A stretch of DNA of 64,000 nt, from assembly GCA_946223075.1 (NCBI GenBank), contig CAMILZ010000001.1, positions 177,086 to 241,085 of the forward strand, read 5' to 3'. Position 1 is the stretch's first letter; each line of letters starts with the position of its first letter. The notes beneath the pieces were generated by a model. It searched no databases and had not been told where the DNA came from. It saw only the letters and a list, made by a program, of their open reading frames with translations. Made by a program: the position numbers and the translations under genes. Positions 1 through 64,000 of this stretch are shown here, in pieces. This DNA comes from an uncultured Dermabacteraceae bacterium (GTDB lineage Bacteria > Actinomycetota > Actinomycetes > Actinomycetales > Dermabacteraceae).

Positions 1-107
1 TGACATCATCGAGTGCGGACCCGAAAACGGGCGCAATGATCGCCGTTTTGTGCTCCGCACCTAGCGGAACGCTGCCGATCATCACGCCCGTTGTCATGGG
101 GTCTCCA
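1..107 (-). CDS. Partial ORF of unknown function (5' end only; continues beyond the window start)
   Basis: Minus-strand ATG at 105-107 preceded by a GGAGA Shine-Dalgarno about 6 nt upstream. Translation begins MTTGVMIGSVPLGAEHKTAIIAPVFGSALDDV... and runs out of the window. No family recognised. Confidence 0.3.
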
Positions 108-149
108 CCTACTTCTCTTGAGCCCCGCCGAGAAGGGGGCCCTCATGGC

Positions 150-1847
150 CTACAGGAAGTGCGCAGCTTCCTTGTCGAGGAACCACGTCGTCGATTCGGT
201 GCCGCGCACGGCTGAGGCCGGGCACTTTTCCGCATCGATCTTCGCGTGCGCAGTTTTCACTGCTTGAGCTTTATCGAAGCCCGCGACGAGGAACGACACG
301 TGGCGCGAGCTGTTGAGCACGGGCCACGAAAGTGAGATGCGCTCCGAGGGGGGCTTCGGGGAATTGCGCACGGGAACGGCGTAGGCCGAGGTCGCGCGCG
401 CATCGCGGTGCTCCGGGAACAGCGACGCCACGTGGCCATCAGGGCCAACACCGAGCAGAAGGACGTCGAAGTACGCTTCGCCCTGTGTCGTGAACGCCGC
501 GTCGCCACCCTGAATCGTGAGCTGCTGCCCGTACCACGCGGCAGCCTCGTCGAGGTTCATGCCGGCGTCCGAACCGGGAATCGTGTGCACGTTGTATACG
601 GGGATGCCCGCGCCCGTCGTGAGCGCCGAAATGACGGGACGATCATTACGGTCAGAAGACTTTGCCGCAACGAATCGCTCATCGCCCCACCACACGTGGA
701 GTTTCGACGTGTCCACCTCAGCGAATTCGAGAGAAATCGCGATGCGCTCGGCTGTCGCCGTACCCGCGCGCCCGCCCGTGAGCACGAGGTGCGCGATTCC
801 GCGCTCCTCGATCGCCTGGGAAATACGCGCGACGGCGTCCTTCGCCACAGCTTTCACAACGGCGTCCATGTCTGCGTTGAAAACATCGGTCGGTTCTGGT
901 TTGCCAATGGCGAAACTGCTCGGGTCGCCGGTGAGGGGGAACGCCGTCGAGAGCACATCACCATAGACTTCATCGGGATCAAGCCGGCGAAGTTCCTCGC
1001 TCAGGAGGTCGTACATCGTGCGTTTCGGCATCGTCACGAACTGGTCGTCATTATTACCGGGAAGGGTCATCGTGATGCCTTCCTCGCTTGAGCGCATGAG
1101 GCGAATGTCGCCGTCTTCGCGATGGAGCGTCACCGCGCTCAAGCCATGATCAGCCTCAACCGCTTTGAACTCTACCGGCACATCCTCGCCGAGCGAGTTC
1201 TGGAGCCACGCCTGCATAAGAAGCGAAGACGGGTTGTCTTCGATCCCCTCAATCGTGATGGCCGCGGGCGTGCCAGCGGGCGGGTAGTCGTACGCGGTAG
1301 CCACGAGTCCACGCCAGTTCGTAATGCGCGACCACGAGAGATCGGAATCGCCACTCTTATAGCCCCGTGCAAGACGCAAAAGCGAAGACTTCGGGCTCTC
1401 GCACTGGTAAACGTCGGTAATGCGTCGCTGTGCAATCGCGCCGAGCGGATCCTGCGAAGGCGACGCCGGGGGCGTGTACGGCCACCACGTGACGATGGGG
1501 GCATCGGGAAGCAAAAGCGGGGTGATGAGGGTGTCGAGGCCCGCGTTCACGCGTCCGTGGGCCCGCAAAATGATGACCTCACCCGCGCCTGCGTCGGTCC
1601 CCACGCGGATCTCCGCGTCAAGGGCATCGCGTTTCGAGCCGTGTTCGGTCACGATCACGATGATGCGTGCGGGGTGCTCCTGGCTCGCTCGCACGGCCGC
1701 CTGAATCGGATCATCGAGCGAACCGGTGTGCGTCACGATCACGAGGGTGGCTACGCGATTGAGAGAGATGAGTCCCTCCTCCTCGCGCAAGTCGCGAAGC
1801 TTCGCGCTGATCTGCGACGCGGTCGTGTTTTCAAGTGTGGAAATCAT
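150..1847 (-). CDS. opcA-pgl: Apparent in-frame fusion of OpcA (glucose-6-phosphate dehydrogenase assembly protein) and 6-phosphogluconolactonase (Pgl/DevB)
   Basis: One uninterrupted ORF (150..1979 in the track). The N-terminal ~345 aa starting MISTLENTTASQISAKLRDLREEEGLISLNRVATLVIV matches OpcA (cf. M. tuberculosis Rv1446c MIVDLPDTTTTAVNKKLVELREENG). The C-terminal ~210 aa carry Pgl motifs (IAHLVLTGGRAGTA, HVWWGDERFV, LLLGVGPDGHVASLFP). The likely start is the ATG at 1845-1847, overlapping the zwf stop in an ATGA junction. The upstream extension from MADPRP is probably not translated. Confidence 0.85.
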   Translation of the reverse strand: MISTLENTTASQISAKLRDLREEEGLISLNRVATLVIVTHTGSLDDPIQAAVRASQEHPARIIVIVTEHGSKRDALDAEIRVGTDAGAGEVIILRAHGRVNAGLDTLITPLLLPDAPIVTWWPYTPPASPSQDPLGAIAQRRITDVYQCESPKSSLLRLARGYKSGDSDLSWSRITNWRGLVATAYDYPPAGTPAAITIEGIEDNPSSLLMQAWLQNSLGEDVPVEFKAVEADHGLSAVTLHREDGDIRLMRSSEEGITMTLPGNNDDQFVTMPKRTMYDLLSEELRRLDPDEVYGDVLSTAFPLTGDPSSFAIGKPEPTDVFNADMDAVVKAVAKDAVARISQAIEERGIAHLVLTGGRAGTATAERIAISLEFAEVDTSKLHVWWGDERFVAAKSSDRNDRPVISALTTGAGIPVYNVHTIPGSDAGMNLDEAAAWYGQQLTIQGGDAAFTTQGEAYFDVLLLGVGPDGHVASLFPEHRDARATSAYAVPVRNSPKPPSERISLSWPVLNSSRHVSFLVAGFDKAQAVKTAHAKIDAEKCPASAVRGTESTTWFLDKEAAHFL

Positions 1848-3418
1848 GGACGCCTCCAGGTGCGGCCGTCGCGGGCCATCATGTCGTGTGCGGTCTGCGG
1901 GCCCCACGTGCCGGAACGGTACGGGGCGGGCGGCATGTGCTCGTCCCAGAACTCGAGGATCGGGTCGAGGATCTGCCATGAGAGCTCGACTTCTTTTTGT
2001 CGCGGGAACAGCGGGGGAGCGCCGCGCAGAACATCAAGAATGAGTCGTTCATACGCCTCGGGAGATTCCTCGGTGAAGGTCGAGCCATACGCGAAGTCCA
2101 TGTTGACATCGCGCACTTCCATTTGCGTGCCCGGCACCTTCGAACCAAAACGCATTGTCACGCCCTCGTCTGGCTGAACGCGGATGACAACCGCGTTCTG
2201 GCCGAGATCCACCGTATCGGTGTCACGGAATGGCAAGAACGGAACCTGCTTATAGACGATCGCGATCTCGGTGACGCGGCGGCCGAGCCGCTTACCCGCA
2301 CGAAGGTAGAACGGCACGCCCGCCCAGCGACGCGTGTTCACCATGAGTTTGATCGCGGCGAAAGTTTCGGTCGTCGAATCGGGCGAGATTCCGTCCTCTT
2401 CGAGGTAGCCATTGACCTGTTCGCCGCCTTGCCAACCACCCACGTACTGACCGCGCGCCGTGCCTTCGGCGAGGTCCTCGGGCAGTTCGATCGCGGAGAG
2501 CACCTTCTCTTTTTCATTACGAAGCTCGGCGGCATCAAACGTGATGGGCTCTTCCATCGCCGTGAGGGCAAGCAGCTGAAGCAAGTGATTCTGGATGACG
2601 TCGCGCGCGGTGCCGATGCCGTCGTAGTACCCGGCGCGAGTGCCGATGCCGATGTCTTCGGCCATCGTGATCTGCACGTGGTCGACGTAGCGCGAGTTCC
2701 ACACGGGCTCGAACATCTGGTTCGCGAACCGGAAGGCCAGGAGATTCTGGACCGTTTCTTTGCCGAGATAGTGGTCGATGCGGAAGATTTCTTCGGGCTT
2801 GAAGACCTTCTCGACGATGTCGTTGAGTTCGCGTGCGCTTTCAAGATCGTGCCCGAACGGCTTTTCGATGACGACGCGTCGCCAGGAGTTTTCCGAGGGT
2901 GTATTGAGCCCCGATTGTGCGAGCTGCTCGGCAACCTGGGGGAAGGCGCTCGGGGGAATGGAGAGATAGAAGGCGTGGTTGCCGCCCGTTCCCCGAGACT
3001 CGTCGAGTTCGCTTACCACTCGCGTGAGTTCCTCGAAAGCCTCCGTGTCATCGAAGGCACCGGTGACGAAACGGAGCCCGCCCCTGAGCTGCTCGAAGGC
3101 GTGTTCGTTAAACGGGGTGCGCGCGTACTTTTCTACGCTTTCGCGCATGTACTTCGCGAAGTCATCGTGACTCCATTCGCGCCGACCGAAGCCCACGAGG
3201 CCGAAGGCCGGGGGGAGAAGGCCGCGGTTGTGGAGGTCATAGATGGCGGGGAGGAGCTTCTTGCGCGCGAGGTCGCCAGTCACGCCGAACATCACGACCG
3301 AGCACGGTCCAGCGATGAGGGGGAGGCGACGGTCACGCGAATCGCGCAAGGGGTTGCCAGGTGCAGCTTCGTTCTGCCTCACAGTGGTCCTTTGTGTAGG
3401 GATAGGTGTGTGTCGCAC
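1844..3418 (-). CDS. zwf: Glucose-6-phosphate 1-dehydrogenase
   Basis: Translation contains NPLRDSRDRRLPLIAGPCSVVMFGVTGDLARKKLLPAIYDL, the G6PD NADP-binding N-terminus, and is about 510 aa. It sits between tal and opcA as in the actinobacterial PPP operon. The exact start is uncertain (first ATG at 3418 or an internal GTG). Confidence 0.9.
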   Translation of the reverse strand: MRHTPIPTQRTTVRQNEAAPGNPLRDSRDRRLPLIAGPCSVVMFGVTGDLARKKLLPAIYDLHNRGLLPPAFGLVGFGRREWSHDDFAKYMRESVEKYARTPFNEHAFEQLRGGLRFVTGAFDDTEAFEELTRVVSELDESRGTGGNHAFYLSIPPSAFPQVAEQLAQSGLNTPSENSWRRVVIEKPFGHDLESARELNDIVEKVFKPEEIFRIDHYLGKETVQNLLAFRFANQMFEPVWNSRYVDHVQITMAEDIGIGTRAGYYDGIGTARDVIQNHLLQLLALTAMEEPITFDAAELRNEKEKVLSAIELPEDLAEGTARGQYVGGWQGGEQVNGYLEEDGISPDSTTETFAAIKLMVNTRRWAGVPFYLRAGKRLGRRVTEIAIVYKQVPFLPFRDTDTVDLGQNAVVIRVQPDEGVTMRFGSKVPGTQMEVRDVNMDFAYGSTFTEESPEAYERLILDVLRGAPPLFPRQKEVELSWQILDPILEFWDEHMPPAPYRSGTWGPQTAHDMMARDGRTWRRP

Positions 3419-3468
3419 CCGTGCCCGCGCTCCCTCCTTGCGGGAGCGCGGGCACGAGGCTTCGATGT

Positions 3469-4572
3469 TTATTTTGCGGACGCGGCGGCGTCGCGGACGG
3501 CCGAGAGGAGTTCCTCCCAGGCGGTCTCGAACTTTTCGACACCTTCGCGTTCGAGAACGGCGAAAACATCGTCTAGATCGATGCCGGCGGCACTGATCTT
3601 CTCGAGTGCGTCACGCGTTTCGGCAAAGCCACTTTCGGTGAGGGGTCCTTCGACACGTGCATGGTCGGCGACAGCCTCGAGTGTCTTGCCCGGGACCGTG
3701 TTCACGACGGGGTCAGCCACGAGACGGTCGACATACATCGTGTCGGGGTAGGCCTCGTTCTTGACGCCCGTGGACGCCCACAGCGCACGCTGAGGGTTCG
3801 CCCCCTTCGCCTTGAGCGCGGCGAAGCGCTCGGAACCAACGTAATCGAGGTATTCGGCGAAGGCAGCCTGCGCGTTGGCGAGACCAGCCTTGCCGCGAAG
3901 CTCGAGGGCCTCGCCGCCGATGGCCTCGAGTCGCTTATCGACTTCGCTGTCCACGCGGGACACGAAGAATGAGGCAACCGAGTGGATGCGCGAGAGGTCT
4001 ACGCCGTTCTCTGCGGCCTTCTCAAGGCCCGCGAGGTAGGCGTCGATCACCTGGCGGTAGCGCTTGAGCGAGAAGATCAGCGTGACGTTGACGCTGATGC
4101 CCTCGGCGATCGTGCGCGTAATGGCCGGGAGACCTTCGTCGGTCGCGGGAATCTTGATCATGACGTTCTCGCGGTCCACGAGGGAGTGAAGCGTCTTAGC
4201 CTGGTCGACGGTCTTCTCTTCCTCGTGAGCGAGTCGGGGGTCGACCTCGATGGACACGCGCCCGTCGAAGCCATTTGACTTGTCATAAATCGGCTTGAAC
4301 ACGTCGCACGCACTGCGCACATCCGCGGTCGTGAGCTCGGTGATGATGTCGTCAACGTCGAGGCCGCGCGAGGCGGCGTCGGCGATGGCGTCGTCGTAGT
4401 CCGATTTTCCGGCGATGGCCGCCTTAAAAATTGCGGGGTTGGTGGTCACGCCTACAATGTTGCGCTCGCTCATGAGCTTTTCGAGGTCTCCGCTCTCGAT
4501 GAGGGAGCGGGAGAGATCGTCGAGCCACAGTGAGACGCCGAGGTCGCTCAGCTTCTGGGTCAATTCGGTCAT
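3469..4572 (-). CDS. tal: Transaldolase
   Basis: MTELTQKLSDLGVSLWLDDLSRSLIESGDL... (367 aa from this Met) is an actinobacterial-type long transaldolase. The ORF track extends it upstream to 4764, but the upstream stretch (MARLAARFRSS...) is Arg/Ser-rich and is likely 5' leader. Position between tkt and zwf. Confidence 0.9.
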   Translation of the reverse strand: MTELTQKLSDLGVSLWLDDLSRSLIESGDLEKLMSERNIVGVTTNPAIFKAAIAGKSDYDDAIADAASRGLDVDDIITELTTADVRSACDVFKPIYDKSNGFDGRVSIEVDPRLAHEEEKTVDQAKTLHSLVDRENVMIKIPATDEGLPAITRTIAEGISVNVTLIFSLKRYRQVIDAYLAGLEKAAENGVDLSRIHSVASFFVSRVDSEVDKRLEAIGGEALELRGKAGLANAQAAFAEYLDYVGSERFAALKAKGANPQRALWASTGVKNEAYPDTMYVDRLVADPVVNTVPGKTLEAVADHARVEGPLTESGFAETRDALEKISAAGIDLDDVFAVLEREGVEKFETAWEELLSAVRDAAASAK

Positions 4573-4624
4573 GGCAAAACCTTTCGCTATGAGGTTGCTT
4601 GCGCGATATTCCGATGGACTGCTT

Positions 4625-6724
4625 TTACTTGCGAGCTGCGGCGAGGGATTCCTTCGCCTTCGCCGCAACGTTTTCGGCGGTGAAGCCGTACTTCTCGAAC
4701 AGGAGCGCACCCGAGGCGGACTCGCCGTAGTGCTCGAGCGAAACCGCGCGGCCAGCCTCGCCAAGGAAGCGGTACCAGGGCATCGCGATACCCGCCTCGA
4801 CGCTCACGCGCGCCTTGACCGAGCTCGGAAGAACCGATTCGCGGTACTCCTCACTTTGCTCGTCGAACCACTCCACGCACGGCATCGACACGAGTCGCGT
4901 GGGGATGCCCTCTTCCTCGAGAAGTTTCTGTGCGCCTGCAGCATGCTGTACCTCGGAGCCGGTGGCGATGAGGATGACCTCGGGCTCACCGTTCGAGGCG
5001 TCCTTCATGACGTAGGCGCCCTTGTCGAGGTTCTCCGCGGCTGCGTACTCGTCGCGATCGAACGTGGGAACTCCCTGACGCGTAAGGATGAGGCCCGCTG
5101 GACCCTCGTCGCGCTTGAGGATGGCCTTCCATGCCTGAGCCGTCTCGTTCGCGTCAGCCGGACGCACAACCGAGAGGTTCGGGATCGCGCGGTAGGCCGC
5201 GAGGTGCTCGACCGGCTGGTGGGTCGGGCCGTCTTCGCCGAGGCCGATCGAGTCGTGGGTCCACACGTAGGTTGTCGGGGTCTTGCACAGCGAAGCGAGG
5301 CGCACCGAGCCGCGCATGTAGTCGGCAAACTGGAAGAACGTGCCGCCGTAGGGGCGTGTAAGACCGAAGAGCGAAATACCGCTCAAAATCGCGCCCATGG
5401 CGTGCTCGCGGATGCCGAAGTGAAGCGTGCGGCCGTACGGGTTACCCGAGAAATCCTTGGTTTGGTTGGCTTCGGGGATGAACGACGGCTCGCCCTTCAT
5501 GGTCGTATTGTTCGAGCCAGCGAGGTCAGCGGAACCGCCCCACAGCTCGGGCATGACCGAGGCGAGGGCACCGAGAACTTTGCCCGAAGCGGCACGAGTG
5601 GCGATGCCCTTGGCGTCCGCCTCGAACACCGGGAGCGCCGCGTCGAGGTCTTCGGGAAGTTCGCGAGCGTTCAAGCGGTCGTACAGCGCCGCGGCGTCGG
5701 GGTTTGCGGCACGCCATTCGTCGAGTTTCGCATCCCACTCGCGGTGCTTCTCGGCACCGCGTTCGATGAGCTTGCGCGCATGAGCGAGGGCGTCCTCGTC
5801 AATTTCGAAGGTCTTCTCGGTATCGAAGCCGAGGATGTCCTTGAGGCCCGAGACCGGCTGATCGCCGAGTGCCGAACCGTGAGCGGCGTGGTCGCCCGAC
5901 TTGCCCGGGGTTGGCCATGCGATCACGGTGCGAAGCTGAATGAAGGTCGGCTTGTCGGTGACCTGCTGGCCCGCGACGATCGCGTCCTTGAGTTCCTTGA
6001 GGTTCTCCACGTAGTCGTTGCCACCGTTCGTCCAGTCAACGGTGCGCACGTCCCAGCCGAGCGCCTGATAGCGCGCGGCCGTGTCCTCGGTGAACGCGAT
6101 GTTCGTGTCGCCCTCGATCGAAATCTCGTTGTCGTCCCAGATGACGATGAGGTTGCCGAGCTGTTGGGTGCCCGCGATCGAGCTGGCTTCGTTGCTCACG
6201 CCTTCCTGCAGGTCGCCGTCGGAAGCGAGAACGTAGGTGAACGTGTCAAACGGGCTTTCGCCAGCCGGGGCGGTCGGGTCGAGGAGGCCGCGCACGCGGC
6301 GCTGCGCCATCGCGAAGCCCACGGACGACGCAATGCCCTGGCCGAGCGGACCCGTGGTCATCTCAACGCCCGAGGTGTGGAAGTTTTCGGGGTGACCCGG
6401 GGTCTTGGAACCCTCGGTGCGAAGGGCCTGAAGGTCCTCGAGCTCAAGGCCGAAACCGCCAAGGAAGAGCTGCAGGTACTGCGTGAGGCTCGTGTGCCCG
6501 CACGAAAGGATGAATCGGTCGCGACCGAACCACTCCGGGTCCTTCGGATCGTGGTTCATGATGTCCTGGTACAGGAGGTACGCGGCGGGGGAGAGACTCA
6601 CGGCAGTGCCCGGGTGCCCGTTGCCGACCTTCTGCACGGCATCGGCGGCGAGGATGCGCGCGTTGTCGATAGCGCGCTTGTCGAGATCGCTCCAGCCCTC
6701 GGGGGCTACGAAATTGCTACTCAC
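4625..6724 (-). CDS. tkt: Transketolase
   Basis: 699 aa. N-terminus has ...RAIDNARILAADAVQKVGNGHPGTAVSLSPAAYLLYQ, the ThDP-binding motif. First gene of the tkt-tal-zwf-opcA-pgl cluster. Confidence 0.93.
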   Translation of the reverse strand: MSSNFVAPEGWSDLDKRAIDNARILAADAVQKVGNGHPGTAVSLSPAAYLLYQDIMNHDPKDPEWFGRDRFILSCGHTSLTQYLQLFLGGFGLELEDLQALRTEGSKTPGHPENFHTSGVEMTTGPLGQGIASSVGFAMAQRRVRGLLDPTAPAGESPFDTFTYVLASDGDLQEGVSNEASSIAGTQQLGNLIVIWDDNEISIEGDTNIAFTEDTAARYQALGWDVRTVDWTNGGNDYVENLKELKDAIVAGQQVTDKPTFIQLRTVIAWPTPGKSGDHAAHGSALGDQPVSGLKDILGFDTEKTFEIDEDALAHARKLIERGAEKHREWDAKLDEWRAANPDAAALYDRLNARELPEDLDAALPVFEADAKGIATRAASGKVLGALASVMPELWGGSADLAGSNNTTMKGEPSFIPEANQTKDFSGNPYGRTLHFGIREHAMGAILSGISLFGLTRPYGGTFFQFADYMRGSVRLASLCKTPTTYVWTHDSIGLGEDGPTHQPVEHLAAYRAIPNLSVVRPADANETAQAWKAILKRDEGPAGLILTRQGVPTFDRDEYAAAENLDKGAYVMKDASNGEPEVILIATGSEVQHAAGAQKLLEEEGIPTRLVSMPCVEWFDEQSEEYRESVLPSSVKARVSVEAGIAMPWYRFLGEAGRAVSLEHYGESASGALLFEKYGFTAENVAAKAKESLAAARK

Positions 6725-7036
6725 GAAAGTTCTTTCCCTTCCATCGGTTGATCCTTCTCGAGCGCCGATGGCGAATCACCATTTCGGCGCGAGGGGCCAA
6801 AATCGGGTCGATAGTATCGCGCGAATTTGGGCGAAAGGTGACTGCTGTCTCAGGAAACGCAGGAAGGTTCGCGGATCCGGGGTGCGCCGACGGGGCGGGC
6901 GCCGGGATCTTTGGAGGTCACGGTTCCGACGCTTGCCCGGGAGACGTCGGAACCGAGTTTCTAGTGGCGTGACTTACCCGCAAGTTCCTGGCCCCGGACG
7001 CGTCGTCCCGGTTATTGTGGAGGGACGTTAGGCCCT

Positions 7037-8047
7037 TTGCCATTTTCCCGGCCTCCACAGTCTTCTCCACGCAATCGAGGAACGCGAGTGAATCAACGCC
7101 CCGGCACGACAACCCTTTCCCACGAAGCAACGGCGCAGCGTGGGAAGTCGCAGGAGCCTTCGCTTCGCCGAACCGTCCTCGCGTACGTTGCGCTGACGAA
7201 GCCCCGCATTATCGAGCTTCTGCTCATCACGACCATCCCCACGATGTTCCTCGCGGCAGGTGGCTTCCCCTCGTGGCTGCTCATCCTGAACACGATGGTG
7301 GGCGGATACCTCGCTGCCGGCGGCGCAAACGTGCTCAACATGTACCTCGATCGCGATATCGACGCGAAGATGAAGCGCACGAAGAATCGCCCGCTCGTCA
7401 CGGGAGAGGTATCCTCGCAGGCGGCGCTCACGTTCGGTCTCGTGTTGAGTGCCCTTTCGGTGGCGTATCTTTGGGCCTTCGTGAACCTCCCCTCGGCCCT
7501 CCTCGCACTCGGCGCGATTCTTCTGTACGTCGTGTTCTACACGATGATCCTCAAGCGTCGCACGAGCCAGAACATCGTGTGGGGTGGCATCGCCGGGTGC
7601 ATGCCCGTGCTCATTGGTTGGTCCGCCGTCACGGGCGGTGTGTCGTGGACAGCCTTCTTCCTCTTCCTCGTGATCTTCTTCTGGACGCCCCCGCATTACT
7701 GGCCGCTCGCAGAGCGGTTCACGCAGGACTACGCGCGTGCCGAAGTTCCGATGCTCCCCGTCGTCAGCTCGCGAAAAAACGTGGCGAACCAGATGGTGTT
7801 CCACACGATTCTCATGCTTACGAGCTCGTTCGCGATCATTCCTCTCGCGCCCACGGGAATCGTCTATACCGTGAGTTCGATCGTGTTCGGTGGCTGGTTC
7901 CTCTTCCTGGTCGTGCGCTACGCGGTTCGTGTGCGCCGGGGTTTGGAAGGGAAGCAGCTCAACCCCATGGGGGTATTCCACGCGTCGATCACCTATCTCA
8001 CGCTCGTGTTCGTCGCGCTTGCGATCGATCCCTTCGTGGCGCTCTAG
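7037..8047 (+). CDS. ctaB: Protoheme IX farnesyltransferase (heme O synthase)
   Basis: Polytopic UbiA-family membrane protein. Contains LAYVALTKPRIIELLLITTIP... and GGANVLNMYLDRDIDAKMKRTKNRPL (prenyltransferase Asp-rich motif). Divergent from tkt, as Rv1451 is in mycobacteria. Start could be the ATG at 7037 or a downstream GTG. Confidence 0.88.
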   Translation: MPFSRPPQSSPRNRGTRVNQRPGTTTLSHEATAQRGKSQEPSLRRTVLAYVALTKPRIIELLLITTIPTMFLAAGGFPSWLLILNTMVGGYLAAGGANVLNMYLDRDIDAKMKRTKNRPLVTGEVSSQAALTFGLVLSALSVAYLWAFVNLPSALLALGAILLYVVFYTMILKRRTSQNIVWGGIAGCMPVLIGWSAVTGGVSWTAFFLFLVIFFWTPPHYWPLAERFTQDYARAEVPMLPVVSSRKNVANQMVFHTILMLTSSFAIIPLAPTGIVYTVSSIVFGGWFLFLVVRYAVRVRRGLEGKQLNPMGVFHASITYLTLVFVALAIDPFVAL

Positions 8048-8056
8048 CGAGAACGC

Positions 8057-9004
8057 ATGCACCGGCGCGCCGCAAGCGCTTCGCAACTCGTCGCTACCTT
8101 CCTCACTCACATTCGCGTCGAGCGTGGGCTGAGCCCGAATACGGTGGCTGCCTATCGCCGAGATCTCGATCGGTACCTGGCGTATCTCGACGCTCAAGAG
8201 ATCGATGTGCGGGACGTTGAGACCCCCATGATTTCGGGATACATCGGTGCCTTGCGCGAAGGCAGCGCGGGGACGGCACCCTTAGCCGCGTCCTCCGCCG
8301 CGAGAGCCCTCGCGTCAATCCGCGCCTTTCACCGGTTCCTCGATGAAGAGGGAGAAGTGCACGATGGCGATCCGTCAGCACTCGTGCGGGAGGCCTCCCG
8401 CACCTTGCGCTTGCCGGATGCTCTCAGCATCGCGGAGGTTTCCGCGCTTATCGAGGCGGCGTCGGGACCGTTCACCGGTGCCCTCGCAACCGAGCGTGCC
8501 CTTCGCAATCGTGCCCTCGTGGAACTGCTCTACGGGACCGGATGCCGCATAAGCGAGGCCCTCGCGCTTGACGTCGACGACACCGTGCAGAGCGAGGCGA
8601 TCGTGCTCGTGCGAGGCAAGGGAAATAAGGAGCGGCTCGTGCCGCTTGGGCGCTACGCGCTTGACGCGCTTGACGCGTATGTGACGCGCGCGCGTCCCGC
8701 GTTCCTCGAGAAGGGAAGCGGGAGCCCCGCGATCTTCTTGGGCAATCGGGGTACGAGACTCACGCGCCAGGCCGCCTTCGCCATCGTGAAGACTGCTGCG
8801 AGCGACGCGGGCATCACCTCGCACGTGAGCCCCCACACCCTGCGCCACAGCTACGCGACCCATCTGCTCGAGGGCGGGGCCGACGTTCGTACGGTCCAAG
8901 AGCTACTTGGCCACGCGTCGATTACGACGACCCAGCGCTACACGCATCTCGGCGCGCAGTCCCTTCGTGAGATCCACGCGAGCTCGCACCCGCGAGCGCT
9001 GTGA
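8057..9004 (+). CDS. xerD: Tyrosine site-specific recombinase XerD
   Basis: 315 aa. N-terminal core-binding region ERGLSPNTVAAYRRDLDRYLAYL and a C-terminal catalytic domain with R...HTLRHSYATHLLEGGADVRTVQELLGHASITTTQRYTHL (R-H-R-Y tetrad). Position upstream of parA matches the xerD-parA-scpAB region of Actinobacteria. Confidence 0.88.
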   Translation: MHRRAASASQLVATFLTHIRVERGLSPNTVAAYRRDLDRYLAYLDAQEIDVRDVETPMISGYIGALREGSAGTAPLAASSAARALASIRAFHRFLDEEGEVHDGDPSALVREASRTLRLPDALSIAEVSALIEAASGPFTGALATERALRNRALVELLYGTGCRISEALALDVDDTVQSEAIVLVRGKGNKERLVPLGRYALDALDAYVTRARPAFLEKGSGSPAIFLGNRGTRLTRQAAFAIVKTAASDAGITSHVSPHTLRHSYATHLLEGGADVRTVQELLGHASITTTQRYTHLGAQSLREIHASSHPRAL

Positions 9005-9119
9005 CGCCGTGCGCGTGGCGGGCGTGTTCAGGGCTGCCGGTTAGGATATTCCCCGTGGGTCGCGCGCACTGATCGCGCGCGAAAACCCGTGAACATCAAC
9101 GACGTAGGGACAGGTACAC

Positions 9120-9989
9120 GTGACAAAGAGCGAGCTTGATCTGAAGCTGAACTACGGCCCCACGGGGCGCCCGCTTCCGGACTTTCCCGAGCCGAAGACT
9201 CTCGACTCGCACGGCCCCGCGCGCATTATCTCAATGGTGAACCAGAAGGGTGGCGTGGGAAAGACAACCTCGGTCATCAATCTCGGCGCAGCGCTCGCCG
9301 AGCTTGGTCGCAAGGTGCTTCTCGTGGATCTCGATCCGCAGGGCGCCCTGAGCGCGGGCACGGGCATCAACAGCTACGAGCTCGATCTCACGGTGTACAA
9401 CCTGCTGCTCGAGCGTGACCACGACATCCGTGAGGCGATCCAGTCGACGACCACGGAGAACATGGAAATTCTCCCGGCAAATATCGACCTCTCGGCGGCT
9501 GAGGTTCAGCTCGTCAACGAAGTCGCGCGCGAGATGGCCCTCGCGCGCGTGCTGCGTCCCGTCGTAGGGGAGTATGACGTCATTCTCATCGACTGCCAGC
9601 CCTCGCTCGGCCTGCTCACGGTGAACGCCCTCGCCGCAAGCGACGGCGTGATCATTCCTCTCGGCGCGGAGTACTTCGCTCTTCGCGGCGTTGCGCTGCT
9701 CGTGGAAACCATCGAAAAGGTGCAGGACCGCATCAACCCGCGCCTCGAGATGGACGGCATCCTCATCACGATGTTTGATCCGCGCACACTCCACGCGCGC
9801 GAGGTCGTGAGCCGCGTGGTCGAGGCGTTCCCCGACAAGGTCTTCCACACCGCCATTAACCGCACCGTGAAGTTTCCGGATGCCTCGGTGGCCGCGGAAC
9901 CGATCACGACTTTTGCTTCGAACAACAAGGGCGCTGATGCCTATCGCCAGCTTGCGCGCGAGCTCATCGCGCGCGGGGCAGCAGCTTGA
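9120..9989 (+). CDS. ParA/Soj-family ATPase (chromosome-partitioning-like)
   Basis: Deviant Walker A IISMVNQKGGVGKTTSVINLGAALAELGRKVLLVDLDPQGALS. GTG start at 9120. Follows xerD as in other Actinobacteria. Confidence 0.85.
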   Translation: MTKSELDLKLNYGPTGRPLPDFPEPKTLDSHGPARIISMVNQKGGVGKTTSVINLGAALAELGRKVLLVDLDPQGALSAGTGINSYELDLTVYNLLLERDHDIREAIQSTTTENMEILPANIDLSAAEVQLVNEVAREMALARVLRPVVGEYDVILIDCQPSLGLLTVNALAASDGVIIPLGAEYFALRGVALLVETIEKVQDRINPRLEMDGILITMFDPRTLHAREVVSRVVEAFPDKVFHTAINRTVKFPDASVAAEPITTFASNNKGADAYRQLARELIARGAAA

Positions 9990-10867
9990 CGGGCGCGGCG
10001 CGAGGGCGCGGGCGCGGGCCGAAGCGACGCAAGAGCGACTTCACCGCGCCGAAGAAAGTTCGGCTTCGGGATTCCGACGGCGCGCCGCGCACGAGCGAAA
10101 ACGGTGCTTCACGGGCGCCGTCGGATCATGCTCCCCGGGAAGGAGAACGCCTGCAAAAAGTGCTTGCGCAGGCTGGTTTTGGCTCGCGTCGCGCGTGCGA
10201 GGCGCTCATCGCCCAGGGGCGCGTCGCGGTCGGCGGAGAAATCGTCCAGGAACAGGGCGTGCGCGTCGATCCTCGTGCGGCGGTGATTCACGTCGACGGG
10301 CGCCGCGTGCAGCTCGACGAGGAGAAACTCACGATCGCTCTCAATAAACCGCGCAAAGTCATGAGCGCGATGGAGGACCCGCAGGGGCGCCGCACACTCG
10401 AGGAGTTTGCTGCGCGCTATCCCGTGCGGCTCTACCACGTGGGTCGGCTCGACTACGAGACCGAAGGGCTTTTGCTCCTCAGCAACGACGGCGAACTCAC
10501 CCATCGACTTACGCACCCGAGTTTTGAGGTGTCGAAAACGTACGTGTGCCGCTTTGACTGCCGGGGCGCGTTCCCGCGGTCGATTCTCGCGAAGCTGCGC
10601 TCGGGTCTCGAGCTTGAGGACGGTCCCGCGAAGGCCGACCGCGCGAGCCTCGTCGCGCACGACGGGAAGGAAGCGATCGTGGAGGTCACGCTCCACGAAG
10701 GACGCAACCGCATCGTTCGCCGCATGTTCTCTGCGCTCGGATACGAACTGACGAGCCTTGTGCGCACCCGGATCGGCCCGGTTGTTCTTGCCGATCTCGC
10801 TCCGGGCGCTACGCGTGAACTGACGGCCAAAGAACTCGGCACACTCATGGCGGAGGTGGGGCTGTGA
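9986..10867 (+). CDS. rluB: Pseudouridine synthase (RluB/RsuA family)
   Basis: Arg/Lys-rich N-terminus, an S4 domain (RLQKVLAQAGFGSRRACEALIAQGRVAVGG) and the catalytic HVGRLDYETEGLLLLSNDGEL motif. 4-nt overlap with the parA stop. Confidence 0.85.
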   Translation: MTGAARGRGRGPKRRKSDFTAPKKVRLRDSDGAPRTSENGASRAPSDHAPREGERLQKVLAQAGFGSRRACEALIAQGRVAVGGEIVQEQGVRVDPRAAVIHVDGRRVQLDEEKLTIALNKPRKVMSAMEDPQGRRTLEEFAARYPVRLYHVGRLDYETEGLLLLSNDGELTHRLTHPSFEVSKTYVCRFDCRGAFPRSILAKLRSGLELEDGPAKADRASLVAHDGKEAIVEVTLHEGRNRIVRRMFSALGYELTSLVRTRIGPVVLADLAPGATRELTAKELGTLMAEVGL

Positions 10868-11997
10868 GTGCCGTTGCGGAGCGCGAAGCCGTCACCCTTG
10901 AAGGGCCGATCCTCGTGATCGGTGCGGGGCTCATCGGCGGGTCACTTGGAATGGCACTCTCTCATGCGGGGCTCGATGTTCTCGTGCGCGATTCGTCTCC
11001 GGGAACCATGCGCCTCGCGTGTGAACTCGGCGTCGGGAGGGAGCAGCAGACCGGCGAGGTGCCGCAGATCGTTGTCGTCGCTACTCCTCCCGATGTCGCC
11101 GCACGCGTTGTGCTGGAGGCATTGGAGGAGTTTCCCGAGGCGTGCGTGCTCGACGTGGCAAGCGTGAAACAGCACATCGCCGAGGAAGTTCTCGCTCGGG
11201 CTGCTGAACGTGGGCTTGATGCTTCACGTTACGTGGGTACCCACCCCATGGCCGGACGCGAGATCGCCGGAGTGGTTGCGGCCCGGGGCGATCTCTTTCG
11301 GGGGAGGGCCTTCGTTGTGGTTCCGACGCCTGCCACCTCTCCTCGAAGCTATGCTCTCGCGAAACTGATGGGGATTGAGATCGGCGCTGCCGTGATCGAA
11401 ATTGAGCCCGGCGCGCACGATGAGGCTGTCGCCTACGTTTCGCACGTCCCGCAGATTGTCTCGAGCCTCCTAGCGGGCCGGCTCACGCATGCGAGCGAAT
11501 CCGCCCTGGGGCTTTCGGGCCAGGGACTTCGCGACACTACCCGCATCGCCGCGAGCGATCCTCGACTGTGGGTCGAGATTCTCTCGGCGAACGCGGGACG
11601 TATCGCCCCCATTCTCCGCGGGCTCGGTGAGGACCTCGCCGCTCTCACGCGGGCATTCGAGGTTCTCAACGACGCAGACCCACAACCTGGCTCGCGCGCG
11701 AGGATCGCCAGGGCCATTGCTGCGGGTAATGATGGCGTTTCTCGTATCCCAGGCAAACACGGCGGGGGAGCGGAGAGTTTTTGCAAGCTGACGGTTCTCG
11801 TTCCCGATGAGCCGGGCCAGCTCGCCAAGCTCCTCACCGACATGGGGGAGGAGCGCATCAATCTTGAAGATCTGCGCCTCGAGCACTCGCTCGGGCAGCC
11901 GGTGGGCCTCGCCCACGTGAGCGTCACGCGCGCCGACGAACAGCGGCTCACCGCGATGCTCGAAAAGAGAGGTTGGGCACGCGCGGGCACCGAGTAG
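10864..11997 (+). CDS. tyrA: Prephenate dehydrogenase with C-terminal ACT domain
   Basis: Rossmann N-terminus ILVIGAGLIGGSLGMAL, a PDH core, and a C-terminal ACT-like segment (KLTVLVPDEPGQLAKLLTDMGEERINLEDLRLEH). Confidence 0.8.
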   Translation: MSAVAEREAVTLEGPILVIGAGLIGGSLGMALSHAGLDVLVRDSSPGTMRLACELGVGREQQTGEVPQIVVVATPPDVAARVVLEALEEFPEACVLDVASVKQHIAEEVLARAAERGLDASRYVGTHPMAGREIAGVVAARGDLFRGRAFVVVPTPATSPRSYALAKLMGIEIGAAVIEIEPGAHDEAVAYVSHVPQIVSSLLAGRLTHASESALGLSGQGLRDTTRIAASDPRLWVEILSANAGRIAPILRGLGEDLAALTRAFEVLNDADPQPGSRARIARAIAAGNDGVSRIPGKHGGGAESFCKLTVLVPDEPGQLAKLLTDMGEERINLEDLRLEHSLGQPVGLAHVSVTRADEQRLTAMLEKRGWARAGTE

Positions 11998-12042
11998 AGG
12001 TGAGGAGCCTGTGCATGAGCAACCCGCGACTAGGCTTAGAAG

Positions 12043-14241
12043 TTGACCAGCGACAGGGGAGGTATAGGCATGAACGGCGTCACCATCGCGATCGATGGCC
12101 CCGCAGGTTCGGGGAAGTCCACGGTGTCGAAAGAGGTGGCACGTGCCCTCGAGGGCGGCTATCTCGATACGGGTGCGATGTACCGCGCGGCCGCGTGGTC
12201 CTGCCTCAACGAGGGCGTTGACCTCGACGACAGGGAGGCCGTCACGGCGCACGTGGCGGAATTCGATCTCGTGATGTCGACCGACCCCGATGAGCCTTAC
12301 ATCTTCGTCGAGGGCACAGAGATTTCTTCGCAGATCCGCTCCGAGGAGATTTCGACGTGCGTGAGCCGCGTCGCGACCAACACCGATGTGCGCGCAATTC
12401 TTCAGGAGCGCCAGCGCGCAGTTTTCTTCCAGACGGCGAACGAGAAGGGTTTCTGCGTCGCTGAGGGCCGCGACATCACGACGGTTGTGGCGCCGGATGC
12501 TGATGTGCGCGTGCTTCTCACCGCGAGCGCCGAGGCGCGCCTGAGGCGCCGTGCCGGTCAGCTCGGGCTCGAGCAGTCAGAAGAAGTTCGTGAGCGCATG
12601 CGCGACCAGGTTCTTCGACGCGATGCCGACGATTCGACCGTTTCAGAATTCACGAAGGCCGCCGAAGGCGTCGACATGATCGACACGACTGACCTCGGCA
12701 TCGAAGAGGTCATCAACGCGGTTCTCGAACTGGTTCCCGGCATCGAACTCGTCGACGACGAGCCTGAAACCGAAGACGTACGCGATGATGCAAGCCCCGA
12801 TGCCCTCGATGACGAGGCGCGTACGGCCTCGCTGCGCGCGGGCCTTGAGGATTACGGCCTCGACGATGACGATCAGCGCCTCCTCACCGACGATTACGCG
12901 CCGATCGAGAGCGTCGAGGACGAGCGCATGCTTCCGGTGCTTGCCGTGATCGGCCGACCGAACGTCGGCAAGTCCACGCTCGTGAATCGCATCCTCGGCC
13001 ACCGCGAGGCGGTTGTGGAAGACACTCCCGGTGTGACGCGTGACCGCGTGTTCTATGAGGCCAACTGGGCGGGGCGCGACTTCATGCTCGTCGACACGGG
13101 CGGCTGGGAAGACAAGGTCGAGGGAGTCGCCTACCGCGTCGCCGAACAGGCCGAGCTCGCGATCGGCCTCGCCGATGCCGTGATGTTTGTTGTCGACGCC
13201 AACGTGGGCATCACTCACACTGACGAGCAACTCGTGAAGATGCTGCGCCGCTCCAAGAAACCCGTGCTGCTCGTCGCGAATAAGGTCGACGATCAGCGCG
13301 GCGAACTCGAGGCCGCGGCTCTGTGGAATCTCGGCCTTGGTGAGCCCCATCCCGTTTCCGCACTCCACGGACGCGGCTCCGGTGACGTGCTCGACCGTGT
13401 TCTTGAGATCCTCCCCGAGGAGGGGCAGACGCGCGCCAAGCCGAGCGGGCCACGGCGCGTGGCCCTCATCGGCCGACCGAACGTGGGTAAGAGTTCCTTG
13501 CTCAATAAGCTCGCGCGCGAGAACCGCGTTGTCGTGGACTCGACCGCGGGCACAACGCGTGACCCCGTCGACGAAGTCATCGAACTCGACGGGCGCGAGT
13601 GGACGTTTGTGGACACCGCCGGAATCCGCCGTCGTATCCGCCAAAGCGAAGGCGCCGACTTCTTCGCCTCGATCCGCACCCAGGCAGCCCTCGATCGCGC
13701 CGAAGTCGCCGTCGTTCTCCTCGAGGCCACGGAACCGATCTCGACTCAAGATCTCAAGATTATCGACATGGTCCTCGAGTCGGGTCGCGCCCTCGTGCTC
13801 GCCTTCAACAAGTGGGATCTTCTTAGCGAAGAGCGCCGCGCGCAACTCGAGTGGGAGATCGAAAAGGACCTCTCACACGTGCGATGGGCGCCGCGAGTGA
13901 ACATCTCTGCGCGCACGGGTCGCCACACCGACAAGCTCGTTCCGGCGCTCGATCTCGCCCTTGAGTCGTGGGATACACGTATTCCAACGGCGCGACTCAA
14001 CGCTTTCCTTGGAACGCTCGTGGCCGCCCACCCGCATCCGCTTCGTGGCGGAAAACAGCCGCGCATCCTCTTCGCGACCCAGGCCCGCACGCGGCCGCCG
14101 CGCTTCGTCATCTTCGCTTCGGGCTTTCTCGAGCACGGCTATCGCCGCTTTATCGAGCGACGCTTGCGCGAGGACTTCTCCTTTGACGGTTCGCCCGTGG
14201 AGATCAGCGTGCGCGTCCGCGAAAAGAGGAAAAACAGGTAA
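12043..14241 (+). CDS. cmk/der: Bifunctional cytidylate kinase / GTPase Der (EngA) fusion
   Basis: The N-terminal ~220 aa carry [20 protein letters not shown]...[10 protein letters not shown] (Cmk P-loop and lid). An acidic linker ([21 protein letters not shown]...) follows. Then come two tandem Der GTPase domains ([19 protein letters not shown]...DTGG and [18 protein letters not shown]...DTAG) and a KH-like C-terminus. Probable start is the ATG at 12070 ([10 protein letters not shown]) with a GGGGAGG RBS. Confidence 0.88.
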
Positions 14242-14252
14242 GGAGGGGCACC

Positions 14253-14738
14253 ATGCCCGCGCCCGACTTTGTTATCGCCCTGCGGGAGAAAATTGGTCAC
14301 GACCACCTGTGGCTCTCAGGCGTGACGGTGTACGTGCTCAACAAGGACCGCACACACTGCCTCTTCGTCCAGCGGGCCGACAACCGCGCGTGGACTCCGG
14401 TCACCGGGATCATCGATCCCGGTGAAGCTCCCGCCCGTGCGGGTGCTCGCGAGGTTCTTGAGGAAACGGGATGCACGTGCGAGATTGAGTTTCTCTCGAA
14501 TGTGGGATGCGTCGGCCCGGTGACCCACCCCAATGGTGACGTGGCGAGCTATCTCGATCTCGCGTTCGTCGCGACCCACGTGGAGGGTGACCCGCACCCA
14601 GCGGATGGCGAAAACCTGCAAGCCGCGTGGTTCCCCATCGGTGAGCCGCCAAAGCTCAATAGCCGCTTCACAAAAGGATTTCGCCACGCGCTCGCGCAAG
14701 TCGACAGTGGCGAGCACGTGGCGAAATTTGAGCGGTAG
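14253..14738 (+). CDS. NUDIX hydrolase
   Basis: NUDIX box GIIDPGEAPARAGAREVLEETGC (GX5EX7REUXEEXGU pattern), 161 aa. Confidence 0.8.
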   Translation: MPAPDFVIALREKIGHDHLWLSGVTVYVLNKDRTHCLFVQRADNRAWTPVTGIIDPGEAPARAGAREVLEETGCTCEIEFLSNVGCVGPVTHPNGDVASYLDLAFVATHVEGDPHPADGENLQAAWFPIGEPPKLNSRFTKGFRHALAQVDSGEHVAKFER

Positions 14739-14747
14739 GGATCTTTC

Positions 14748-17138
14748 TTAGCGCTCGCCCGTGGGGCGCTCGAACACGACCGCCATGGGCGTTTGCTGGG
14801 ACCCCTGGCCGAGCGGATTATCGGCAAACTGCGCTTCATAGTGCTCGCGGTCCCGCGAGGCGGAAAGGCCGAGCACGTTGCGCCCAATGTCGTTCGCATC
14901 CATGACCACGACGCCGTCGAAGGTCGTGGCGAAGCGCTCGGGCACGACCTTACGGATCACCTCCACGAGATGCTCCGCGACGCGATCTGGATCTTTCGGG
15001 GGGAGCTTTGCCGAAACATTGGACGGATACACGGAGTATTCGGTCGGGCCGTCGATCGCCCGCACATTAGCCCCCGCGAGTTCGTAGAAGACACCCCGCT
15101 TGCCTCGCAGTTTGCCGAGAGCGCCCAGAGCTGCGGCATACGTGATGCGCGCAAGGCCCGCCTCGTTAATCGCGAGCTGCATCGTCACCGGGTCTCCGAG
15201 GCCGATGCCCGCGGGGGTGCGCGTGACGAACTTCGAGAGTTGCTTCGCGGCTAAGGACGGCTTGATTTCCCACACGAACCATGAGCGGCCCTGCATGATC
15301 GCGATGATCTTTTCAGAAACCGTGAAGTTCCATGGGCGCCCCTCGGTCGCGTGGCGATCCTTATCGGTGCCACGAGCATCGAGCTCGGCGAAGAAGCGCT
15401 TAACGTACCCGGCAATCTCGTCATCCATGCGCGAGTCCTTCGAGAACTTCTCGGTCTGAATGGGGTAACGGCGGGCCAGAATGTCACCCTCGAGTTCAAG
15501 ATCGAGTTTCTTTCCCGCGTTCGCCGTGAGCGGCGTGTGGGGATCCGGCGGAAGCGATTGACCGTTGTCGCCCGCAAAGAGATCGGTATCCTCATGGGCT
15601 TCGTGCTCGCTCAGATCCGCCGAATCGAAGAACACACGCGCCCACAGCTCGGCGCATGCAAAACGCCACAGCTGGCCCGCGCTGAGTCCCCCGCGGCCAT
15701 TGATGTGGGCGTCGTACGCCTTGAGGATCTCCGCCTGATCGAACCAGCCTCGCGTGCCAAATGTTTGCGAGGAGAACAGCGAGAAGTAGGTGCCCTTGAT
15801 GCGCTTGAACCATGCGGCTTCCCGCTCGTGCGTAGTCTGGACTGAATCTTCGAAGGCCCGGTGCTCGAGTGCTGCCTCGATGAGGGAGGGAGAGCCTCCC
15901 TTGCCGAAAGCGGTATCGTCGAGCGAAGTGTAGAAACGAAGGAGCTCGCGATCGGTGAAAGGTGATCGAACCGCGATGGCTTTGCCGAACGAACGCGCAG
16001 CCTTGGCTCGTTGCTCCGCTTCGACGCAGCCCGCAGTGCCGAGCGAGGTGAGCGGGCCGTCGTATTCGGGAACAGGCTCGGCCGCGACCCGTTGTTCGGC
16101 TTTGTGCTCGCGCAAGGCGGAACCGAGAAGGGCATCGGTGGAGGCCTTTTTGCGAAGATGGGCGGAGCCGAGCACGCGCGAGACCACCGAGCGACGATCC
16201 TTCTCGGGGGCCCGAAGTGCACGCGCACCGTAGGAATCGAGTGCGAGGGCCCCGCCGTTCTTTGCACATGCGCGAATCGCGAGCCACGTGAAATAGGAGG
16301 TAAGCGACGTCGGTGGCTCCTCGAACGTGCGAAGCATGCGGGGAAGATCGCCCTTCAACCCCTGGGGAGTGGCCTTCACGTCGGCGTCGCTCGCCGTGTC
16401 GAGTTCGGGGCCACCCGTGGAAGCGGCGAGCGTAAGGGAGTCCAGGTTCGCGCGTGCGGCGCGCGAGGCACTTTCGAGGGAGCTCGACCCGATCGGGTCG
16501 ACCGAAGTGACGAGGAGAGCGCCCTTCTCCGAGGTGCGACGCGTCACTGCTTCACCGAGTCGCGTGCGGAACTCGTCGACGCACGTGTGGTCGGCGCGGC
16601 GCGGATTCGAGGAAACAGAGAAAACCTCGCTCTCGTCGTGCGCGAGCGATGAGCGCTCGACCTCGCCTCGCGAGACGCGCACCACCTCGCCGGGAAGGAC
16701 ACGGGAAACCCCCGCGAAGAAGGTTTCAGCTCCGCGATGATCCTCACCGAGGAGATAGCGGCGCACCACATCAAGATTGGGCTCGCGCCGAAGTCCGGCG
16801 CGCGAAATGACATTCGCGATCGACGAGGCGAAAGCCATGCCCTCATCGGTCTTGGCGTAGTAGAGAGGTCGAAGGCCAAGCTGGTCCCGTGCGAGCACGA
16901 GGGAAGAATCTGAGTCCAGGAAAGCTACCGCGAACTCGCCATCGAGTGAAGCGAGGGAGGAGAGGCCCTCCGCCTCGATGAGGCGCGAGCAAGCGTCGGA
17001 CCCCGCGGTCCCCGACAGTGCTTCCGGCGAGCCGGCCGGGATCACATACCCTTCGAGCGCGAGATCGCTGCTGCTCGCTCCTTCGGGCCAAGCCTTCATG
17101 TCTCCGTCAAAGGACACGTGACCGAAAAATGTAGACAT
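14748..17138 (-). CDS. Composite protein: asparagine-synthetase-like N-terminal and central modules plus a C-terminal CofE-like (F420 gamma-glutamyl ligase family) domain; function unknown
   Basis: ATG with a GGGAGG RBS. Residues 1-200 match the class-II GATase domain of AsnB (DGEFAVAFLDSDSSLVLARDQLGLRPLYY), but the protein begins MSTFFG, so the Cys2 nucleophile is replaced by Ser. The centre resembles the AsnB synthetase domain with a degenerate PP-loop (ALLVTSVDPIGSSS in place of SGGLDSS; TFEEPPTSLTSYFTWLAIRACAKNGGALALDSYGAR). The C-terminal ~250 aa align to CofE-type ligases (NFTVSEKIIAIMQGR ~ vvSKaEGR; LPPKDPDRVAEHLVEVIRKVV ~ LPeDPDasA; FDGVVVMDANDIGRNVLGLSAS ~ vgViiTDtnGRpwR.G..g.AiG). 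Confidence 0.6.
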   Translation of the reverse strand: MSTFFGHVSFDGDMKAWPEGASSSDLALEGYVIPAGSPEALSGTAGSDACSRLIEAEGLSSLASLDGEFAVAFLDSDSSLVLARDQLGLRPLYYAKTDEGMAFASSIANVISRAGLRREPNLDVVRRYLLGEDHRGAETFFAGVSRVLPGEVVRVSRGEVERSSLAHDESEVFSVSSNPRRADHTCVDEFRTRLGEAVTRRTSEKGALLVTSVDPIGSSSLESASRAARANLDSLTLAASTGGPELDTASDADVKATPQGLKGDLPRMLRTFEEPPTSLTSYFTWLAIRACAKNGGALALDSYGARALRAPEKDRRSVVSRVLGSAHLRKKASTDALLGSALREHKAEQRVAAEPVPEYDGPLTSLGTAGCVEAEQRAKAARSFGKAIAVRSPFTDRELLRFYTSLDDTAFGKGGSPSLIEAALEHRAFEDSVQTTHEREAAWFKRIKGTYFSLFSSQTFGTRGWFDQAEILKAYDAHINGRGGLSAGQLWRFACAELWARVFFDSADLSEHEAHEDTDLFAGDNGQSLPPDPHTPLTANAGKKLDLELEGDILARRYPIQTEKFSKDSRMDDEIAGYVKRFFAELDARGTDKDRHATEGRPWNFTVSEKIIAIMQGRSWFVWEIKPSLAAKQLSKFVTRTPAGIGLGDPVTMQLAINEAGLARITYAAALGALGKLRGKRGVFYELAGANVRAIDGPTEYSVYPSNVSAKLPPKDPDRVAEHLVEVIRKVVPERFATTFDGVVVMDANDIGRNVLGLSASRDREHYEAQFADNPLGQGSQQTPMAVVFERPTGER

Positions 17139-17194
17139 CGCATCAACCTCCCAAGGCTCATTTACCCCCGACTATAGGGTAGTGACATAAGGGG

Positions 17195-17241
17195 CAATAT
17201 AAAGAAATGGGCGAGGCACCTCTTCGATGCCTCGCCCATTT
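17195..17241 (-). terminator. Intrinsic terminator-like hairpin just downstream of tRNA-Pro
   Basis: Perfect 14-bp inverted repeat AAATGGGCGAGGCA / TGCCTCGCCCATTT with a 9-nt loop. On the minus strand it is followed by CTTTATATTG (T-rich). Confidence 0.6.
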
Positions 17242-17248
17242 ATCCGCG

Positions 17249-17323
17249 TCGGGCTGACAGGATTTGAACCTGCGACCCCACGACCCCCAGTCGTGTGCGC
17301 TACCAAACTGCGCCACAGCCCGC
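17249..17323 (-). tRNA. tRNA-Pro (anticodon GGG)
   Basis: Minus-strand sequence CGGGCTGTGGCGCAGTTTGGTAGCGCACACGACTGGGGGTCGTGGGGTCGCAGGTTCAAATCCTGTCAGCCCGA. It has a 7-bp acceptor stem (CGGGCTG/CAGCCCG), a D-arm GCGC..GCGC, the anticodon loop CTGGGGG (anticodon GGG), a T-loop GGTTCAAAT, and discriminator A. CCA is not encoded. Confidence 0.85.
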
Positions 17324-17545
17324 GGTTTTTGACCTAACCCACTATAGCGGAGGTATAAGCCGGAGAGCGAATTCAGGAGGGTGAGGCGTGCCACGCCCCG
17401 GATTAGTCAAGAGGAACTAAAGGGTTCGCAGTGATCGGCCAAAAAACGAAGGTATGTGCAAAACGTCGTGTCAAAATAGATGCGGAAGCATCGAACTCTC
17501 ATGCCGGTCAGCGGAATGGGTGCGCGCGGAAAGAAGGTCTGTGTC

Positions 17546-17977
17546 ATGAATGAACACAAGTTTGACTCGAGCCCCGAGCAGACCACGAAACTTTCGCCTA
17601 TCGACGGGAAAGTTGAGTTCACCGAAGATGCCGAGCACGGGCTTTCTCAACAGGATCGCCAGGCCGTCGAAGCGCTCCCAGCCGGCACCGCCCTTCTGAT
17701 CGTCCGCAAAGGGCCCAATATGGGTGCGCGCTTCCTCCTCGATTCGGAGAGCACGGTCGCCGGGCGAAATCCGAAGTCCGAAATTTTTCTTGACGATGTC
17801 ACGGTCTCTCGCAAGCACGCTACGTTCGTGCGAGGCGAAGGTGGCTTCCTTGTTCTCGACATGGGCTCCCTCAACGGCACCTATGTCAACCGCCAACTGA
17901 CCGACGAGGCGCACTTGAACAACGGGGACGAGATCCAGATCGGCAAGTACCGCTTCACCTTCTTCACCCTTTCGTGA
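17546..17977 (+). CDS. garA: FHA-domain regulator GarA/OdhI homolog
   Basis: Strong similarity to M. tuberculosis GarA (Rv1827): PAGTALLIVRKGPNMGARFLLD...SEIFLDDVTVSRKHATF...LDMGSLNGTYVNRQ...DEIQIGKYRFTFFT. The N-terminal EQTT(K) segment resembles the ETTS phospho-site region. The ORF track begins at 17480; the GarA-like start is MNEHKFD at 17546. Confidence 0.85.
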   Translation: MNEHKFDSSPEQTTKLSPIDGKVEFTEDAEHGLSQQDRQAVEALPAGTALLIVRKGPNMGARFLLDSESTVAGRNPKSEIFLDDVTVSRKHATFVRGEGGFLVLDMGSLNGTYVNRQLTDEAHLNNGDEIQIGKYRFTFFTLS

Positions 17978-18027
17978 GGCGCGACACCCGAAAAATTCTC
18001 GCCACATTTCGGCGCGTTTAATCCCGG

Positions 18028-18681
18028 ATGGGGGTCGGGATGGGTATTCTGTCGTCGAGACTTTCTCCCTTCCCCGACACGAAAGTCCATCTGGAGGCAC
18101 ACGTGAGCAAGCGCGAAAGCACCTTCGGTGCGCAGAGCACCATCCCGGTAACCGAAGCCCAGGGCGTACTCTTCGACGACCTCGTCGATACCCCCGGCGA
18201 ACTCGGCTACCGCGGACCGGCAGCCTGCAAAGCGGCGGGCATCACGTACCGCCAGCTCGACTACTGGGCGCGTACCGGCCTCGTGGAGCCGAGCGTTCGC
18301 TCCGCTACCGGCTCGGGCTCGCAGCGTTTGTACGGTTTCCGCGACATCCTCGTCCTCAAAGTCGTCAAGCGCCTCCTCGACACTGGCGTTTCGCTCCAGC
18401 AGATCCGCGTTGCTGTTGACGCGATGCGTGCGCGCGGCGTTGAAGACCTCGCGCAGATCACGCTCATGAGCGATGGTGCCTCGGTGTACGAATGCACGAG
18501 TGCAGAGGACGTTTACGATCTCGTCTCCGGCGGTCAGGGCGTGTTCGGCATCGCCGTTGGCCGAGTCGCCCGCGAGGTTGAAACTGAACTCGCCATTCTT
18601 CCAAGCGTTGATCCGCAGCACGATGCCGCCGAGGCTCTCCGAGATGAGCTCGCCGCTCGCCGTGCGCGTAAGGCCGGCTGA
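18028..18681 (+). CDS. MerR-family transcriptional regulator (Rv1828-like)
   Basis: MerR HTH: YRGPAACKAAGITYRQLDYWARTGLVEPSVRSATGSGSQRLYGFRDILVLKVVKRLLDTGVSLQQIRVAV. Conserved position immediately downstream of garA, as in mycobacteria and corynebacteria. The true start may be the internal GTG (MSKRESTF...). Confidence 0.8.
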   Translation: MGVGMGILSSRLSPFPDTKVHLEAHVSKRESTFGAQSTIPVTEAQGVLFDDLVDTPGELGYRGPAACKAAGITYRQLDYWARTGLVEPSVRSATGSGSQRLYGFRDILVLKVVKRLLDTGVSLQQIRVAVDAMRARGVEDLAQITLMSDGASVYECTSAEDVYDLVSGGQGVFGIAVGRVAREVETELAILPSVDPQHDAAEALRDELAARRARKAG

Positions 18682-18733
18682 GGATAGTTTTCCGGCGTAA
18701 CACTACGCACGCCACATCTTCATAGTGAACTGA

Positions 18734-18791
18734 CGCCCCTCTCGCGTGTCATGTCGGGATTATTGACATGCGAGAGGGGCGTGACTTTTTT
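18734..18791 (+). terminator. Intrinsic terminator downstream of the MerR gene
   Basis: 12-bp perfect stem CGCCCCTCTCGC / GCGAGAGGGGCG with an inner CATGTC/GACATG extension, followed by TGACTTTTTTAT. Confidence 0.6.
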
Positions 18792-18839
18792 ATGCGGGGG
18801 AGTGGCCACCGGCGGGGGCCACTCTCGACCCGGGCGATT

Positions 18840-19649
18840 TTAGGAGTTCTGGCGAGAATCCATGATCGTGGAGAGCAGGCGATCAAAATCCCGCGTGAGC
18901 TGCTTTGCGCTCGAGCCTTCGTACTCGTGAAGCGGGATTGCGCCGCCCTGTGCCTGCTGGAGGCCAACTCGCTCTTCCAGAACTGGCTCGAGAACGCGAT
19001 CGCCGAAGAGTTCGCGCATTTCGTTGAGGCGGAACTGGTGCTCGACACTGCGGGGGCGATACCGGTTCACAAGAATGCCAAGCGGCTGTAGACGTGGAGC
19101 GATGCCGGTCTCGTGGAGTTCCTCGGCGAGTTTGAGCGCGCGATCGGCCGCGGAGACCGCGAAGAAACCTGGCTCGGAAATGACGATCGAGCGGTCCGAC
19201 GCCGCGAGAGCCATCTGCGTGAGTCCATTGAGCGAAGGCGGGCAGTCAATAAGAACGATGTCGTAGTGGAATGATCGCTTATCGAGTGCCTCGCGGAGGC
19301 GCCGGACGCCGCGACGCGCGAGCGCGGGGGAGTCCAAGCGCGAGGAGCGGTGGCTGCCGGGGATAATGTCGAGGTGGCTCGACGCAGACGCCGTACCGTC
19401 ATCGTGCTGCGCCCAAGGCGTTTGCACGATTGCCCGATCCACGGTCTCGGTGCGCCCCGAGGCAATGACTTCAGCGATATCCGGCTCTCCACCGGGGTGA
19501 CCAAGAAGCCCGAGAGTCGTATCGCCCTGGGGGTCGAGGTCAAGAACGAGTGCGTTCACGCCCTGGTTGAGGGCAGCAGACGCGAGGCCGAGGGTGACGG
19601 AAGTTTTCCCGACGCCACCTTTGAGTGAATAAACGCTGACGACAAACAC
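18840..19649 (-). CDS. ParA/MinD-family P-loop ATPase (orphan)
   Basis: MFVVSVYSLKGGVGKTSVTLGLASAALNQGVNALVLDLDPQGDTT is the deviant Walker A motif of ParA-type ATPases. No parB-like partner nearby. Confidence 0.75.
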   Translation of the reverse strand: MFVVSVYSLKGGVGKTSVTLGLASAALNQGVNALVLDLDPQGDTTLGLLGHPGGEPDIAEVIASGRTETVDRAIVQTPWAQHDDGTASASSHLDIIPGSHRSSRLDSPALARRGVRRLREALDKRSFHYDIVLIDCPPSLNGLTQMALAASDRSIVISEPGFFAVSAADRALKLAEELHETGIAPRLQPLGILVNRYRPRSVEHQFRLNEMRELFGDRVLEPVLEERVGLQQAQGGAIPLHEYEGSSAKQLTRDFDRLLSTIMDSRQNS

Positions 19650-19654
19650 GGGAA

Positions 19655-20611
19655 TTAGCCTACCGAATCCGGGCCACCGTCACCGTTGTGCCCATCCGTG
19701 TTTTCCGGCTCATCTGAAATCTCCTTGAGGAAGTCTTCGACCTCGTCGGTGAGGTTCTCGGCCCCCGGCAGAGGAGCGTCGCTCCCGGGGGAGAGGTGCT
19801 GCACCATGCCGTCCATGCGCGAGTAGTTCTCCTCAAAGCCCTTGATGAGGGAAGCCAGTTGCTCATTTTCGGCCGCGCTCTGGTCGAGAGCCTCGCGGAC
19901 CTCGGCGATTTTCTCGTCGAGTTCCTTCGTGGGGGCGAAAGCGGGCCCACCCTCGATATCGATCGCCGTAAAGAGTGCGGGGAGTGCGGGGTAGTACTCG
20001 ACTTCGTGCGCGTAGGAGGGCACATGAGCGGCGAGCCCGATGATCGGATGCCCGGCCTCGGCCATCCGCACGATGAGCAGGGCAGGGAAAGAGGCCCGCA
20101 TCTCAATCGTTCCAGGAAACGGGCTCGCGAGAACAAGGTCCTCGGGATCGCCCGCGTAGCGACTCACGGCGACCGGCCTCGTGTGCGGGGTCGCGCCAGG
20201 GAAGCTCGTGGCGACAAGGGTGCGCGTGACGCCGAGTTGCTCGACGATGATGCGCACGGCATGAGCGACGCGCTCCCACTGGAAATTCGGCTCGGGGCCG
20301 CTCAAAAGTAGGAAGGGCTTTTCGTCTTCGGGGGTGACTTCTCGAAGCGTGAGCGCAGGGGAGGAGTAACCGGTGAGGTGGTCCTGTTCGAGCGAGATTG
20401 GCGGACGCACCGCCGTGTAGTCGATGACCTGATCGGAATCGAACGTTCCTACGAGTCGGTTCGGGTAGTTGTCCGTAATGAACTCGTCGAGTTTCTCCTG
20501 GACACGCCCGGAGTCCACAAACGAGCCGAGGGTCACGACGAGCGTGCTCGCGTGGAGAGAACGCGAGTCAACATCGCGCTCATAGCTGAAGAGCGTGGTG
20601 GGATCGAGCAC
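19655..20611 (-). CDS. PAC2 (proteasome assembly chaperone 2)-family protein, acidic C-terminus
   Basis: 318 aa with a global resemblance to actinobacterial PAC2-family proteins (...LLLSGPEPNFQWERVAHAV...TLVATSFPGATPHTRPV...) and an acidic C-terminal tail. Called from recall, not a search. Confidence 0.5.
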   Translation of the reverse strand: MLDPTTLFSYERDVDSRSLHASTLVVTLGSFVDSGRVQEKLDEFITDNYPNRLVGTFDSDQVIDYTAVRPPISLEQDHLTGYSSPALTLREVTPEDEKPFLLLSGPEPNFQWERVAHAVRIIVEQLGVTRTLVATSFPGATPHTRPVAVSRYAGDPEDLVLASPFPGTIEMRASFPALLIVRMAEAGHPIIGLAAHVPSYAHEVEYYPALPALFTAIDIEGGPAFAPTKELDEKIAEVREALDQSAAENEQLASLIKGFEENYSRMDGMVQHLSPGSDAPLPGAENLTDEVEDFLKEISDEPENTDGHNGDGGPDSVG

Positions 20612-20695
20612 GAAAACCTCCTAGTGTGCACGGCTTATGCTCCCTTGAACGTCCGGTCGTCGGAGAGTTATTCCTCGGCCGACTAGACTTGTGAC

Positions 20696-21577
20696 GTGGC
20701 CGTTCACAAAATCGTTCTCTTCTATGTTTTCACTCCGCTCGCTGATCCGGAGGCAGTGAAACTCTGGCAGTTCGCCCTCGCCGATTCGCTGGGTCTCAAG
20801 GGTCGCGTGATCGTCTCGAAAGACGGCATCAACGCCACCGTTGGCGGCGAGATCGGGGCAGTCAAGCAGTACGTCAAGCGTACGCGCGCCTACGCTCCTT
20901 TCCATGATGCCGATATCAAATGGTCGGACGGCACGGGCGAGGACTTTCCGAAGCTCTCGGTGAAGGTTCGGGACGAGCTCGTGACTTTTACCGTGCCGGA
21001 GGAAATCAAAGTTGGGGCCGAAGGCGTGATTGGCGGGGGAGAGCACCTCAGCCCCGAGGACCTGCATAGGCTCGTGGAGTCGCGCGGTGAGGACGTGGTG
21101 TTCTTTGATGGGCGCAATCGCATGGAGGCGGAAATCGGTCGTTTTCGCGGGGCGATTGTGCCCGAGACCGAAACGACGAGGGACTTCGTCGGCGAGCTTG
21201 AATCTGGCATGTATGACGACCTCAAGAATCGGCCGGTTGTCACGTACTGCACGGGTGGCATTCGCTGCGAGGTTCTCACCGTGCTCATGAAAAATCGTGG
21301 CTTCACGGATGTGTACCAGCTCGACGGCGGCATCGTTCGCTACGGCGAAAAGTACGGCAATTCGGGTCTCTGGGATGGCTCGCTCTACGTGTTCGACGGA
21401 CGCATGCACATGGAATTCGGTGAGGGTGCCGAATCGCTCGGCTCGTGCGTCGCGTGCGGCGAGAGGACTCCCGTCTACGTCAATTGCGTGAACCCGTCGT
21501 GCCGCAGGCAGTTTTTGCGGTGCGACTCGTGTACGGAGAAAGGCCTCGCGCCATCGTGCGGGGCGTGTGGGGCGTAG
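20696..21577 (+). CDS. trhO: Rhodanese-related tRNA uridine(34) hydroxylase TrhO (YceA/UPF0176 family)
   Basis: Rhodanese active-site loop [12 protein letters not shown] and a C-terminal Cys cluster ([29 protein letters not shown]), both typical of YceA/TrhO. Confidence 0.8.
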
Positions 21578-21753
21578 GAACTCAACTTTCTCGGCTTTAG
21601 TCCGGGTTCGTGTTCGGGGAGGGGCCGACGGTAGAGGGGCAGCCGTCGGATCGAAAATATGGCCGTTCCCCGCGCTCACTTTACATAACGTACATTATCG
21701 GCGTAATGCGTGGGGCGGGGTGGAACTGCGCCGATGCCTAACCCCCACAACCT

Positions 21754-22485
21754 CTATGCAATCCGGGAGCGAGACAGGGCTTCCTGGTAGCTCGGTTCCG
21801 CCTTCTTGAGTTTTGCGATCAAAAAAGCTGTCACGGGAATCGCGAGGTACTGCACGATGACCTTGTAGAGGAATCCGAAGGCCGTGTAGTTGAGCCACTG
21901 GCCGAAGGTCGTAATGCCGAGCACCGGCGCCGCGATTGTGCAGAAAATGATCGTGTCGACGAGTTCGCCCATGCCGCTCGAGGTGAACAGGCGCGCGATC
22001 ACGCCGGGTTCGCCGGTGCGGCGCTTCATGCGGCTCACGATGAACGAATTAAGCGTTTGACCTGCGAGAAAACCGCAAAGCGAGGCGAGAACGATCTGCC
22101 ATACCGGCCCGATGGCGAGCTCGAGTGCGTTTTGCTTGGCGATACCGTAACCGTCGTTGAATCCGGGAAGCCAAATAATGATCGCGTAGCAGAGCACCGC
22201 GAAGATGTTGAGGGCGAACGATGTGAGGATCGCGCGACGCGCCGCGCGCGGCCCGTAGAGCTCCGTGATGATGTCGCCAAGGATGTACGCGAGTGGGAAC
22301 AGGAAGAAGGCCGCATCGGTGATCACGAACCCCACGGTGACGCCCTTCGCGGCGCCGATTCCTGAAATGACGACGACGACCGCCATAAGTGCGCTCAAAA
22401 GATCGTAATGCGAATTGCCTCGCGTCGCGTACGCGGCTTTGCTGCTCGACTTGGTGTGTGGTGAGTCCGTGGCGTTTTCTCCCAT
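21754..22485 (-). CDS. yhhQ: Queuosine-precursor transporter (YhhQ/DUF165, VUT family)
   Basis: Multi-TM protein with the family signature FFLFPLAYILGDIITELYG. Confidence 0.75.
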   Translation of the reverse strand: MGENATDSPHTKSSSKAAYATRGNSHYDLLSALMAVVVVISGIGAAKGVTVGFVITDAAFFLFPLAYILGDIITELYGPRAARRAILTSFALNIFAVLCYAIIIWLPGFNDGYGIAKQNALELAIGPVWQIVLASLCGFLAGQTLNSFIVSRMKRRTGEPGVIARLFTSSGMGELVDTIIFCTIAAPVLGITTFGQWLNYTAFGFLYKVIVQYLAIPVTAFLIAKLKKAEPSYQEALSRSRIA

Positions 22486-22514
22486 GCGCCTACCTTAGAG
22501 CCGCCTCGCTCTCC

Positions 22515-23183
22515 TTATTGCTTCCACGGCAGTGCGGGAGCGTGTGTGTCACATCCTTCAACGAAGGCGTCGAGGATCGCTTCGAGAATGCGGGAGGTGT
22601 CTTCCTCGAGCCTCTCCCCCGTGGCGAGTTCAGCGACCATGCGGTTGAGATAGGCCCCGAGAAGTGTTTCCGCAAGTGTTTCTGCCGGAACGGTGAGGGT
22701 GATCGGGTATCTCGCCGAAAGCTCTTCGAAGATCTGCGCGATTCCCGTGATGAGGCGATCACGCTCGCGCCCGAGGTGCGTACGCGCGTCGATGTTTTGA
22801 AGGGAGAGCGACACCGCCTCGGTGTGCATGAGGTACCAGGCAAGGCCGAGCGGACGAAGGGACTCGAGCGACTCAAGAAGGTCTGGTTCGCCGGCGCCTT
22901 CAGGGGTGCCGCTCCCCGGGTCTTCTGCATTCGGGAAGGGCTGCGTGGCCGCGAGCGCCCGCGTCGTGACCTCGGTGAAGGCCTCCCAAAAGACCTCGTC
23001 TTTCGAGGAAAAGTTTGAATAGAAAGCGCCGCGTGTAAAGCCCGCGGCCCGAGTGAGGTCATCGACCGTGGCCCCCTCAACGCCCTTCTGCGTGAAAACG
23101 TCGATTGAGGCGTCGACGAACCTTCGGCGGGTGTTCTCCTTGGATCGCGCCGGCTGCGCACCCTCCGAGGCTGTGACGTCCAC
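22515..23183 (-). CDS. TetR-family transcriptional regulator
   Basis: N-terminal HTH RRRFVDASIDVFTQKGVEGATVDDLTRAAGFTRGAFYSNFSSKDEVFWEAF. Divergent from the MMPL gene. Confidence 0.85.
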   Translation of the reverse strand: MDVTASEGAQPARSKENTRRRFVDASIDVFTQKGVEGATVDDLTRAAGFTRGAFYSNFSSKDEVFWEAFTEVTTRALAATQPFPNAEDPGSGTPEGAGEPDLLESLESLRPLGLAWYLMHTEAVSLSLQNIDARTHLGRERDRLITGIAQIFEELSARYPITLTVPAETLAETLLGAYLNRMVAELATGERLEEDTSRILEAILDAFVEGCDTHAPALPWKQ

Positions 23184-23228
23184 GATATTGCTCCTGTTGG
23201 CCTTACGGGTCCTACTCGGGACATTTTA

Positions 23229-23244
23229 GTATCGAACTCGATAC
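23229..23244. promoter_or_regulatory. Candidate TetR operator (perfect palindrome) in the tetR / mmpL divergent spacer
   Basis: GTATCGA-AC-TCGATAC, perfect 7-bp inverted repeat with a 2-nt spacer, located 40-55 nt upstream of both divergent start codons. Confidence 0.5.
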
Positions 23245-23284
23245 GAAAGTGTATTCAGTGTCTCGAGAGTAGCGAGGAGCATTC

Positions 23285-26035
23285 GTGTCATCGACCCTGT
23301 ACCGCCTCGGCCTCAGCGCCGCACGCTCGCCCTGGAAAGTTCTCGGCACGTGGTTCGCGATCATCCTCCTCGCCGCCGCCGGCGCGCTCACCCTTGGCAA
23401 AGGCCTTGACGACGCCTTCAGCATCCCCGGAACCGAATCTCAAGAAGGCCTCGACTCCCTCGCGACGCGCTTCCCGCAGCTCGGTGGCACGGGGGGCCAG
23501 ATGATTTTCGCCAGCGAAGACGGCTCCCCCATCACCGCCCACGACGACCAGATCGTCAAAGCGATGGACCGCGCCCGCGAGGTCGAGGGCGTCGAAACCG
23601 CAACAAATCCGTTCGACACGGACATGCCGGGCGAAAAAAGCGAGGACGGCACCGCGATTATCGCGAACATCCAGCTCGACCCCGAGCTCGACGCCGTCCC
23701 CAAAGAAACCTTGAACGCTCTCACGGACATCGTTGACGACACAACTCACACGAGCAATGGCCTCCACGCCTACATCGGTGGTCAGGTCACGATGACCCCC
23801 GAAATGGGGATGAGCATCATGGAGGTCCTCGGCGTGATCGCCGCCCTCATTGTGCTCAGCATCGTGTTCCGCGCAGTGCGCTCCGCCTTCATTCCCATCG
23901 TCACCGCGATCACGGGCATCATCGTCTCGATGATCGTCATGTTCATGGGCACGAGCATCTTCACGATCTCCTCGGCAACCCCGACACTCGCACTCATGCT
24001 CGGCCTCGCCGTGGGAATCGACTACTCGCTCTTCATCGTCTCGCGGCACCTCGACCAGCTTCGAAGCGGTCTCGATCCTTACGAATCCATCGCACGCGCA
24101 ACCGCCACGAGCGGTAGCGCCGTCATTTTCGCGGGCCTCACCGTCGTGATCGCCCTCGTGGGGCTCTTCATCACCGGCATCCCCTTCATCACCGTCATGG
24201 GTGTTGTGTCCGCAGTGGCAGTCGCGTGCAACGTGCTCGCCGCCCTCACGCTCCTGCCCGCAATCCTTGGACTCTTCGGCGAGAAAATCCGCCCCAAACG
24301 CCAGCGTCAACGCACCGCCCAGCAAGCGTCGGACCCCTCCACCCGCGCTGCCCGCACTCCCCTGCTCGAACGCTGGGTGCGCGCCGCCATTCGCTTACCC
24401 CTCGTCACAATCCTCGTGGTGGCAGTGGGACTCGGTGCAGTAGCGATCCCGTTCAAAGACCTCGAACTTGCGCTCCCCGACCAAGGCACTGAGGATCCGG
24501 GCTCGTACGGTCGCGAAGCCTACGACATCGTGACCGAGAAATTCGGCGCGGGCTACAACGCCACAATCATGCTGACCGCCGACATCATTAACACGAAGGA
24601 TCCGCTCGGGGTCATGGACGAACTCGAGCGCGACATCCTCGCCATCGACGGCGTGGACAGCGTGCAAATCGCCACGCCCAATATGGGAGCCGACATGGGC
24701 GTCGTGGTCCTTCGACCCACCGAAGGCCCAACCTCGGACCTCACCAAGAACGTCGTGGACACGCTACGCGCCGATGCGCCCACGTGGGAGAAAGACCTCG
24801 GCATCTCCGACATCAAGATCACGGGAGCCACCGCCGTCGCGATCGACATCGCCGACCGCCTCGACAAGGCGCTTCTCCCCTTCACTGTCTTCGTCGTGGG
24901 ACTTTCCCTCGTGCTTCTCGCGATGGTGTTCCGAAGCATCTGGGTACCGCTGAAAGCCGTCGTCGGCTTCCTGCTTTCCGCGGGCGCCGCCTTCGGCGTC
25001 ACCTCCATGGTGTTCACCTACGGGTGGGGCGCAGACCTCCTCCAGGCGAAGGCGACGGGACCCGTGATTGCCTTCCTGCCGATCATGACTCTCGGAGTGC
25101 TCTTCGGCCTCGCCATGGACTACGAGGTCTTCCTCGTGACTCGAATGCGAGAAGAGTACATGCACACTCGCGATGCCCGTCAGGCCATCATCAAGGGCTT
25201 CACGGCATCGGCGCCCGTCGTCATCGCCGCCGCGGCGATCATGATCTTCATCTTCGCGGGCTTCGTGCCCGGATCGATGTACATGATTCAGCCGATCGCT
25301 CTTTCTCTCGCCGTCGGCGTTTTCGTGGATGCTTTCGTTGTGCGCATGACGCTCGTGCCCGCCGTTCTCGCCCTCCTCGGCGATCACGCGTGGCGCTTTC
25401 CGGCCGCACTTGACCGCCTCCTCCCCCACCTCGACGTTGAAGGCGAAGGGCTGGGAATTGCCCTCGAGCACCGCGAATGGACGGCGGCGAACGGCGCCAG
25501 CGCGCTGCGGCTTCGCGACGTCGAAATCCCCCGCGTGAGCGGCCGCGGTACGCTCGGCCCACTCTCCGGGGCTCTCGCCCCCGGGTCCATCACGCTTCTC
25601 GCAAGCGAAGATGCGGACGCGCGCGCAAGCGCCCTCGCCCTCTTCTCCGCGCGCCTCGAGCCCTCAGCCGGCACGCTCTTCGTGTACGACCGCCAGGTTC
25701 CCGGCGAGACGGGAGCGGCGCAATCACACGTGGAGTTCTACCCCGAAGGCCGCGGTGGCGCATGCGGCCAGGTGCTCGTGCGAGAACGCGACACACGAAT
25801 TGTCGTCATCGAATCCCTCTCCGACCTCCTCGAAGCCGGCGACACGGCGCTTGACCGACTCGAACTGCTTTCCTCGCACGGCGCGACGATCGTGATTGGC
25901 CAAGATGCCCTCACCGAGAGCTTCACTGAACGCTTGCGCGATCCCGCGCGTGTGCGGGTTCTCCCCCTTTCACACCTCGTCACCGACCACACTGATCCCC
26001 TGCCACTACACACGGATGCGGAGGCATACGCATGA
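23285..26035 (+). CDS. MMPL-family (RND superfamily) transporter with a ~190-aa cytoplasmic C-terminal extension resembling a degenerate ABC nucleotide-binding domain
   Basis: Two blocks of TM helices with MMPL-type periplasmic loops, ending ...PAVLALLGDHAWRFPAALDRLLPHLD. The C-terminal tail LRLRDVEIPRVSGRGTLGPLSGALAPGSITLLASEDADARASALALFSARLEPSAGTLFV...IVVIESLSDLLEAGD...HGATIVIGQD follows the ABC ATPase layout, but the Walker A position reads SEDADARAS. Confidence 0.8.
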   Translation: MSSTLYRLGLSAARSPWKVLGTWFAIILLAAAGALTLGKGLDDAFSIPGTESQEGLDSLATRFPQLGGTGGQMIFASEDGSPITAHDDQIVKAMDRAREVEGVETATNPFDTDMPGEKSEDGTAIIANIQLDPELDAVPKETLNALTDIVDDTTHTSNGLHAYIGGQVTMTPEMGMSIMEVLGVIAALIVLSIVFRAVRSAFIPIVTAITGIIVSMIVMFMGTSIFTISSATPTLALMLGLAVGIDYSLFIVSRHLDQLRSGLDPYESIARATATSGSAVIFAGLTVVIALVGLFITGIPFITVMGVVSAVAVACNVLAALTLLPAILGLFGEKIRPKRQRQRTAQQASDPSTRAARTPLLERWVRAAIRLPLVTILVVAVGLGAVAIPFKDLELALPDQGTEDPGSYGREAYDIVTEKFGAGYNATIMLTADIINTKDPLGVMDELERDILAIDGVDSVQIATPNMGADMGVVVLRPTEGPTSDLTKNVVDTLRADAPTWEKDLGISDIKITGATAVAIDIADRLDKALLPFTVFVVGLSLVLLAMVFRSIWVPLKAVVGFLLSAGAAFGVTSMVFTYGWGADLLQAKATGPVIAFLPIMTLGVLFGLAMDYEVFLVTRMREEYMHTRDARQAIIKGFTASAPVVIAAAAIMIFIFAGFVPGSMYMIQPIALSLAVGVFVDAFVVRMTLVPAVLALLGDHAWRFPAALDRLLPHLDVEGEGLGIALEHREWTAANGASALRLRDVEIPRVSGRGTLGPLSGALAPGSITLLASEDADARASALALFSARLEPSAGTLFVYDRQVPGETGAAQSHVEFYPEGRGGACGQVLVRERDTRIVVIESLSDLLEAGDTALDRLELLSSHGATIVIGQDALTESFTERLRDPARVRVLPLSHLVTDHTDPLPLHTDAEAYA

Positions 26036-28623
26036 AGACCCTCGCTCGCTTCCCGAAAGCACTGCTCGTTGTTGTGCTCTTGCCGCTCCTTGTCGCCGGT
26101 GTAGGCATTTGGGCGCTCAAAGACCGCGCGTCGGGCTTCGAAAACGTACCCGCTGCCGTGGTCAACCTCGATGAGGGAACGGAAATGGAGGTGGACGGGC
26201 AAACGCAAACCGTCCCCTTCGGAAGGCTTCTCGCGGGGGCGCTCACGCAGCCGGGCACCGTGGAGGGAGATGGTTCCGACGACAGCTCGGCAAACCTCGA
26301 CTCCACGGGCTTTGATTGGCAACTCACGACGCAGAAAGACGCCGAAGCCGGACTCGAGGACGGCACCTATTCCGCGGTCGTCGTGATCCCCAAGGACTTC
26401 AGCAACAACCTGGGAACCATGGGCAAGACCGATGCTCGCCAGGCCACCGTGATCGTCAACACGAATGACTCCTCGGGCATGCTCGACTCGATGGTGGGCC
26501 AGGCCATTACCCAGGTCGTTGCGAGCGAGTTCAACGTGACGATGACGAAGCAGTACCTCGAGGGAATGTACGTGGGCTTCAACAGCCTCAAAGACGGCTT
26601 CACCAAGTCCGCCGATGGCGCAGGTGAACTGTCCGACGGTGCGCACGAACTCGCCGATGGCGCGCAAGGCCTCGACGAGGGCGCCGGCAAGCTCGCCACA
26701 GGAATTGACGAACTGAATGGCGGCGTGGTCTCGCTCGACAACGGCGCGGGGAAACTCGCCAATGGCGTGCGCGGGCTTGATCAGGGCACGAAGGAACTCT
26801 CCGACGGTGCACACAAACTCGCGGATGGCACGGGCGCACTTGCCTCCGGAACGGACGGGCTCGCCGGTGGCGCGCACGACCTCTCGACCGGCCTCGGTGC
26901 GCTTTCCGATGGCGCACATAAAGTTTCCGGAGGTGTCGCCGAACTTTCCGAGGGAATCAACGGTACCGACGCGAAGCCCGGGCTTCGGCAAGGTTCCGAG
27001 AAACTCGCGTCGGGAGTTAACGGCGACGGGAGTGCAGAAAATCCCGGTCTTGCCGAGGGCGCGCAGCAGCTGGCAGACGGTCTCGAGCAGTACGCTTCTG
27101 GTCTTCCCCAAGCCCAGGACGGGCTCACCCAGGGGCTTCAGCACGGCATCGATCAAGCATTCGACACGGGCCGAGACGGCAAGCCGGGATTCGCGGAATC
27201 GATGCGCACACTCGCCGCGAGCTGCACGGAACTCGAACAGGCCTTGAGCACTGATCCTCGCCTTAGCGGAGACCCGCGTGTCTCGGCTCTCGACGACATG
27301 TGCGGCGGGCTCACCCAGATGAGCGAGGAAGGCGTGAACGGCGTGCGATCGGCACTCTCCGACCAGGTTGTTCCCCAGGCCGTCGACACCGTCTTCGAGG
27401 GGGACGGGTCGCGGGAGAACCCGGGCCTTACGCCGAGCGCGCGAAAGCTTGCCGACGGTGCCTCGGCCTCCGCCGACGCCGCTCCGCAGCTCGTGGACGG
27501 CATCAATCAGCTGAACGGTGGGATCGCGAAGCTCGGCGATGGCGCGGCGCAGTTGGCCCCAGGAGCGGCGCAGGTCGCCGATGGCATCGACGCCTCTCGC
27601 GACGGGGCAACGCAGCTTGCCGATGGCGCCGGAAATCTTTCGAGCGGCGCAGCCCAGGTCGACGAGGGTGCCAAGGGACTCGCGGGAGGGACGAGCGAGC
27701 TCGCCTCGGGCACGGGGCAGCTTGCCGAGGGTGCCGACGGGCTTGCGAATGGCACATCCCAGCTTGCCTCGGGCACCGCTCCCCTCGCGGAGGGCGCCCA
27801 TGGCCTCGCCGACGGCACGACTCAGCTTTCGGACGGCGCTCGCGGCCTCGCGGACGGCAGTGGCGAACTCGCGAGCGGCCTTCGAGACGGGGCCGAGGAG
27901 GTCCCGAGCTATTCCGAAACTGAACGCAAGCATCTCTCCGAGGTGAGCACGAAAGCCGTGACGCTTTCGACGACGCGTGAAAACGAAGCCGATGGCGGCG
28001 CGGTCGCGACGTTCCCCTTCGTCGCGGCACTCGGCCTGTGGCTTGGCGCCTTCGGGATTTTCCTCGTGTGGCCGGCGCTTCGCGAGAGGCTCCTCGACTC
28101 GGCCCTTCCCATGTGGCGGGTGGCTTTGCGGTCGCTTCGGTGGCCGCTCGTCCTCGCCGCTTGCCAGGCGCTCTTGGTGATCGGCTTGCTCGTGGCTTTC
28201 GGCGTGCCCGTGGCATCGCTTGCCTCGGTGGCCGCTATCACGGTAGCCGCGGCCCTGTGCTTTGCGATCGTGCATCAAATGCTCCTGACCGTGTGTGGTG
28301 CGCGAGTGGGGCGAGTGGTGTCAATCATCGTCCTCGTGCTTCAAGTCGTGGCCCTCGTGGGGATCCTCCCGCTCGAAAGTGCCCCCTCGCTCTTGCAGTC
28401 CCTCACTGCATTCATGCCGCTCACCGTCGCCTCCCAGGGCCTCGTGAGTGCTGCCCTCGGCGGTGCGATCGTCTCGACCGGAACCACTCTCGCGGAACTC
28501 GCCCTCTTCGCCGCCGTGAGTTTTGCTCTCACGCTCGTGTTCTCGCGCGGGGCACGCCGAGTGAAGCCTTCCTCGGCACCTCGACAGGCGCGAAGCGTAG
28601 GGGTTGCACGGGCCGCGGGCTAG
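26032..28623 (+). CDS. YhgE/Pip-domain membrane protein (ABC-2/phage-infection-protein family) with extensive internal repeats
   Basis: N-terminal signal/TM, a large extracytoplasmic region with ...VIVNTNDSSGMLDS..., a long repeat region, and a C-terminal 5-6 TM bundle. ATGA overlap with the MMPL stop. Confidence 0.8.
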   Translation: MKTLARFPKALLVVVLLPLLVAGVGIWALKDRASGFENVPAAVVNLDEGTEMEVDGQTQTVPFGRLLAGALTQPGTVEGDGSDDSSANLDSTGFDWQLTTQKDAEAGLEDGTYSAVVVIPKDFSNNLGTMGKTDARQATVIVNTNDSSGMLDSMVGQAITQVVASEFNVTMTKQYLEGMYVGFNSLKDGFTKSADGAGELSDGAHELADGAQGLDEGAGKLATGIDELNGGVVSLDNGAGKLANGVRGLDQGTKELSDGAHKLADGTGALASGTDGLAGGAHDLSTGLGALSDGAHKVSGGVAELSEGINGTDAKPGLRQGSEKLASGVNGDGSAENPGLAEGAQQLADGLEQYASGLPQAQDGLTQGLQHGIDQAFDTGRDGKPGFAESMRTLAASCTELEQALSTDPRLSGDPRVSALDDMCGGLTQMSEEGVNGVRSALSDQVVPQAVDTVFEGDGSRENPGLTPSARKLADGASASADAAPQLVDGINQLNGGIAKLGDGAAQLAPGAAQVADGIDASRDGATQLADGAGNLSSGAAQVDEGAKGLAGGTSELASGTGQLAEGADGLANGTSQLASGTAPLAEGAHGLADGTTQLSDGARGLADGSGELASGLRDGAEEVPSYSETERKHLSEVSTKAVTLSTTRENEADGGAVATFPFVAALGLWLGAFGIFLVWPALRERLLDSALPMWRVALRSLRWPLVLAACQALLVIGLLVAFGVPVASLASVAAITVAAALCFAIVHQMLLTVCGARVGRVVSIIVLVLQVVALVGILPLESAPSLLQSLTAFMPLTVASQGLVSAALGGAIVSTGTTLAELALFAAVSFALTLVFSRGARRVKPSSAPRQARSVGVARAAG
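26617..26992 (+). repeat. Coding tandem degenerate repeats (block 1) inside the yhgE/pip-like gene
   Basis: Iterated ~10-11-residue units such as DGAGELSDGAHELADGAQGLDEGAGKLATGIDELNGG...SDGAHKLADGTGALASGTDGLAGGAHDLSTGLGALSDGAHKVSGG. Confidence 0.7.
27442..27907 (+). repeat. Coding tandem degenerate repeats (block 2) inside the yhgE/pip-like gene
   Basis: LADGASASADAAPQLVDGINQLNGGIAKLGDGAAQLAPGAAQVADG...LAEGADGLANGTSQLASGTAPLAEGAHGLADGTTQLSDGARGLADGSGELASG, the same repeat family as block 1. Confidence 0.7.
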
Positions 28624-31600
28624 CAAAAGTTCCTCGAAGTCGTGGTCGCCTCGAGTGACTGCGGTTCGACGGCATCGGCGAGGAAACTGACAACGCCGTC
28701 CTCGTTGCGCTCGACGAGGCCGCGCACGCGAACCGCGGGTGCGGTGCGAAGAAGTGCCCTGTTGGCACTCCAGAACCCGTGCGAGCACACGACGTTGAGG
28801 ATGCCCGTTTCATCCTCGAGGCCAAGGAACGTGATGCCCGTGGCGGTCGCGGGTCGCTGGCGATGGGTGATGATGCCGGCCGTCCACACACGCGTACCGT
28901 GCTCGACTTTCTTGGCATCCTCGATGCGAAGCACGCCTCCCACAAGCGCGCTTTCGCGGGCAAGCGCGAAAGGATGGCGCGCAGGGGAAACTCCCGTGGC
29001 CCACGTATCGGCAGCCACGAGCTCGGCGTCGCTCATCCCAGGTAGCGTCGGGGCCTTCTGCGCGAAGGCGAGTCCGGGGATCATCCCGGGCTTCACGGCT
29101 CCCGCCGTGCCCGCACTCCAGAGGGCTGCGCGTCTCGAAGGCGCGAGTGCGTCGAGCGCCCCCGCCGTGGCGAGTGCCTCGAGTTGTCGTGTATCGAGGC
29201 CCGTGCGGTACGCGAGATCCGCGATCGAACGAAAAGGCGCGCGCGTGCGCTCCTCACAAATCTGCTTTGCGTGTGCGCGGGAGATCCCTCGAACCGATTC
29301 GAGCCCGAGCCGGATCACGGGGCCCCGCGCGGCTTCATGCCCCCGAACTTGCGGCGGGTGGGCGCCGTCGTGCGCCTTCGCGCGCGCAGCGAAGGTGTAA
29401 GCCGCGTGCTCGGCATCGAGCTCCAGGTTCGCCCACGCGTCGCTGCGGGTGATGTCCACTCCCCTCACCTCGACGCCGTGTCGGCGAGCGTCGGCAACGA
29501 GGGACTGCGGTGAATAAAACCCCATTGGTTGGCTCCGCAGGAGCGCGGCCGTGAATGCCGCGGGAAAGTGACATTTGAGAAACGCGCTCGCGTACACGAG
29601 ATAGGCAAAGGAATACGCGTGCGACTCGGGAAAACCGTAGCTCGCGAACGCGAGAATCTTGCGGTACACGAGCTCGCACTGTTCAGGCGTAAGGCCGTTT
29701 GCGGCCATGCCCTCAAACATCGATTCGCGCATCGCGGCCATTTTCCGTGTCGAGCGTTTCGATCCCATCGCGCGGCGCAACTGATCGGCCTGCGACGGCG
29801 TAAAGTTCGCGAGATCCACCATCATCTGCATGAGCTGCTCTTGGAAGAGCGGCACCCCGAGAGTGCGACCGAGGGATTTCTCGAGAAGCGGGTGGAGGTA
29901 GGTGACATTTTCCGCTCCGGAGCGCCTGCGCAGATACGGGTGCACGCTCCCACCCTGGATAGGACCGGGGCGGATGAGCGCGACCTCGACAACGAGGTCG
30001 TAAAATTCGCGTGGCTTGAGGCGTGGGAGAGTCGCGATCTGCGCACGTGATTCGACCTGGAACACGCCCACCGCGTCTCCGCTGCACAGCATGTCGTAGA
30101 GCGCGGGGTCCTCTTGCGGGATGCTCGCGAGGGTGAACGCTTCATCGTGAACGCGCGCGACGATCTCGAAGGCATGATCGAGAGCCGTGAGCATGCCGAG
30201 GCCGAGGAGATCGAACTTCACGAGCCCCGCATCGGCGCAGTCGTCTTTATCCCACTGCACGACGGTTCGGCCCTCCATGCGTGCGTGTTCGACCGGGACG
30301 ACATCGATCACGGGACGATCGCACAGCACCATTCCGCCCGAGTGAATGCCGAGGTGGCGCGGGGCATCGCGAAGCTGGGTCGCGAGGTCTTTCACGTCGC
30401 GTGGAATGTTCGCATCGCTCAGCGAAGAGAAGGAACGTTCGATTGTTTTCGCGTACGCATCCTGCTGCCCCACGCTGTAGCCGAGCGCACGCGCTGCGTC
30501 GCGTACCGCGAGCCTCGCCTTGTAGGAGATGACGTTCGCGACCTGCGCGGCGTTCTCGCGCCCGTACCGCTCGAAAACATACTGAAGGACTTCCTCTCGC
30601 CTATCGGCGGCAATGTCGACGTCGATGTCCGGAGGGCCGTCCCGCTCGGGTGCAAGGAAACGCTCGAAGAGAAGTCCGTGAAAAACGGGATCGACCGACG
30701 TGATGCCGAGGCAGTAGCACACGGCGGAGTTGGCGGCGGATCCTCTCCCCTGGCACAGGATTCCGCGGGAGCGGCAAAACTCGACGATGTCGTAGACGAT
30801 GAGGAAGTACCCGGGAAAGCCCAGATCAGTGATGACACGAAGCTCATGGTCGATCTGTTCCCATGCTCCCTCAACACGGGGATTTTCTCGCGGGCCGTAG
30901 TGCTTCTCGCCGAGGCGCTCGGTGAGGGTTCGAAGCCAGCTTTCCTCACCGTGCCCCTCGGGGGTGGGGGCTGGTGGAAGGTTGGGTGCGGCGAGTGAAA
31001 GATCGAAGGCAAGCGTTGACGCAAGGCTCGCGGCGGTGGTGATCGCGCGCGGATAGCGCGGGACGAGCTGGGTGAGTTCCGCCCCGCTCCTGAGGTGGGC
31101 AAGCCGCGAGGGAAGGTATGGATCGGCGTCGGCGAGGCTTCGCCGTGCGCGAAGCGCGGCGTGGGTGTCCGCAAGGTGCTTATTCTCCGGGCGTGCGTAG
31201 TGCGCGTTGGTGGTGAGGGCAACGGGAAGTTCGGCTTCACTGAGGCCGTGTTCCTCGCGCACGATGCGTGCGCCCTGAGCGAGGGCATCGTGAAGCTCTG
31301 ATTCGAGAGCCTCACCCGTGAGCGGAAGCTCGACGATCACGCGCGGCGGCCGAGGCACGTGAGAAGGCACGGCATCCACCGCGTGGAGCATTCCGGTTGC
31401 CTGGAGCGCAGCCTCGATTCCTCGCGCGGCAGCACATGCCGAAGCCTCTACATCCCCTTGCGGTAGAACCGCTAGAACCTCTTGCATAAAAGGCGATTTT
31501 CGGCAGCCCGTGAGTGCGACGACATCCCCGCTCGCGAGGGTCTCCCGCACAGCTTCGAAGCGATAAAGCGGCTCGCCCTTGCCAGGACCGGCGAGATGTG

Positions 31601-32159
31601 CGCGCGCCATAAGGGAAGAAAGCCGCCTGTACCCCGCGATTCCGCGAGCGAGAAGCACGAGGTGTTCGCCCTCGGGGTCGGCGCTTCCCGTGCGAGGAGT
31701 GCTCGCCGCATCGGAGCGAACTGGAACGGCATGGACGGACTTTCCCGTGAGCGCAGCCATGAACCCCGCGGGAAGCGTGAGCTCCGCGCCGTAGACGGTA
31801 GGAAGGGCGGCTTCGGACGCCGCCTTCATGAAGCGAATCGCCCCGTAAAACCCATCGTGATCGATGAGGGCCAGACCGCGAAGCCCAAGCCGAGCTGCTT
31901 CCTCAACCATGTCCTCGGGGCTCGAAGCTCCGTCGAGAAAACTGAAGTGTGAGTGTGCGTGGAGCTCGGCGAAGGGGATCTCGTGCCCACTTTCCGCCTG
32001 GCGACGGCGCGCCTGCCTCTCGCCCTCGCCGTTTTGCTCAGGCTTCTTGCCTGCCCCGGTATGGATGACGCGCACCGTGGGGCGCACGGGAACGGACCGA
32101 TCACTCAAAACCGCCTCGAGGTCGCGCCACGAGGGCGGACCGAGAAACCACTTGCTCAT
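28620..32159 (-). CDS. dnaE2: Error-prone DNA polymerase DnaE2 (ImuC), a Pol III alpha-subunit paralog
   Basis: 1179 aa. N-terminal PHP domain FAELHAHSHFSFLDGASSPEDMVEEAARLGLRGLALIDHDGFYG. Sits in the imuA'-imuB-dnaE2 arrangement. Its stop overlaps the yhgE stop convergently at a CTAG. Confidence 0.88.
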   Translation of the reverse strand: MSKWFLGPPSWRDLEAVLSDRSVPVRPTVRVIHTGAGKKPEQNGEGERQARRRQAESGHEIPFAELHAHSHFSFLDGASSPEDMVEEAARLGLRGLALIDHDGFYGAIRFMKAASEAALPTVYGAELTLPAGFMAALTGKSVHAVPVRSDAASTPRTGSADPEGEHLVLLARGIAGYRRLSSLMARAHLAGPGKGEPLYRFEAVRETLASGDVVALTGCRKSPFMQEVLAVLPQGDVEASACAAARGIEAALQATGMLHAVDAVPSHVPRPPRVIVELPLTGEALESELHDALAQGARIVREEHGLSEAELPVALTTNAHYARPENKHLADTHAALRARRSLADADPYLPSRLAHLRSGAELTQLVPRYPRAITTAASLASTLAFDLSLAAPNLPPAPTPEGHGEESWLRTLTERLGEKHYGPRENPRVEGAWEQIDHELRVITDLGFPGYFLIVYDIVEFCRSRGILCQGRGSAANSAVCYCLGITSVDPVFHGLLFERFLAPERDGPPDIDVDIAADRREEVLQYVFERYGRENAAQVANVISYKARLAVRDAARALGYSVGQQDAYAKTIERSFSSLSDANIPRDVKDLATQLRDAPRHLGIHSGGMVLCDRPVIDVVPVEHARMEGRTVVQWDKDDCADAGLVKFDLLGLGMLTALDHAFEIVARVHDEAFTLASIPQEDPALYDMLCSGDAVGVFQVESRAQIATLPRLKPREFYDLVVEVALIRPGPIQGGSVHPYLRRRSGAENVTYLHPLLEKSLGRTLGVPLFQEQLMQMMVDLANFTPSQADQLRRAMGSKRSTRKMAAMRESMFEGMAANGLTPEQCELVYRKILAFASYGFPESHAYSFAYLVYASAFLKCHFPAAFTAALLRSQPMGFYSPQSLVADARRHGVEVRGVDITRSDAWANLELDAEHAAYTFAARAKAHDGAHPPQVRGHEAARGPVIRLGLESVRGISRAHAKQICEERTRAPFRSIADLAYRTGLDTRQLEALATAGALDALAPSRRAALWSAGTAGAVKPGMIPGLAFAQKAPTLPGMSDAELVAADTWATGVSPARHPFALARESALVGGVLRIEDAKKVEHGTRVWTAGIITHRQRPATATGITFLGLEDETGILNVVCSHGFWSANRALLRTAPAVRVRGLVERNEDGVVSFLADAVEPQSLEATTTSRNFC

Positions 32160-32201
32160 GCGGGCCTCTTTTCACGCGCACCTGCGCCTCGCACGCTGGA
32201 C

Positions 32202-34019
32202 CTAGTCATAGAGCGCCTCGACTTCCCACGTGCGCTCCCGCGAGAGCAGCGCGAGCGCTTCACCGCTTTCGAGCACGACCTGAAGCCGCGCTCCCCTGCG
32301 GCTTCCCTCTCCCTCGCTCCACCACCGCTGATCGATGAGCATGGGGGCGCTGTAGTGCGCGATAGGGAGAAGCCTCTCGTAGCCGAAGTGGCGCAGCGCC
32401 GCGGGAAGAGGAGCGTACTCCTCACCCTCACGGTGCTCATCGCCGTGGCTCGCACCCGTTCGAGAACTCCTCACGGCCGCTGCATCGCGTGCGCAGGCGT
32501 GAAGATTTGCTACGCCCGCTGTATCTGCCGCGCGCTCGCTTCTCGCCTCGCGCATAAGGACGAGATGCGCAGGCACACCCGTGAGAAGGCCACGCGCACT
32601 CACGTACACCACTTGCCCCTCGCCCATAAGCTGCGCCGCAATCTGCTGGGTGAAAACCGTGGCGGGCAGCGGGCGCGGCAGAGACCCAATCCAGGGACCC
32701 TCGCGGCGCTCGCGCACGGGCGCCGCACGAAAGGGGCGTACCGCGATGGCCTCGCGCAAAAAACGCCCCTCCTTCTCGGCGGGCACGAGCACGGACCGCT
32801 CCCCCGCGAGTGACTGCACACGCGTGAGGGCGCGCGCGGCACGCTTCTCAGCCGTGCTGGTGTGCCCCCACAGTCCCGGGGCGTATTCCCCCACGCCTTC
32901 TGTGTGAACGGGGATGAGCTGGAGGTGCACGATGGGTCCCGCGGAAGGAGCGCCTTCGCGAGGCCCGCCGGGGCGGGAGGCTTCGCGCTCAGCTGCGAGT
33001 ACCCATCCGTCGCACTGCCAGCGGACGCGATCAACGACGTCACGAACACTCAAGGCCCCCTCGTGACGCCAGGTTCGCTCGACTTCGCTTCCGTTTTCGC
33101 CGCGCGCGACGATGCGTAGGCGCGTGCACGTAAGGCCGTGTTGACGCAGCGCTTCTTCGAGTTCCTCAGCGAGGGGGCGCGCGATAAACGCCGCCTGATC
33201 GACGCGTTCGAGTGGCGGATCGAGGTGTCGCTCAACGAGGATCGGTTGAGCTGGTCGCTTACGCTCCCCCTCACCGATCTCAGCCCCACTCGCAAGGATA
33301 TGGAGAAGAACCCCGAGGGCTCCGAATCGCTCGCTTACCGAGGTGCGAGGAAGCTCGGCGAGCGTACCGAGAGAGGTGATGCCGAGGCGGCGAAGCACGC
33401 CGATGAGCTCAGACACGTGCCCGGCCCCCTCAGTCACGCCCGGGACACGAAACCGCTTTCCGGCCGCCACGGGCGCATGCTCGAGCGATTCAACGGGGAA
33501 GGGGGCAAGAAAACGCGCAGATTCTCCCGGGAGCACAATGCGACCCGAGCGCGACGCGAGGATCGCCCCGAGCGGGCCATCGGCAATCCCTACGGAGCAT
33601 TCCCATCCCGTGAAGTCGGCGACGGCATCGATGAGGGCGCGCGCGAGCTCCGCCTCCCCTCCCGCGTGCCGCGCGGGCCCTCGCGCGTGAAGCAAGAGCG
33701 TTCCCGGGGAGAGAGGCTCGATCCCGGACGCGACCGTGTCGACTGCCGAACACACGCTTTCGAACACGCGCCACTCAGAATCGAGGTCCCGCTCCACGAT
33801 CGCGATACGCGGGCATAGCGCCTCGGCGGCACGCTTCTTCATACCGAGCGCCACACCGCTGTGTGCGGCCGCGGGGTTTGCGGCGACGACTCGATGGTGC
33901 TCCATGACGGCGATCTCGCTCGGTACTTCTTCGCCTGCGCGCTCATATCGCTCAATCGCAGCGAGTACGGGCCAATTCTCGATGAATACGCACGCTGTGC
34001 GCGTGGCCTGGGCTTTCAT
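32202..34019 (-). CDS. imuB: ImuB (Y-family polymerase-like, catalytically inactive mutasome component)
   Basis: Y-family fold: MKAQATRTACVFIENWPVLAA... then ...SVGIADGPLGAILASR. Lies between imuA' and dnaE2. Start uncertain; the track begins at 34184, and the ATG at 34019 gives an ATGA overlap with imuA'. Confidence 0.75.
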   Translation of the reverse strand: MKAQATRTACVFIENWPVLAAIERYERAGEEVPSEIAVMEHHRVVAANPAAAHSGVALGMKKRAAEALCPRIAIVERDLDSEWRVFESVCSAVDTVASGIEPLSPGTLLLHARGPARHAGGEAELARALIDAVADFTGWECSVGIADGPLGAILASRSGRIVLPGESARFLAPFPVESLEHAPVAAGKRFRVPGVTEGAGHVSELIGVLRRLGITSLGTLAELPRTSVSERFGALGVLLHILASGAEIGEGERKRPAQPILVERHLDPPLERVDQAAFIARPLAEELEEALRQHGLTCTRLRIVARGENGSEVERTWRHEGALSVRDVVDRVRWQCDGWVLAAEREASRPGGPREGAPSAGPIVHLQLIPVHTEGVGEYAPGLWGHTSTAEKRAARALTRVQSLAGERSVLVPAEKEGRFLREAIAVRPFRAAPVRERREGPWIGSLPRPLPATVFTQQIAAQLMGEGQVVYVSARGLLTGVPAHLVLMREARSERAADTAGVANLHACARDAAAVRSSRTGASHGDEHREGEEYAPLPAALRHFGYERLLPIAHYSAPMLIDQRWWSEGEGSRRGARLQVVLESGEALALLSRERTWEVEALYD

Positions 34020-34831
34020 CGATCCCCCGCTCGCACGAGCGTGAGTTTCGCGCGCGACTCGGTGGCGACTTCGCTCACGTGTGGGGTGGGAAGGGCTGTG
34101 CGTGGTGCACTCGCAAGTGCCCCGGCGGGCGTCGGAACCCGAATGCCGATACCCGAGCCGACCCCCGCAACGCCCCGACCGCACGCCGAGACGTGGGCGC
34201 TTCGGAGCCTGAGCCTTCCCGAACCGCGCGAAAGCCCCACCCAGCGCGAGGTAGAGGAACGCACGGTGAGATCACAGCGCGCTTTTCCCGCGCGAATGAG
34301 CAGTGTTCCCTGCGTGCGCGCGCGATTTTCCGCCGCCCGCCACTGCGCGGGTGTGAGTGCAAGATCTGCACCGAGAACGATCACGTCGATCCCGTCAATA
34401 AGCGCGGAGAGCACGGCGGAGAGCTGCGCTCCAGGCGCCGGCACGAGGGCAGTGCGCCGTGGATCCACGCCGATATCCGCGCATGCGGCGAGCCCCACAT
34501 GCGGCATGCCTACGAGGGCGCACCAGGACTCCTCCCCCATGGCTGCAGCCGCAAAGGCGAGGGCGAGCGAAGTTTCGCACGGTCCCGTGACGGCAATGCT
34601 GCTGCCCGCGCGCACTCCCCCGCTCGGCATGAGCGACGCGAGCGCATGGGGAACCGCGAACTTGCGCCCCCCGTGCCCGAGAGACCCGGCGTGCCTGGGG
34701 CCGCGTTCGCGTTGAGTTTTGGCCTCCGCCTTCCCAAGGATGGAGTGCGCGAGTGCGAGGCGTTGAGGATCTGCCGCAATGCGCGGTGCCGATTGAGCCT
34801 GTGCGGACATCGACCTTCCTTCCCACTCCAC
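34016..34831 (-). CDS. imuA': ImuA' (RecA/SulA-fold SOS mutagenesis protein)
   Basis: ~270 aa. RecA-like core ...SIAVTGPCETSLALAFAAAAMGEESWCALVGMPHVGLAACADIGVDP.... First gene of the cassette and directly preceded by LexA boxes. Start may be the internal Met (MSAQAQ). Confidence 0.7.
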   Translation of the reverse strand: MEWEGRSMSAQAQSAPRIAADPQRLALAHSILGKAEAKTQRERGPRHAGSLGHGGRKFAVPHALASLMPSGGVRAGSSIAVTGPCETSLALAFAAAAMGEESWCALVGMPHVGLAACADIGVDPRRTALVPAPGAQLSAVLSALIDGIDVIVLGADLALTPAQWRAAENRARTQGTLLIRAGKARCDLTVRSSTSRWVGLSRGSGRLRLRSAHVSACGRGVAGVGSGIGIRVPTPAGALASAPRTALPTPHVSEVATESRAKLTLVRAGDR

Positions 34832-34836
34832 GAACT

Positions 34837-34852
34837 AGAACACGTGTTCGAA
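34837..34852. promoter_or_regulatory. LexA (Cheo-type SOS) box 1 upstream of imuA'
   Basis: TAGAACACGTGTTCGA matches the actinobacterial consensus TCGAAC-N4-GTTCGA, with a perfect GAAC-N4-GTTC core. It is 5-25 nt upstream of the imuA' start; coordinates may be off by 1 nt. Confidence 0.7.
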
Positions 34853-34910
34853 TAGTAGGGGCAAGGAAAGCTCTAAATCAAGAGGGTTGCGCAAGCTTCC
34901 CGCCCCATAA

Positions 34911-34926
34911 TCGAACGCTTGTTCCC
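34911..34926. promoter_or_regulatory. LexA box 2 (half-degenerate) further upstream of imuA'
   Basis: TCGAACGCTTGTTCCC has a perfect left half-site TCGAAC, a 4-nt spacer, and right half GTTCcc. Confidence 0.45.
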
Positions 34927-34966
34927 ATTATGGGGAGGGGTGAGACATTTAAACTCGCACGCGCTT

Positions 34967-35788
34967 TCAGGCGCGCATGCACGCCTCGCGCTGCCAGAAC
35001 ACGACTGCGCTCGCAGCGGCCACGTTGAGCGAGTCGACACCGCCGCTCATGGGGATAATCACGCTTTCATCGACCGCCCGAAGAGTCTTTTCGGTCAGCC
35101 CGTGCCCCTCGGTGCCCAGCACGAACGCCACCTTGCGCGCCGCCGAAAGATCAACTTCGTGAAGGGGGCGGGAATTTTCCGTGAGCGCGAGAGCAAGCGT
35201 GTCGAAGCCATGCGCCCGGAGGGTCTCTATTCCCCCGCGCGGCCAGGAGTCCAGGCGCGCCCACGGAACCTGGAAAACGGTGCCCATCGACACGCGGATT
35301 GCGCGCCTATACAGGGGATCTGCAGCGGAGGGCGTCACGAGAACCGCGTCCACGCCGAGTGCAGCCGCACTGCGGAACATCGCTCCCACGTTCGTGTGGT
35401 CAACGATGTTCTCGAGCACCGCCACGGTGCGCGCCCCTTCGAGGACCGATGCAACGGAGCGCCCCACGGGCCGCTGCATCGAGGCGAGCGCACCTCGATG
35501 CACGTGAAAGCCGGTCGTCGCCTCGAGCTCCCTTTCAGAGCCCACAAACACCGGTACGTCTGGGAACCGGGAAAAGAGGGGCGAAAACTTTTCGAGCCAC
35601 TTCTCGCTCATCATGAACGAGCGTGGTTCGGCACCGGCCCTGAGCGCGCGATCGATCACGTTATAGCTTTCCGCCATAAACAGGCCGCGTTCGACCTCGA
35701 GACTTGACCGAAGCTTGACATCGGTCATCGACACGTAGTCGGCGAGCAGCGGATGCTCCGCGTGCGCGCTCATCGAGAGAAGGGTCAT
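34967..35788 (-). CDS. SpoU/TrmH-family RNA 2'-O-methyltransferase
   Basis: SPOUT motifs ...VAVLENIVDHTNVGAMFRSAAALGVDAVLV... and ...KVAFVLGTEGHGL...VIIPMSGGVDSLNVAAASAVVFW. Confidence 0.8.
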   Translation of the reverse strand: MTLLSMSAHAEHPLLADYVSMTDVKLRSSLEVERGLFMAESYNVIDRALRAGAEPRSFMMSEKWLEKFSPLFSRFPDVPVFVGSERELEATTGFHVHRGALASMQRPVGRSVASVLEGARTVAVLENIVDHTNVGAMFRSAAALGVDAVLVTPSAADPLYRRAIRVSMGTVFQVPWARLDSWPRGGIETLRAHGFDTLALALTENSRPLHEVDLSAARKVAFVLGTEGHGLTEKTLRAVDESVIIPMSGGVDSLNVAAASAVVFWQREACMRA

Positions 35789-36579
35789 TGCGAAAGCGGG
35801 ACCGCCGTCGCGAAGAATCGCCCGCCGCGCTCGTCGAGGGCGAGAGGCAGGCCGAATGTGCGGGTGAGGTTCTGCGAGGTGAGGGTCTCGGTGATCGGGC
35901 CCGAGGCCACGACTCGCCCCTCACGCAAAAGAAGGGCGTGCGTAAACCCCGTGGGGATCTCCTCAAGGTGATGGGTCACCATGACCGTGACGGGAGTTGC
36001 GGGGTCCTTCGCGAGAGTACCGAGCGAACGCACGAGCTCCTCGCGGCCACCAACGTCAAGGCCCGAGGCAGGTTCGTCGAGAAGGAGCAGCTCCGGGTCG
36101 GTCATGAGTGCGCGTGCCGAGAGCACCCGCTTCTTCTCGCCGGTGGAGAGTGAGCCGAAAGGCCTCTCGGCGAGCGCATCAACGCCGAAGGCCCCAAGGA
36201 GCGCCCGGGCGCGCTGCTCATCCATGGCGTCGTAGTGCTCACGCCAGCGACCCACGACCGCATAGCCGGCTGTCACGACGACGTCGAGGCACGTTTCCCT
36301 AGCGGGAATCGTATCCGCGAGCTCCTGGCTCGAAAGACCGATCAGGGGGCGAAGCTCGAATACGTTCACACGCCCGAGCTTCTCTTCGAGGATCTCGACG
36401 CTCCCGCTCGTGGGATGCAGACGCGAAGAAAGGAGACGAATGAGAGTGGACTTCCCCGCGCCATTCGGCCCGAGCACCACCCAGCGCTCGCCTTCCCTCA
36501 CGCTGAAATCGACATGATCGAGAAGAGTCTTCGCGCCGCGGCGCACAACAACATCGCTCAACGAGCACACAGCAACCAT
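35785..36579 (-). CDS. ABC transporter ATP-binding protein (no adjacent permease)
   Basis: Walker A VVLGPNGAGKSTLIRLL, signature LSTGEKKRVLSARAL, Walker B LLLLDEPASGLD, H-loop VMVTHH. Confidence 0.8.
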   Translation of the reverse strand: MVAVCSLSDVVVRRGAKTLLDHVDFSVREGERWVVLGPNGAGKSTLIRLLSSRLHPTSGSVEILEEKLGRVNVFELRPLIGLSSQELADTIPARETCLDVVVTAGYAVVGRWREHYDAMDEQRARALLGAFGVDALAERPFGSLSTGEKKRVLSARALMTDPELLLLDEPASGLDVGGREELVRSLGTLAKDPATPVTVMVTHHLEEIPTGFTHALLLREGRVVASGPITETLTSQNLTRTFGLPLALDERGGRFFATAVPLSQ

Positions 36580-36644
36580 GCCTCCAGCCTACGGCAGGAG
36601 GTGCTCACTACACTAAAACGGACCGTTATTCATAGGAGTGAGCT

Positions 36645-38177
36645 GTGCCCGTACAACGCCTCTCAATGCCACGCGACCGCAAGAAAGCGCCGCTCGACAC
36701 GCTCGCGGCACGAATCGATGAGGCACTTGAGAAGTCAGAAATCGACACCGACTACCCCGAGGCTGCCCTGGCCGAGGCTGAGCAGGCTGCGCGAGCATGG
36801 CGCGAACACGCGGCGGAACACGTGGACCTCACCTCAATCGAGTTCGTGACGCTCGACCCGGAAGGCTCAACCGACCTCGATCAGGCACTTCATATCGAAC
36901 GCGAGGGCGAGGGCTACCGCGTGCGTTACGCGATCGCCGACGTTCCCCTCTTCGTTGAACCCGAAAGCGCTCTCGATAGCGAAACTCGCACACGAGGTCT
37001 CACGCTCTACCTGCCCGATCGACGAATCCCCCTTCACCCGGTTGTGCTTTCCGAGAACGAGGCCTCGCTTCTCCCGGAGAGGGACACCCCCGCTTTCCTA
37101 TGGGACTTCACCCTCGACGAACGCGCGAGCGTCACCCACGTGAATCTCACGCGTGCGCTCGTGCGAAGTCGCGAGAAACTCGCCTATACCGAGGTTCAAC
37201 GCGCACTCGACCAAGGGAAAGCCGGCAAGGTCATGCAGCTCCTCGTGGAGGTCGGAGAAAAGCGCGCGGCACTCGAAATCGAACGCGGTGGTGCTTCACT
37301 CAACTCCCCGGAGCAAGAGGTCGTCACCGATGAGGACACGGTGCACCTTCAGTGGCGCCTTCCCGAGCCCATCGAGGAACACAACGCGCAGATCTCCCTC
37401 ATGACGGGAATGGCGGCGGCGAAGATCATGATCGAAGGCAAGCTCGGGATTCTCCGCACGATGCCGCCCGCGGCCCCCGAAGCGATCGGGCGTTTCCGCG
37501 CCCAAGCCGCGGCGCTCAAAGAGCCGTGGCCAAAGGACCAGCCCTACGGCGAGTTTCTCCGCACGCTCGATTGGCGCAAGGGCCGCCACCTCGCACTCCT
37601 CGACCAGGCGACTTCGCTTTTCCGCGGCGCGGGGTACGAAGCCTTCGACGGCACGCTGCCCGAGGTTCTCGAACAGTCAGCGATCGCGGCTCCCTACGCA
37701 CACACGACCGCCCCGCTGCGCAGGCTCGTTGACCGCTTCGTTCTCCACGTGTGCTACAGCCTCATCAGTGGCACTCCGCTTGACGAGCGCATTCGCGCTG
37801 CCCTCCCCGAACTGCCCGGCCTCATGCAGGGTGCACAGCAGCGCAACTCTACGCTCGAGAAGAAGGCCCGCGAGATTGCCGAGATCGGCGTGCTCTCCAC
37901 CCTCGTGGGAACCGAATTCGAGGGAACAGTGCTTGACTTTCGCCCTGAAACCGACGGCGGTTCAAACCCCTCAAACGCGCGCCCCGACCGCATCGAGGTG
38001 CAATTCAGCAACCCTCCCGTGGCGCGATGGATTGACGGCGCCAACCTGCCGATCGGCACGCGGGTCACGGCACGGCTCGATCACGTCGATTCGGCAAAGA
38101 ACAGGGCGGAGTTCACGGTGGTGAACGCGGAGCGCGCGGGCGGCCCGGGCGGCGGTGAGGGTCCGACGCCTGCATGA
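36645..38177 (+). CDS. RNB-domain exoribonuclease (RNase II/R family)
   Basis: RNB catalytic region ...FVTLDPEGSTDLDQALHIEREGEGYRVRYAIADV... 510 aa. Confidence 0.75.
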   Translation: MPVQRLSMPRDRKKAPLDTLAARIDEALEKSEIDTDYPEAALAEAEQAARAWREHAAEHVDLTSIEFVTLDPEGSTDLDQALHIEREGEGYRVRYAIADVPLFVEPESALDSETRTRGLTLYLPDRRIPLHPVVLSENEASLLPERDTPAFLWDFTLDERASVTHVNLTRALVRSREKLAYTEVQRALDQGKAGKVMQLLVEVGEKRAALEIERGGASLNSPEQEVVTDEDTVHLQWRLPEPIEEHNAQISLMTGMAAAKIMIEGKLGILRTMPPAAPEAIGRFRAQAAALKEPWPKDQPYGEFLRTLDWRKGRHLALLDQATSLFRGAGYEAFDGTLPEVLEQSAIAAPYAHTTAPLRRLVDRFVLHVCYSLISGTPLDERIRAALPELPGLMQGAQQRNSTLEKKAREIAEIGVLSTLVGTEFEGTVLDFRPETDGGSNPSNARPDRIEVQFSNPPVARWIDGANLPIGTRVTARLDHVDSAKNRAEFTVVNAERAGGPGGGEGPTPA

Positions 38178-38962
38178 GGATCATCTCGTCCACAACTCAC
38201 GCGCCCACCTCTCTACGAGACCTCATCCCGGCCCCCTACCTCGGGGCCCTCTCGCTCTTCGCAGGGGCGGCTCTGCGCCGGGACCTTCCCCTCGAGGAAG
38301 TCGCCGATCTCCTCGATGCGCACGAGGGGACCTTCGGGGGTGCGCATTTCGACACGCTCGCATGGCTGCTCGAGACGCGCGCGATCAACACTCCTTCGCT
38401 CACACTCGTGATGCCCGAACCCGGACGGATAGCCGGGCTCGTGGGCGGTCCGCAGGCCGTGATGGCTGCGCTCGCGGCAGGTCAGGCGCTCACGGTGAGC
38501 GACGGCATCAACGCGCTTCACCAACTCACGGTTGCCCCGCCGCGCCACGACGATGCGACAACGCTCGATATCGCAAGAACGGATGTGCCTGGAACTCCAA
38601 CTCACGTCGTCGCATCCGAAGCGGGGCACGCGCGCGAACGCCTCTATCGTGCGCTCACGGGAAGTCACGAGAGACTCCTCGACTACGATCTCATTCCCGA
38701 GGAACCCGTACGCCCCGAGGCTCTGCCCCGCGGATGGGTGCTCGTTGAGCCTCCGCGAGGGATGCCTGCCACGCACGTCCACGCGGCAAGGCTCGCGGGC
38801 CGCCTGGTATCCCTCGCAGAAGCGGGGATCGAACGGGCGACCGTTTCGGGTGACGCGGGCGCGCAGTTCGCCCTTGAGGAATTGCGATTCCTTGCGAGGG
38901 AGGGACGTGCGGTCCTTGCGCAGTCGCTCAGCTACGCGTCACCACGAAGCACGGCGTTGTAG
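38174..38962 (+). CDS. Hypothetical protein, translationally coupled to the RNB ribonuclease gene
   Basis: 262-aa ORF with an ATGA overlap to the upstream RNB gene. No recognisable motifs (MRIISSTTHAPTSLRDLIPAPYLGAL...). Confidence 0.45.
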   Translation: MRIISSTTHAPTSLRDLIPAPYLGALSLFAGAALRRDLPLEEVADLLDAHEGTFGGAHFDTLAWLLETRAINTPSLTLVMPEPGRIAGLVGGPQAVMAALAAGQALTVSDGINALHQLTVAPPRHDDATTLDIARTDVPGTPTHVVASEAGHARERLYRALTGSHERLLDYDLIPEEPVRPEALPRGWVLVEPPRGMPATHVHAARLAGRLVSLAEAGIERATVSGDAGAQFALEELRFLAREGRAVLAQSLSYASPRSTAL

Positions 38963-40125
38963 ACCTCGAGTGTGCGATCGGCGATCGACTCCCACGAGAA
39001 ATGGTCACGAGCGCGCGCTTGCGCTGCCTTGCCCCAGGCTTTGGCGCGTTCGGGGTTTGTGACCATCTCGTTGAGGGCATCGGAGAGGTCGCCCACGAAC
39101 TGGTCTGGATTCACGGGCGCACCGGTGCCGTCGCTGACCTGGTCGATGGGCACGAGGATTCCGGTTTCGCCATCGACAATGACTTCGGGAATCCCCCCGG
39201 TCGCAGTTCCGACGACGGGGATGCCGCACGCCATCGCCTCGAGGTTGACGATGCCGAGGGGCTCGTACACCGAAGGGCACACGAAGGTCGTCGCGTGCGA
39301 AAGCAGTTGGGTGAGTTCGTAGCGTGGAAGCATCTCGGAGATGAGGAAGACTCCCTCGCGTTCGGCCTTGAGGCCTTCGACGAGGTGTTCCACTTCAGCA
39401 GCAATTTCGGGCGTGTCGGGCGCACCTGCGCAAAGGATGACCTGGACTCCGGTCTCGAGAGTGCGCAGGGCGCGAAGGAGGAACGGCAAACCTTTTTGGC
39501 GAGTGATGCGCCCGACGAAAATCACGGTGGGAGCCGCAGGGTCGATCCCGTAGCGCTCGTGGACGTCGGTCGCGGGATTGGGCCTCCATTCGGCGACGTC
39601 GATGCCGTTGTGGACGACGTGGACGCGTGAGGGATCAACGCGAGGGTACGAGCGGAGGATGTCCTCACGCATGCCACCGGAGACGGCGATGATGCCGTCT
39701 GCGTTTTCGTAGGCCGTCCGTTCCGCGAAGGAGCTGAGCTTGTAGCCCCCACCGAGCTGTTCGGCCTTCCAGGGGCGAAGTGGCTCGAGGGAGTGCGCGG
39801 AAAGCACGTGCGGGACCGAGTGCAATTGCTGTGCGGCGAACCCGGCGAAATTGACGTACCAGGTGTGGGAGTGGACGAGGTCAGCCCCCGCGCAGTCCTC
39901 GGCCATCGCGAGGTCGACGCCGAAGGTCTGAAGAGCCGAATTCGCTTCGGCGAGCGTCGTGGGAACGGGGTACGCCTGAACGCCTCGCTCGTCTCTTTTG
40001 TCGCCGAAGCAGCGCACGCGTACGTCGACACGACTGCGCAGCACCTTGCTGAGTTCGTCGACGTGAACGCCGGCGCCTCCGTAAATCGCTGGCGGGTACT
40101 CCTTCGTCAAGATGTCAACGCGCAT
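38932..40125 (-). CDS. glgA: ADP-glucose-dependent alpha-1,4-glucosyltransferase (actinobacterial GlgA/GlgM type, GT4)
   Basis: MRVDILTKEYPPAIYGGAGVHVDELSKVLR... with a GT4 C-terminal domain. Divergent from glgC, as Rv1212c/Rv1213 are. The track extends to 40182; the likely start is MRVDIL at 40125. Confidence 0.85.
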   Translation of the reverse strand: MRVDILTKEYPPAIYGGAGVHVDELSKVLRSRVDVRVRCFGDKRDERGVQAYPVPTTLAEANSALQTFGVDLAMAEDCAGADLVHSHTWYVNFAGFAAQQLHSVPHVLSAHSLEPLRPWKAEQLGGGYKLSSFAERTAYENADGIIAVSGGMREDILRSYPRVDPSRVHVVHNGIDVAEWRPNPATDVHERYGIDPAAPTVIFVGRITRQKGLPFLLRALRTLETGVQVILCAGAPDTPEIAAEVEHLVEGLKAEREGVFLISEMLPRYELTQLLSHATTFVCPSVYEPLGIVNLEAMACGIPVVGTATGGIPEVIVDGETGILVPIDQVSDGTGAPVNPDQFVGDLSDALNEMVTNPERAKAWGKAAQARARDHFSWESIADRTLEVYNAVLRGDA

Positions 40126-40336
40126 TCCGGGCTGCCTATCTGTGGGAAATCGTCTCGGGCGATGCGGGCGCGGCAATGTCACACTCGCGTCGAGGGCGCG
40201 CCCACTGTCATGATAGTGACACGGGTTTTCGCCCGCATGGCGTGCATCTTCCGGCGAAACGAAAGCTGAGCGGCCTAGCGGTGAGCACAGAGTGAACGAT
40301 GACGTGATGCAGCTAACTGTGCATTAGGATGGAGTC

Positions 40337-41587
40337 ATGGTCGCAACGAAGGTCCTCGCAATTGTTCTCGCCGGCGGTGAAGGCAAGCGCCTCATGCCGC
40401 TCACACTCGATCGCGCAAAGCCCGCCGTTCCTTTTGGCGGCTCCTACAGACTCATCGATTTCGCCCTCTCGAACATCGTGAACTCCGGCTATCTCCAGGT
40501 CGTCGTTCTCACGCAGTACAAGTCGCACTCGCTCGATACGCACATCGCGAAAACGTGGCGCATGAGTTCGCTTCTCGGAAATTACGTGGCGCCCGTACCC
40601 GCGCAGCAGCGCATGGGCAAACACTGGTACCTCGGTAGCGCCGATGCGATCTATCAGAACCTCAACATCATTGGTGATTCAAAGCCCGATTACATCGTCG
40701 TGGTCGGCGCGGATCACGTGTACCGCATGGACTTTTCGCAGATGGTCGAGGCCCACATCGAGTCGGGGCGTTCGTGCACGGTTGCGGCGATCCGCCAGCC
40801 CATCGAACAGTCCGATCAGTTCGGCGTCATCGAGGTTGATCCCGAGGATCCCACGCGGATCGCACAGTTTGTGGAGAAGCCCAAGGAGACTCAGGGCCTT
40901 CCCGATGATCCGAATTCGGTGCTCGCCTCAATGGGAAACTACGTCTTTACCGCGGATGCTCTCGTTGAAGCTGTCACGAAGGACGCCCAAAATGGCGAGT
41001 CAAAACACGACATGGGTGGCGACATCGTCCCCCACTTCGTGGATCTCGACGACGCGGGGGTCTACGACTTCATTCACAACGACGTGCCCGGCTCAACCGA
41101 ACGCGATCGAGACTATTGGCGCGATGTCGGTACCCTCGACGCGTTCTATGAAGCGCACATGGACCTGATCTCGATCCACCCGATCTTCAACCTGTACAAC
41201 ACCGCGTGGCCGGTGTTCACCGAATCACGTTCCGCGCTCGCGCCGGCAAAGTTCGTCCACGCGGGCCCCGGCCGCGTGGGTACCGCGGTCGATTCGATTG
41301 TTTCGGCGGGCGTCGTGGTTTCGGGTGCGCAGATTTCGAACTCGGTGATCGGTCCCGGCGCTCAGTTGCACTCGTGGTCCTCGATCTCCGATTCGGTCAT
41401 TATGGACAACGTGACGGTGGGCCGGCATTCTCAAATTCACCGCGCGATCATCGATAAGGACATCGACATCCCGCCGCGCACGCAGATCGGTCTCAATCGC
41501 GAGGAGGATCTCGTACGAGGCTGGACCGTGACCGATTCGGGCATCACCGTGATCGGCAAGGGCACAATTATTGAGCCCCAGCACTAA
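40337..41587 (+). CDS. glgC: Glucose-1-phosphate adenylyltransferase
   Basis: [46 protein letters not shown] is the NTP-transferase motif. A left-handed beta-helix C-terminus follows. Confidence 0.92.
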
Positions 41588-41612
41588 TGCGTCACGACCT
41601 GTTCGCTTAATA

Positions 41613-41652
41613 GAGAAGAGGCACCCGGCAGGGCGCCTCTTCTCTTTCTTCG
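41613..41652 (+). terminator. Intrinsic terminator downstream of glgC
   Basis: 11-bp perfect stem AGAGAAGAGGC / GCCTCTTCTCT with a 12-nt loop, followed by TTCTTCG. Sits between convergent glgC and sixA. Confidence 0.55.
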
Positions 41653-41664
41653 TGCCCAGGCGCG

Positions 41665-42189
41665 TTAGCCGCGCACGAGAGTCAGCAGATTAAGTTCTTC
41701 CTCGGCGATGTCATTCCAGGTGGCCGCGCTCGAGGTGAGCACACTCATCGAGCCGGTAGGTACACCGATGCGCACCTGCGCAAGGGAGGCCGGATCCGAG
41801 AGGTCGTCATTGCCCAGGTACGCCGCGAGCTGGCTCATGGTGGGCTCGTGCCCCACGACGAGAAGAACCTTGCACGACTCATCGACCTCGCGGATGAGGC
41901 GGAGGACGTCTTGTACTCCCCCGTGATAGAGATCCTCGAGGAGGCTGACCTCACACTCGGGGTCGCCGAGTGAATCGCGAACGTCCTTCCACGTTTCTTG
42001 CGTGCGTGACGCGGCGGAAACGAGCACGCGGCTCGGCCGCACACCCTGGGCACGGAGGTAATCGCCGATGAGCCTGGCCTGCGAATGCCCCTTGTCGGTC
42101 AGCACGCGCTCCATATCGCTTGCGGCATCCGATTCTGCTTTTCCGTGCCGCATCAAGAGAAGGATGCGACTAGGAGGTTCATCACTCAC
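41665..42189 (-). CDS. sixA: Histidine-phosphatase superfamily protein (SixA-like phosphohistidine phosphatase)
   Basis: Catalytic LLLMRHGKAE (RHG motif), 174 aa. Confidence 0.75.
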   Translation of the reverse strand: MSDEPPSRILLLMRHGKAESDAASDMERVLTDKGHSQARLIGDYLRAQGVRPSRVLVSAASRTQETWKDVRDSLGDPECEVSLLEDLYHGGVQDVLRLIREVDESCKVLLVVGHEPTMSQLAAYLGNDDLSDPASLAQVRIGVPTGSMSVLTSSAATWNDIAEEELNLLTLVRG

Positions 42190-42257
42190 GCAATTTCACC
42201 CATTCTGCGCCCTGGAGACGCGCTCGACAATTGCTCTCGTACTCGTGGTGAGTTGTC

Positions 42258-43040
42258 TCAGTGTCCCATGCCGAGGCCGCCGTCAACGGGAATGACAGCC
42301 CCGGAGATGTAGGCGGCATCGTCGCTCGCGAGGAACGCCGCGACCTTGGCAACCTCGGCGGGGGCGGCGAAACGTCCCGCGGGAATTTGCGAAAGGTACT
42401 GCTTCTTACGCGCCTCGTCGAGCTGGCTCGTCATCTCCGTTTCGATGTAGCCGGGCGCGATGACGTTCGTCGTGATGCCGCGCGAGCCAAGCTCACGCGT
42501 GAGCGAGCGTGCCATGCCAATGAGGCCCGCCTTCGACGAGGCGTAGTTGACCTGCCCCGGGGAACCAAGAAGGCTCACGACCGACGAGAGAAGAATGATG
42601 CGGCCCTTCTTCTTGCGCATCATGGCCTTGATCGCGCGCTTCACCGTGCGGAAGGTGCCATTGAGGTTCGTGTTGACGACACTCTCAAAAGATTCATCAC
42701 TCATGCGGAGCATGAGCTGGTCGTCAGTGATGCCGGCGTTCGCGATGAGGACCTCAACACTTCCGTGTTCTTTCTCCACCTCGGCGAAGGCTTCGTCGAG
42801 TGAGGCGGGATCGGTGACGTCCGCCTTGACGGTCAGTGCGCCCTCGGGGCCGCCTTGCCCAGACCTGGACGTGACGGCAACCTTGTCGCCAAGAGAAAGG
42901 AAATGTTCGGCGAGCGCGTAGCCGATGCCACGATTGCCGCCGGTAATCAACACGCTTCGAGAGGTCACGTTAGCCCTTTCACGCTGTGGAAGAATGATGC
43001 TCGCGCCAAGCCTATCGCTAAAGATTGCGCGGCACGGCAT
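42258..43040 (-). CDS. Short-chain dehydrogenase/reductase, 3-oxoacyl-ACP reductase-like
   Basis: SVLITGGNRGIGYALAEHF (TGxxxGxG), NAGI, and a YxxxK-type catalytic region (NYASSKAG). The true start is probably downstream of the first ATG. Confidence 0.8.
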   Translation of the reverse strand: MPCRAIFSDRLGASIILPQRERANVTSRSVLITGGNRGIGYALAEHFLSLGDKVAVTSRSGQGGPEGALTVKADVTDPASLDEAFAEVEKEHGSVEVLIANAGITDDQLMLRMSDESFESVVNTNLNGTFRTVKRAIKAMMRKKKGRIILLSSVVSLLGSPGQVNYASSKAGLIGMARSLTRELGSRGITTNVIAPGYIETEMTSQLDEARKKQYLSQIPAGRFAAPAEVAKVAAFLASDDAAYISGAVIPVDGGLGMGH

Positions 43041-43098
43041 AGCCTACGATGGAACGGCACGCCCATGGACATGATTCTCGCTCGGGAGGAGAGCACCG

Positions 43099-43620
43099 AT
43101 GGCCTCGCGCTTCAATCCGCCTCCGTCATGGCCCGAACCTCCCGAAGGAACGGCTGATCTCCCCGAGTCATGGCAACCTCACCCGGGTTGGCCGGGTGCT
43201 CCCGCGGGGTGGCGCCTCGATTTTGACCCGGCAACCGTCGGACCCTCCCCCGCTGTTCCCGCGCCGGTGACCCGAAGCGAAGACCTCCGCGCAAGCGGTG
43301 TCATTGCCGAACGTCCAGGCCAATATCCCGCTCGAGTTGAGCTGCCCGGGCACGTCGAGGTCAGTGAAACCGAGGCGTCCCTCATCAATGGCTTCCCGCC
43401 CGAAAAGCCAGGGGCTTTCAGCTCGCGTGATCCGCATGCGCGCCGCAGGCGGCTCGTCGTGAACCTGTGCCTGTGCCTCGTAGGCCTCCTCCTGGCGGCC
43501 ACGGCAGTGTATGGATTTGCCGAGCTTTATTCCTTCGCGATGAACTCGTTGCCGAAGGGCGAAAGCGCAGCAGTCCCGCTTCTTCATCGTTCTTCGACGA
43601 CGGGGCTTCATGCCCTCTGA
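43099..43620 (+). CDS. Hypothetical Pro/Trp-rich membrane protein
   Basis: N-terminus PPPSWPEPPEGTADLPESWQPHPGWPGAPAGW, then a single TM (LVVNLCLCLVGLLLAATAVYGF). Confidence 0.45.
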   Translation: MASRFNPPPSWPEPPEGTADLPESWQPHPGWPGAPAGWRLDFDPATVGPSPAVPAPVTRSEDLRASGVIAERPGQYPARVELPGHVEVSETEASLINGFPPEKPGAFSSRDPHARRRRLVVNLCLCLVGLLLAATAVYGFAELYSFAMNSLPKGESAAVPLLHRSSTTGLHAL

Positions 43621-44005
43621 GCATCTCGAGAGTACTTCGCCCCCCGCGAGCGAACGCACGTCGTTCTCGACCACTCCCGCGGCAGTTCCGGTTGCCCGGT
43701 CGGTCGACGTTTCGCGTCGCTCGCGCACGTATATTGTGGCGATGGCGATCCGTATGCTGTGCCTCGCTCTACTCATCGTCGTGCCCGGCGCGTGGAAGCT
43801 CGCAGCACTTCTCGGTGCTCTCATCCTTCCTCTTTTCGCGGTGCTGGTCGCGAACGATCAGGCCGTTCCCACGAGCGCGCCGAATACCGGGATTCAGGAG
43901 GGCCAGCAGTCCCCTCTCGTCCTCACGGCGGAGCCTTCCCAGCCGTTCATCACGATTGATGATGATGGAACGGTGCGAGAAACGTGGGGCGGTGAGCATC
44001 TGTGA
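43610..44005 (+). CDS. Small membrane protein (DUF3099-like)
   Basis: Two TM helices (YIVAMAIRMLCLALLIVVPGAWKLAALLGALILPLFAVLVAN). Conserved position immediately upstream of SURF1, with overlapping stop/start. Confidence 0.5.
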   Translation: MPSEHLESTSPPASERTSFSTTPAAVPVARSVDVSRRSRTYIVAMAIRMLCLALLIVVPGAWKLAALLGALILPLFAVLVANDQAVPTSAPNTGIQEGQQSPLVLTAEPSQPFITIDDDGTVRETWGGEHL

Positions 44006-44934
44006 AACGCTCGCAGCTACGGGCACTCTTCACGTGGCGGTGGGCCCTCGCGCTCCTCTTTGTCGTGCTCGCGACCCTCACGTGCGTGCGCCTCGGGATC
44101 TGGCAGTTACACCGCTTCGAAGAGAAGAACGCGCGGGCAGAGGTGATCGAGCAGCATTACGATGCGGAACCGATTCCCTTGGACGAGAGTCCGGACTCGA
44201 GGCGCACGAGACTGGCCGCGAGCGACGACTATACGGTCGTGAAAGCGCGAGGCCACTACTGCGCAGACCCCGGTTGCGTGCTCTATGTTCGCAACCGCGT
44301 GCAGGGCTCGAGCGTGGGGTTTTGGCAGCTCGTGCCGTTCGAGACCACCGAGGGTGAAACCCTCCTCGTCGTTCGTGGCTGGGTCGAGACCGGTCAAACG
44401 GATTCGGTGCCCGCCACACGTCCCGATGTTCCCGAGGGGGAGCTCGAGGTTGTCGCTCGGTTGAGGCCAACCGAGCCGCAGCTTTCCGATCGCCCAGAAG
44501 TGAAGGGTCAGCTCCATTCCGTGAATGCCGCGGATGTCGTTGCGCAGGCCCCTTCACTCACCGAGGTGCTCGAGGGCGCCTACGGCGAAGTCGTGAGCGA
44601 AAACGGGCGCGCACCGGAGGGCCTCGCTGCGCTCAGTAGGCCGGCGACCTCTGTGGGCCCTCACTTGTCGTACGCGTTCCAATGGTGGATTTTCTCGGCA
44701 TTTTTCGTGCTCGGACTCGTGGTTTCGGCACGGCGTACGCTCCGCGATCACGCGGAAGAAGAGTTTCCGGAGTCCGACGCCACCCACGCCCCCACGGCAC
44801 CTTCGTCGCAGGAACCGCCGCGCGCGCACGGCCAAGCGCATCGATACGGCTCCTCGCGCGCACGCCGCACGCGGTCGCGAGGGAGCGATGAAGATGAGGA
44901 AGATTTGCTTCTCGAGGAAAGGCGTGAGCGATGA
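44002..44934 (+). CDS. SURF1-family cytochrome oxidase assembly protein
   Basis: N-terminal TM, then LGIWQLHRFEEKNARAEVIEQHY. C-terminal HLSYAFQWWIFSAFFVLGLVV is the SURF1 signature. Acidic/basic C-terminal tail. Confidence 0.8.
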   Translation: MKRSQLRALFTWRWALALLFVVLATLTCVRLGIWQLHRFEEKNARAEVIEQHYDAEPIPLDESPDSRRTRLAASDDYTVVKARGHYCADPGCVLYVRNRVQGSSVGFWQLVPFETTEGETLLVVRGWVETGQTDSVPATRPDVPEGELEVVARLRPTEPQLSDRPEVKGQLHSVNAADVVAQAPSLTEVLEGAYGEVVSENGRAPEGLAALSRPATSVGPHLSYAFQWWIFSAFFVLGLVVSARRTLRDHAEEEFPESDATHAPTAPSSQEPPRAHGQAHRYGSSRARRTRSRGSDEDEEDLLLEERRER

Positions 44935-45740
44935 AGGTGATGAGTCGACGCTATTTTGAGGGGCCCCTTCCCCGCGCGATTGCGCACCGTGGCTTCGCCC
45001 CGAAAGACGGCGAGAACACTCTTAAGGCTTTCGACGCGGCGCTTGCGGAGGGCGCCGACGTGCTCGAAACCGATGTTCGTGCGAGCAGCGACGGTGTGGC
45101 GCTCACCTTCCACGACGCGACGCTTGCCCGCGTAACCGATGGCGACGATCGCGCGGTGGCCGGAACCTCCTGGGCCGAGCTCAGCGCCGTGCGCGTTCAG
45201 GGCGCCGGGACCGTGACACGGCTTGAGGAGGCCCTTTCGTCGTTTCCGACCACGCCCTTCAATATCGACGTGAAATCGGCTCGCGCGATCGACCCAACCG
45301 TGCAGGCGATCGTGCGCACTGGAGCCGGGCGCAGGGTTTGTCTCACGAGTTTCGATCCCGCGGTCGCGAGAGAGGTCGTCGCACGGGCGACGAGGGCGTG
45401 CGGTCACCCCGTGATGGCGAGCGCGTCGCGGACCACCGTTGCCGCGTTCCTTGCTTCCTCACATCTCGGTGCCGAGCGGCTGAGCGCGAGAATGCTCGCG
45501 CCGTTCGCGGCACTTCAGGTGCCGGTGCGTTTCAGGGGCCTCAAGGTCATAAGCCCACGTTTCGTTGCAGCCGCGCACCGTGCGGGCTGCGAGGTTCACG
45601 CGTGGACGATCGATGAGGAAGCGGCCATGCACACCCTGCTCAACATGGGGGTGGATGGTATCGTAAGTAACCGTGTTGATCGGCTCGTGAAGGTTCGCGA
45701 GGCCCGTGCCACACGCCGCACGGGACCGGGAGGGGAATAA
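44931..45740 (+). CDS. Glycerophosphodiester phosphodiesterase
   Basis: GDPD motifs AIAHRGFAPKDGENTLKAFDAALAEGADVLETDVRASSDGVALTFHD. Confidence 0.8.
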   Translation: MKVMSRRYFEGPLPRAIAHRGFAPKDGENTLKAFDAALAEGADVLETDVRASSDGVALTFHDATLARVTDGDDRAVAGTSWAELSAVRVQGAGTVTRLEEALSSFPTTPFNIDVKSARAIDPTVQAIVRTGAGRRVCLTSFDPAVAREVVARATRACGHPVMASASRTTVAAFLASSHLGAERLSARMLAPFAALQVPVRFRGLKVISPRFVAAAHRAGCEVHAWTIDEEAAMHTLLNMGVDGIVSNRVDRLVKVREARATRRTGPGGE

Positions 45741-45834
45741 TGCCACCGGCCGAAGCGTTGATAGCTCGTAAAGTGCCCGGCGAAGAGTCGCCGGAGGCGT
45801 CCGTATTGGACACTGTAGGGAAGAAGGTCGCTCG

Positions 45835-46188
45835 ATGAATTCTCGCTCATTGCGAGGCACCCGGCTCGGTTCGCTCTCGATGGAAACGGACGACGGCGTT
45901 CTTGCCGCACCCCGCCAGGAAGCGAAGTACGACTGCCCAAACAAGCACATCATTATCCTCCCGTTCTCGGTCGAGGCTGATGTGCCGCTCGTGTGGGAGT
46001 GCCGCTGTGGCGAGACCGCCGTTCTTCGCGACCATGAAAAGCCGGAGGGCAAGCCCGGCAAGCCGCAGCGCACCCACTGGGACATGCTTCTCGAGCGCCG
46101 CTCGGAGGAGGAGCTTCAGGAGCTTCTCGATAAGCGCCTCGAGCTGCTGCGCGCAGGCAAGCTCCACTCGAACCGCCACTTCCTGTAG
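45835..46188 (+). CDS. rbpA: RNA polymerase-binding protein RbpA
   Basis: Close match to M. tuberculosis RbpA: LRGTRLGSLSMETDD...APRQEAKY...PQRTHWDMLLERRSEEELQELLDKRLELLRAG. Confidence 0.88.
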   Translation: MNSRSLRGTRLGSLSMETDDGVLAAPRQEAKYDCPNKHIIILPFSVEADVPLVWECRCGETAVLRDHEKPEGKPGKPQRTHWDMLLERRSEEELQELLDKRLELLRAGKLHSNRHFL

Positions 46189-46231
46189 AGCAGAGGTGCG
46201 GGCCGGGCACACGCGCCCGGTGCCAGTGAAA

Positions 46232-46855
46232 CTAGAGAACGTCGCCCTCGTAAGGGGGCGGCGTTTTTCCATCTCCGCCCCTGCGGCCTTCGCTCTTGGG
46301 GCGATCGCTCTTGGCAATCCGGGGAAGGTCCTCACTTGGGTGCGGGGAGGTGCCGGATGTTGCTCCGTGGGTGTTTTCCGACGCTTGCCTGGTCGTATCG
46401 ATGACGATTTCACTCTCGATTGCTGACCCCCGATGGGAGGTGAAGAGGAATCGTCGTGACGACGAACCGGAGCCGAGCCCCATCGAGGACAGGGTCTTTT
46501 TCTGCACGGGCGTGAAGAGAAGGATGAGCCCCGCGATATCGGTGAGAACGCCGGGGAAGAAGAACAACACGGCGGACATGAGCGTGAATGCGGGGCGCGA
46601 AAGATGTTTCTTGCGCTCGCCTCGCCCGGTCGCAGCGCGCCACAACGAGACAAGGCGAGTGAACGATTGCTGGCCGGCGGACAGCAGGAGCGCGAAACCC
46701 ACGACCCAGCCGAGCGCAATGAGGAGCAGAGGGACCCACCACCGTGTTGCCGATCCGATCCAGATGAGAATCGCGATCTCAAGGACGCCGAGAAGGATGG
46801 CCCCGACCGGGACTGCCCAGGCGGGAAGCGACCGGGTTTTCTGAGTGCTGTTCAT
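46232..46855 (-). CDS. fxsA: FxsA-family cytoplasmic membrane protein
   Basis: TM helices ...WAVPVGAILLGVLEIAILIWIGS...LLLIALGWVVGFALL... and ...FFPGVLTDIAGLILLFTPV. The track extends to 46912; the likely start is MNSTQK at 46855. Confidence 0.7.
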   Translation of the reverse strand: MNSTQKTRSLPAWAVPVGAILLGVLEIAILIWIGSATRWWVPLLLIALGWVVGFALLLSAGQQSFTRLVSLWRAATGRGERKKHLSRPAFTLMSAVLFFFPGVLTDIAGLILLFTPVQKKTLSSMGLGSGSSSRRFLFTSHRGSAIESEIVIDTTRQASENTHGATSGTSPHPSEDLPRIAKSDRPKSEGRRGGDGKTPPPYEGDVL

Positions 46856-47598
46856 CGAGCACCGCCCTTCACGAGACCGCGAAGTTGCGAGATTCTGCGC
46901 TCGATGCCCCACTGTGTGACCCGGAGCATTGCCTCCCGAATGATCGCGGAGCTCATCTTGGACTCACCGTGCTCGCGCTCATCAAAATCGATCGGTATTT
47001 CTCGGATCACGAAATTTTCTTCGCGGACCCTGCGCGTCATGTCGACTTGGAAGCAGTACCCCTGGCTCGCAATGCTTTCGCCGGCGAGCACGCTCTCGAG
47101 AACGTCCGCGCGAAACGCGCGAAAGCCGGCCGTTGCATCATTCACGCCGAGCCCGAGAGCAAGGTTGACGTAGGTATTGGCACCACGAGAGAGAAGCTCG
47201 CGATTCAGAGGCCAATTGTGGACCGCTCCGCCGGTGACCCAGCGCGAACCGATCGCCAGATCGGCGCCGCGCTCGATCGCGGTCAGGAGGGTCCCGAGCT
47301 GCTCGGGCCTGTGGGAAGAATCGGCGTCCATCTCGCACAGCACGTCGTAGCCGTTCTCGAGGCCCCACGTGAAGCCCGCGAGATACGCGGGTCCGAGGCC
47401 GCCCTTCTCCGTTCGGTGAAGTACGTGCACGTGAGCATCGTTCTTGGAGACTTGAACGGCCCACTCCCCCGTGCCATCGGGTGAGCCGTCATCAACGACG
47501 AGCACATGCGCCTCCGGTTCGGCTTGCCTGAGCCGCGCCAGCGTAGGCGGGAGGGCGTCGATCTCGTTATAGGTGGGAATGATGACGAGGGTGGTCAC
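46852..47598 (-). CDS. ppm1: Polyprenol-phosphate mannosyltransferase (Ppm1 catalytic domain, GT2)
   Basis: LVIIPTYNEIDALPPTLARL...HVLVVDDGSPDGTGEW (GT2 DXD region). Adjacent to lnt, as in species where Lnt and Ppm1 are split. Confidence 0.85.
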   Translation of the reverse strand: MTTLVIIPTYNEIDALPPTLARLRQAEPEAHVLVVDDGSPDGTGEWAVQVSKNDAHVHVLHRTEKGGLGPAYLAGFTWGLENGYDVLCEMDADSSHRPEQLGTLLTAIERGADLAIGSRWVTGGAVHNWPLNRELLSRGANTYVNLALGLGVNDATAGFRAFRADVLESVLAGESIASQGYCFQVDMTRRVREENFVIREIPIDFDEREHGESKMSSAIIREAMLRVTQWGIERRISQLRGLVKGGAR

Positions 47599-49205
47599 GG
47601 ACGTGTGCGCCTTTCTTTGATCGTGCGCGGCGGAGCGATGACACTGGCAAGAAGAACAACGCCGGCGAGGGCCACGATGATTCCCCGGATCACGACGCCG
47701 TGTTCCATCGCGGGGGTGAGGCCGGTGCGCACGGGCACGTCGGCAACCATCGTTCCTTCGGTCCAGTGGCCGAGCCCCGCGAGCTTTCGCCCTTCGGGTG
47801 TGAAAATTGCGGAATCGCCCACGGTCGAAATGTGCACGACGCTGCGGCCCGAAATCACGGCAAAGGCCTTCGCCTGAGCGAGTTGCTGAATCGATTCGTG
47901 GGAGTCGAGGAAGAGCGCATTGTTCGACTGCACGACGAGAACCTCGGCGCCCGCATTCACCGTGTCGGCGACGCTTCGTTCGTAAGCGATCTCAAAGCAG
48001 ATGAGCACACCCACCTCGGTGCCGGAGAGGTCGATTACCCCAACCTTGTCGCCCGGTGTCATGTCGCGCTCCACGAGTGAAACCTTGTCGGTGATCTTCG
48101 AGAAGACGTCACGCAAGGGAATGTATTCCCCGAAGGGGACCGGATGACGCTTGGTGTACTCCTGGTTGGTGGGCCCCTCGTCGTCCACGAGCACGGACGT
48201 GTTGAATCGTGCGTGATCGCCGTCGGGCCCCTGGGTGCCCACAAGGATCGGAGCACCCGCCTCGCCGGCGAGTTCCGTGAGGGTCGACATGCGCTCTGGA
48301 TTGTTCTGTACATCCCAGCCGGTTGAATCCTCGGGCCACACGAGAAGCCTCGCATGACCGTCGTTCGCGAGGAATTCACGCGTTTGCCTCACGTGGTTGG
48401 CGAACATCGTGTCGGGAATGTAATAGGAACCTGCTTCGGGCCGCTCGATGTTGCCTTGGATTCCGGCAATACGAATCGAATGATGGCCCGTATCCACGGA
48501 GTTCGCCGGCCTTGGGGTCACGAGGGCACACAGCACGATGAGGATGGCCACGGAAGCTGGCCACACGGCGTGCATCCCGTTGCGACCGCGCGCCCTTCGG
48601 AAGGTCAGCGCACTCACCGTGCTGAGCACGTAGGCACCGAGCAAACCCGAGACTGCGCCGAGGCCCGTCACGCCGATCCACGGGCCGAAGTTCAAGAGCG
48701 GCGACTCGGCGAGGGCAAAGGCGCTCATACCCCAGGAAAGCCCACCCCACGGCACGCTTGCACGCACAAACTCCATGAGCGCCCACACACACGCGAGACC
48801 CACGCTGCTCGAGAACCGGATACCACGCCGCACGAGAATGAACCGAGCGAGCACGCTCAACACCGCAATGTACAGAGCTTCGAAAATCGCGAGCGCGAGA
48901 TGCGGGCCCAACCCTGCATAGATACTGGCCCACGAGAAAAGCGGGATAAAAGCACTGACCCCGAAAGCGAGGCCGCTCAGGAACGCCACCCACCAGCGAC
49001 GCGTAAACGATGCGAAGAAAAGAGCTCCGAGAGAAAGCGGGAGAAGCCCCCAAAGTCCGTAGGGATCGAAAGAAAAATTAAAGAGGAGCCCGCCGACGAC
49101 AGCGCTCACGAGAGCGAGGATCGGGGGTGTGAATTTTTCTCCCTCGAAATGCGGTACGAGGATCTCGCGAGTATCGCTCTCAGCTTCGCTACTTTTCGCT
49201 TTCAC
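47595..49205 (-). CDS. lnt: Apolipoprotein N-acyltransferase
   Basis: Polytopic N-terminal domain plus a CN-hydrolase domain (ARLLVWPEDSTG; ...VLICFEIAYE...). 4-nt overlap with ppm1. Confidence 0.85.
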   Translation of the reverse strand: MKAKSSEAESDTREILVPHFEGEKFTPPILALVSAVVGGLLFNFSFDPYGLWGLLPLSLGALFFASFTRRWWVAFLSGLAFGVSAFIPLFSWASIYAGLGPHLALAIFEALYIAVLSVLARFILVRRGIRFSSSVGLACVWALMEFVRASVPWGGLSWGMSAFALAESPLLNFGPWIGVTGLGAVSGLLGAYVLSTVSALTFRRARGRNGMHAVWPASVAILIVLCALVTPRPANSVDTGHHSIRIAGIQGNIERPEAGSYYIPDTMFANHVRQTREFLANDGHARLLVWPEDSTGWDVQNNPERMSTLTELAGEAGAPILVGTQGPDGDHARFNTSVLVDDEGPTNQEYTKRHPVPFGEYIPLRDVFSKITDKVSLVERDMTPGDKVGVIDLSGTEVGVLICFEIAYERSVADTVNAGAEVLVVQSNNALFLDSHESIQQLAQAKAFAVISGRSVVHISTVGDSAIFTPEGRKLAGLGHWTEGTMVADVPVRTGLTPAMEHGVVIRGIIVALAGVVLLASVIAPPRTIKERRTRP

Positions 49206-49345
49206 GCGAAGCTCCTCGCAGGGAGAAGCAGAAGAAGAGACGGCACTGAGGAGGCAACGGTGATCACCGCCGCGCGCGCTTTCTTAACCGTCATTCCTCG
49301 CCTTCACCGATGTCTCGACAACAACTGTTTCTCAAAACAGCGCTT

Positions 49346-52183
49346 TTACATATCTTGAGCCACGATCCCGCGCAAAAGCTGAAGGCGAGCCTTGCGCGCG
49401 GTCGCGGCAACTCCCGTGTGCGCCTCTCCCGGAACATGAGCGAGATGGTCAAGAAGGTCGATGACCTGCCGCACGTGCCTCACGAAGTCTCCGGGTGCGA
49501 CGGGAACATTGCCAACGGACTGCGCAAATCCCTCCCCCTTGGCCCAGCGGTACACGGCCGAGCACAGACCAGCGTGTGGTGCGGCAGTCTGCTCGAGACC
49601 CGCCCGCCGCTCGTGAACGTTGACGTCATCGGTGAGGAAGGAGAGCGCGTAGAGGGCGCGGGTGATGCTGCGATCGTCGTGGTCTTCACTCCCGCCCTCG
49701 TCGCGCCGCGGCTCATAGCTCAGCGCGCTCGCGACCGCAGCGAGCGCAACGGGCGAGAGCTCCTCGAGAACGCCCTGAGCAAGGGCCTCGCACACGAGCA
49801 GGTCACGTTCCGAATAAACGCGCTTGAGCAGCTCGCCCTTCGCCGTCACCGCGACATGCCGGGTGGCGTCGGACTCCCCCACGTATCCGAGTGCCTCAAG
49901 GACTTCGCGCACGCGATCAAACTGCCGCACGAGCTGGGAAGTGCGCTGCTCAATCGTGCGCTCCGCCCTCGCTGCTTCACGCGCGGCCTTCCGGTAGCGC
50001 GAAATCCACCGCATATGCTGCTCGCGATCCTCGCAGTGGTGGCACGGATGCGCACGCAAGGCCTCGCGAAGCTCGACGAGCAAAGAATCGTGGCTCGGAT
50101 TCGCCGACTTCTCGCTCGAGCGTGCCCTCACGGCTTTGCGAGGGGAATCCTCCCCACGAAGCTTTTCCCGCAGCGCCGAAGCGGTGTCCCTGCGCACTCG
50201 CGCACTGCGCACACGATCGAGGGAGGGCACCCTCATCGTTTCGAGCACCATGGGGCTTGCCGAGAAATCCTCCATGTACAAGTCCCTGAGCTGACCCTCG
50301 CGCGTAATCACCCACACGCGGGGCCCCCTCACGGTCTTGTCGTGGTCGATGACCACGGCAAATCCCGAACGGCGACCGCCGGGAATCGCGATGATCTCAC
50401 CCCGTCGAAGCTTGCCCACGATCGAGCGGGTGCGTTCGCGCTGTTTCTCGGCGCGGGTGCGGCTCAGTTCCTTCTCACGCGCGGAAATTTTTTCGAGGAT
50501 ATCCGCGTACTCGGCGATATCGCCCTTCGAACACCGCATCGCTTCGCGATACTGCTCGGCGACGTCGTGCTTCTCACGCGCCTTGCGCGCTTGGGCCACG
50601 ACGCTGCGGTCCGTGTGGAACTGCGCAAAGCTGCTTTCGAGAGTCTCGTAGGCCTCGTCGAGACTGTAGCGACCAAGCAGGTTGACGGCCATGTTGTAGG
50701 TGGGTCTGAATGCCGAGCGCAGCTTGTAGGTTCGCGTCGACGCGAGTCCCGCGACATCCTGAGCAGCCACCGAGGATCCAACCACGACAACGGCGTGGCC
50801 CTCGACGTCGATACCGCGTCGCCCCGCACGGCCCGTGAGCTGGGTGTATTCCCCCGGGGTGATCTTCGCGTGTTCGGTCCCGTTGAATTTGGTGAGCTTA
50901 TCGAGGACGACGGTACGCGCCGGCATATTGATCCCAAGAGCGAGCGTTTCCGTCGCGCACACAACCTTCACGAGGCCTCGTGCGAAGAGGTCTTCGATGA
51001 CGGCTTTGACCGCGGGAAGCTGCCCTGCGTGGTGAGCCGCGAGACCGTTCATCGCCGCGCGTTCAATCCGCCCGATTCCTAGCGCATCGTAGTCATCCGC
51101 CCGCAAATCGCCGAGCGCAGCTCGGAAGGCTTCTTTGATCTGTGAGCGCTCCGCGTCGTCGGTGAGGCGCACGTTTGCGCGCATGAGTTGCGCGATGGCT
51201 TGATCGCAGCCGCTTCGGGAAAAAATGAAGAAGATTGCGGGCAGCATGCCCTTGTGCTCAAGGAGGAAAACGACATCGGCGCGGCTCATCGCGCGAGGCC
51301 GCATCCTCTGGTCATGGCGATTCGAGCGGTGATGCCCGCGCTGATCGTTGCGGCGATCGCGGTATCCTCGCCGACCTGATCGCCCTCCCTTGCGGCCACG
51401 ACCGTGACGCTTCCCGCCGTGACGGTGGCCCGAAGGAACATCGTCCCACGATCCTTGACCGATCTCGGCGAGCAGAGGATTGACTTCGCGATAGCGCCTG
51501 TGGGCAAACGGGCCGTGCGAGGGCGTGGCCTGGCCATCCTCGTCGAGGAACACGTCGATGAGCTCGTGATCACTCAGCACGTGCTGCCACAGCGGAATCG
51601 GTCGCCGCTCCGAAACGATCACCTCGGTGCTGCCGCGAACCTCTTCGATCCACGCACCAAACTCCTCAACGTTCGACACTGTCGCGCTCAGCGCGACGAG
51701 CTGCACACTCCTTGGCAGGTGGATAATGATTTCTTCCCACACGGGCCCGCGCATGCGATCGGCAAGGTAGTGAACCTCGTCCATGACGACATAGCCGAGT
51801 GAGGACAGCGTTGGAGAATCGGCGTACATCATGTTGCGGAGGATTTCGGTCGTCATGACCACGACCTGCGCCTCCGAATTGATGTTGACGTCGCCCGTCA
51901 CGAGACCCACGGCGTCGTGCCCGAGCCATTCGACAAACTCCTGATATTTCTGGTTGCTCAGCGCTTTAATCGGCGTCGTGTAAAACACCTTGACCCCGTG
52001 GGAGAGAGCCCGGTGAACCGCGTATTCCCCCGCGATCGTTTTGCCCGCGCCAGTCGGGGCCGCCACAAGAACGGAACTTCCACGGTCGAGGGCATCCATC
52101 GCACTCAGCTGGAAGGGATCAAGCTCAAAGGAAAAACGCTCGAGAAAGGCTTTGCGGACGTCGGTTGTCGCGTTCTCGTTCAT
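49346..52183 (-). CDS. helY: Ski2-like DExH-box RNA helicase HelY
   Basis: VLVAAPTGAGKTIAGEYA (motif I), VVMDEVHYLAD (DEVH). The ~945 aa length and C-terminal region are typical of HelY. Upstream of tatC as in mycobacteria. Confidence 0.88.
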   Translation of the reverse strand: MNENATTDVRKAFLERFSFELDPFQLSAMDALDRGSSVLVAAPTGAGKTIAGEYAVHRALSHGVKVFYTTPIKALSNQKYQEFVEWLGHDAVGLVTGDVNINSEAQVVVMTTEILRNMMYADSPTLSSLGYVVMDEVHYLADRMRGPVWEEIIIHLPRSVQLVALSATVSNVEEFGAWIEEVRGSTEVIVSERRPIPLWQHVLSDHELIDVFLDEDGQATPSHGPFAHRRYREVNPLLAEIGQGSWDDVPSGHRHGGKRHGRGRKGGRSGRRGYRDRRNDQRGHHRSNRHDQRMRPRAMSRADVVFLLEHKGMLPAIFFIFSRSGCDQAIAQLMRANVRLTDDAERSQIKEAFRAALGDLRADDYDALGIGRIERAAMNGLAAHHAGQLPAVKAVIEDLFARGLVKVVCATETLALGINMPARTVVLDKLTKFNGTEHAKITPGEYTQLTGRAGRRGIDVEGHAVVVVGSSVAAQDVAGLASTRTYKLRSAFRPTYNMAVNLLGRYSLDEAYETLESSFAQFHTDRSVVAQARKAREKHDVAEQYREAMRCSKGDIAEYADILEKISAREKELSRTRAEKQRERTRSIVGKLRRGEIIAIPGGRRSGFAVVIDHDKTVRGPRVWVITREGQLRDLYMEDFSASPMVLETMRVPSLDRVRSARVRRDTASALREKLRGEDSPRKAVRARSSEKSANPSHDSLLVELREALRAHPCHHCEDREQHMRWISRYRKAAREAARAERTIEQRTSQLVRQFDRVREVLEALGYVGESDATRHVAVTAKGELLKRVYSERDLLVCEALAQGVLEELSPVALAAVASALSYEPRRDEGGSEDHDDRSITRALYALSFLTDDVNVHERRAGLEQTAAPHAGLCSAVYRWAKGEGFAQSVGNVPVAPGDFVRHVRQVIDLLDHLAHVPGEAHTGVAATARKARLQLLRGIVAQDM

Positions 52184-53115
52184 GCTGCGACCTCCTCGGT
52201 TTCGGCATCGTGGAGAGGTGGAGAAAGGATGCTCACCGCCCCGGGCAACACGCGTGCGTGGAGCGGGAGGAACGACCGGGACTCCCCGTCACTACACACC
52301 TCAAGTGGCTCGCGCGAACCGATCGTGAGGCTCGTACACCGTGTGAGGGCGTACTGCTCGAGACTCACGTGCGTCCCGGAGAACACGCGAGGGAAAAATC
52401 GCACGAGGCCGGCCCGCGAAATGCCCGCGACGCTCACGAGTTCGAGCACGCCATCATCGAGGCGCGACTTCGGGCAGTACTTCATGCCGCCCCCGAAGTA
52501 TCCCGAATTGCAGAGCGTGAGAAGCGAGGCCTCAATCTCGACGCGCTCGCCACCGTCCACCTCAACCCAGTACTCGCGTGGCCTGTAGGCGAAAAGCTCG
52601 CGTGCAACGGCAGATGTGTACCCGAACCGCGAGCGATTCGCACGCGCGTTCACAATCGCGTCGAAGCCCATGTTGAGATTGCCGAGGGCGATGACGCTCT
52701 CGCTCTTCGATTCGCCTTCGAAGTGCGCCTCGATCGCGTCGATGCGCTGTTCGGTGCGCGCGAGTGCGGAGACAAGGGTGCGTACGGCGGCGTCGGAATC
52801 CCCGAGTGGAAGCCCAAGCGCGCGTGCCAAGTCGTTTCCGGAACCAGCCGGGACGATGCCGAGTCGTGTGCGGGTTCCGCACACGAGCGAGGCACCAAGT
52901 GCGACGGTGCCGTCCCCTCCCACGACGACGAGCGCGTCAAGCGTATCGAGGACCGCGCGTGCGCGACGTCGCGCGGTCACGGCATCGGGCGCGGAGAGAT
53001 CGATAACCGAAAGCCCGGCGGCACCGAGAAGCGCGCGCACATCATGACCAATGTTGCCCGCGCGACGTTTTGCCGCATACGGGTTCGCGATGAGCCCGAC
53101 TCGAAGGCGGCTCAT
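52180..53115 (-). CDS. Diacylglycerol-kinase catalytic-domain lipid kinase (YegS/DagK family)
   Basis: LIANPYAAKRRAG...LVVVGGDGTV is the DAGK_cat motif. Confidence 0.75.
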   Translation of the reverse strand: MSRLRVGLIANPYAAKRRAGNIGHDVRALLGAAGLSVIDLSAPDAVTARRRARAVLDTLDALVVVGGDGTVALGASLVCGTRTRLGIVPAGSGNDLARALGLPLGDSDAAVRTLVSALARTEQRIDAIEAHFEGESKSESVIALGNLNMGFDAIVNARANRSRFGYTSAVARELFAYRPREYWVEVDGGERVEIEASLLTLCNSGYFGGGMKYCPKSRLDDGVLELVSVAGISRAGLVRFFPRVFSGTHVSLEQYALTRCTSLTIGSREPLEVCSDGESRSFLPLHARVLPGAVSILSPPLHDAETEEVAA

Positions 53116-54038
53116 GATTCTTTCGGCCCGGTGTCCTTGCGGGAGTCGGCGTAGGCATCATCGAGCGACTTCGGCAGGGCGATCTCGGAGGGAACGTACT
53201 CGCCGGACTCCGTGAAGGCCGCTTGCTTCTTGAGCCGCTTCTCACGGCGCGTCTCAAGAATGTACGCCACGAAGACCGCGCCAAAGTACAGCACGAGGAA
53301 GGGCGAGGTCACGAGCAAAAGCGTGATCGGCTCGGGGGTGGGCACCATGGCGGCGGTGAAAATAAAGCTGATGAGGATCGCCCAGCGCCAAGCCTTGAGG
53401 ATCGTGCGCCACGGCAAAATGCCCACGATGTTGAGCGCCACGAGGAACACGGGATAGATGAAGGCGACGCCGAACACCATGCAGGTCTTGACGACGAGCT
53501 CGATGTAGTCGCGGAACTCGACGAGCTGGAGAACTTCCTTGTTCGGGCCGAACGTCATGAGGATCGGGATGGCGCGCGTGATCGCAAAGTACCCAAAGAT
53601 TGCGCCCGCGAGGAAGAGCGGACCGGAAGACAGGAGGAAGGACAGTGCCCAGCGTTTCTCGTTCTTCTTGAGGCCGAGCGAGATGAATGCCCACGCTTCA
53701 TACACGATGACGGGGACACTCAACGCCACGCCGATGTAGGCGGCGAGCCTTAGGTGGGTCTCGAAAGTGCCGGCGACTCCGCCGATGTTGATCGCGACGT
53801 TGTACCCGAGACCCTTGAGCTCGCGGAACGGCACGGCGAGGGCTTCGTAGAGGGGGTAGTAGAGGAACCACCCTGCGATGGAGAAGAGGACAACGAAAAC
53901 CGCGACGATGAAGATGCGGTCACGAAGTTCGGCGAGGTGCTCGCCAAGACTCATGCGCCCTTCTGGATCGCGGGGGCGTTTCTTCTTCTTTGCCACGTGT
54001 GTCGTCCTACCCTCAATCTCCGCCCGGCCCTCGCTCAT
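53112..54038 (-). CDS. tatC: Sec-independent protein translocase TatC
   Basis: LGEHLAELRDRIFIVAVFVVLFSIAGWFLYYPLYEAL... with six TM helices. Confidence 0.9.
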   Translation of the reverse strand: MSEGRAEIEGRTTHVAKKKKRPRDPEGRMSLGEHLAELRDRIFIVAVFVVLFSIAGWFLYYPLYEALAVPFRELKGLGYNVAINIGGVAGTFETHLRLAAYIGVALSVPVIVYEAWAFISLGLKKNEKRWALSFLLSSGPLFLAGAIFGYFAITRAIPILMTFGPNKEVLQLVEFRDYIELVVKTCMVFGVAFIYPVFLVALNIVGILPWRTILKAWRWAILISFIFTAAMVPTPEPITLLLVTSPFLVLYFGAVFVAYILETRREKRLKKQAAFTESGEYVPSEIALPKSLDDAYADSRKDTGPKES

Positions 54039-54069
54039 TGAGGGCCGGGCTTGCTACATGCGTGTCGCG

Positions 54070-54297
54070 TCAGTCGCGGCGGTAGAGGTCGTCCGAGCGA
54101 CCATCGGCGCGGAAGTCCTCGCGATCGCGGTCGTCGAGAACGTGTTCCTCGCGGCGGTAGTCGCGGTCGCGATCGTCTCGGCGGTAATCGCGCTCACGCT
54201 CATCCCGGCGGTAGTCGCGGTCGCGGTCGTCTCGCGCGTCATACGAACGGTCGCTACGGCGCGAACCGTCGCGGTCGCGCTTGACGTCGATCGAGGC
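54070..54297 (-). repeat. Coding tandem repeats (RDYRRD(E/D)R(E/D) units) in the tatA 3' half
   Basis: At the nucleotide level the segment GGCGGTAGTCGCGGTCGCG... recurs, encoding repeated RDRDYRRDE units. Confidence 0.65.
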
Positions 54298-54474
54298 TTC
54301 AGTGTGCTCGTCGTCTTCGTCCTTGCGCATCTCGGAGACCTCGCTCTTGAAGATGCGCATGGACTCACCCATGTTGCGCGCGAGGCCCGGGAGCTTGTTC
54401 GCACCAAAGAGCAGCACGATCAGGACAAGAAGAATCAGAATCGGCCAAGGGCTCCGAATGAAACCTGTACCCAT
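54070..54474 (-). CDS. tatA: Sec-independent protein translocase TatA/E with a long Arg/Asp/Tyr-repeat C-terminal tail
   Basis: PWPILILLVLIVLLFGANKLPGLARNMGESMRIFKSEV is the TatA TM plus amphipathic helix. An ~75-aa tail follows: RDRDGSRRSDRSYDARDDRDRDYRRDERERDYRRDDRDRDYRRE... Confidence 0.85.
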   Translation of the reverse strand: MGTGFIRSPWPILILLVLIVLLFGANKLPGLARNMGESMRIFKSEVSEMRKDEDDEHTEASIDVKRDRDGSRRSDRSYDARDDRDRDYRRDERERDYRRDDRDRDYRREEHVLDDRDREDFRADGRSDDLYRRD

Positions 54475-54582
54475 GTGTAATCACCATCCAAAGTGTGTGA
54501 TGTGTGTGCCGAGGAGATCGACACGTATAAAATTTTCGCACAGACACCACCGGTCAATCCGGATCGTCTCGGCCGCTCCAGC

Positions 54583-56541
54583 CTACTCCCCTAGATACGC
54601 GACCTTGGTCTCAGCCACGCCCCTCACGGCCTCCCGGATGTGATCCGGCTCAAGAATCTCCGCTTCGCCCCCGGTTTCAAAGACCGCAGCGAGGAGAGCG
54701 TGAGGCGACGAGGGCGCGACACGGGCGATGAGACGCGAAGAATCTGGTTCGACGCGGATGTCACTCGCGTTGAACGCCTCAAGGATCCAGCGCGCGCTGG
54801 GGCCAATCGCGAGCGTGACTCTTGGCCATTTTTCAAGCGGGATGTCGAGAGGTGTCGTACGGTCGCCGACGTCGGGTGCCGCAGAGTCGGCTGGATCCCA
54901 CGATTCAACGATGCGGTCAGAACGGAACTCCCTTTCGGCTTCCACGAGCGTGCAGTAGGCGCGAACGTACAGCGCTCCGTAGCGTGAGCGCACTTCGTGC
55001 GGCTCGATATCGCGTACGCTCACGCCACGGCGGGTGGGCGGCGAGTACATGATCCGTACGGTTGTGCCGCGTGTGTGAGCGCGAAGAAGGCGATCGAGGG
55101 TCTGGTTTTCACTGGTCCGCGTTCGATCCGACGGTGCCTCGGCCAACGATGCGCCTCCGGGAAGCATCGCTGCGAGCTTGGATTTCAGCCCCTCGAGTCT
55201 TTCTTCTGAAAAGGCTGTTGCCGTTTCGGCGAGAGCCTCGAGACCCATGAGGAGTGCGCTCGTTTCACTCGCGGTGAGCTGCATGGGGCGTGCGAGAGGG
55301 GCGGCGCCGGTGACGGACACGTAGCCGTCGTCGCGTCTCACCTCGACCAGGTCGTCGTAGCCGCGCGAATAGTCTCCCGCGTTGTAGAGGACATCGAGGT
55401 CGGCATTGAGCTCGTCTTCCGTAAGCCCAAATTCTTTCGCCATCATCGCGGTTTCGACCTCGCCGTGGGCGTAGAGATAGGCAATCTCTGCGCTCAGGCG
55501 CGCGAGTTCCCCATCGCCGCCTCCCACGTCGCGTGCACGTTTTGGCTTCACTTTCTCGAACCCTCGGGCCTGCTCCCACGTGAATGCCGCCGGCCCCGAG
55601 TGAAGCGCGAGAATGCGAGCCCTCGTCAGAGCCCAGGTCGACGCGAGTGGACTCCGCCCTTCGAGCCTGACCCAAAGGGGCTCGGACCACGCCGCTTCGA
55701 GAAGACCTCGTGTTTGGTCTGCGGCAACATCTTTCACCGTCTCGGTGGCGGTCATTCCCAGGCGTGCGCGCAAGGCGAGTGCTTTGAAGGGCGCTATCCG
55801 CACGCGAACGGGAACGCTGTCTGCCCGGTCAGATGCTCCACTTTCTGGGCCCGAGAGAAGTTCCCTGATCGGCGGGTGGTCCTCGCGCTCATGCTTTGCG
55901 GCGGGGCCTTCGAGGGGAATGGATTCGATGCGACTGACGCGAAACAGACGCGGAGCATCGCGCTCAAGGTCGAAGCCGTAGAGATACTCGCGGCCGTCAA
56001 CAACGTCGAGAGCCCACGGTTCCATGCGGCGCTTGTGCGCAACGTCGGCCGTCGAAGAACGATAGGAAAAAGACACCGACTGTCCGGCCTCGAGCGCTTC
56101 GAGCAGTGAACTCAACGCAGGCGACCTCCCAAGTGCACCGCTCGCCAATCCTGCGGTAGGAGAGATCCCGAGCGACGCGAGCTTCGCGCGGATACGGGCG
56201 CCGAGGCTTCCCGCGGATTCGGCGCTCCACATCGCTGCTGCCGAGGCGAGCATGAGCCTCTCGGTCTCATCGAAAGAGGCGGCTATGGCCTGGCCTTCGC
56301 GCACCGAGGCTGTGTATCGAAGAGCCGAGGGATTGACCAGGTCGGGATGCGAAGTGACGTCGATGCCAAGCCTGCTGAGTCGCGCAAGATCCCGGGCAAA
56401 CTGGCGCCGAACGCTCGACGGCGACATGCTCCCATAACCCGGCACAAATTCGGTGATCTCCTCGCGCGTGAGACCTCGCGTGCTCGACGTGAGAGTCAGC
56501 GCGAGATTCAAGAGGCGCTCGACATTGTGGGTGGGTGGCAC
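54583..56541 (-). CDS. pafBC: Single-chain PafBC (fused PafB-PafC, two HTH-WYL-WCX modules) DNA-damage-response regulator
   Basis: 652 aa, twice the size of PafB or PafC. N-terminal HTH ERLLNLALTLTSSTRGLTREEI, an internal second module (...LDRLLRAHTRGTTVRIMY...), and WYL-type regions. Located upstream of tatA-tatC-helY exactly as pafBC is in mycobacteria. Confidence 0.75.
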   Translation of the reverse strand: MPPTHNVERLLNLALTLTSSTRGLTREEITEFVPGYGSMSPSSVRRQFARDLARLSRLGIDVTSHPDLVNPSALRYTASVREGQAIAASFDETERLMLASAAAMWSAESAGSLGARIRAKLASLGISPTAGLASGALGRSPALSSLLEALEAGQSVSFSYRSSTADVAHKRRMEPWALDVVDGREYLYGFDLERDAPRLFRVSRIESIPLEGPAAKHEREDHPPIRELLSGPESGASDRADSVPVRVRIAPFKALALRARLGMTATETVKDVAADQTRGLLEAAWSEPLWVRLEGRSPLASTWALTRARILALHSGPAAFTWEQARGFEKVKPKRARDVGGGDGELARLSAEIAYLYAHGEVETAMMAKEFGLTEDELNADLDVLYNAGDYSRGYDDLVEVRRDDGYVSVTGAAPLARPMQLTASETSALLMGLEALAETATAFSEERLEGLKSKLAAMLPGGASLAEAPSDRTRTSENQTLDRLLRAHTRGTTVRIMYSPPTRRGVSVRDIEPHEVRSRYGALYVRAYCTLVEAEREFRSDRIVESWDPADSAAPDVGDRTTPLDIPLEKWPRVTLAIGPSARWILEAFNASDIRVEPDSSRLIARVAPSSPHALLAAVFETGGEAEILEPDHIREAVRGVAETKVAYLGE

Positions 56542-56583
56542 CCTCCAAGCCTATCGCGCAGCCTCGGTAAGCTGGGGATCATG

Positions 56584-57687
56584 ATCGCGCAAGAAACGGG
56601 CACGGTGTTAGAAAAACGTGACGCGTGGGCGGGCGTGAGTCGGGTGTGGGTCGCACTTGATTCCGACGGCAGCCGCGTGAGCGCCCTTGCCTATCTCGAC
56701 ATCGTTGGAGCACCCGAGCCGGGCGACCGCCTCGTGCTTAATACGAACGCTCTTAGGAAGAATCTCGGCACTGGCGGGGACGCCTTCATCGTGGCGAACC
56801 TCGATGCCTCGGGAAGCGCCAGCCTGACCGAGGGCCACATGATGAAGGCTCGCTACACCCCGCAGCAAATGATGGTCGATGCACTCGACGATCCGGCATC
56901 GAACGCGCACGAGGCCATTGATGCCCTCGACGATCTCGACGGTATGAGCGTGGTCGTCGCCGGTTTACACTCAGCCGTCGGACCCATTGCCGCGGGTTTT
57001 CGCGCCCACTCCCCCAAAGCCCAACTCGTGTATATCCACACGGACTGGGCCGCGCTCCCCGTTGCGTATTCGCGCGCCAACGCTCGCCTACGCGAAGAAG
57101 GAGTCATCGCCGCGACGATTAGTGCGGGGCAGTCCTTCGGCGGAGACGCCGAAGCCGTGTCGGTTCCCTCGGCGCTTGCCGCCGCGCGCGCCCACTACGA
57201 GGCCGATGCCGTGATTATTGCGCAAGGCCCCGGCAATCTCGGCACGGGCACGCGCTGGGGATTCGGGTCGATCGCGGTCACCGATGCGCTCCACGCCGCC
57301 TCCGCCATGGGAGCACGCACGATTCTCGCGCCGCGCGTCTCGCAAGCCGATCCTCGCGAGCGCCACGTGGGCCTCTCCCACCATTCGCGGATCGTACTCG
57401 AGCGCATGCTGCTCACGAGCGTCGAAGTACCGCGCGTTTCGGCGTCGCAGCGCCTGGACATCGACGAAAACATTGCCTGTTCGTACGGGAGCATTAACGA
57501 GGTACGTCGTGCCCGGAACCTCGACCCCCACCGGGTTCTGGACACCTCGAGCGATGACCTCGATCAGGCCATTCGCGACCTTCCCATCCGCGTGTCCACC
57601 ATGGGGCGCGGGCTCGACGAGGACCGCGCGAGCTTCCTCTACAGCGCCCTCGCGGGCAGGCTCGCCGCCGAGGACGCTATGCAGTGA
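56584..57687 (+). CDS. Conserved hypothetical protein (possibly DUF3866-like)
   Basis: 367 aa from the MIAQETG start (track begins at 56347). No catalytic motif recognised. The family assignment is from weak recall only. Confidence 0.4.
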   Translation: MAQETGTVLEKRDAWAGVSRVWVALDSDGSRVSALAYLDIVGAPEPGDRLVLNTNALRKNLGTGGDAFIVANLDASGSASLTEGHMMKARYTPQQMMVDALDDPASNAHEAIDALDDLDGMSVVVAGLHSAVGPIAAGFRAHSPKAQLVYIHTDWAALPVAYSRANARLREEGVIAATISAGQSFGGDAEAVSVPSALAAARAHYEADAVIIAQGPGNLGTGTRWGFGSIAVTDALHAASAMGARTILAPRVSQADPRERHVGLSHHSRIVLERMLLTSVEVPRVSASQRLDIDENIACSYGSINEVRRARNLDPHRVLDTSSDDLDQAIRDLPIRVSTMGRGLDEDRASFLYSALAGRLAAEDAMQ

Positions 57688-58189
57688 GGGAATGCGTGTC
57701 GATGAGCGCGTTGAAGTCGCGCGCCATCTCGACGCCGCGGGCACCATCCGCCCGCTGAAAAGCCATAACCGCGTAAGTGTCGCCGTCTGCCAAGTCCACG
57801 TGCGCCCACGGATCCCCCTCGGGAAAACTCACTCCGATGAGTTCGGGCCAAGCGAAGCGCCTGGAGGAAAAAGCGTTACGGATGAGCACATGGCTGGATT
57901 CGGCGCGTACCTCGACGCTTGCATGACGGTGGCAAAACCACCCCACGAGCAGCGCGAGCGCGACGAAACCGAGCGAATCCAGCACCCGGTGGATGACGAG
58001 CGGAAGCGTGAGCGCCATGACGAGGCACGCGAGGGCAAACACGCCTGCAACGACGTAACCCCACGTGCGCACCGCCCTCGGTCGAAACGTCACCGGGAGA
58101 GATGCGGAAGCGGGACTCTCCTGAGGCAGTTTTCCTGACACGGATCGATTAGGCGTGGCGATGGGCGTTGGCGAGCTCGCGCAGAGCAT
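57677..58189 (-). CDS. Hypothetical membrane protein with a bacterial PH-like domain
   Basis: TM segment [24 protein letters not shown], then a ~100-aa beta-rich region (...[25 protein letters not shown]...). The long N-terminal extension in the track overlaps rpe and is unlikely to be real. Start uncertain. Confidence 0.4.
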
Positions 58190-58847
58190 CGATCTCGGTC
58201 GCGGCGTCAGGGGCCTTGTACACGGCGCTTCCCGCCACGAAAACGTTGGCACCGGCCTCGGCGGCGCCCTCGATCGTCGTGCGTGAGATGCCGCCGTCGA
58301 CTTGGATCGAGACTTCGAGATTCTGCTCGCTGATGGCCTTCCTCGCGCGGCGGACCTTGGGAAGCATCGAGTCAATGAACGACTGGCCACCAAAGCCCGG
58401 CTCGACAGTCATGACGAGAAGCATGTCGAACTCGCCGAGGATGTCCATGAGCGGCTCGACGGGGGTTGCGGGGCGCAGCGCCACGCCTACTTTGACGCCC
58501 TTGGCGCGAAGCTCCCGCGCGAGGCGCACAGGGGCGCTCGATGCCTCAAGATGAAAGGTCACCGACTGGGCACCCGCTTCAGCGTAGGCAACGGCGTCAC
58601 GGTCGGGAGAATCGATCATGAGGTGGGCATCGAGCGGAATTGGCGAACGCTTCGCGATCTGCTCGACCATGCTCACGCCGAAGGTCATGTTCGGCACGAA
58701 ATGGTTGTCCATGATGTCGATGTGGGCGGCCTCGGCGTTCGCGATCTTGTCCAGCTCGGAACCAATCTGCATGAAGTCGCTATTGAGAATCGACGGGTGG
58801 ATGGTGGTCGTAGACGTCGAGTACACGAGGGCTCTCCTATCGAGCAT
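58149..58847 (-). CDS. rpe: Ribulose-phosphate 3-epimerase
   Basis: [10 protein letters not shown], ...[16 protein letters not shown], ...[12 protein letters not shown], ...VDGGI match Rpe motifs. Start uncertain (ATG at 58847 or a nearby GTG). The track ORF to 59012 is over-extended. Confidence 0.88.
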
Positions 58848-60399
58848 TCGGGGTGGTTTCGGGATCAATTTTTCTAAAAAGCGCGAGAAACATCGCGTCG
58901 GTGCCGTGAACGTGCGGCCACAGCTGCACGAAGGGGCCGTCCCCGAGGTCGATGTCGCCGGCATCGCTGCGAAGACCGGCGCGAAGGGCCTCGCGTGCGT
59001 CGAGAACCTCAAGGTCCTTGTGGCGGCGCTGAGCTTCCTTCGCCACGAGGAGAGTCTCGTTCGTGTGGGGCGAGCACGTCACATACGCGATCACGCCACC
59101 GATCTGAGTGGCACGTACGGCACTGTCGAAAAGTTCGCGCTGCAAGCGTGCGAGACCGCCGAGATCTCCCGGTTTCTTCCTCCAGCGGGACTCGGGGCGC
59201 CGGCGCAGCGCGCCGAGGCCCGAGCACGGAACATCGGCGAGCACGCGCGAGAACTGTTCGGGGAACCGTTCTCCAATGACGCGCCCGTCGGCCGTGAGCG
59301 TCTCAACCTCGGCCCCGGCTTCGACAAGGGTCGCAACGGAACGTTCGACGAGGTGCGTGCGGTGCTCCTGGAATTCAACTGCCATCACCTCGGCATCGTG
59401 GGTGATGCTCGTGCCCGCGAGGAGTGCTGTCTTCCCGCCGGGGCCCGAGCATAGGTCAAGCCAGTGATGGTCGGGTTCGGAAACGAGAGCGTCAGCGCCG
59501 AGCGCAAGAGCGAGGGCCACGAGCTGCGATCCCTCGTCCTGAACCGCGGCGCGGCCATCCTCAACAGCGGGGATTTGGCCTGGGTCTCCCCCCGGCCACG
59601 CCATGGAGAACATTGACCACGTTCCGGGCGTCGCTCCAGACTCGGCAAGTTCGGCCTCATCCGTGAGTCCCGGGCGCATCACGAGACTCACGGCAGGCGC
59701 CTCGTTCTGCGCGGCGAGCAGTGCGTCGATCTCGCGTGGATCGCGCCCGTGAGCTTTGAGCGCTTCGCGAAGTGCCCTCACGATCCATTCGGGGTGCGAA
59801 TGTGTGATGGCGAGGAAGCGATCCTCGTTGTCTTCGCGCGGGGGCACGACGGCCTCGAGCCATTCTTCGCGACTGCGCTCGCCTACACGACGAAGAACCG
59901 CGTTGACGAGACCTGCCGAACCCGCACCCGTGACTTCGCGAGCAAGCCCAACGGTTTCGGAGGCGGCGGCGTGCGGGGCGACGCCCATATCGAGCATTTG
60001 GTACGCGCCTAGTCGCAGCACGTCGAGCACGGAAGGTTCAATTTTCGTGAGAGGCCGATCGACGCACTCGGCGAGTACAGCATCGAGGCGCCCTTGGGCG
60101 CGCAGAGAACCGTAGAAGAGCTCGGTCGCAAAAGCCGCGTCTCGGCTCTCGAGTCGATGCCGGCGAAGAACGGCGGGAAAGACGATGTTAGCGTAGGCAT
60201 CCTCGCTGCTCACGCGCCTCATCGCCTCGTAGGCCGCAAGGCGCGAGGGCGTGGTGTGGCGCCGTCGCTCGCTCGGGCGGTGACGGGAGTACCCCTTGCG
60301 GGGGCCTCCCCTCCCGCGTGAGCCGCTGCGCTCGTGGCCCGCGTCGTTCCTGTGGCGCTGGGTGTGTCCCCCTCGGGTGTTCTTCGGCCTTTCGCTCAT
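58837..60399 (-). CDS. rsmB: 16S rRNA m5C methyltransferase RsmB/Sun (NusB-like plus NOP2/Sun domains) with an Arg-rich N-terminal extension
   Basis: ...[16 protein letters not shown]... (SAM-binding), ...[15 protein letters not shown]... (catalytic Cys region). Conserved rpe-sun-fmt-priA order. Confidence 0.85.
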
Positions 60400-61343
60400 G
60401 CCGCACTCTCCTCGTCCATACGCTCGCCCGTTTCAAGTCGGGTACCGCGCGCCCAGTCAGCCGCCCTCATGTGTTTCTTGCCCGCGGGCCCCACGAGCGT
60501 GAGTTCGATGGGGTGCGTAGCCGTGCCGAGGAAGACATGTTTTTTCGTGACTCCAAACTGTCCGGGTGTGAGAGCCATGCCTTCGGGCGCCTCGGCCTCT
60601 CCAACGCCGAGAACTTTGAGGCGCGCACCGCGCACACTCGTGTACGCTCCGGGGTTCGGGGCGTAAGCTCTGATGTGAGCGGCAACGTCACCCGCCGGCC
60701 GCGCGGGATTTATGGCGGCTTCGTCGGGCCGCAGCTTGCGGGCGTAACTCGCGCCCTCAGACGGCTGGGGTGTGAGTGCAAGGGACTCGTTCTCGATCGC
60801 GTTCATGACGTCGACGAGTACCCGGGCACCGTGAACCCCCATGTTTTCGAGGACCTCCCCCGCCGTCGCGAGAGGCGGGATCGTGTGCGTTTCCTGACGG
60901 CCGAGCGGCCCCGTGTCGAGCCCCTCATCGAGTTTGAACACGCTCACACCCGTCTCGCTCAGGCCCTGTTCAATCGCGCGCTGCACGGGAGCGGCACCGC
61001 GGAAGGCGGGCAGAAGGGAAAAGTGAAGGTTGTAGAAACCGTGCGTGAGCGAGGAAAGAAGGCGCGCATCGAGAATCTGGCCATAGGCGACAACCGCTGC
61101 GGCCTCGGCGCCGGTCTCTCGAATCCACGCGAGCGTGTCATCGCTTCGCGCATCCGCGGGCTTGAGCGTGGGAATGCCCCGCTCCTGGGCGAGCAACGCC
61201 ACTGGCGAGGGGACGAGCTTCTTCCCGCGCTTGCCGCGCGCATCGGGCTGAGTGAGCACACCAACGACCTCGTGGGAGGAATCGGCGAGGGCAGCGAGAC
61301 ACGTGGCGGCAACGTCGGGCGTTCCGGCAAAAAGAATTCGCAT
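60396..61343 (-). CDS. fmt: Methionyl-tRNA formyltransferase
   Basis: MRILFAGTPDVAATCLAAL..., and ...HGFYNLHFSLLPAFRGAAPVQRAI matches the SLLP motif. Confidence 0.9.
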   Translation of the reverse strand: MRILFAGTPDVAATCLAALADSSHEVVGVLTQPDARGKRGKKLVPSPVALLAQERGIPTLKPADARSDDTLAWIRETGAEAAAVVAYGQILDARLLSSLTHGFYNLHFSLLPAFRGAAPVQRAIEQGLSETGVSVFKLDEGLDTGPLGRQETHTIPPLATAGEVLENMGVHGARVLVDVMNAIENESLALTPQPSEGASYARKLRPDEAAINPARPAGDVAAHIRAYAPNPGAYTSVRGARLKVLGVGEAEAPEGMALTPGQFGVTKKHVFLGTATHPIELTLVGPAGKKHMRAADWARGTRLETGERMDEESAA

Positions 61344-61368
61344 GATGCTTTGAGTCTACCGGCCCGAG

Positions 61369-63336
61369 CTAGAACACGTGTGGGGGATCAACCTGAAGAC
61401 GTAGCGTGCCGGGAAGCTTTTTCGCGCTTCGCACGAGCATGGCGGCACGCGCGGCTTCAACGAGCTCGGGCGCGCGGTGTACGGGGCATCGAAGCACAAT
61501 GCGGGATTCGGCATCGACGCCGGCTGCGTGAACGTCCGTGGGCCCGAACAGCTCTACGCTCTTCGGAGCATCGAATCGTGCAAGAAAGTCGGTGCAGGCT
61601 GCGCGTTCGCCACGAACCTCGATGACTTTGGAGGCGGGCGGCAGGCCCAGTTCGGCGCGTTCTTCAAGCACGCGGTCGATAAACGCGTGGGAGCGAACGA
61701 GCACGAGGGAGCGCAGCGCGGGATGTTGATCCGGCCCCACGACGAGGACCTGGCCGCCGCTCTCGAACGTGCGCGTCGCCCCAATGACGTGTGAGTAGCG
61801 GCGAACGGTTTCTGTATCGGCGTTGTAGTCGGCCCTGCCGAGCGAAGCGGTCGCGTCGACGATGACCGCTGCGGCATATTTGTTCGCTGCTTGCGGTTCG
61901 GCGCCCGGAGTCGCGATGACGAGGTCACCGTCGCACACGTCGGCATCGTCGACGATCCCTGCAGCCCCGCCCGAGACATGCAGTTTCGCCTGCGGGAATG
62001 AGCGTTGGAGATCAGCCGCGGTGCGTTCCTGGCCGAGCACGATGGGGCGCAGGTCCGCTCCCCCGCACTCCGCGCAACGGTAGTGCCCGTATCGACGAGC
62101 ACACACGCTGCAGCTAAGTTCACCTCGACCAGGAGCTGCGAGTGTCGCGTGACACTCCACGCACGTGGCCTTCGTCCCGCAGAATCGGCAGGCAAGAGCA
62201 GGGGCGTAACCCGTCCGAGGAACGTGGACGAGCACGGGGCCGTTGGCAAGGCCTCGGCGAATGACCGCGTAGGCGTGCGAAGGCAGGCGCGAAAATCCGC
62301 TCGCACCTTCGCGTTCGCGCAAGTACGCATCCATCAGCTCGATGCGTGGGTGGGTGCTCGCGTGCGGTGCAGGAACGGGCTCGAGGCTCGCGAGCGTCCC
62401 CGCGAGGGTCAGGTAGCGAGCGAAGTCCGACGGTGCCCTCGAAACGTAGAGGAGGGAGCACTTTTCGTGGAAGCTACGCGTGAGCGCCACGGTGCGCGCG
62501 TGGGGATAGGGCGCGCGCGGTTCTTCGTAGAGGTCATCGTCAGGGTCCCACACGAGGATCATGCGGAGGTTCTTGACGGGGGCGAAGACGGCGCTGCGCG
62601 TTCCGATGACGACGCGTGCGCGTCCATCGAGAGCCGCAAGGAACGCCGTGTATCGGGCATGCGGGCCCTGGGCGCTGCCGAACTGCACGTGGTGAATGTC
62701 GTTCTCGGCGAGGGCGCGCGCGAGACGATTGACGTCGCGCTGGTCGCTCGCAAGGAGGATCGCGCCGGCATCCTCGTCGAGATTTTCGAGTGCCTCGATC
62801 GCGAGTGCGATCCAAGAATCCACGGGATCGAGAACGATCGCGGCACGCGGGGTTGCGTCACCCCCGCGAGAATGGTCGAGGAAAGCCCCAAGACCCGCAA
62901 ACTTCGCGCGATAGGCACCGCTGCTCTGGGCGCCTTCGGGCTCGCGCGTGGTGGTGTTGTCGTCAGTCTGCGATTCGGCGTGCTGTTCGCGCTCAAGCCG
63001 GGCGCGATGCGCTTTCTCGGCGGCGGCGTTTCGCCCAGGTACGGCGAGGCGCAACACGTCGCTCAGCGATCCGGCATAGCGCTTCGCGACGTCTTCGCAC
63101 ACGCGAAACATCCCCTCGGAGATGAGGCAATCCTCGCTCACCACTTTGATAAGCGGCGCGAGCGGCCGAGAGGTATGCGGTTTCTCGTAACGGTCGCGCA
63201 CGAGAGCTTCGTGCTCGCGGCCCGAAAAACGCACTCGCACGCGCATGCCGGGAGCAACATCGTTCAGCGCGTCGGGGACGGCGTACTCAAAAGCACGATC
63301 AAGGTGCGGAAGAATCCCCAGCACGTGCACGGACAC
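61369..63336 (-). CDS. priA: Primosomal protein N' (PriA) with degenerate helicase ATPase motifs
   Basis: N-terminal 3'BD-like region and a C-terminal Cys-rich zinc-binding segment (CRFCGTKATCVECHATLAAPGRGELSCSVCARRYGHYRCAECGG). At the Walker A position the sequence is VLDPVDSWIALAIEAL (not GxxGxGKT). At the DExH position it is ILVWDPDDD. Confidence 0.8.
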   Translation of the reverse strand: MSVHVLGILPHLDRAFEYAVPDALNDVAPGMRVRVRFSGREHEALVRDRYEKPHTSRPLAPLIKVVSEDCLISEGMFRVCEDVAKRYAGSLSDVLRLAVPGRNAAAEKAHRARLEREQHAESQTDDNTTTREPEGAQSSGAYRAKFAGLGAFLDHSRGGDATPRAAIVLDPVDSWIALAIEALENLDEDAGAILLASDQRDVNRLARALAENDIHHVQFGSAQGPHARYTAFLAALDGRARVVIGTRSAVFAPVKNLRMILVWDPDDDLYEEPRAPYPHARTVALTRSFHEKCSLLYVSRAPSDFARYLTLAGTLASLEPVPAPHASTHPRIELMDAYLREREGASGFSRLPSHAYAVIRRGLANGPVLVHVPRTGYAPALACRFCGTKATCVECHATLAAPGRGELSCSVCARRYGHYRCAECGGADLRPIVLGQERTAADLQRSFPQAKLHVSGGAAGIVDDADVCDGDLVIATPGAEPQAANKYAAAVIVDATASLGRADYNADTETVRRYSHVIGATRTFESGGQVLVVGPDQHPALRSLVLVRSHAFIDRVLEERAELGLPPASKVIEVRGERAACTDFLARFDAPKSVELFGPTDVHAAGVDAESRIVLRCPVHRAPELVEAARAAMLVRSAKKLPGTLRLQVDPPHVF

Positions 63337-63452
63337 GACGGGTCGCTCAGAGGCAAGAGCGAATCCCGATGTGGTCTCAAAGGGTCTGTCGTCGTCGCGC
63401 CGTGGGCTGTTCTGGCCCGGTACGGGCGCGAAGAGCGCAGCCGGCTCCGACG

Positions 63453-63830
63453 TCAGCGCCCGGTCACCCCAATAAGGTCACACACGAAGATGAGGGTCTC
63501 GCCGCCCTTAATCACGCCTGGGATACCGCGAGGTCCGTAGGCAAGTGACGAAGGGATCTCGAGGCGTCGGCGACCGCCCACGCGCATCCCCTGAACACCG
63601 CGATCCCACCCGGGGATGACCTGCCCGACGCCGAGCGTAAAGCTCAGCGGCTCGCCACGGTCCCACGAGGCATCGAACTGCTTGCCATCGCTCAGGCCTA
63701 CGCCCACGTAGTGCACATCAACGACATCGCCGGCTTTGGCTTCGGGGCCATCGCCAACCGTTTCATCGATGATCACGAGCTCCTCGGGCGCTTCGCACCC
63801 CTCAACGCTGACAACTGGCTTTTCCATGAT
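63453..63830 (-). CDS. FKBP-type peptidyl-prolyl cis-trans isomerase
   Basis: MEKPVV...VIIDETVGDGPEAKAGDVVDVHYVGVGLSDGKQFDASWDRGEPLSFTLGVGQVIPGWDRGVQGMRVGGRRRLEIPSSLAYGPRGIPGVIKGGETLIFVCDLIGV is a canonical FKBP domain. Confidence 0.88.
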   Translation of the reverse strand: MMEKPVVSVEGCEAPEELVIIDETVGDGPEAKAGDVVDVHYVGVGLSDGKQFDASWDRGEPLSFTLGVGQVIPGWDRGVQGMRVGGRRRLEIPSSLAYGPRGIPGVIKGGETLIFVCDLIGVTGR

Positions 63831-63852
63831 GTTTCCTCCTGTTTGCGGTCTC

Positions 63853-64000
63853 TTAGGCCTCGGGCGAGGCGACATAAAGAACGTCGGCGACAAAGAGCAA
63901 GGTCTTGCCGGCGAGTGGGTTCTGGTTGCCTTCGCTCGCGGCACCGTAGGCCGAGGCCGGCGGGAGAATCAGAGCGATCTGGCTTCCTTGCTTTGCACCT
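63853..64000 (-). CDS. Second FKBP-type PPIase (3' end only; continues beyond the window)
   Basis: Minus-strand translation of the window end: ...GAKQGSQIALILPPASAYGAASEGNQNPLAGKTLLFVADVLYVASPEA*, an FKBP C-terminal signature. Confidence 0.65.
   Translation of the reverse strand, partial: GAKQGSQIALILPPASAYGAASEGNQNPLAGKTLLFVADVLYVASPEA

What the first reader, a model, noticed from the sequence alone, without database searches (positions are those of the whole stretch)
14748..17138. 796-aa composite enzyme: asparagine-synthetase-like module without its Cys nucleophile fused to a CofE-like gamma-glutamyl-ligase domain
The N-terminal ~480 aa align to AsnB (class-II glutamine amidotransferase plus PP-loop synthetase), but the key residues are changed. 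The protein starts MSTFFG, so the obligatory Cys2 nucleophile is Ser. The PP-loop SGGxDS is degenerate (TSVDPIGSSS). The C-terminal ~250 aa share the ordered motif pattern of CofE / F420-0:gamma-glutamyl ligase (SEKIIAIMQGR; LPPKDPDRVAEHL; DGVVVMDANDIGRNVLG). I do not recognise this architecture from any characterised protein. The organism's gene content (PPP operon, no F420 genes in view) gives no reason to expect an F420 pathway. The gene has its own strong RBS, sits alone between a NUDIX gene and tRNA-Pro, and could encode a new amide- or isopeptide-bond-forming activity acting on a cofactor, peptide or cell-wall precursor. This is the best candidate in the window for something undescribed.
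Basis: partly seen in the sequence, partly recalled or inferred. Interest (0 to 1): 0.72.

Follow-up and report, generated by a model that had tools for sequence, protein, structure and literature searches.

The report
Dead asparagine synthetase fused to CofE-like ligase
This Dermabacter gene encodes a protein whose front part is an asparagine-synthetase relic that has lost its catalytic residues and whose well-conserved tail is a distant, F420-independent relative of the cofactor-glutamylating enzyme CofE; it belongs to a widespread family that nobody has characterised.

Summary

The architecture is not unique. An AsnB + CofE-like fusion occurs in at least 552 loci of species-representative genomes, all of the best 80 from Actinomycetota or Patescibacteria. 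The usual form (53 of 71 complete fusions) is ~890 aa with MCGIAG and SGGLDS, and the three tested pass NCBI's asparagine-synthase model. The window gene is the positional orthologue of such genes in Helcobacillus and a Dermabacter MAG. About one fusion in six is equally degenerate.

The CofE-like domain is the conserved core (dN/dS ~0.05, against ~0.2 for the relic), and all family signature residues are present. The CofE elements that hold F420 have no counterpart.

Best reading: an NTP-dependent carboxylate-amine ligase acting on an unknown non-F420 substrate, carried on a non-catalytic AsnB scaffold. No paper found describes the family, and databases call it "hypothetical protein" or "asparagine synthase". 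It is a moderately interesting lead, not a one-off invention.

The parts
14748..17138 (-). Complete CDS, 796 aa plus stop codon; monocistronic
   Evidence: ORF list. Identical protein P0001 occurs in NCBI/ENA assemblies. Orthologues of 68-94% identity in other Dermabacter assemblies lie at the same locus.
17147..17152 (-). Shine-Dalgarno GGGAGG, 8 nt upstream of the ATG
   Evidence: Read directly from the sequence.
16794..17138 (-). Residues 1-115: remnant of the class-II (Ntn) glutamine-amidotransferase domain. It has no Cys nucleophile and about 63 residues are deleted relative to canonical relatives.
   Evidence: Pfam GATase_7 over residues 48-108, E 6e-12, matching only profile positions 56-119 of 123. 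Alignment A3 with canonical relatives. Low-to-moderate pLDDT over residues 1-50.
15624..16793 (-). Residues 116-505: remnant of the AsnB synthetase (PP-loop ATP pyrophosphatase) domain. The fold is kept; the SGGxDS PP-loop and other conserved motifs are lost.
   Evidence: Pfam Asn_synthase E 0.0026, below cut-off. TIGR01536 68.8 bits against a 267.1 cut-off. Alignment A3. Foldseek of the full model: 7ylz E 1e-15, 1ct9 E 3e-11. dN/dS 0.17-0.26, so purifying selection persists.
15522..15623 (-). Residues 506-539: acidic/proline-rich linker, predicted disordered around residues 522-529
   Evidence: pLDDT below 50 at residues 522-529. Region of variable length in alignments A1 and A3.
14751..15521 (-). 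Residues 540-796: CofE-fold domain, the conserved core. Signature residues: S608-E-K610, Q616-G-R618, D696-G-P, N707, D747-A-N-D750, D773-N-P-x-G-Q778, T783-P784.
17248..17322 (-). tRNA-Pro (GGG), the upstream neighbour; a separate transcription unit
   Evidence: ARAGORN.
17205..17241 (-). Intrinsic-terminator-like hairpin (16 pairs, followed by a T-rich tail) after tRNA-Pro, which isolates the CDS from upstream transcription
   Evidence: Terminator scan.
14253..14738 (+). Convergent NUDIX hydrolase gene. Its end lies 9 nt from the stop codon of the CDS. It is a neighbour only in the Dermabacter clade.
   Evidence: ORF list. Pfam annotation of the identical contig. Absent next to relatives elsewhere.

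Best explanation
The gene encodes a two-module protein in which only the C-terminal module is catalytic.

C-terminal module (residues 540-796). It is a divergent member of the CofE (F420-0:gamma-glutamyl ligase) fold. By homology it most likely binds a nucleoside triphosphate and divalent metal, activates a carboxylate as an acyl-phosphate, and joins it to an amine, probably an amino acid such as glutamate. The substrate is not F420. This step is inferred from fold and motif conservation and has not been shown.

N-terminal module (about 505 residues). It descends from a complete glutamine-dependent asparagine synthetase. The ancestral and still common form of the family carries Cys2 and SGGLDS. 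In the Dermabacter hominis / D. vaginalis / window clade it has lost the glutaminase nucleophile, about 60 N-terminal residues and the PP-loop, so it can neither hydrolyse glutamine nor adenylate a carboxylate. It is kept under purifying selection as a folded, non-catalytic module; whether its role is as scaffold, in oligomerisation or in substrate binding is an inference.

In canonical relatives the two modules probably perform two successive amide-forming steps on one substrate: ligation followed by amidation. The Dermabacter clade retains only the ligation step.
For: 1. Fold: CofE is the only significant PDB match of the C-terminal model. The AsnB family matches the N-terminal part of the full-length model.

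2. Motifs colinear with Af-CofE:
- SEKxxAxxQGR aligns with STVISKAEGR.
- IDGP...PSNV-SAKLPPKDPD aligns with GIDASNV...SLLLPPLDPD.
- VVMDANDIGR aligns with IITDTNGR.
- DNPLGQG...TP.AVV aligns with LLMGEGG..IPAVVV.
- CofE D109 and D150 are kept as D696 and D747.

3. These polar residues are 79-100% conserved in 238 family domains, most of them at 93% or more, and all are present in the window protein.

4. Selection: dN/dS is 0.04-0.06 for the CofE-like part and 0.18-0.24 for the AsnB-like part, at dS of about 1.1-1.6.

5. Loss of AsnB catalytic elements is shown by alignment to canonical relatives, two of which (L007, L061) lie at the same chromosomal position.

6. The CofE-like domain also occurs alone (about 285 aa) and with other partners such as redoxin, GNAT and M20 peptidase, which shows it is an autonomous unit.

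7. AsnB degeneration recurs: 12 of 71 complete fusions in species genomes are Cys-/PP-, and most long 50%-identity cluster representatives lack SGGxDS. The C-terminal domain stays conserved throughout.

8. Not F420:
- The CofE segment around residues 166-194 has no counterpart. I read this segment as the long beta-hairpin that PMC10861534 describes as contacting F420.
- F92 aligns with Ile in the hhalign alignment, and the protein ends before the equivalent of R234.
- Hosts include Saccharibacteria and other CPR bacteria, Schaalia and Dermabacter.
Against: - No biochemical data exist for any member, and the substrate is unknown.
- Both Glu residues conserved in CofE (E47 of AEGR, and E208 of GEGG, a Mn ligand as I recall from Nocek et al. 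2007, which was not available to check) are invariant Gln in this family. CofE T151 is Ala here. The metal site and the chemistry may therefore differ from CofE.
- The sequence link to CofE is weak: the hhalign probability is only 27% against a single-sequence template, and a profile search against PDB sequences found nothing.
- The Foldseek TM-score is only about 0.5.
- No neighbour gene is conserved across the whole family that would hint at a pathway.
- A non-catalytic role for the AsnB relic is inferred only from the missing motifs.
Confidence: 0.55

Rival explanations
1. The CofE-fold domain is not a ligase. It could be a nucleotide- or metabolite-binding regulatory domain, or an enzyme of another class such as a hydrolase or transferase. 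It would originally have controlled or complemented the attached asparagine synthetase and acquired an independent role when the AsnB part decayed.
For: Both CofE glutamates are replaced by invariant glutamines, and T151 by Ala. About 45 CofE residues (162-206) align with only about 21 residues here, and the CofE C-terminal tail is missing. The three canonical fusions scanned pass the asparagine-synthase equivalog model, so the AsnB half may simply make asparagine.
Against: The rest of the CofE catalytic constellation (Lys, GR, both Asp, Asn, the DNP/GQG loop) is conserved at 79-100%, mostly 93% or more. That level is typical of an active site rather than a binding module. The domain persists at dN/dS of about 0.05 where the AsnB half is dead, and it exists as a stand-alone protein.
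Confidence: 0.2
2. The AsnB-like module is still catalytic in a non-canonical way, for example ammonia-dependent or using another nucleophile. The protein would then still perform two reactions.
For: The module is under purifying selection with dN/dS of about 0.2. It is predicted to fold like AsnB. AsnB-superfamily enzymes that lack the glutaminase Cys are known, such as beta-lactam synthetase, carbapenam synthetase and lasso cyclases; some of these appear among the structural and NCBIfam matches.
Against: Those enzymes keep the PP-loop, whereas here it is deleted together with DGQGADE and the LLRYEDR/EGRVPFLD motifs. TIGR01536 scores 68.8 bits against a 267.1 cut-off, and Pfam Asn_synthase is below threshold.
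Confidence: 0.1
3. It is a genuine, if divergent, F420-0:gamma-glutamyl ligase, or it acts on a related deazaflavin or flavin cofactor.
For: CofE fold and a weak PF01996 match. Some stand-alone relatives are auto-annotated as 'coenzyme F420-0:L-glutamate ligase'.
Against: The F420-contacting elements of CofE are absent. The family is abundant in CPR bacteria, Schaalia and Dermabacter. CPR bacteria have genomes too small for cofactor synthesis, and F420 has not been reported from any of these three groups, as far as I know. A phmmer scan of 1.8 billion proteins returned only 616 hits, and the family profile does not hit the PDB CofE sequences, which suggests that canonical CofE/FbiB is not reached by sequence search.
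Confidence: 0.03
4. The gene is a decaying relic (pseudogene in the making) or an assembly or frameshift artefact.
For: Loss of catalytic motifs in two thirds of the protein.
Against: The reading frame is intact at 796-805 aa in independent assemblies and species separated by dS above 1, and dN/dS is well below 1 in every region. The gene has a good RBS. The AF2 model is confident.
Confidence: 0.03

Closest known systems
CofE / N-terminal domain of FbiB (F420-0:gamma-glutamyl ligase, Pfam PF01996; PDB 2PHN, 2G9I, 7ULD)
   Different: - About 17-22% identity, and below the Pfam gathering score.
- E47 and E208 are Gln and T151 is Ala.
- There is an extra helical insert of about 25 residues between the QGR and IDGP motifs.
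- The F420-contacting hairpin, F92 and the R234 tail are missing.
- It is fused to AsnB rather than free-standing or fused to a nitroreductase.
- Its hosts are mostly not known as F420 producers.
Asparagine synthetase B (class-II glutamine amidotransferase plus PP-loop synthetase; TIGR01536; PDB 1CT9, 6GQ3)
   Same: Residues 1-505 have the AsnB two-domain fold. They are the orthologous counterpart of a complete AsnB module in relatives at the same locus.
   Different: No Cys nucleophile, about 63 residues of the glutaminase domain deleted, no SGGxDS PP-loop, far below the family cut-offs, and an added C-terminal CofE-like domain.
AsnB-superfamily enzymes without glutaminase activity (beta-lactam synthetase 1JGT, carbapenam synthetase 1Q15, lasso-peptide cyclases NF033535, TsnB9 7YLZ)
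   Same: They are the best structural matches of the N-terminal part, and they set a precedent for AsnB folds re-used without the Cys nucleophile.
   Different: Those enzymes retain the PP-loop and adenylate their substrates. This protein has lost it, so the analogy does not rescue catalysis.
Two-step ligate-then-amidate systems: NAGGN synthesis (Ngg ATP-grasp/GNAT plus AsnO amidotransferase, TIGR03104) and peptidoglycan iso-glutamine formation (MurD, then MurT/GatD). Both are recalled from the literature and were not tested here.
   Same: The logic is the same: a carboxylate-amine ligase is paired with a glutamine-dependent amidotransferase. The canonical fusions score 282-343 bits on the NAGGN amidotransferase model (cut-off 570, not met), and rare relatives of the domain are fused to GNAT or to an M20 peptidase.
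   Different: The ligase folds differ (ATP-grasp or Mur ligase against CofE). Nothing shows that the substrates are related. In the window protein the amidotransferase half is dead.

Membership tests
CofE / F420-0:gamma-glutamyl ligase (PF01996) | CofE fold | tested here: met
CofE / F420-0:gamma-glutamyl ligase (PF01996) | Score above the Pfam gathering threshold (25 bits) | tested here: not met
   14.8 bits for the full protein and 19.3 bits for the domain alone. At family level, 80 of 82 relatives match at E <= 0.01, the best at 6.7e-11.
CofE / F420-0:gamma-glutamyl ligase (PF01996) | Metal and nucleotide-site residues (Af-CofE D109, D150, T151 and E208 as I recall from Nocek 2007, plus the K/EGR motif) | tested here: inconclusive
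   D109 corresponds to D696 and D150 to D747, both kept. T151 corresponds to A748, E208 to Q778 and E47 to Q616. G-R is kept. The ligand assignment is from memory because the paper was not available.
CofE / F420-0:gamma-glutamyl ligase (PF01996) | F420-binding elements (domain-swapped beta-hairpin, F92, R234; PMC10861534) | tested here: not met
   CofE residues 162-206 align with only about 21 residues. F92 aligns with Ile in the hhalign alignment, and the protein ends before the equivalent of R234. This is a sequence-level test only.
CofE / F420-0:gamma-glutamyl ligase (PF01996) | Co-occurrence with F420 biosynthesis genes (cofGH/fbiC, cofD/fbiA, cofC/fbiD) | not testable with these tools
   Only 64 kb of the genome is available. 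I did not scan the window for F420 genes and none turned up among the genes I looked at. The family is abundant in CPR bacteria and Actinomycetaceae.
CofE / F420-0:gamma-glutamyl ligase (PF01996) | GTP-dependent gamma-glutamylation activity | not testable with these tools
   Requires biochemistry.
Asparagine synthetase B (glutamine-hydrolysing) | N-terminal Cys nucleophile directly after the initiator Met | tested here: not met
   The protein starts MSTFFG. An in-frame stop lies 12 codons upstream. Relatives at the same locus start MCGIAG.
Asparagine synthetase B (glutamine-hydrolysing) | PP-loop SGGxDS for ATP binding and adenylation | tested here: not met
   No SGGxDS anywhere in the protein (for the 75%-identical P0004; direct reading of the sequence). 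Alignment A3 shows an 8-residue deletion at this site.
Asparagine synthetase B (glutamine-hydrolysing) | Score above the TIGR01536 and PF00733 cut-offs | tested here: not met
   TIGR01536 68.8 bits against 267.1. PF00733 17.9 bits against 21.
Asparagine synthetase B (glutamine-hydrolysing) | AsnB two-domain fold | tested here: met
   Foldseek of the full-length model: 7ylz E 1e-15, 1jgt/1m1z about 1e-14, 9b6c 1.5e-12, 1ct9 3e-11.
Uncharacterised AsnB + CofE-like fusion family (Actinomycetota / Patescibacteria) | Colinear full-length homology with the canonical ~890-aa members, and a shared chromosomal position within Dermabacteraceae | tested here: met
   35-44% full-length identity and 57-77% in the C-terminal domain. 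The same FHA / MerR / tRNA-Pro ... cmk-der neighbourhood is found in L007 and L061.
Uncharacterised AsnB + CofE-like fusion family (Actinomycetota / Patescibacteria) | C-terminal signature SEK..QGR / IDGP / PxN / DANDxG / DNPxGQ / TP | tested here: met
   All positions are present in the window protein. They are 79-100% conserved in 238 domains, most at 93% or more.

The most novel reading that the evidence does not exclude
The CofE-fold domain defines a second, F420-independent branch of the CofE superfamily. It would catalyse a so far undescribed amino-acid ligation on a cell-envelope precursor, a small peptide or metabolite, or a protein.

The protein-substrate version would explain one observation. 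In five CPR loci the gene, whether its N-terminal partner is AsnB or a peroxiredoxin, is followed by a small hydrophobic protein and a ClpB/ClpC-class unfoldase. In Schaalia it lies between clpC and clpB. The enzyme would then be a tagging or repair enzyme linked to protein quality control, with the AsnB half amidating the added residue in canonical members.
Probability: 0.1. Interest if true: 0.85.

Novelty: new variant of a known kind. Interest (0 to 1): 0.48.

Why it matters
CofE is the only characterised activity for its fold, and it is regarded as an F420-pathway enzyme. Here a separate, strongly conserved branch of that fold is found in hundreds of species, including groups such as CPR bacteria that are very unlikely to make F420: human-associated Dermabacter and Schaalia, soil Intrasporangiaceae, and Saccharibacteria and other CPR bacteria with minimal genomes.

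The branch is almost always welded to an asparagine synthetase, and databases therefore name the whole protein "asparagine synthase". The repeated decay of the synthetase half while the CofE-like half stays under tight constraint says where the selected function lies. It also flags a systematic mis-annotation.

The Dermabacter version is a natural separation-of-function mutant. It offers the CofE-like activity without interference from the AsnB activity, which makes it a convenient protein for finding the substrate.

Tried and rejected
- Sequence searches of the C-terminal domain and of its 82-sequence profile against PDB sequences found no CofE. The link needed Pfam at family level, hhalign and structure comparison.
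The alignment printout gave the deposited Af-CofE sequence, which was used afterwards.
- The first full-length protein search returned almost only ordinary AsnB proteins and hid the fusion family, because only the 8000 candidates sharing most words were scored. A third search with alignment A3 had the same problem and added nothing.
- Neighbour clustering with my own ORF caller was contaminated by spurious antisense ORFs in high-GC genomes. The clusters shared by about 22 loci are Intrasporangiaceae synteny and off-frame ORFs, not functional partners. No neighbour conserved across the whole family was found.
- Other fusion partners of the domain (M20 peptidase, GNAT, adenylate kinase, redoxin, PlsY, CDP-alcohol phosphatidyltransferase, HD) are single cases and too heterogeneous to fix a substrate.
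- Literature searches for CofE with asparagine synthetase, PF01996, 'CofE-like', and F420 ligase with Saccharibacteria found nothing on this family. Nocek 2007 and Bashiri 2016 are not held.
- I considered and dropped, for lack of any test, links to peptidoglycan type (A4-gamma bridges of Dermabacteraceae), to pupylation and to poly-glutamine wall polymers.
- The pseudogene and frameshift-artefact readings were rejected on dN/dS and on conservation across assemblies.
Full report
**1. What is there**

The ORF 14748..17138 on the minus strand encodes 796 aa from an ATG. GGGAGG lies 8 nt upstream. An in-frame TAG 12 codons upstream rules out a longer, Cys-containing N-terminus.

Upstream on the same strand lies tRNA-Pro(GGG) at 17248-17322. 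It is followed by a 16-bp-stem terminator-like hairpin at 17241-17205. Downstream, a NUDIX gene converges on the stop codon.

An identical protein (P0001) is found in public assemblies. Orthologues of 94%, 77% (Dermabacter vaginalis) and 68% (D. hominis) identity lie in the same neighbourhood: PAC2, ParA-like, MerR, FHA, tRNA-Pro, this gene, NUDIX, cmk-der, prephenate dehydrogenase. The window comes from a Dermabacter-like species. Public names for these proteins are "hypothetical protein" or "asparagine synthase (glutamine-hydrolyzing)".

**2. The N-terminal two thirds: an asparagine synthetase that has lost its chemistry**

Sequence evidence:
- Pfam finds only the C-terminal half of the glutamine-amidotransferase domain (GATase_7, residues 48-108, E 6e-12).
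- The Asn_synthase hit is sub-threshold.
- NCBIfam TIGR01536 scores 68.8 bits against a cut-off of 267.1.

A full-length AlphaFold model (pLDDT 80.9, pTM 0.70) matches AsnB-superfamily structures over this part. The hits are TsnB9 7ylz (E 1e-15), beta-lactam synthetase (about 1e-14), human ASNS, carbapenam synthetase and E. coli AsnB 1ct9 (3e-11).

I aligned the protein with canonical relatives from a Dermabacter MAG, Helcobacillus, Schaalia, a Saccharibacterium and Oryzobacter. The window protein:
- lacks about 63 residues right after position 7, a stretch that contains the HRGPD, RLxIxD, QPM and YNGE motifs;
- has Ser in place of Cys2;
- has an 8-residue deletion where VGTSLSGGLDS should be;
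- has diverged at DGQGADE and LLRYEDR/EGRVPFLD.

The glutaminase nucleophile and the ATP-binding PP-loop are both gone, so the usual AsnB chemistry is not possible. AsnB-fold enzymes that work without the Cys (beta-lactam synthetase, CarA, lasso cyclases) keep the PP-loop. This protein does not.

**3. The C-terminal third has a CofE fold**

For this single sequence the PF01996 match is below threshold (14.8-19.3 bits, cut-off 25). However, 80 of 82 homologues of the domain match PF01996 at E <= 0.01, the best at 6.7e-11.

The AlphaFold model of residues 540-796 is confident (pLDDT 90.3, pTM 0.88). Its only significant PDB matches are the A. fulgidus CofE entries:
- Foldseek E 3.5e-9, TM about 0.5.

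Profile-sequence alignment to Af-CofE is colinear over CofE residues 12-221 (hhalign E 7e-4, though the probability is only 27%). A plain pairwise alignment reproduces the same anchors. The Af-CofE sequence used was recovered from the PDB.

The anchors are:
- FTVSEKIIAIMQGR with VVCSTVISKAEGR;
- AIDGP...PSNVSAKLPPKDPDRVAEHL with GIDASNV..SLLLPPLDPDGSAEKL;
- VVVMDANDIGR with VIITDTNGR;
- ADNPLGQGSQQTPMAVV with ANLLMGEGGDGIPAVVV.

**4. Where it differs from CofE**

CofE D109 and D150 correspond to D696 and D747. I recall D109, D150, T151 and E208 as the Mn ligands from Nocek et al. 2007. That paper was not available, but the numbering fits the deposited sequence.

- T151 is Ala here, and both conserved CofE glutamates (E47, E208) are glutamines.
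- These glutamines are about 97% conserved across 238 domains of this family.
- The stretch CofE 162-206 aligns with only about 21 residues. I read this stretch as containing the long domain-swapped hairpin that PMC10861534 describes as making critical contacts with F420.
- F92, which stacks on the deazaflavin, aligns with Ile in the hhalign alignment.
- The protein ends before the position of R234, the other stacking residue.

The nucleotide and metal core thus looks preserved, while the F420 pocket does not.

**5. The architecture is common, and this copy is the derived form**

A search with the C-terminal domain alone found 704 proteins in the clustered database. They are either stand-alone proteins of about 285 aa or fusions to AsnB. 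An exhaustive phmmer scan of 1.8 billion representatives gave 616 hits at E <= 1e-3 and 83 at E <= 1e-30, many of them 700-950 aa long with the domain at the C-terminus.

A scan of one genome per species found at least 552 loci. The best 80 are all from one of two groups:
- Actinomycetota: Intrasporangiaceae/Dermatophilaceae, Dermabacteraceae, Micrococcaceae, Microlunatus, Actinopolymorpha, Cryptosporangium, Schaalia/Actinomycetaceae and Coriobacteriales.
- Patescibacteria: Saccharibacteria, Nomurabacteria and Woesebacteria.

Among the best 80, the 71 complete fusions divide as follows:

| Class | Count |
|---|---|
| Both MCG(I/V)xG and SGGxDS, length ~880-940 aa from the Cys | 53 |
| Neither motif | 12 |
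| One of the two motifs | 6 |

A further 4 loci carry stand-alone domains.

Three canonical members pass the TIGR01536 asparagine-synthase equivalog model at 406-428 bits. The single distant full-length hit of the first search, P0008, had been mis-called. Its true start is MCGIAG, 37 codons upstream.

Within Dermabacteraceae, the canonical genes of Helcobacillus (L061) and a Dermabacter MAG (L007) occupy the same FHA/MerR/tRNA-Pro ... cmk-der region as the window gene. In L007 the gene is inverted relative to its flanks. The window gene is therefore a degenerate positional orthologue, not a new invention.

Degeneration of the AsnB half has happened repeatedly, for example in Microlunatus (MIALAG), a Mycobacteriales MAG (MSGLAG) and Cryptosporangium. 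Most long 50%-identity cluster representatives lack SGGxDS. One MAG carries both a canonical and a degenerate paralogue (L080 and L018).

**6. Selection**

I calculated Nei-Gojobori dN/dS between the window gene and the D. vaginalis and D. hominis orthologues, at dS of about 1.1-1.6.

| Region | dN/dS | Amino-acid identity |
|---|---|---|
| CofE-like domain | 0.04-0.06 | 88-92% |
| AsnB-like part | 0.18-0.24 | 57-74% |

Both parts are under purifying selection, and the C-terminal domain is four to five times more constrained. This rules out a pseudogene or an artefact. It also shows that the relic still matters, presumably as structure.

**7. Context**

I found no neighbour conserved across the whole family. 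Two local patterns may be leads.

- In five CPR loci the gene is followed by a ~125-140-aa hydrophobic protein and a ~800-aa ClpB/ClpC-class double AAA+ ATPase that lacks Clp_N. In one of these loci the domain's N-terminal partner is a peroxiredoxin instead of AsnB. In Schaalia the gene lies between clpC and clpB.
- The stand-alone form lies directly downstream of lexA in two genomes.

Rare single fusions to M20 peptidase, GNAT, adenylate kinase, PlsY, CDP-alcohol phosphatidyltransferase and HD domains exist.

**8. Interpretation**

Shown:
- the folds;
- the loss of the AsnB catalytic motifs;
- retention of the family's conserved polar residues;
- the selection pattern;
- the phyletic spread;
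- orthology to canonical fusions.

Inferred:
- The C-terminal domain is an active NTP-dependent carboxylate-amine ligase using an acyl-phosphate mechanism as in CofE, acting on a non-F420 substrate.
- The AsnB relic is a non-catalytic scaffold.
- Canonical members perform ligation plus amidation on one substrate. This logic resembles NAGGN synthesis or MurD followed by MurT/GatD, both recalled from the literature and not tested here.

The two invariant Glu-to-Gln changes are unexplained, so a different chemistry remains possible.

**9. Novelty and score**

No paper in the searchable library mentions this family. Databases label it by its AsnB half or as hypothetical.

It is a new variant of known kinds: a CofE-superfamily branch fused to AsnB, with the window gene representing the pseudo-enzyme sub-variant. 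An enzymologist would see a good, testable lead and a case of systematic mis-annotation rather than a startling object. I set interest at about 0.48.

Noticed in passing
L026 6117-12082; L048 439-5902; L057 6111-12276; L064 6102-12048; L089 6001-9990; also L006 2383-12372: In CPR genomes (Nomurabacteria, Saccharibacteria, Woesebacteria, Saccharimonadales) the CofE-like gene is followed by a ~125-140-aa hydrophobic protein with no Pfam match and a ~800-aa ClpB/ClpC-class double AAA+ ATPase that lacks Clp_N. This holds whether the domain is fused to AsnB or, in L089, to a peroxiredoxin. In Schaalia the gene lies between clpC and clpB. This may be a functional link to protein quality control.
   Followed up: partly
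L001 7228-8855; L091 5151-6858: The stand-alone ~285-aa form of the domain lies immediately downstream of lexA, in the same direction, next to nrdR/nrdJ and a DinG-type helicase. This is seen in Actinopolymorpha alba and in one other genome.
   Followed up: no
L018 6060-8762 and L080 6018-8870 (same MAG, MFD01721.bin.1.259); L028 4227-8753: One actinobacterial MAG carries both a canonical (Cys+/PP+) and a degenerate (Cys-/PP-) paralogue of the fusion. A Coriobacteriales MAG has an ordinary 625-aa AsnB immediately upstream of the fusion gene.
   Followed up: no
window 12043-14241 (+): A cytidylate kinase (cmk) and the GTPase Der/EngA are encoded as one 732-aa fusion ORF. The fusion is conserved in the Dermabacter relatives.
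   Followed up: no
L007 6054-8765 compared with window 14748-17138: In a Dermabacter MAG the canonical gene occupies the same interval between cmk-der and tRNA-Pro, but in the opposite orientation relative to the flanks, and without the adjacent NUDIX gene. This suggests a local inversion or replacement. The C-terminal domain of Schaalia (77% identity) is closer to the window protein than that of the Dermabacter MAG (70%) or Helcobacillus (57%), which hints at horizontal transfer.
   Followed up: partly
L004 7893-8003 (P0008): The database gene call for the metagenomic homologue P0008 starts 37 codons too late. The true start, MCGIAGY..., lies upstream, so the called protein wrongly appears to lack the Cys nucleophile.
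   Followed up: yes
window residues 616 and 778 of the protein (codons at 15291-15293 and 14805-14807, minus strand): The two glutamates conserved in CofE (E47 in AEGR, E208 in GEGG) are glutamines in about 97% of 238 domains of this family. The effect on metal binding or on the chemistry is unexplained.
   Followed up: partly
cluster of P0003: One member of the Dermabacter vaginalis cluster is deposited under Mycobacteroides abscessus subsp. abscessus (SHV72116.1). This is probably a contaminated or mislabelled assembly.
   Followed up: no
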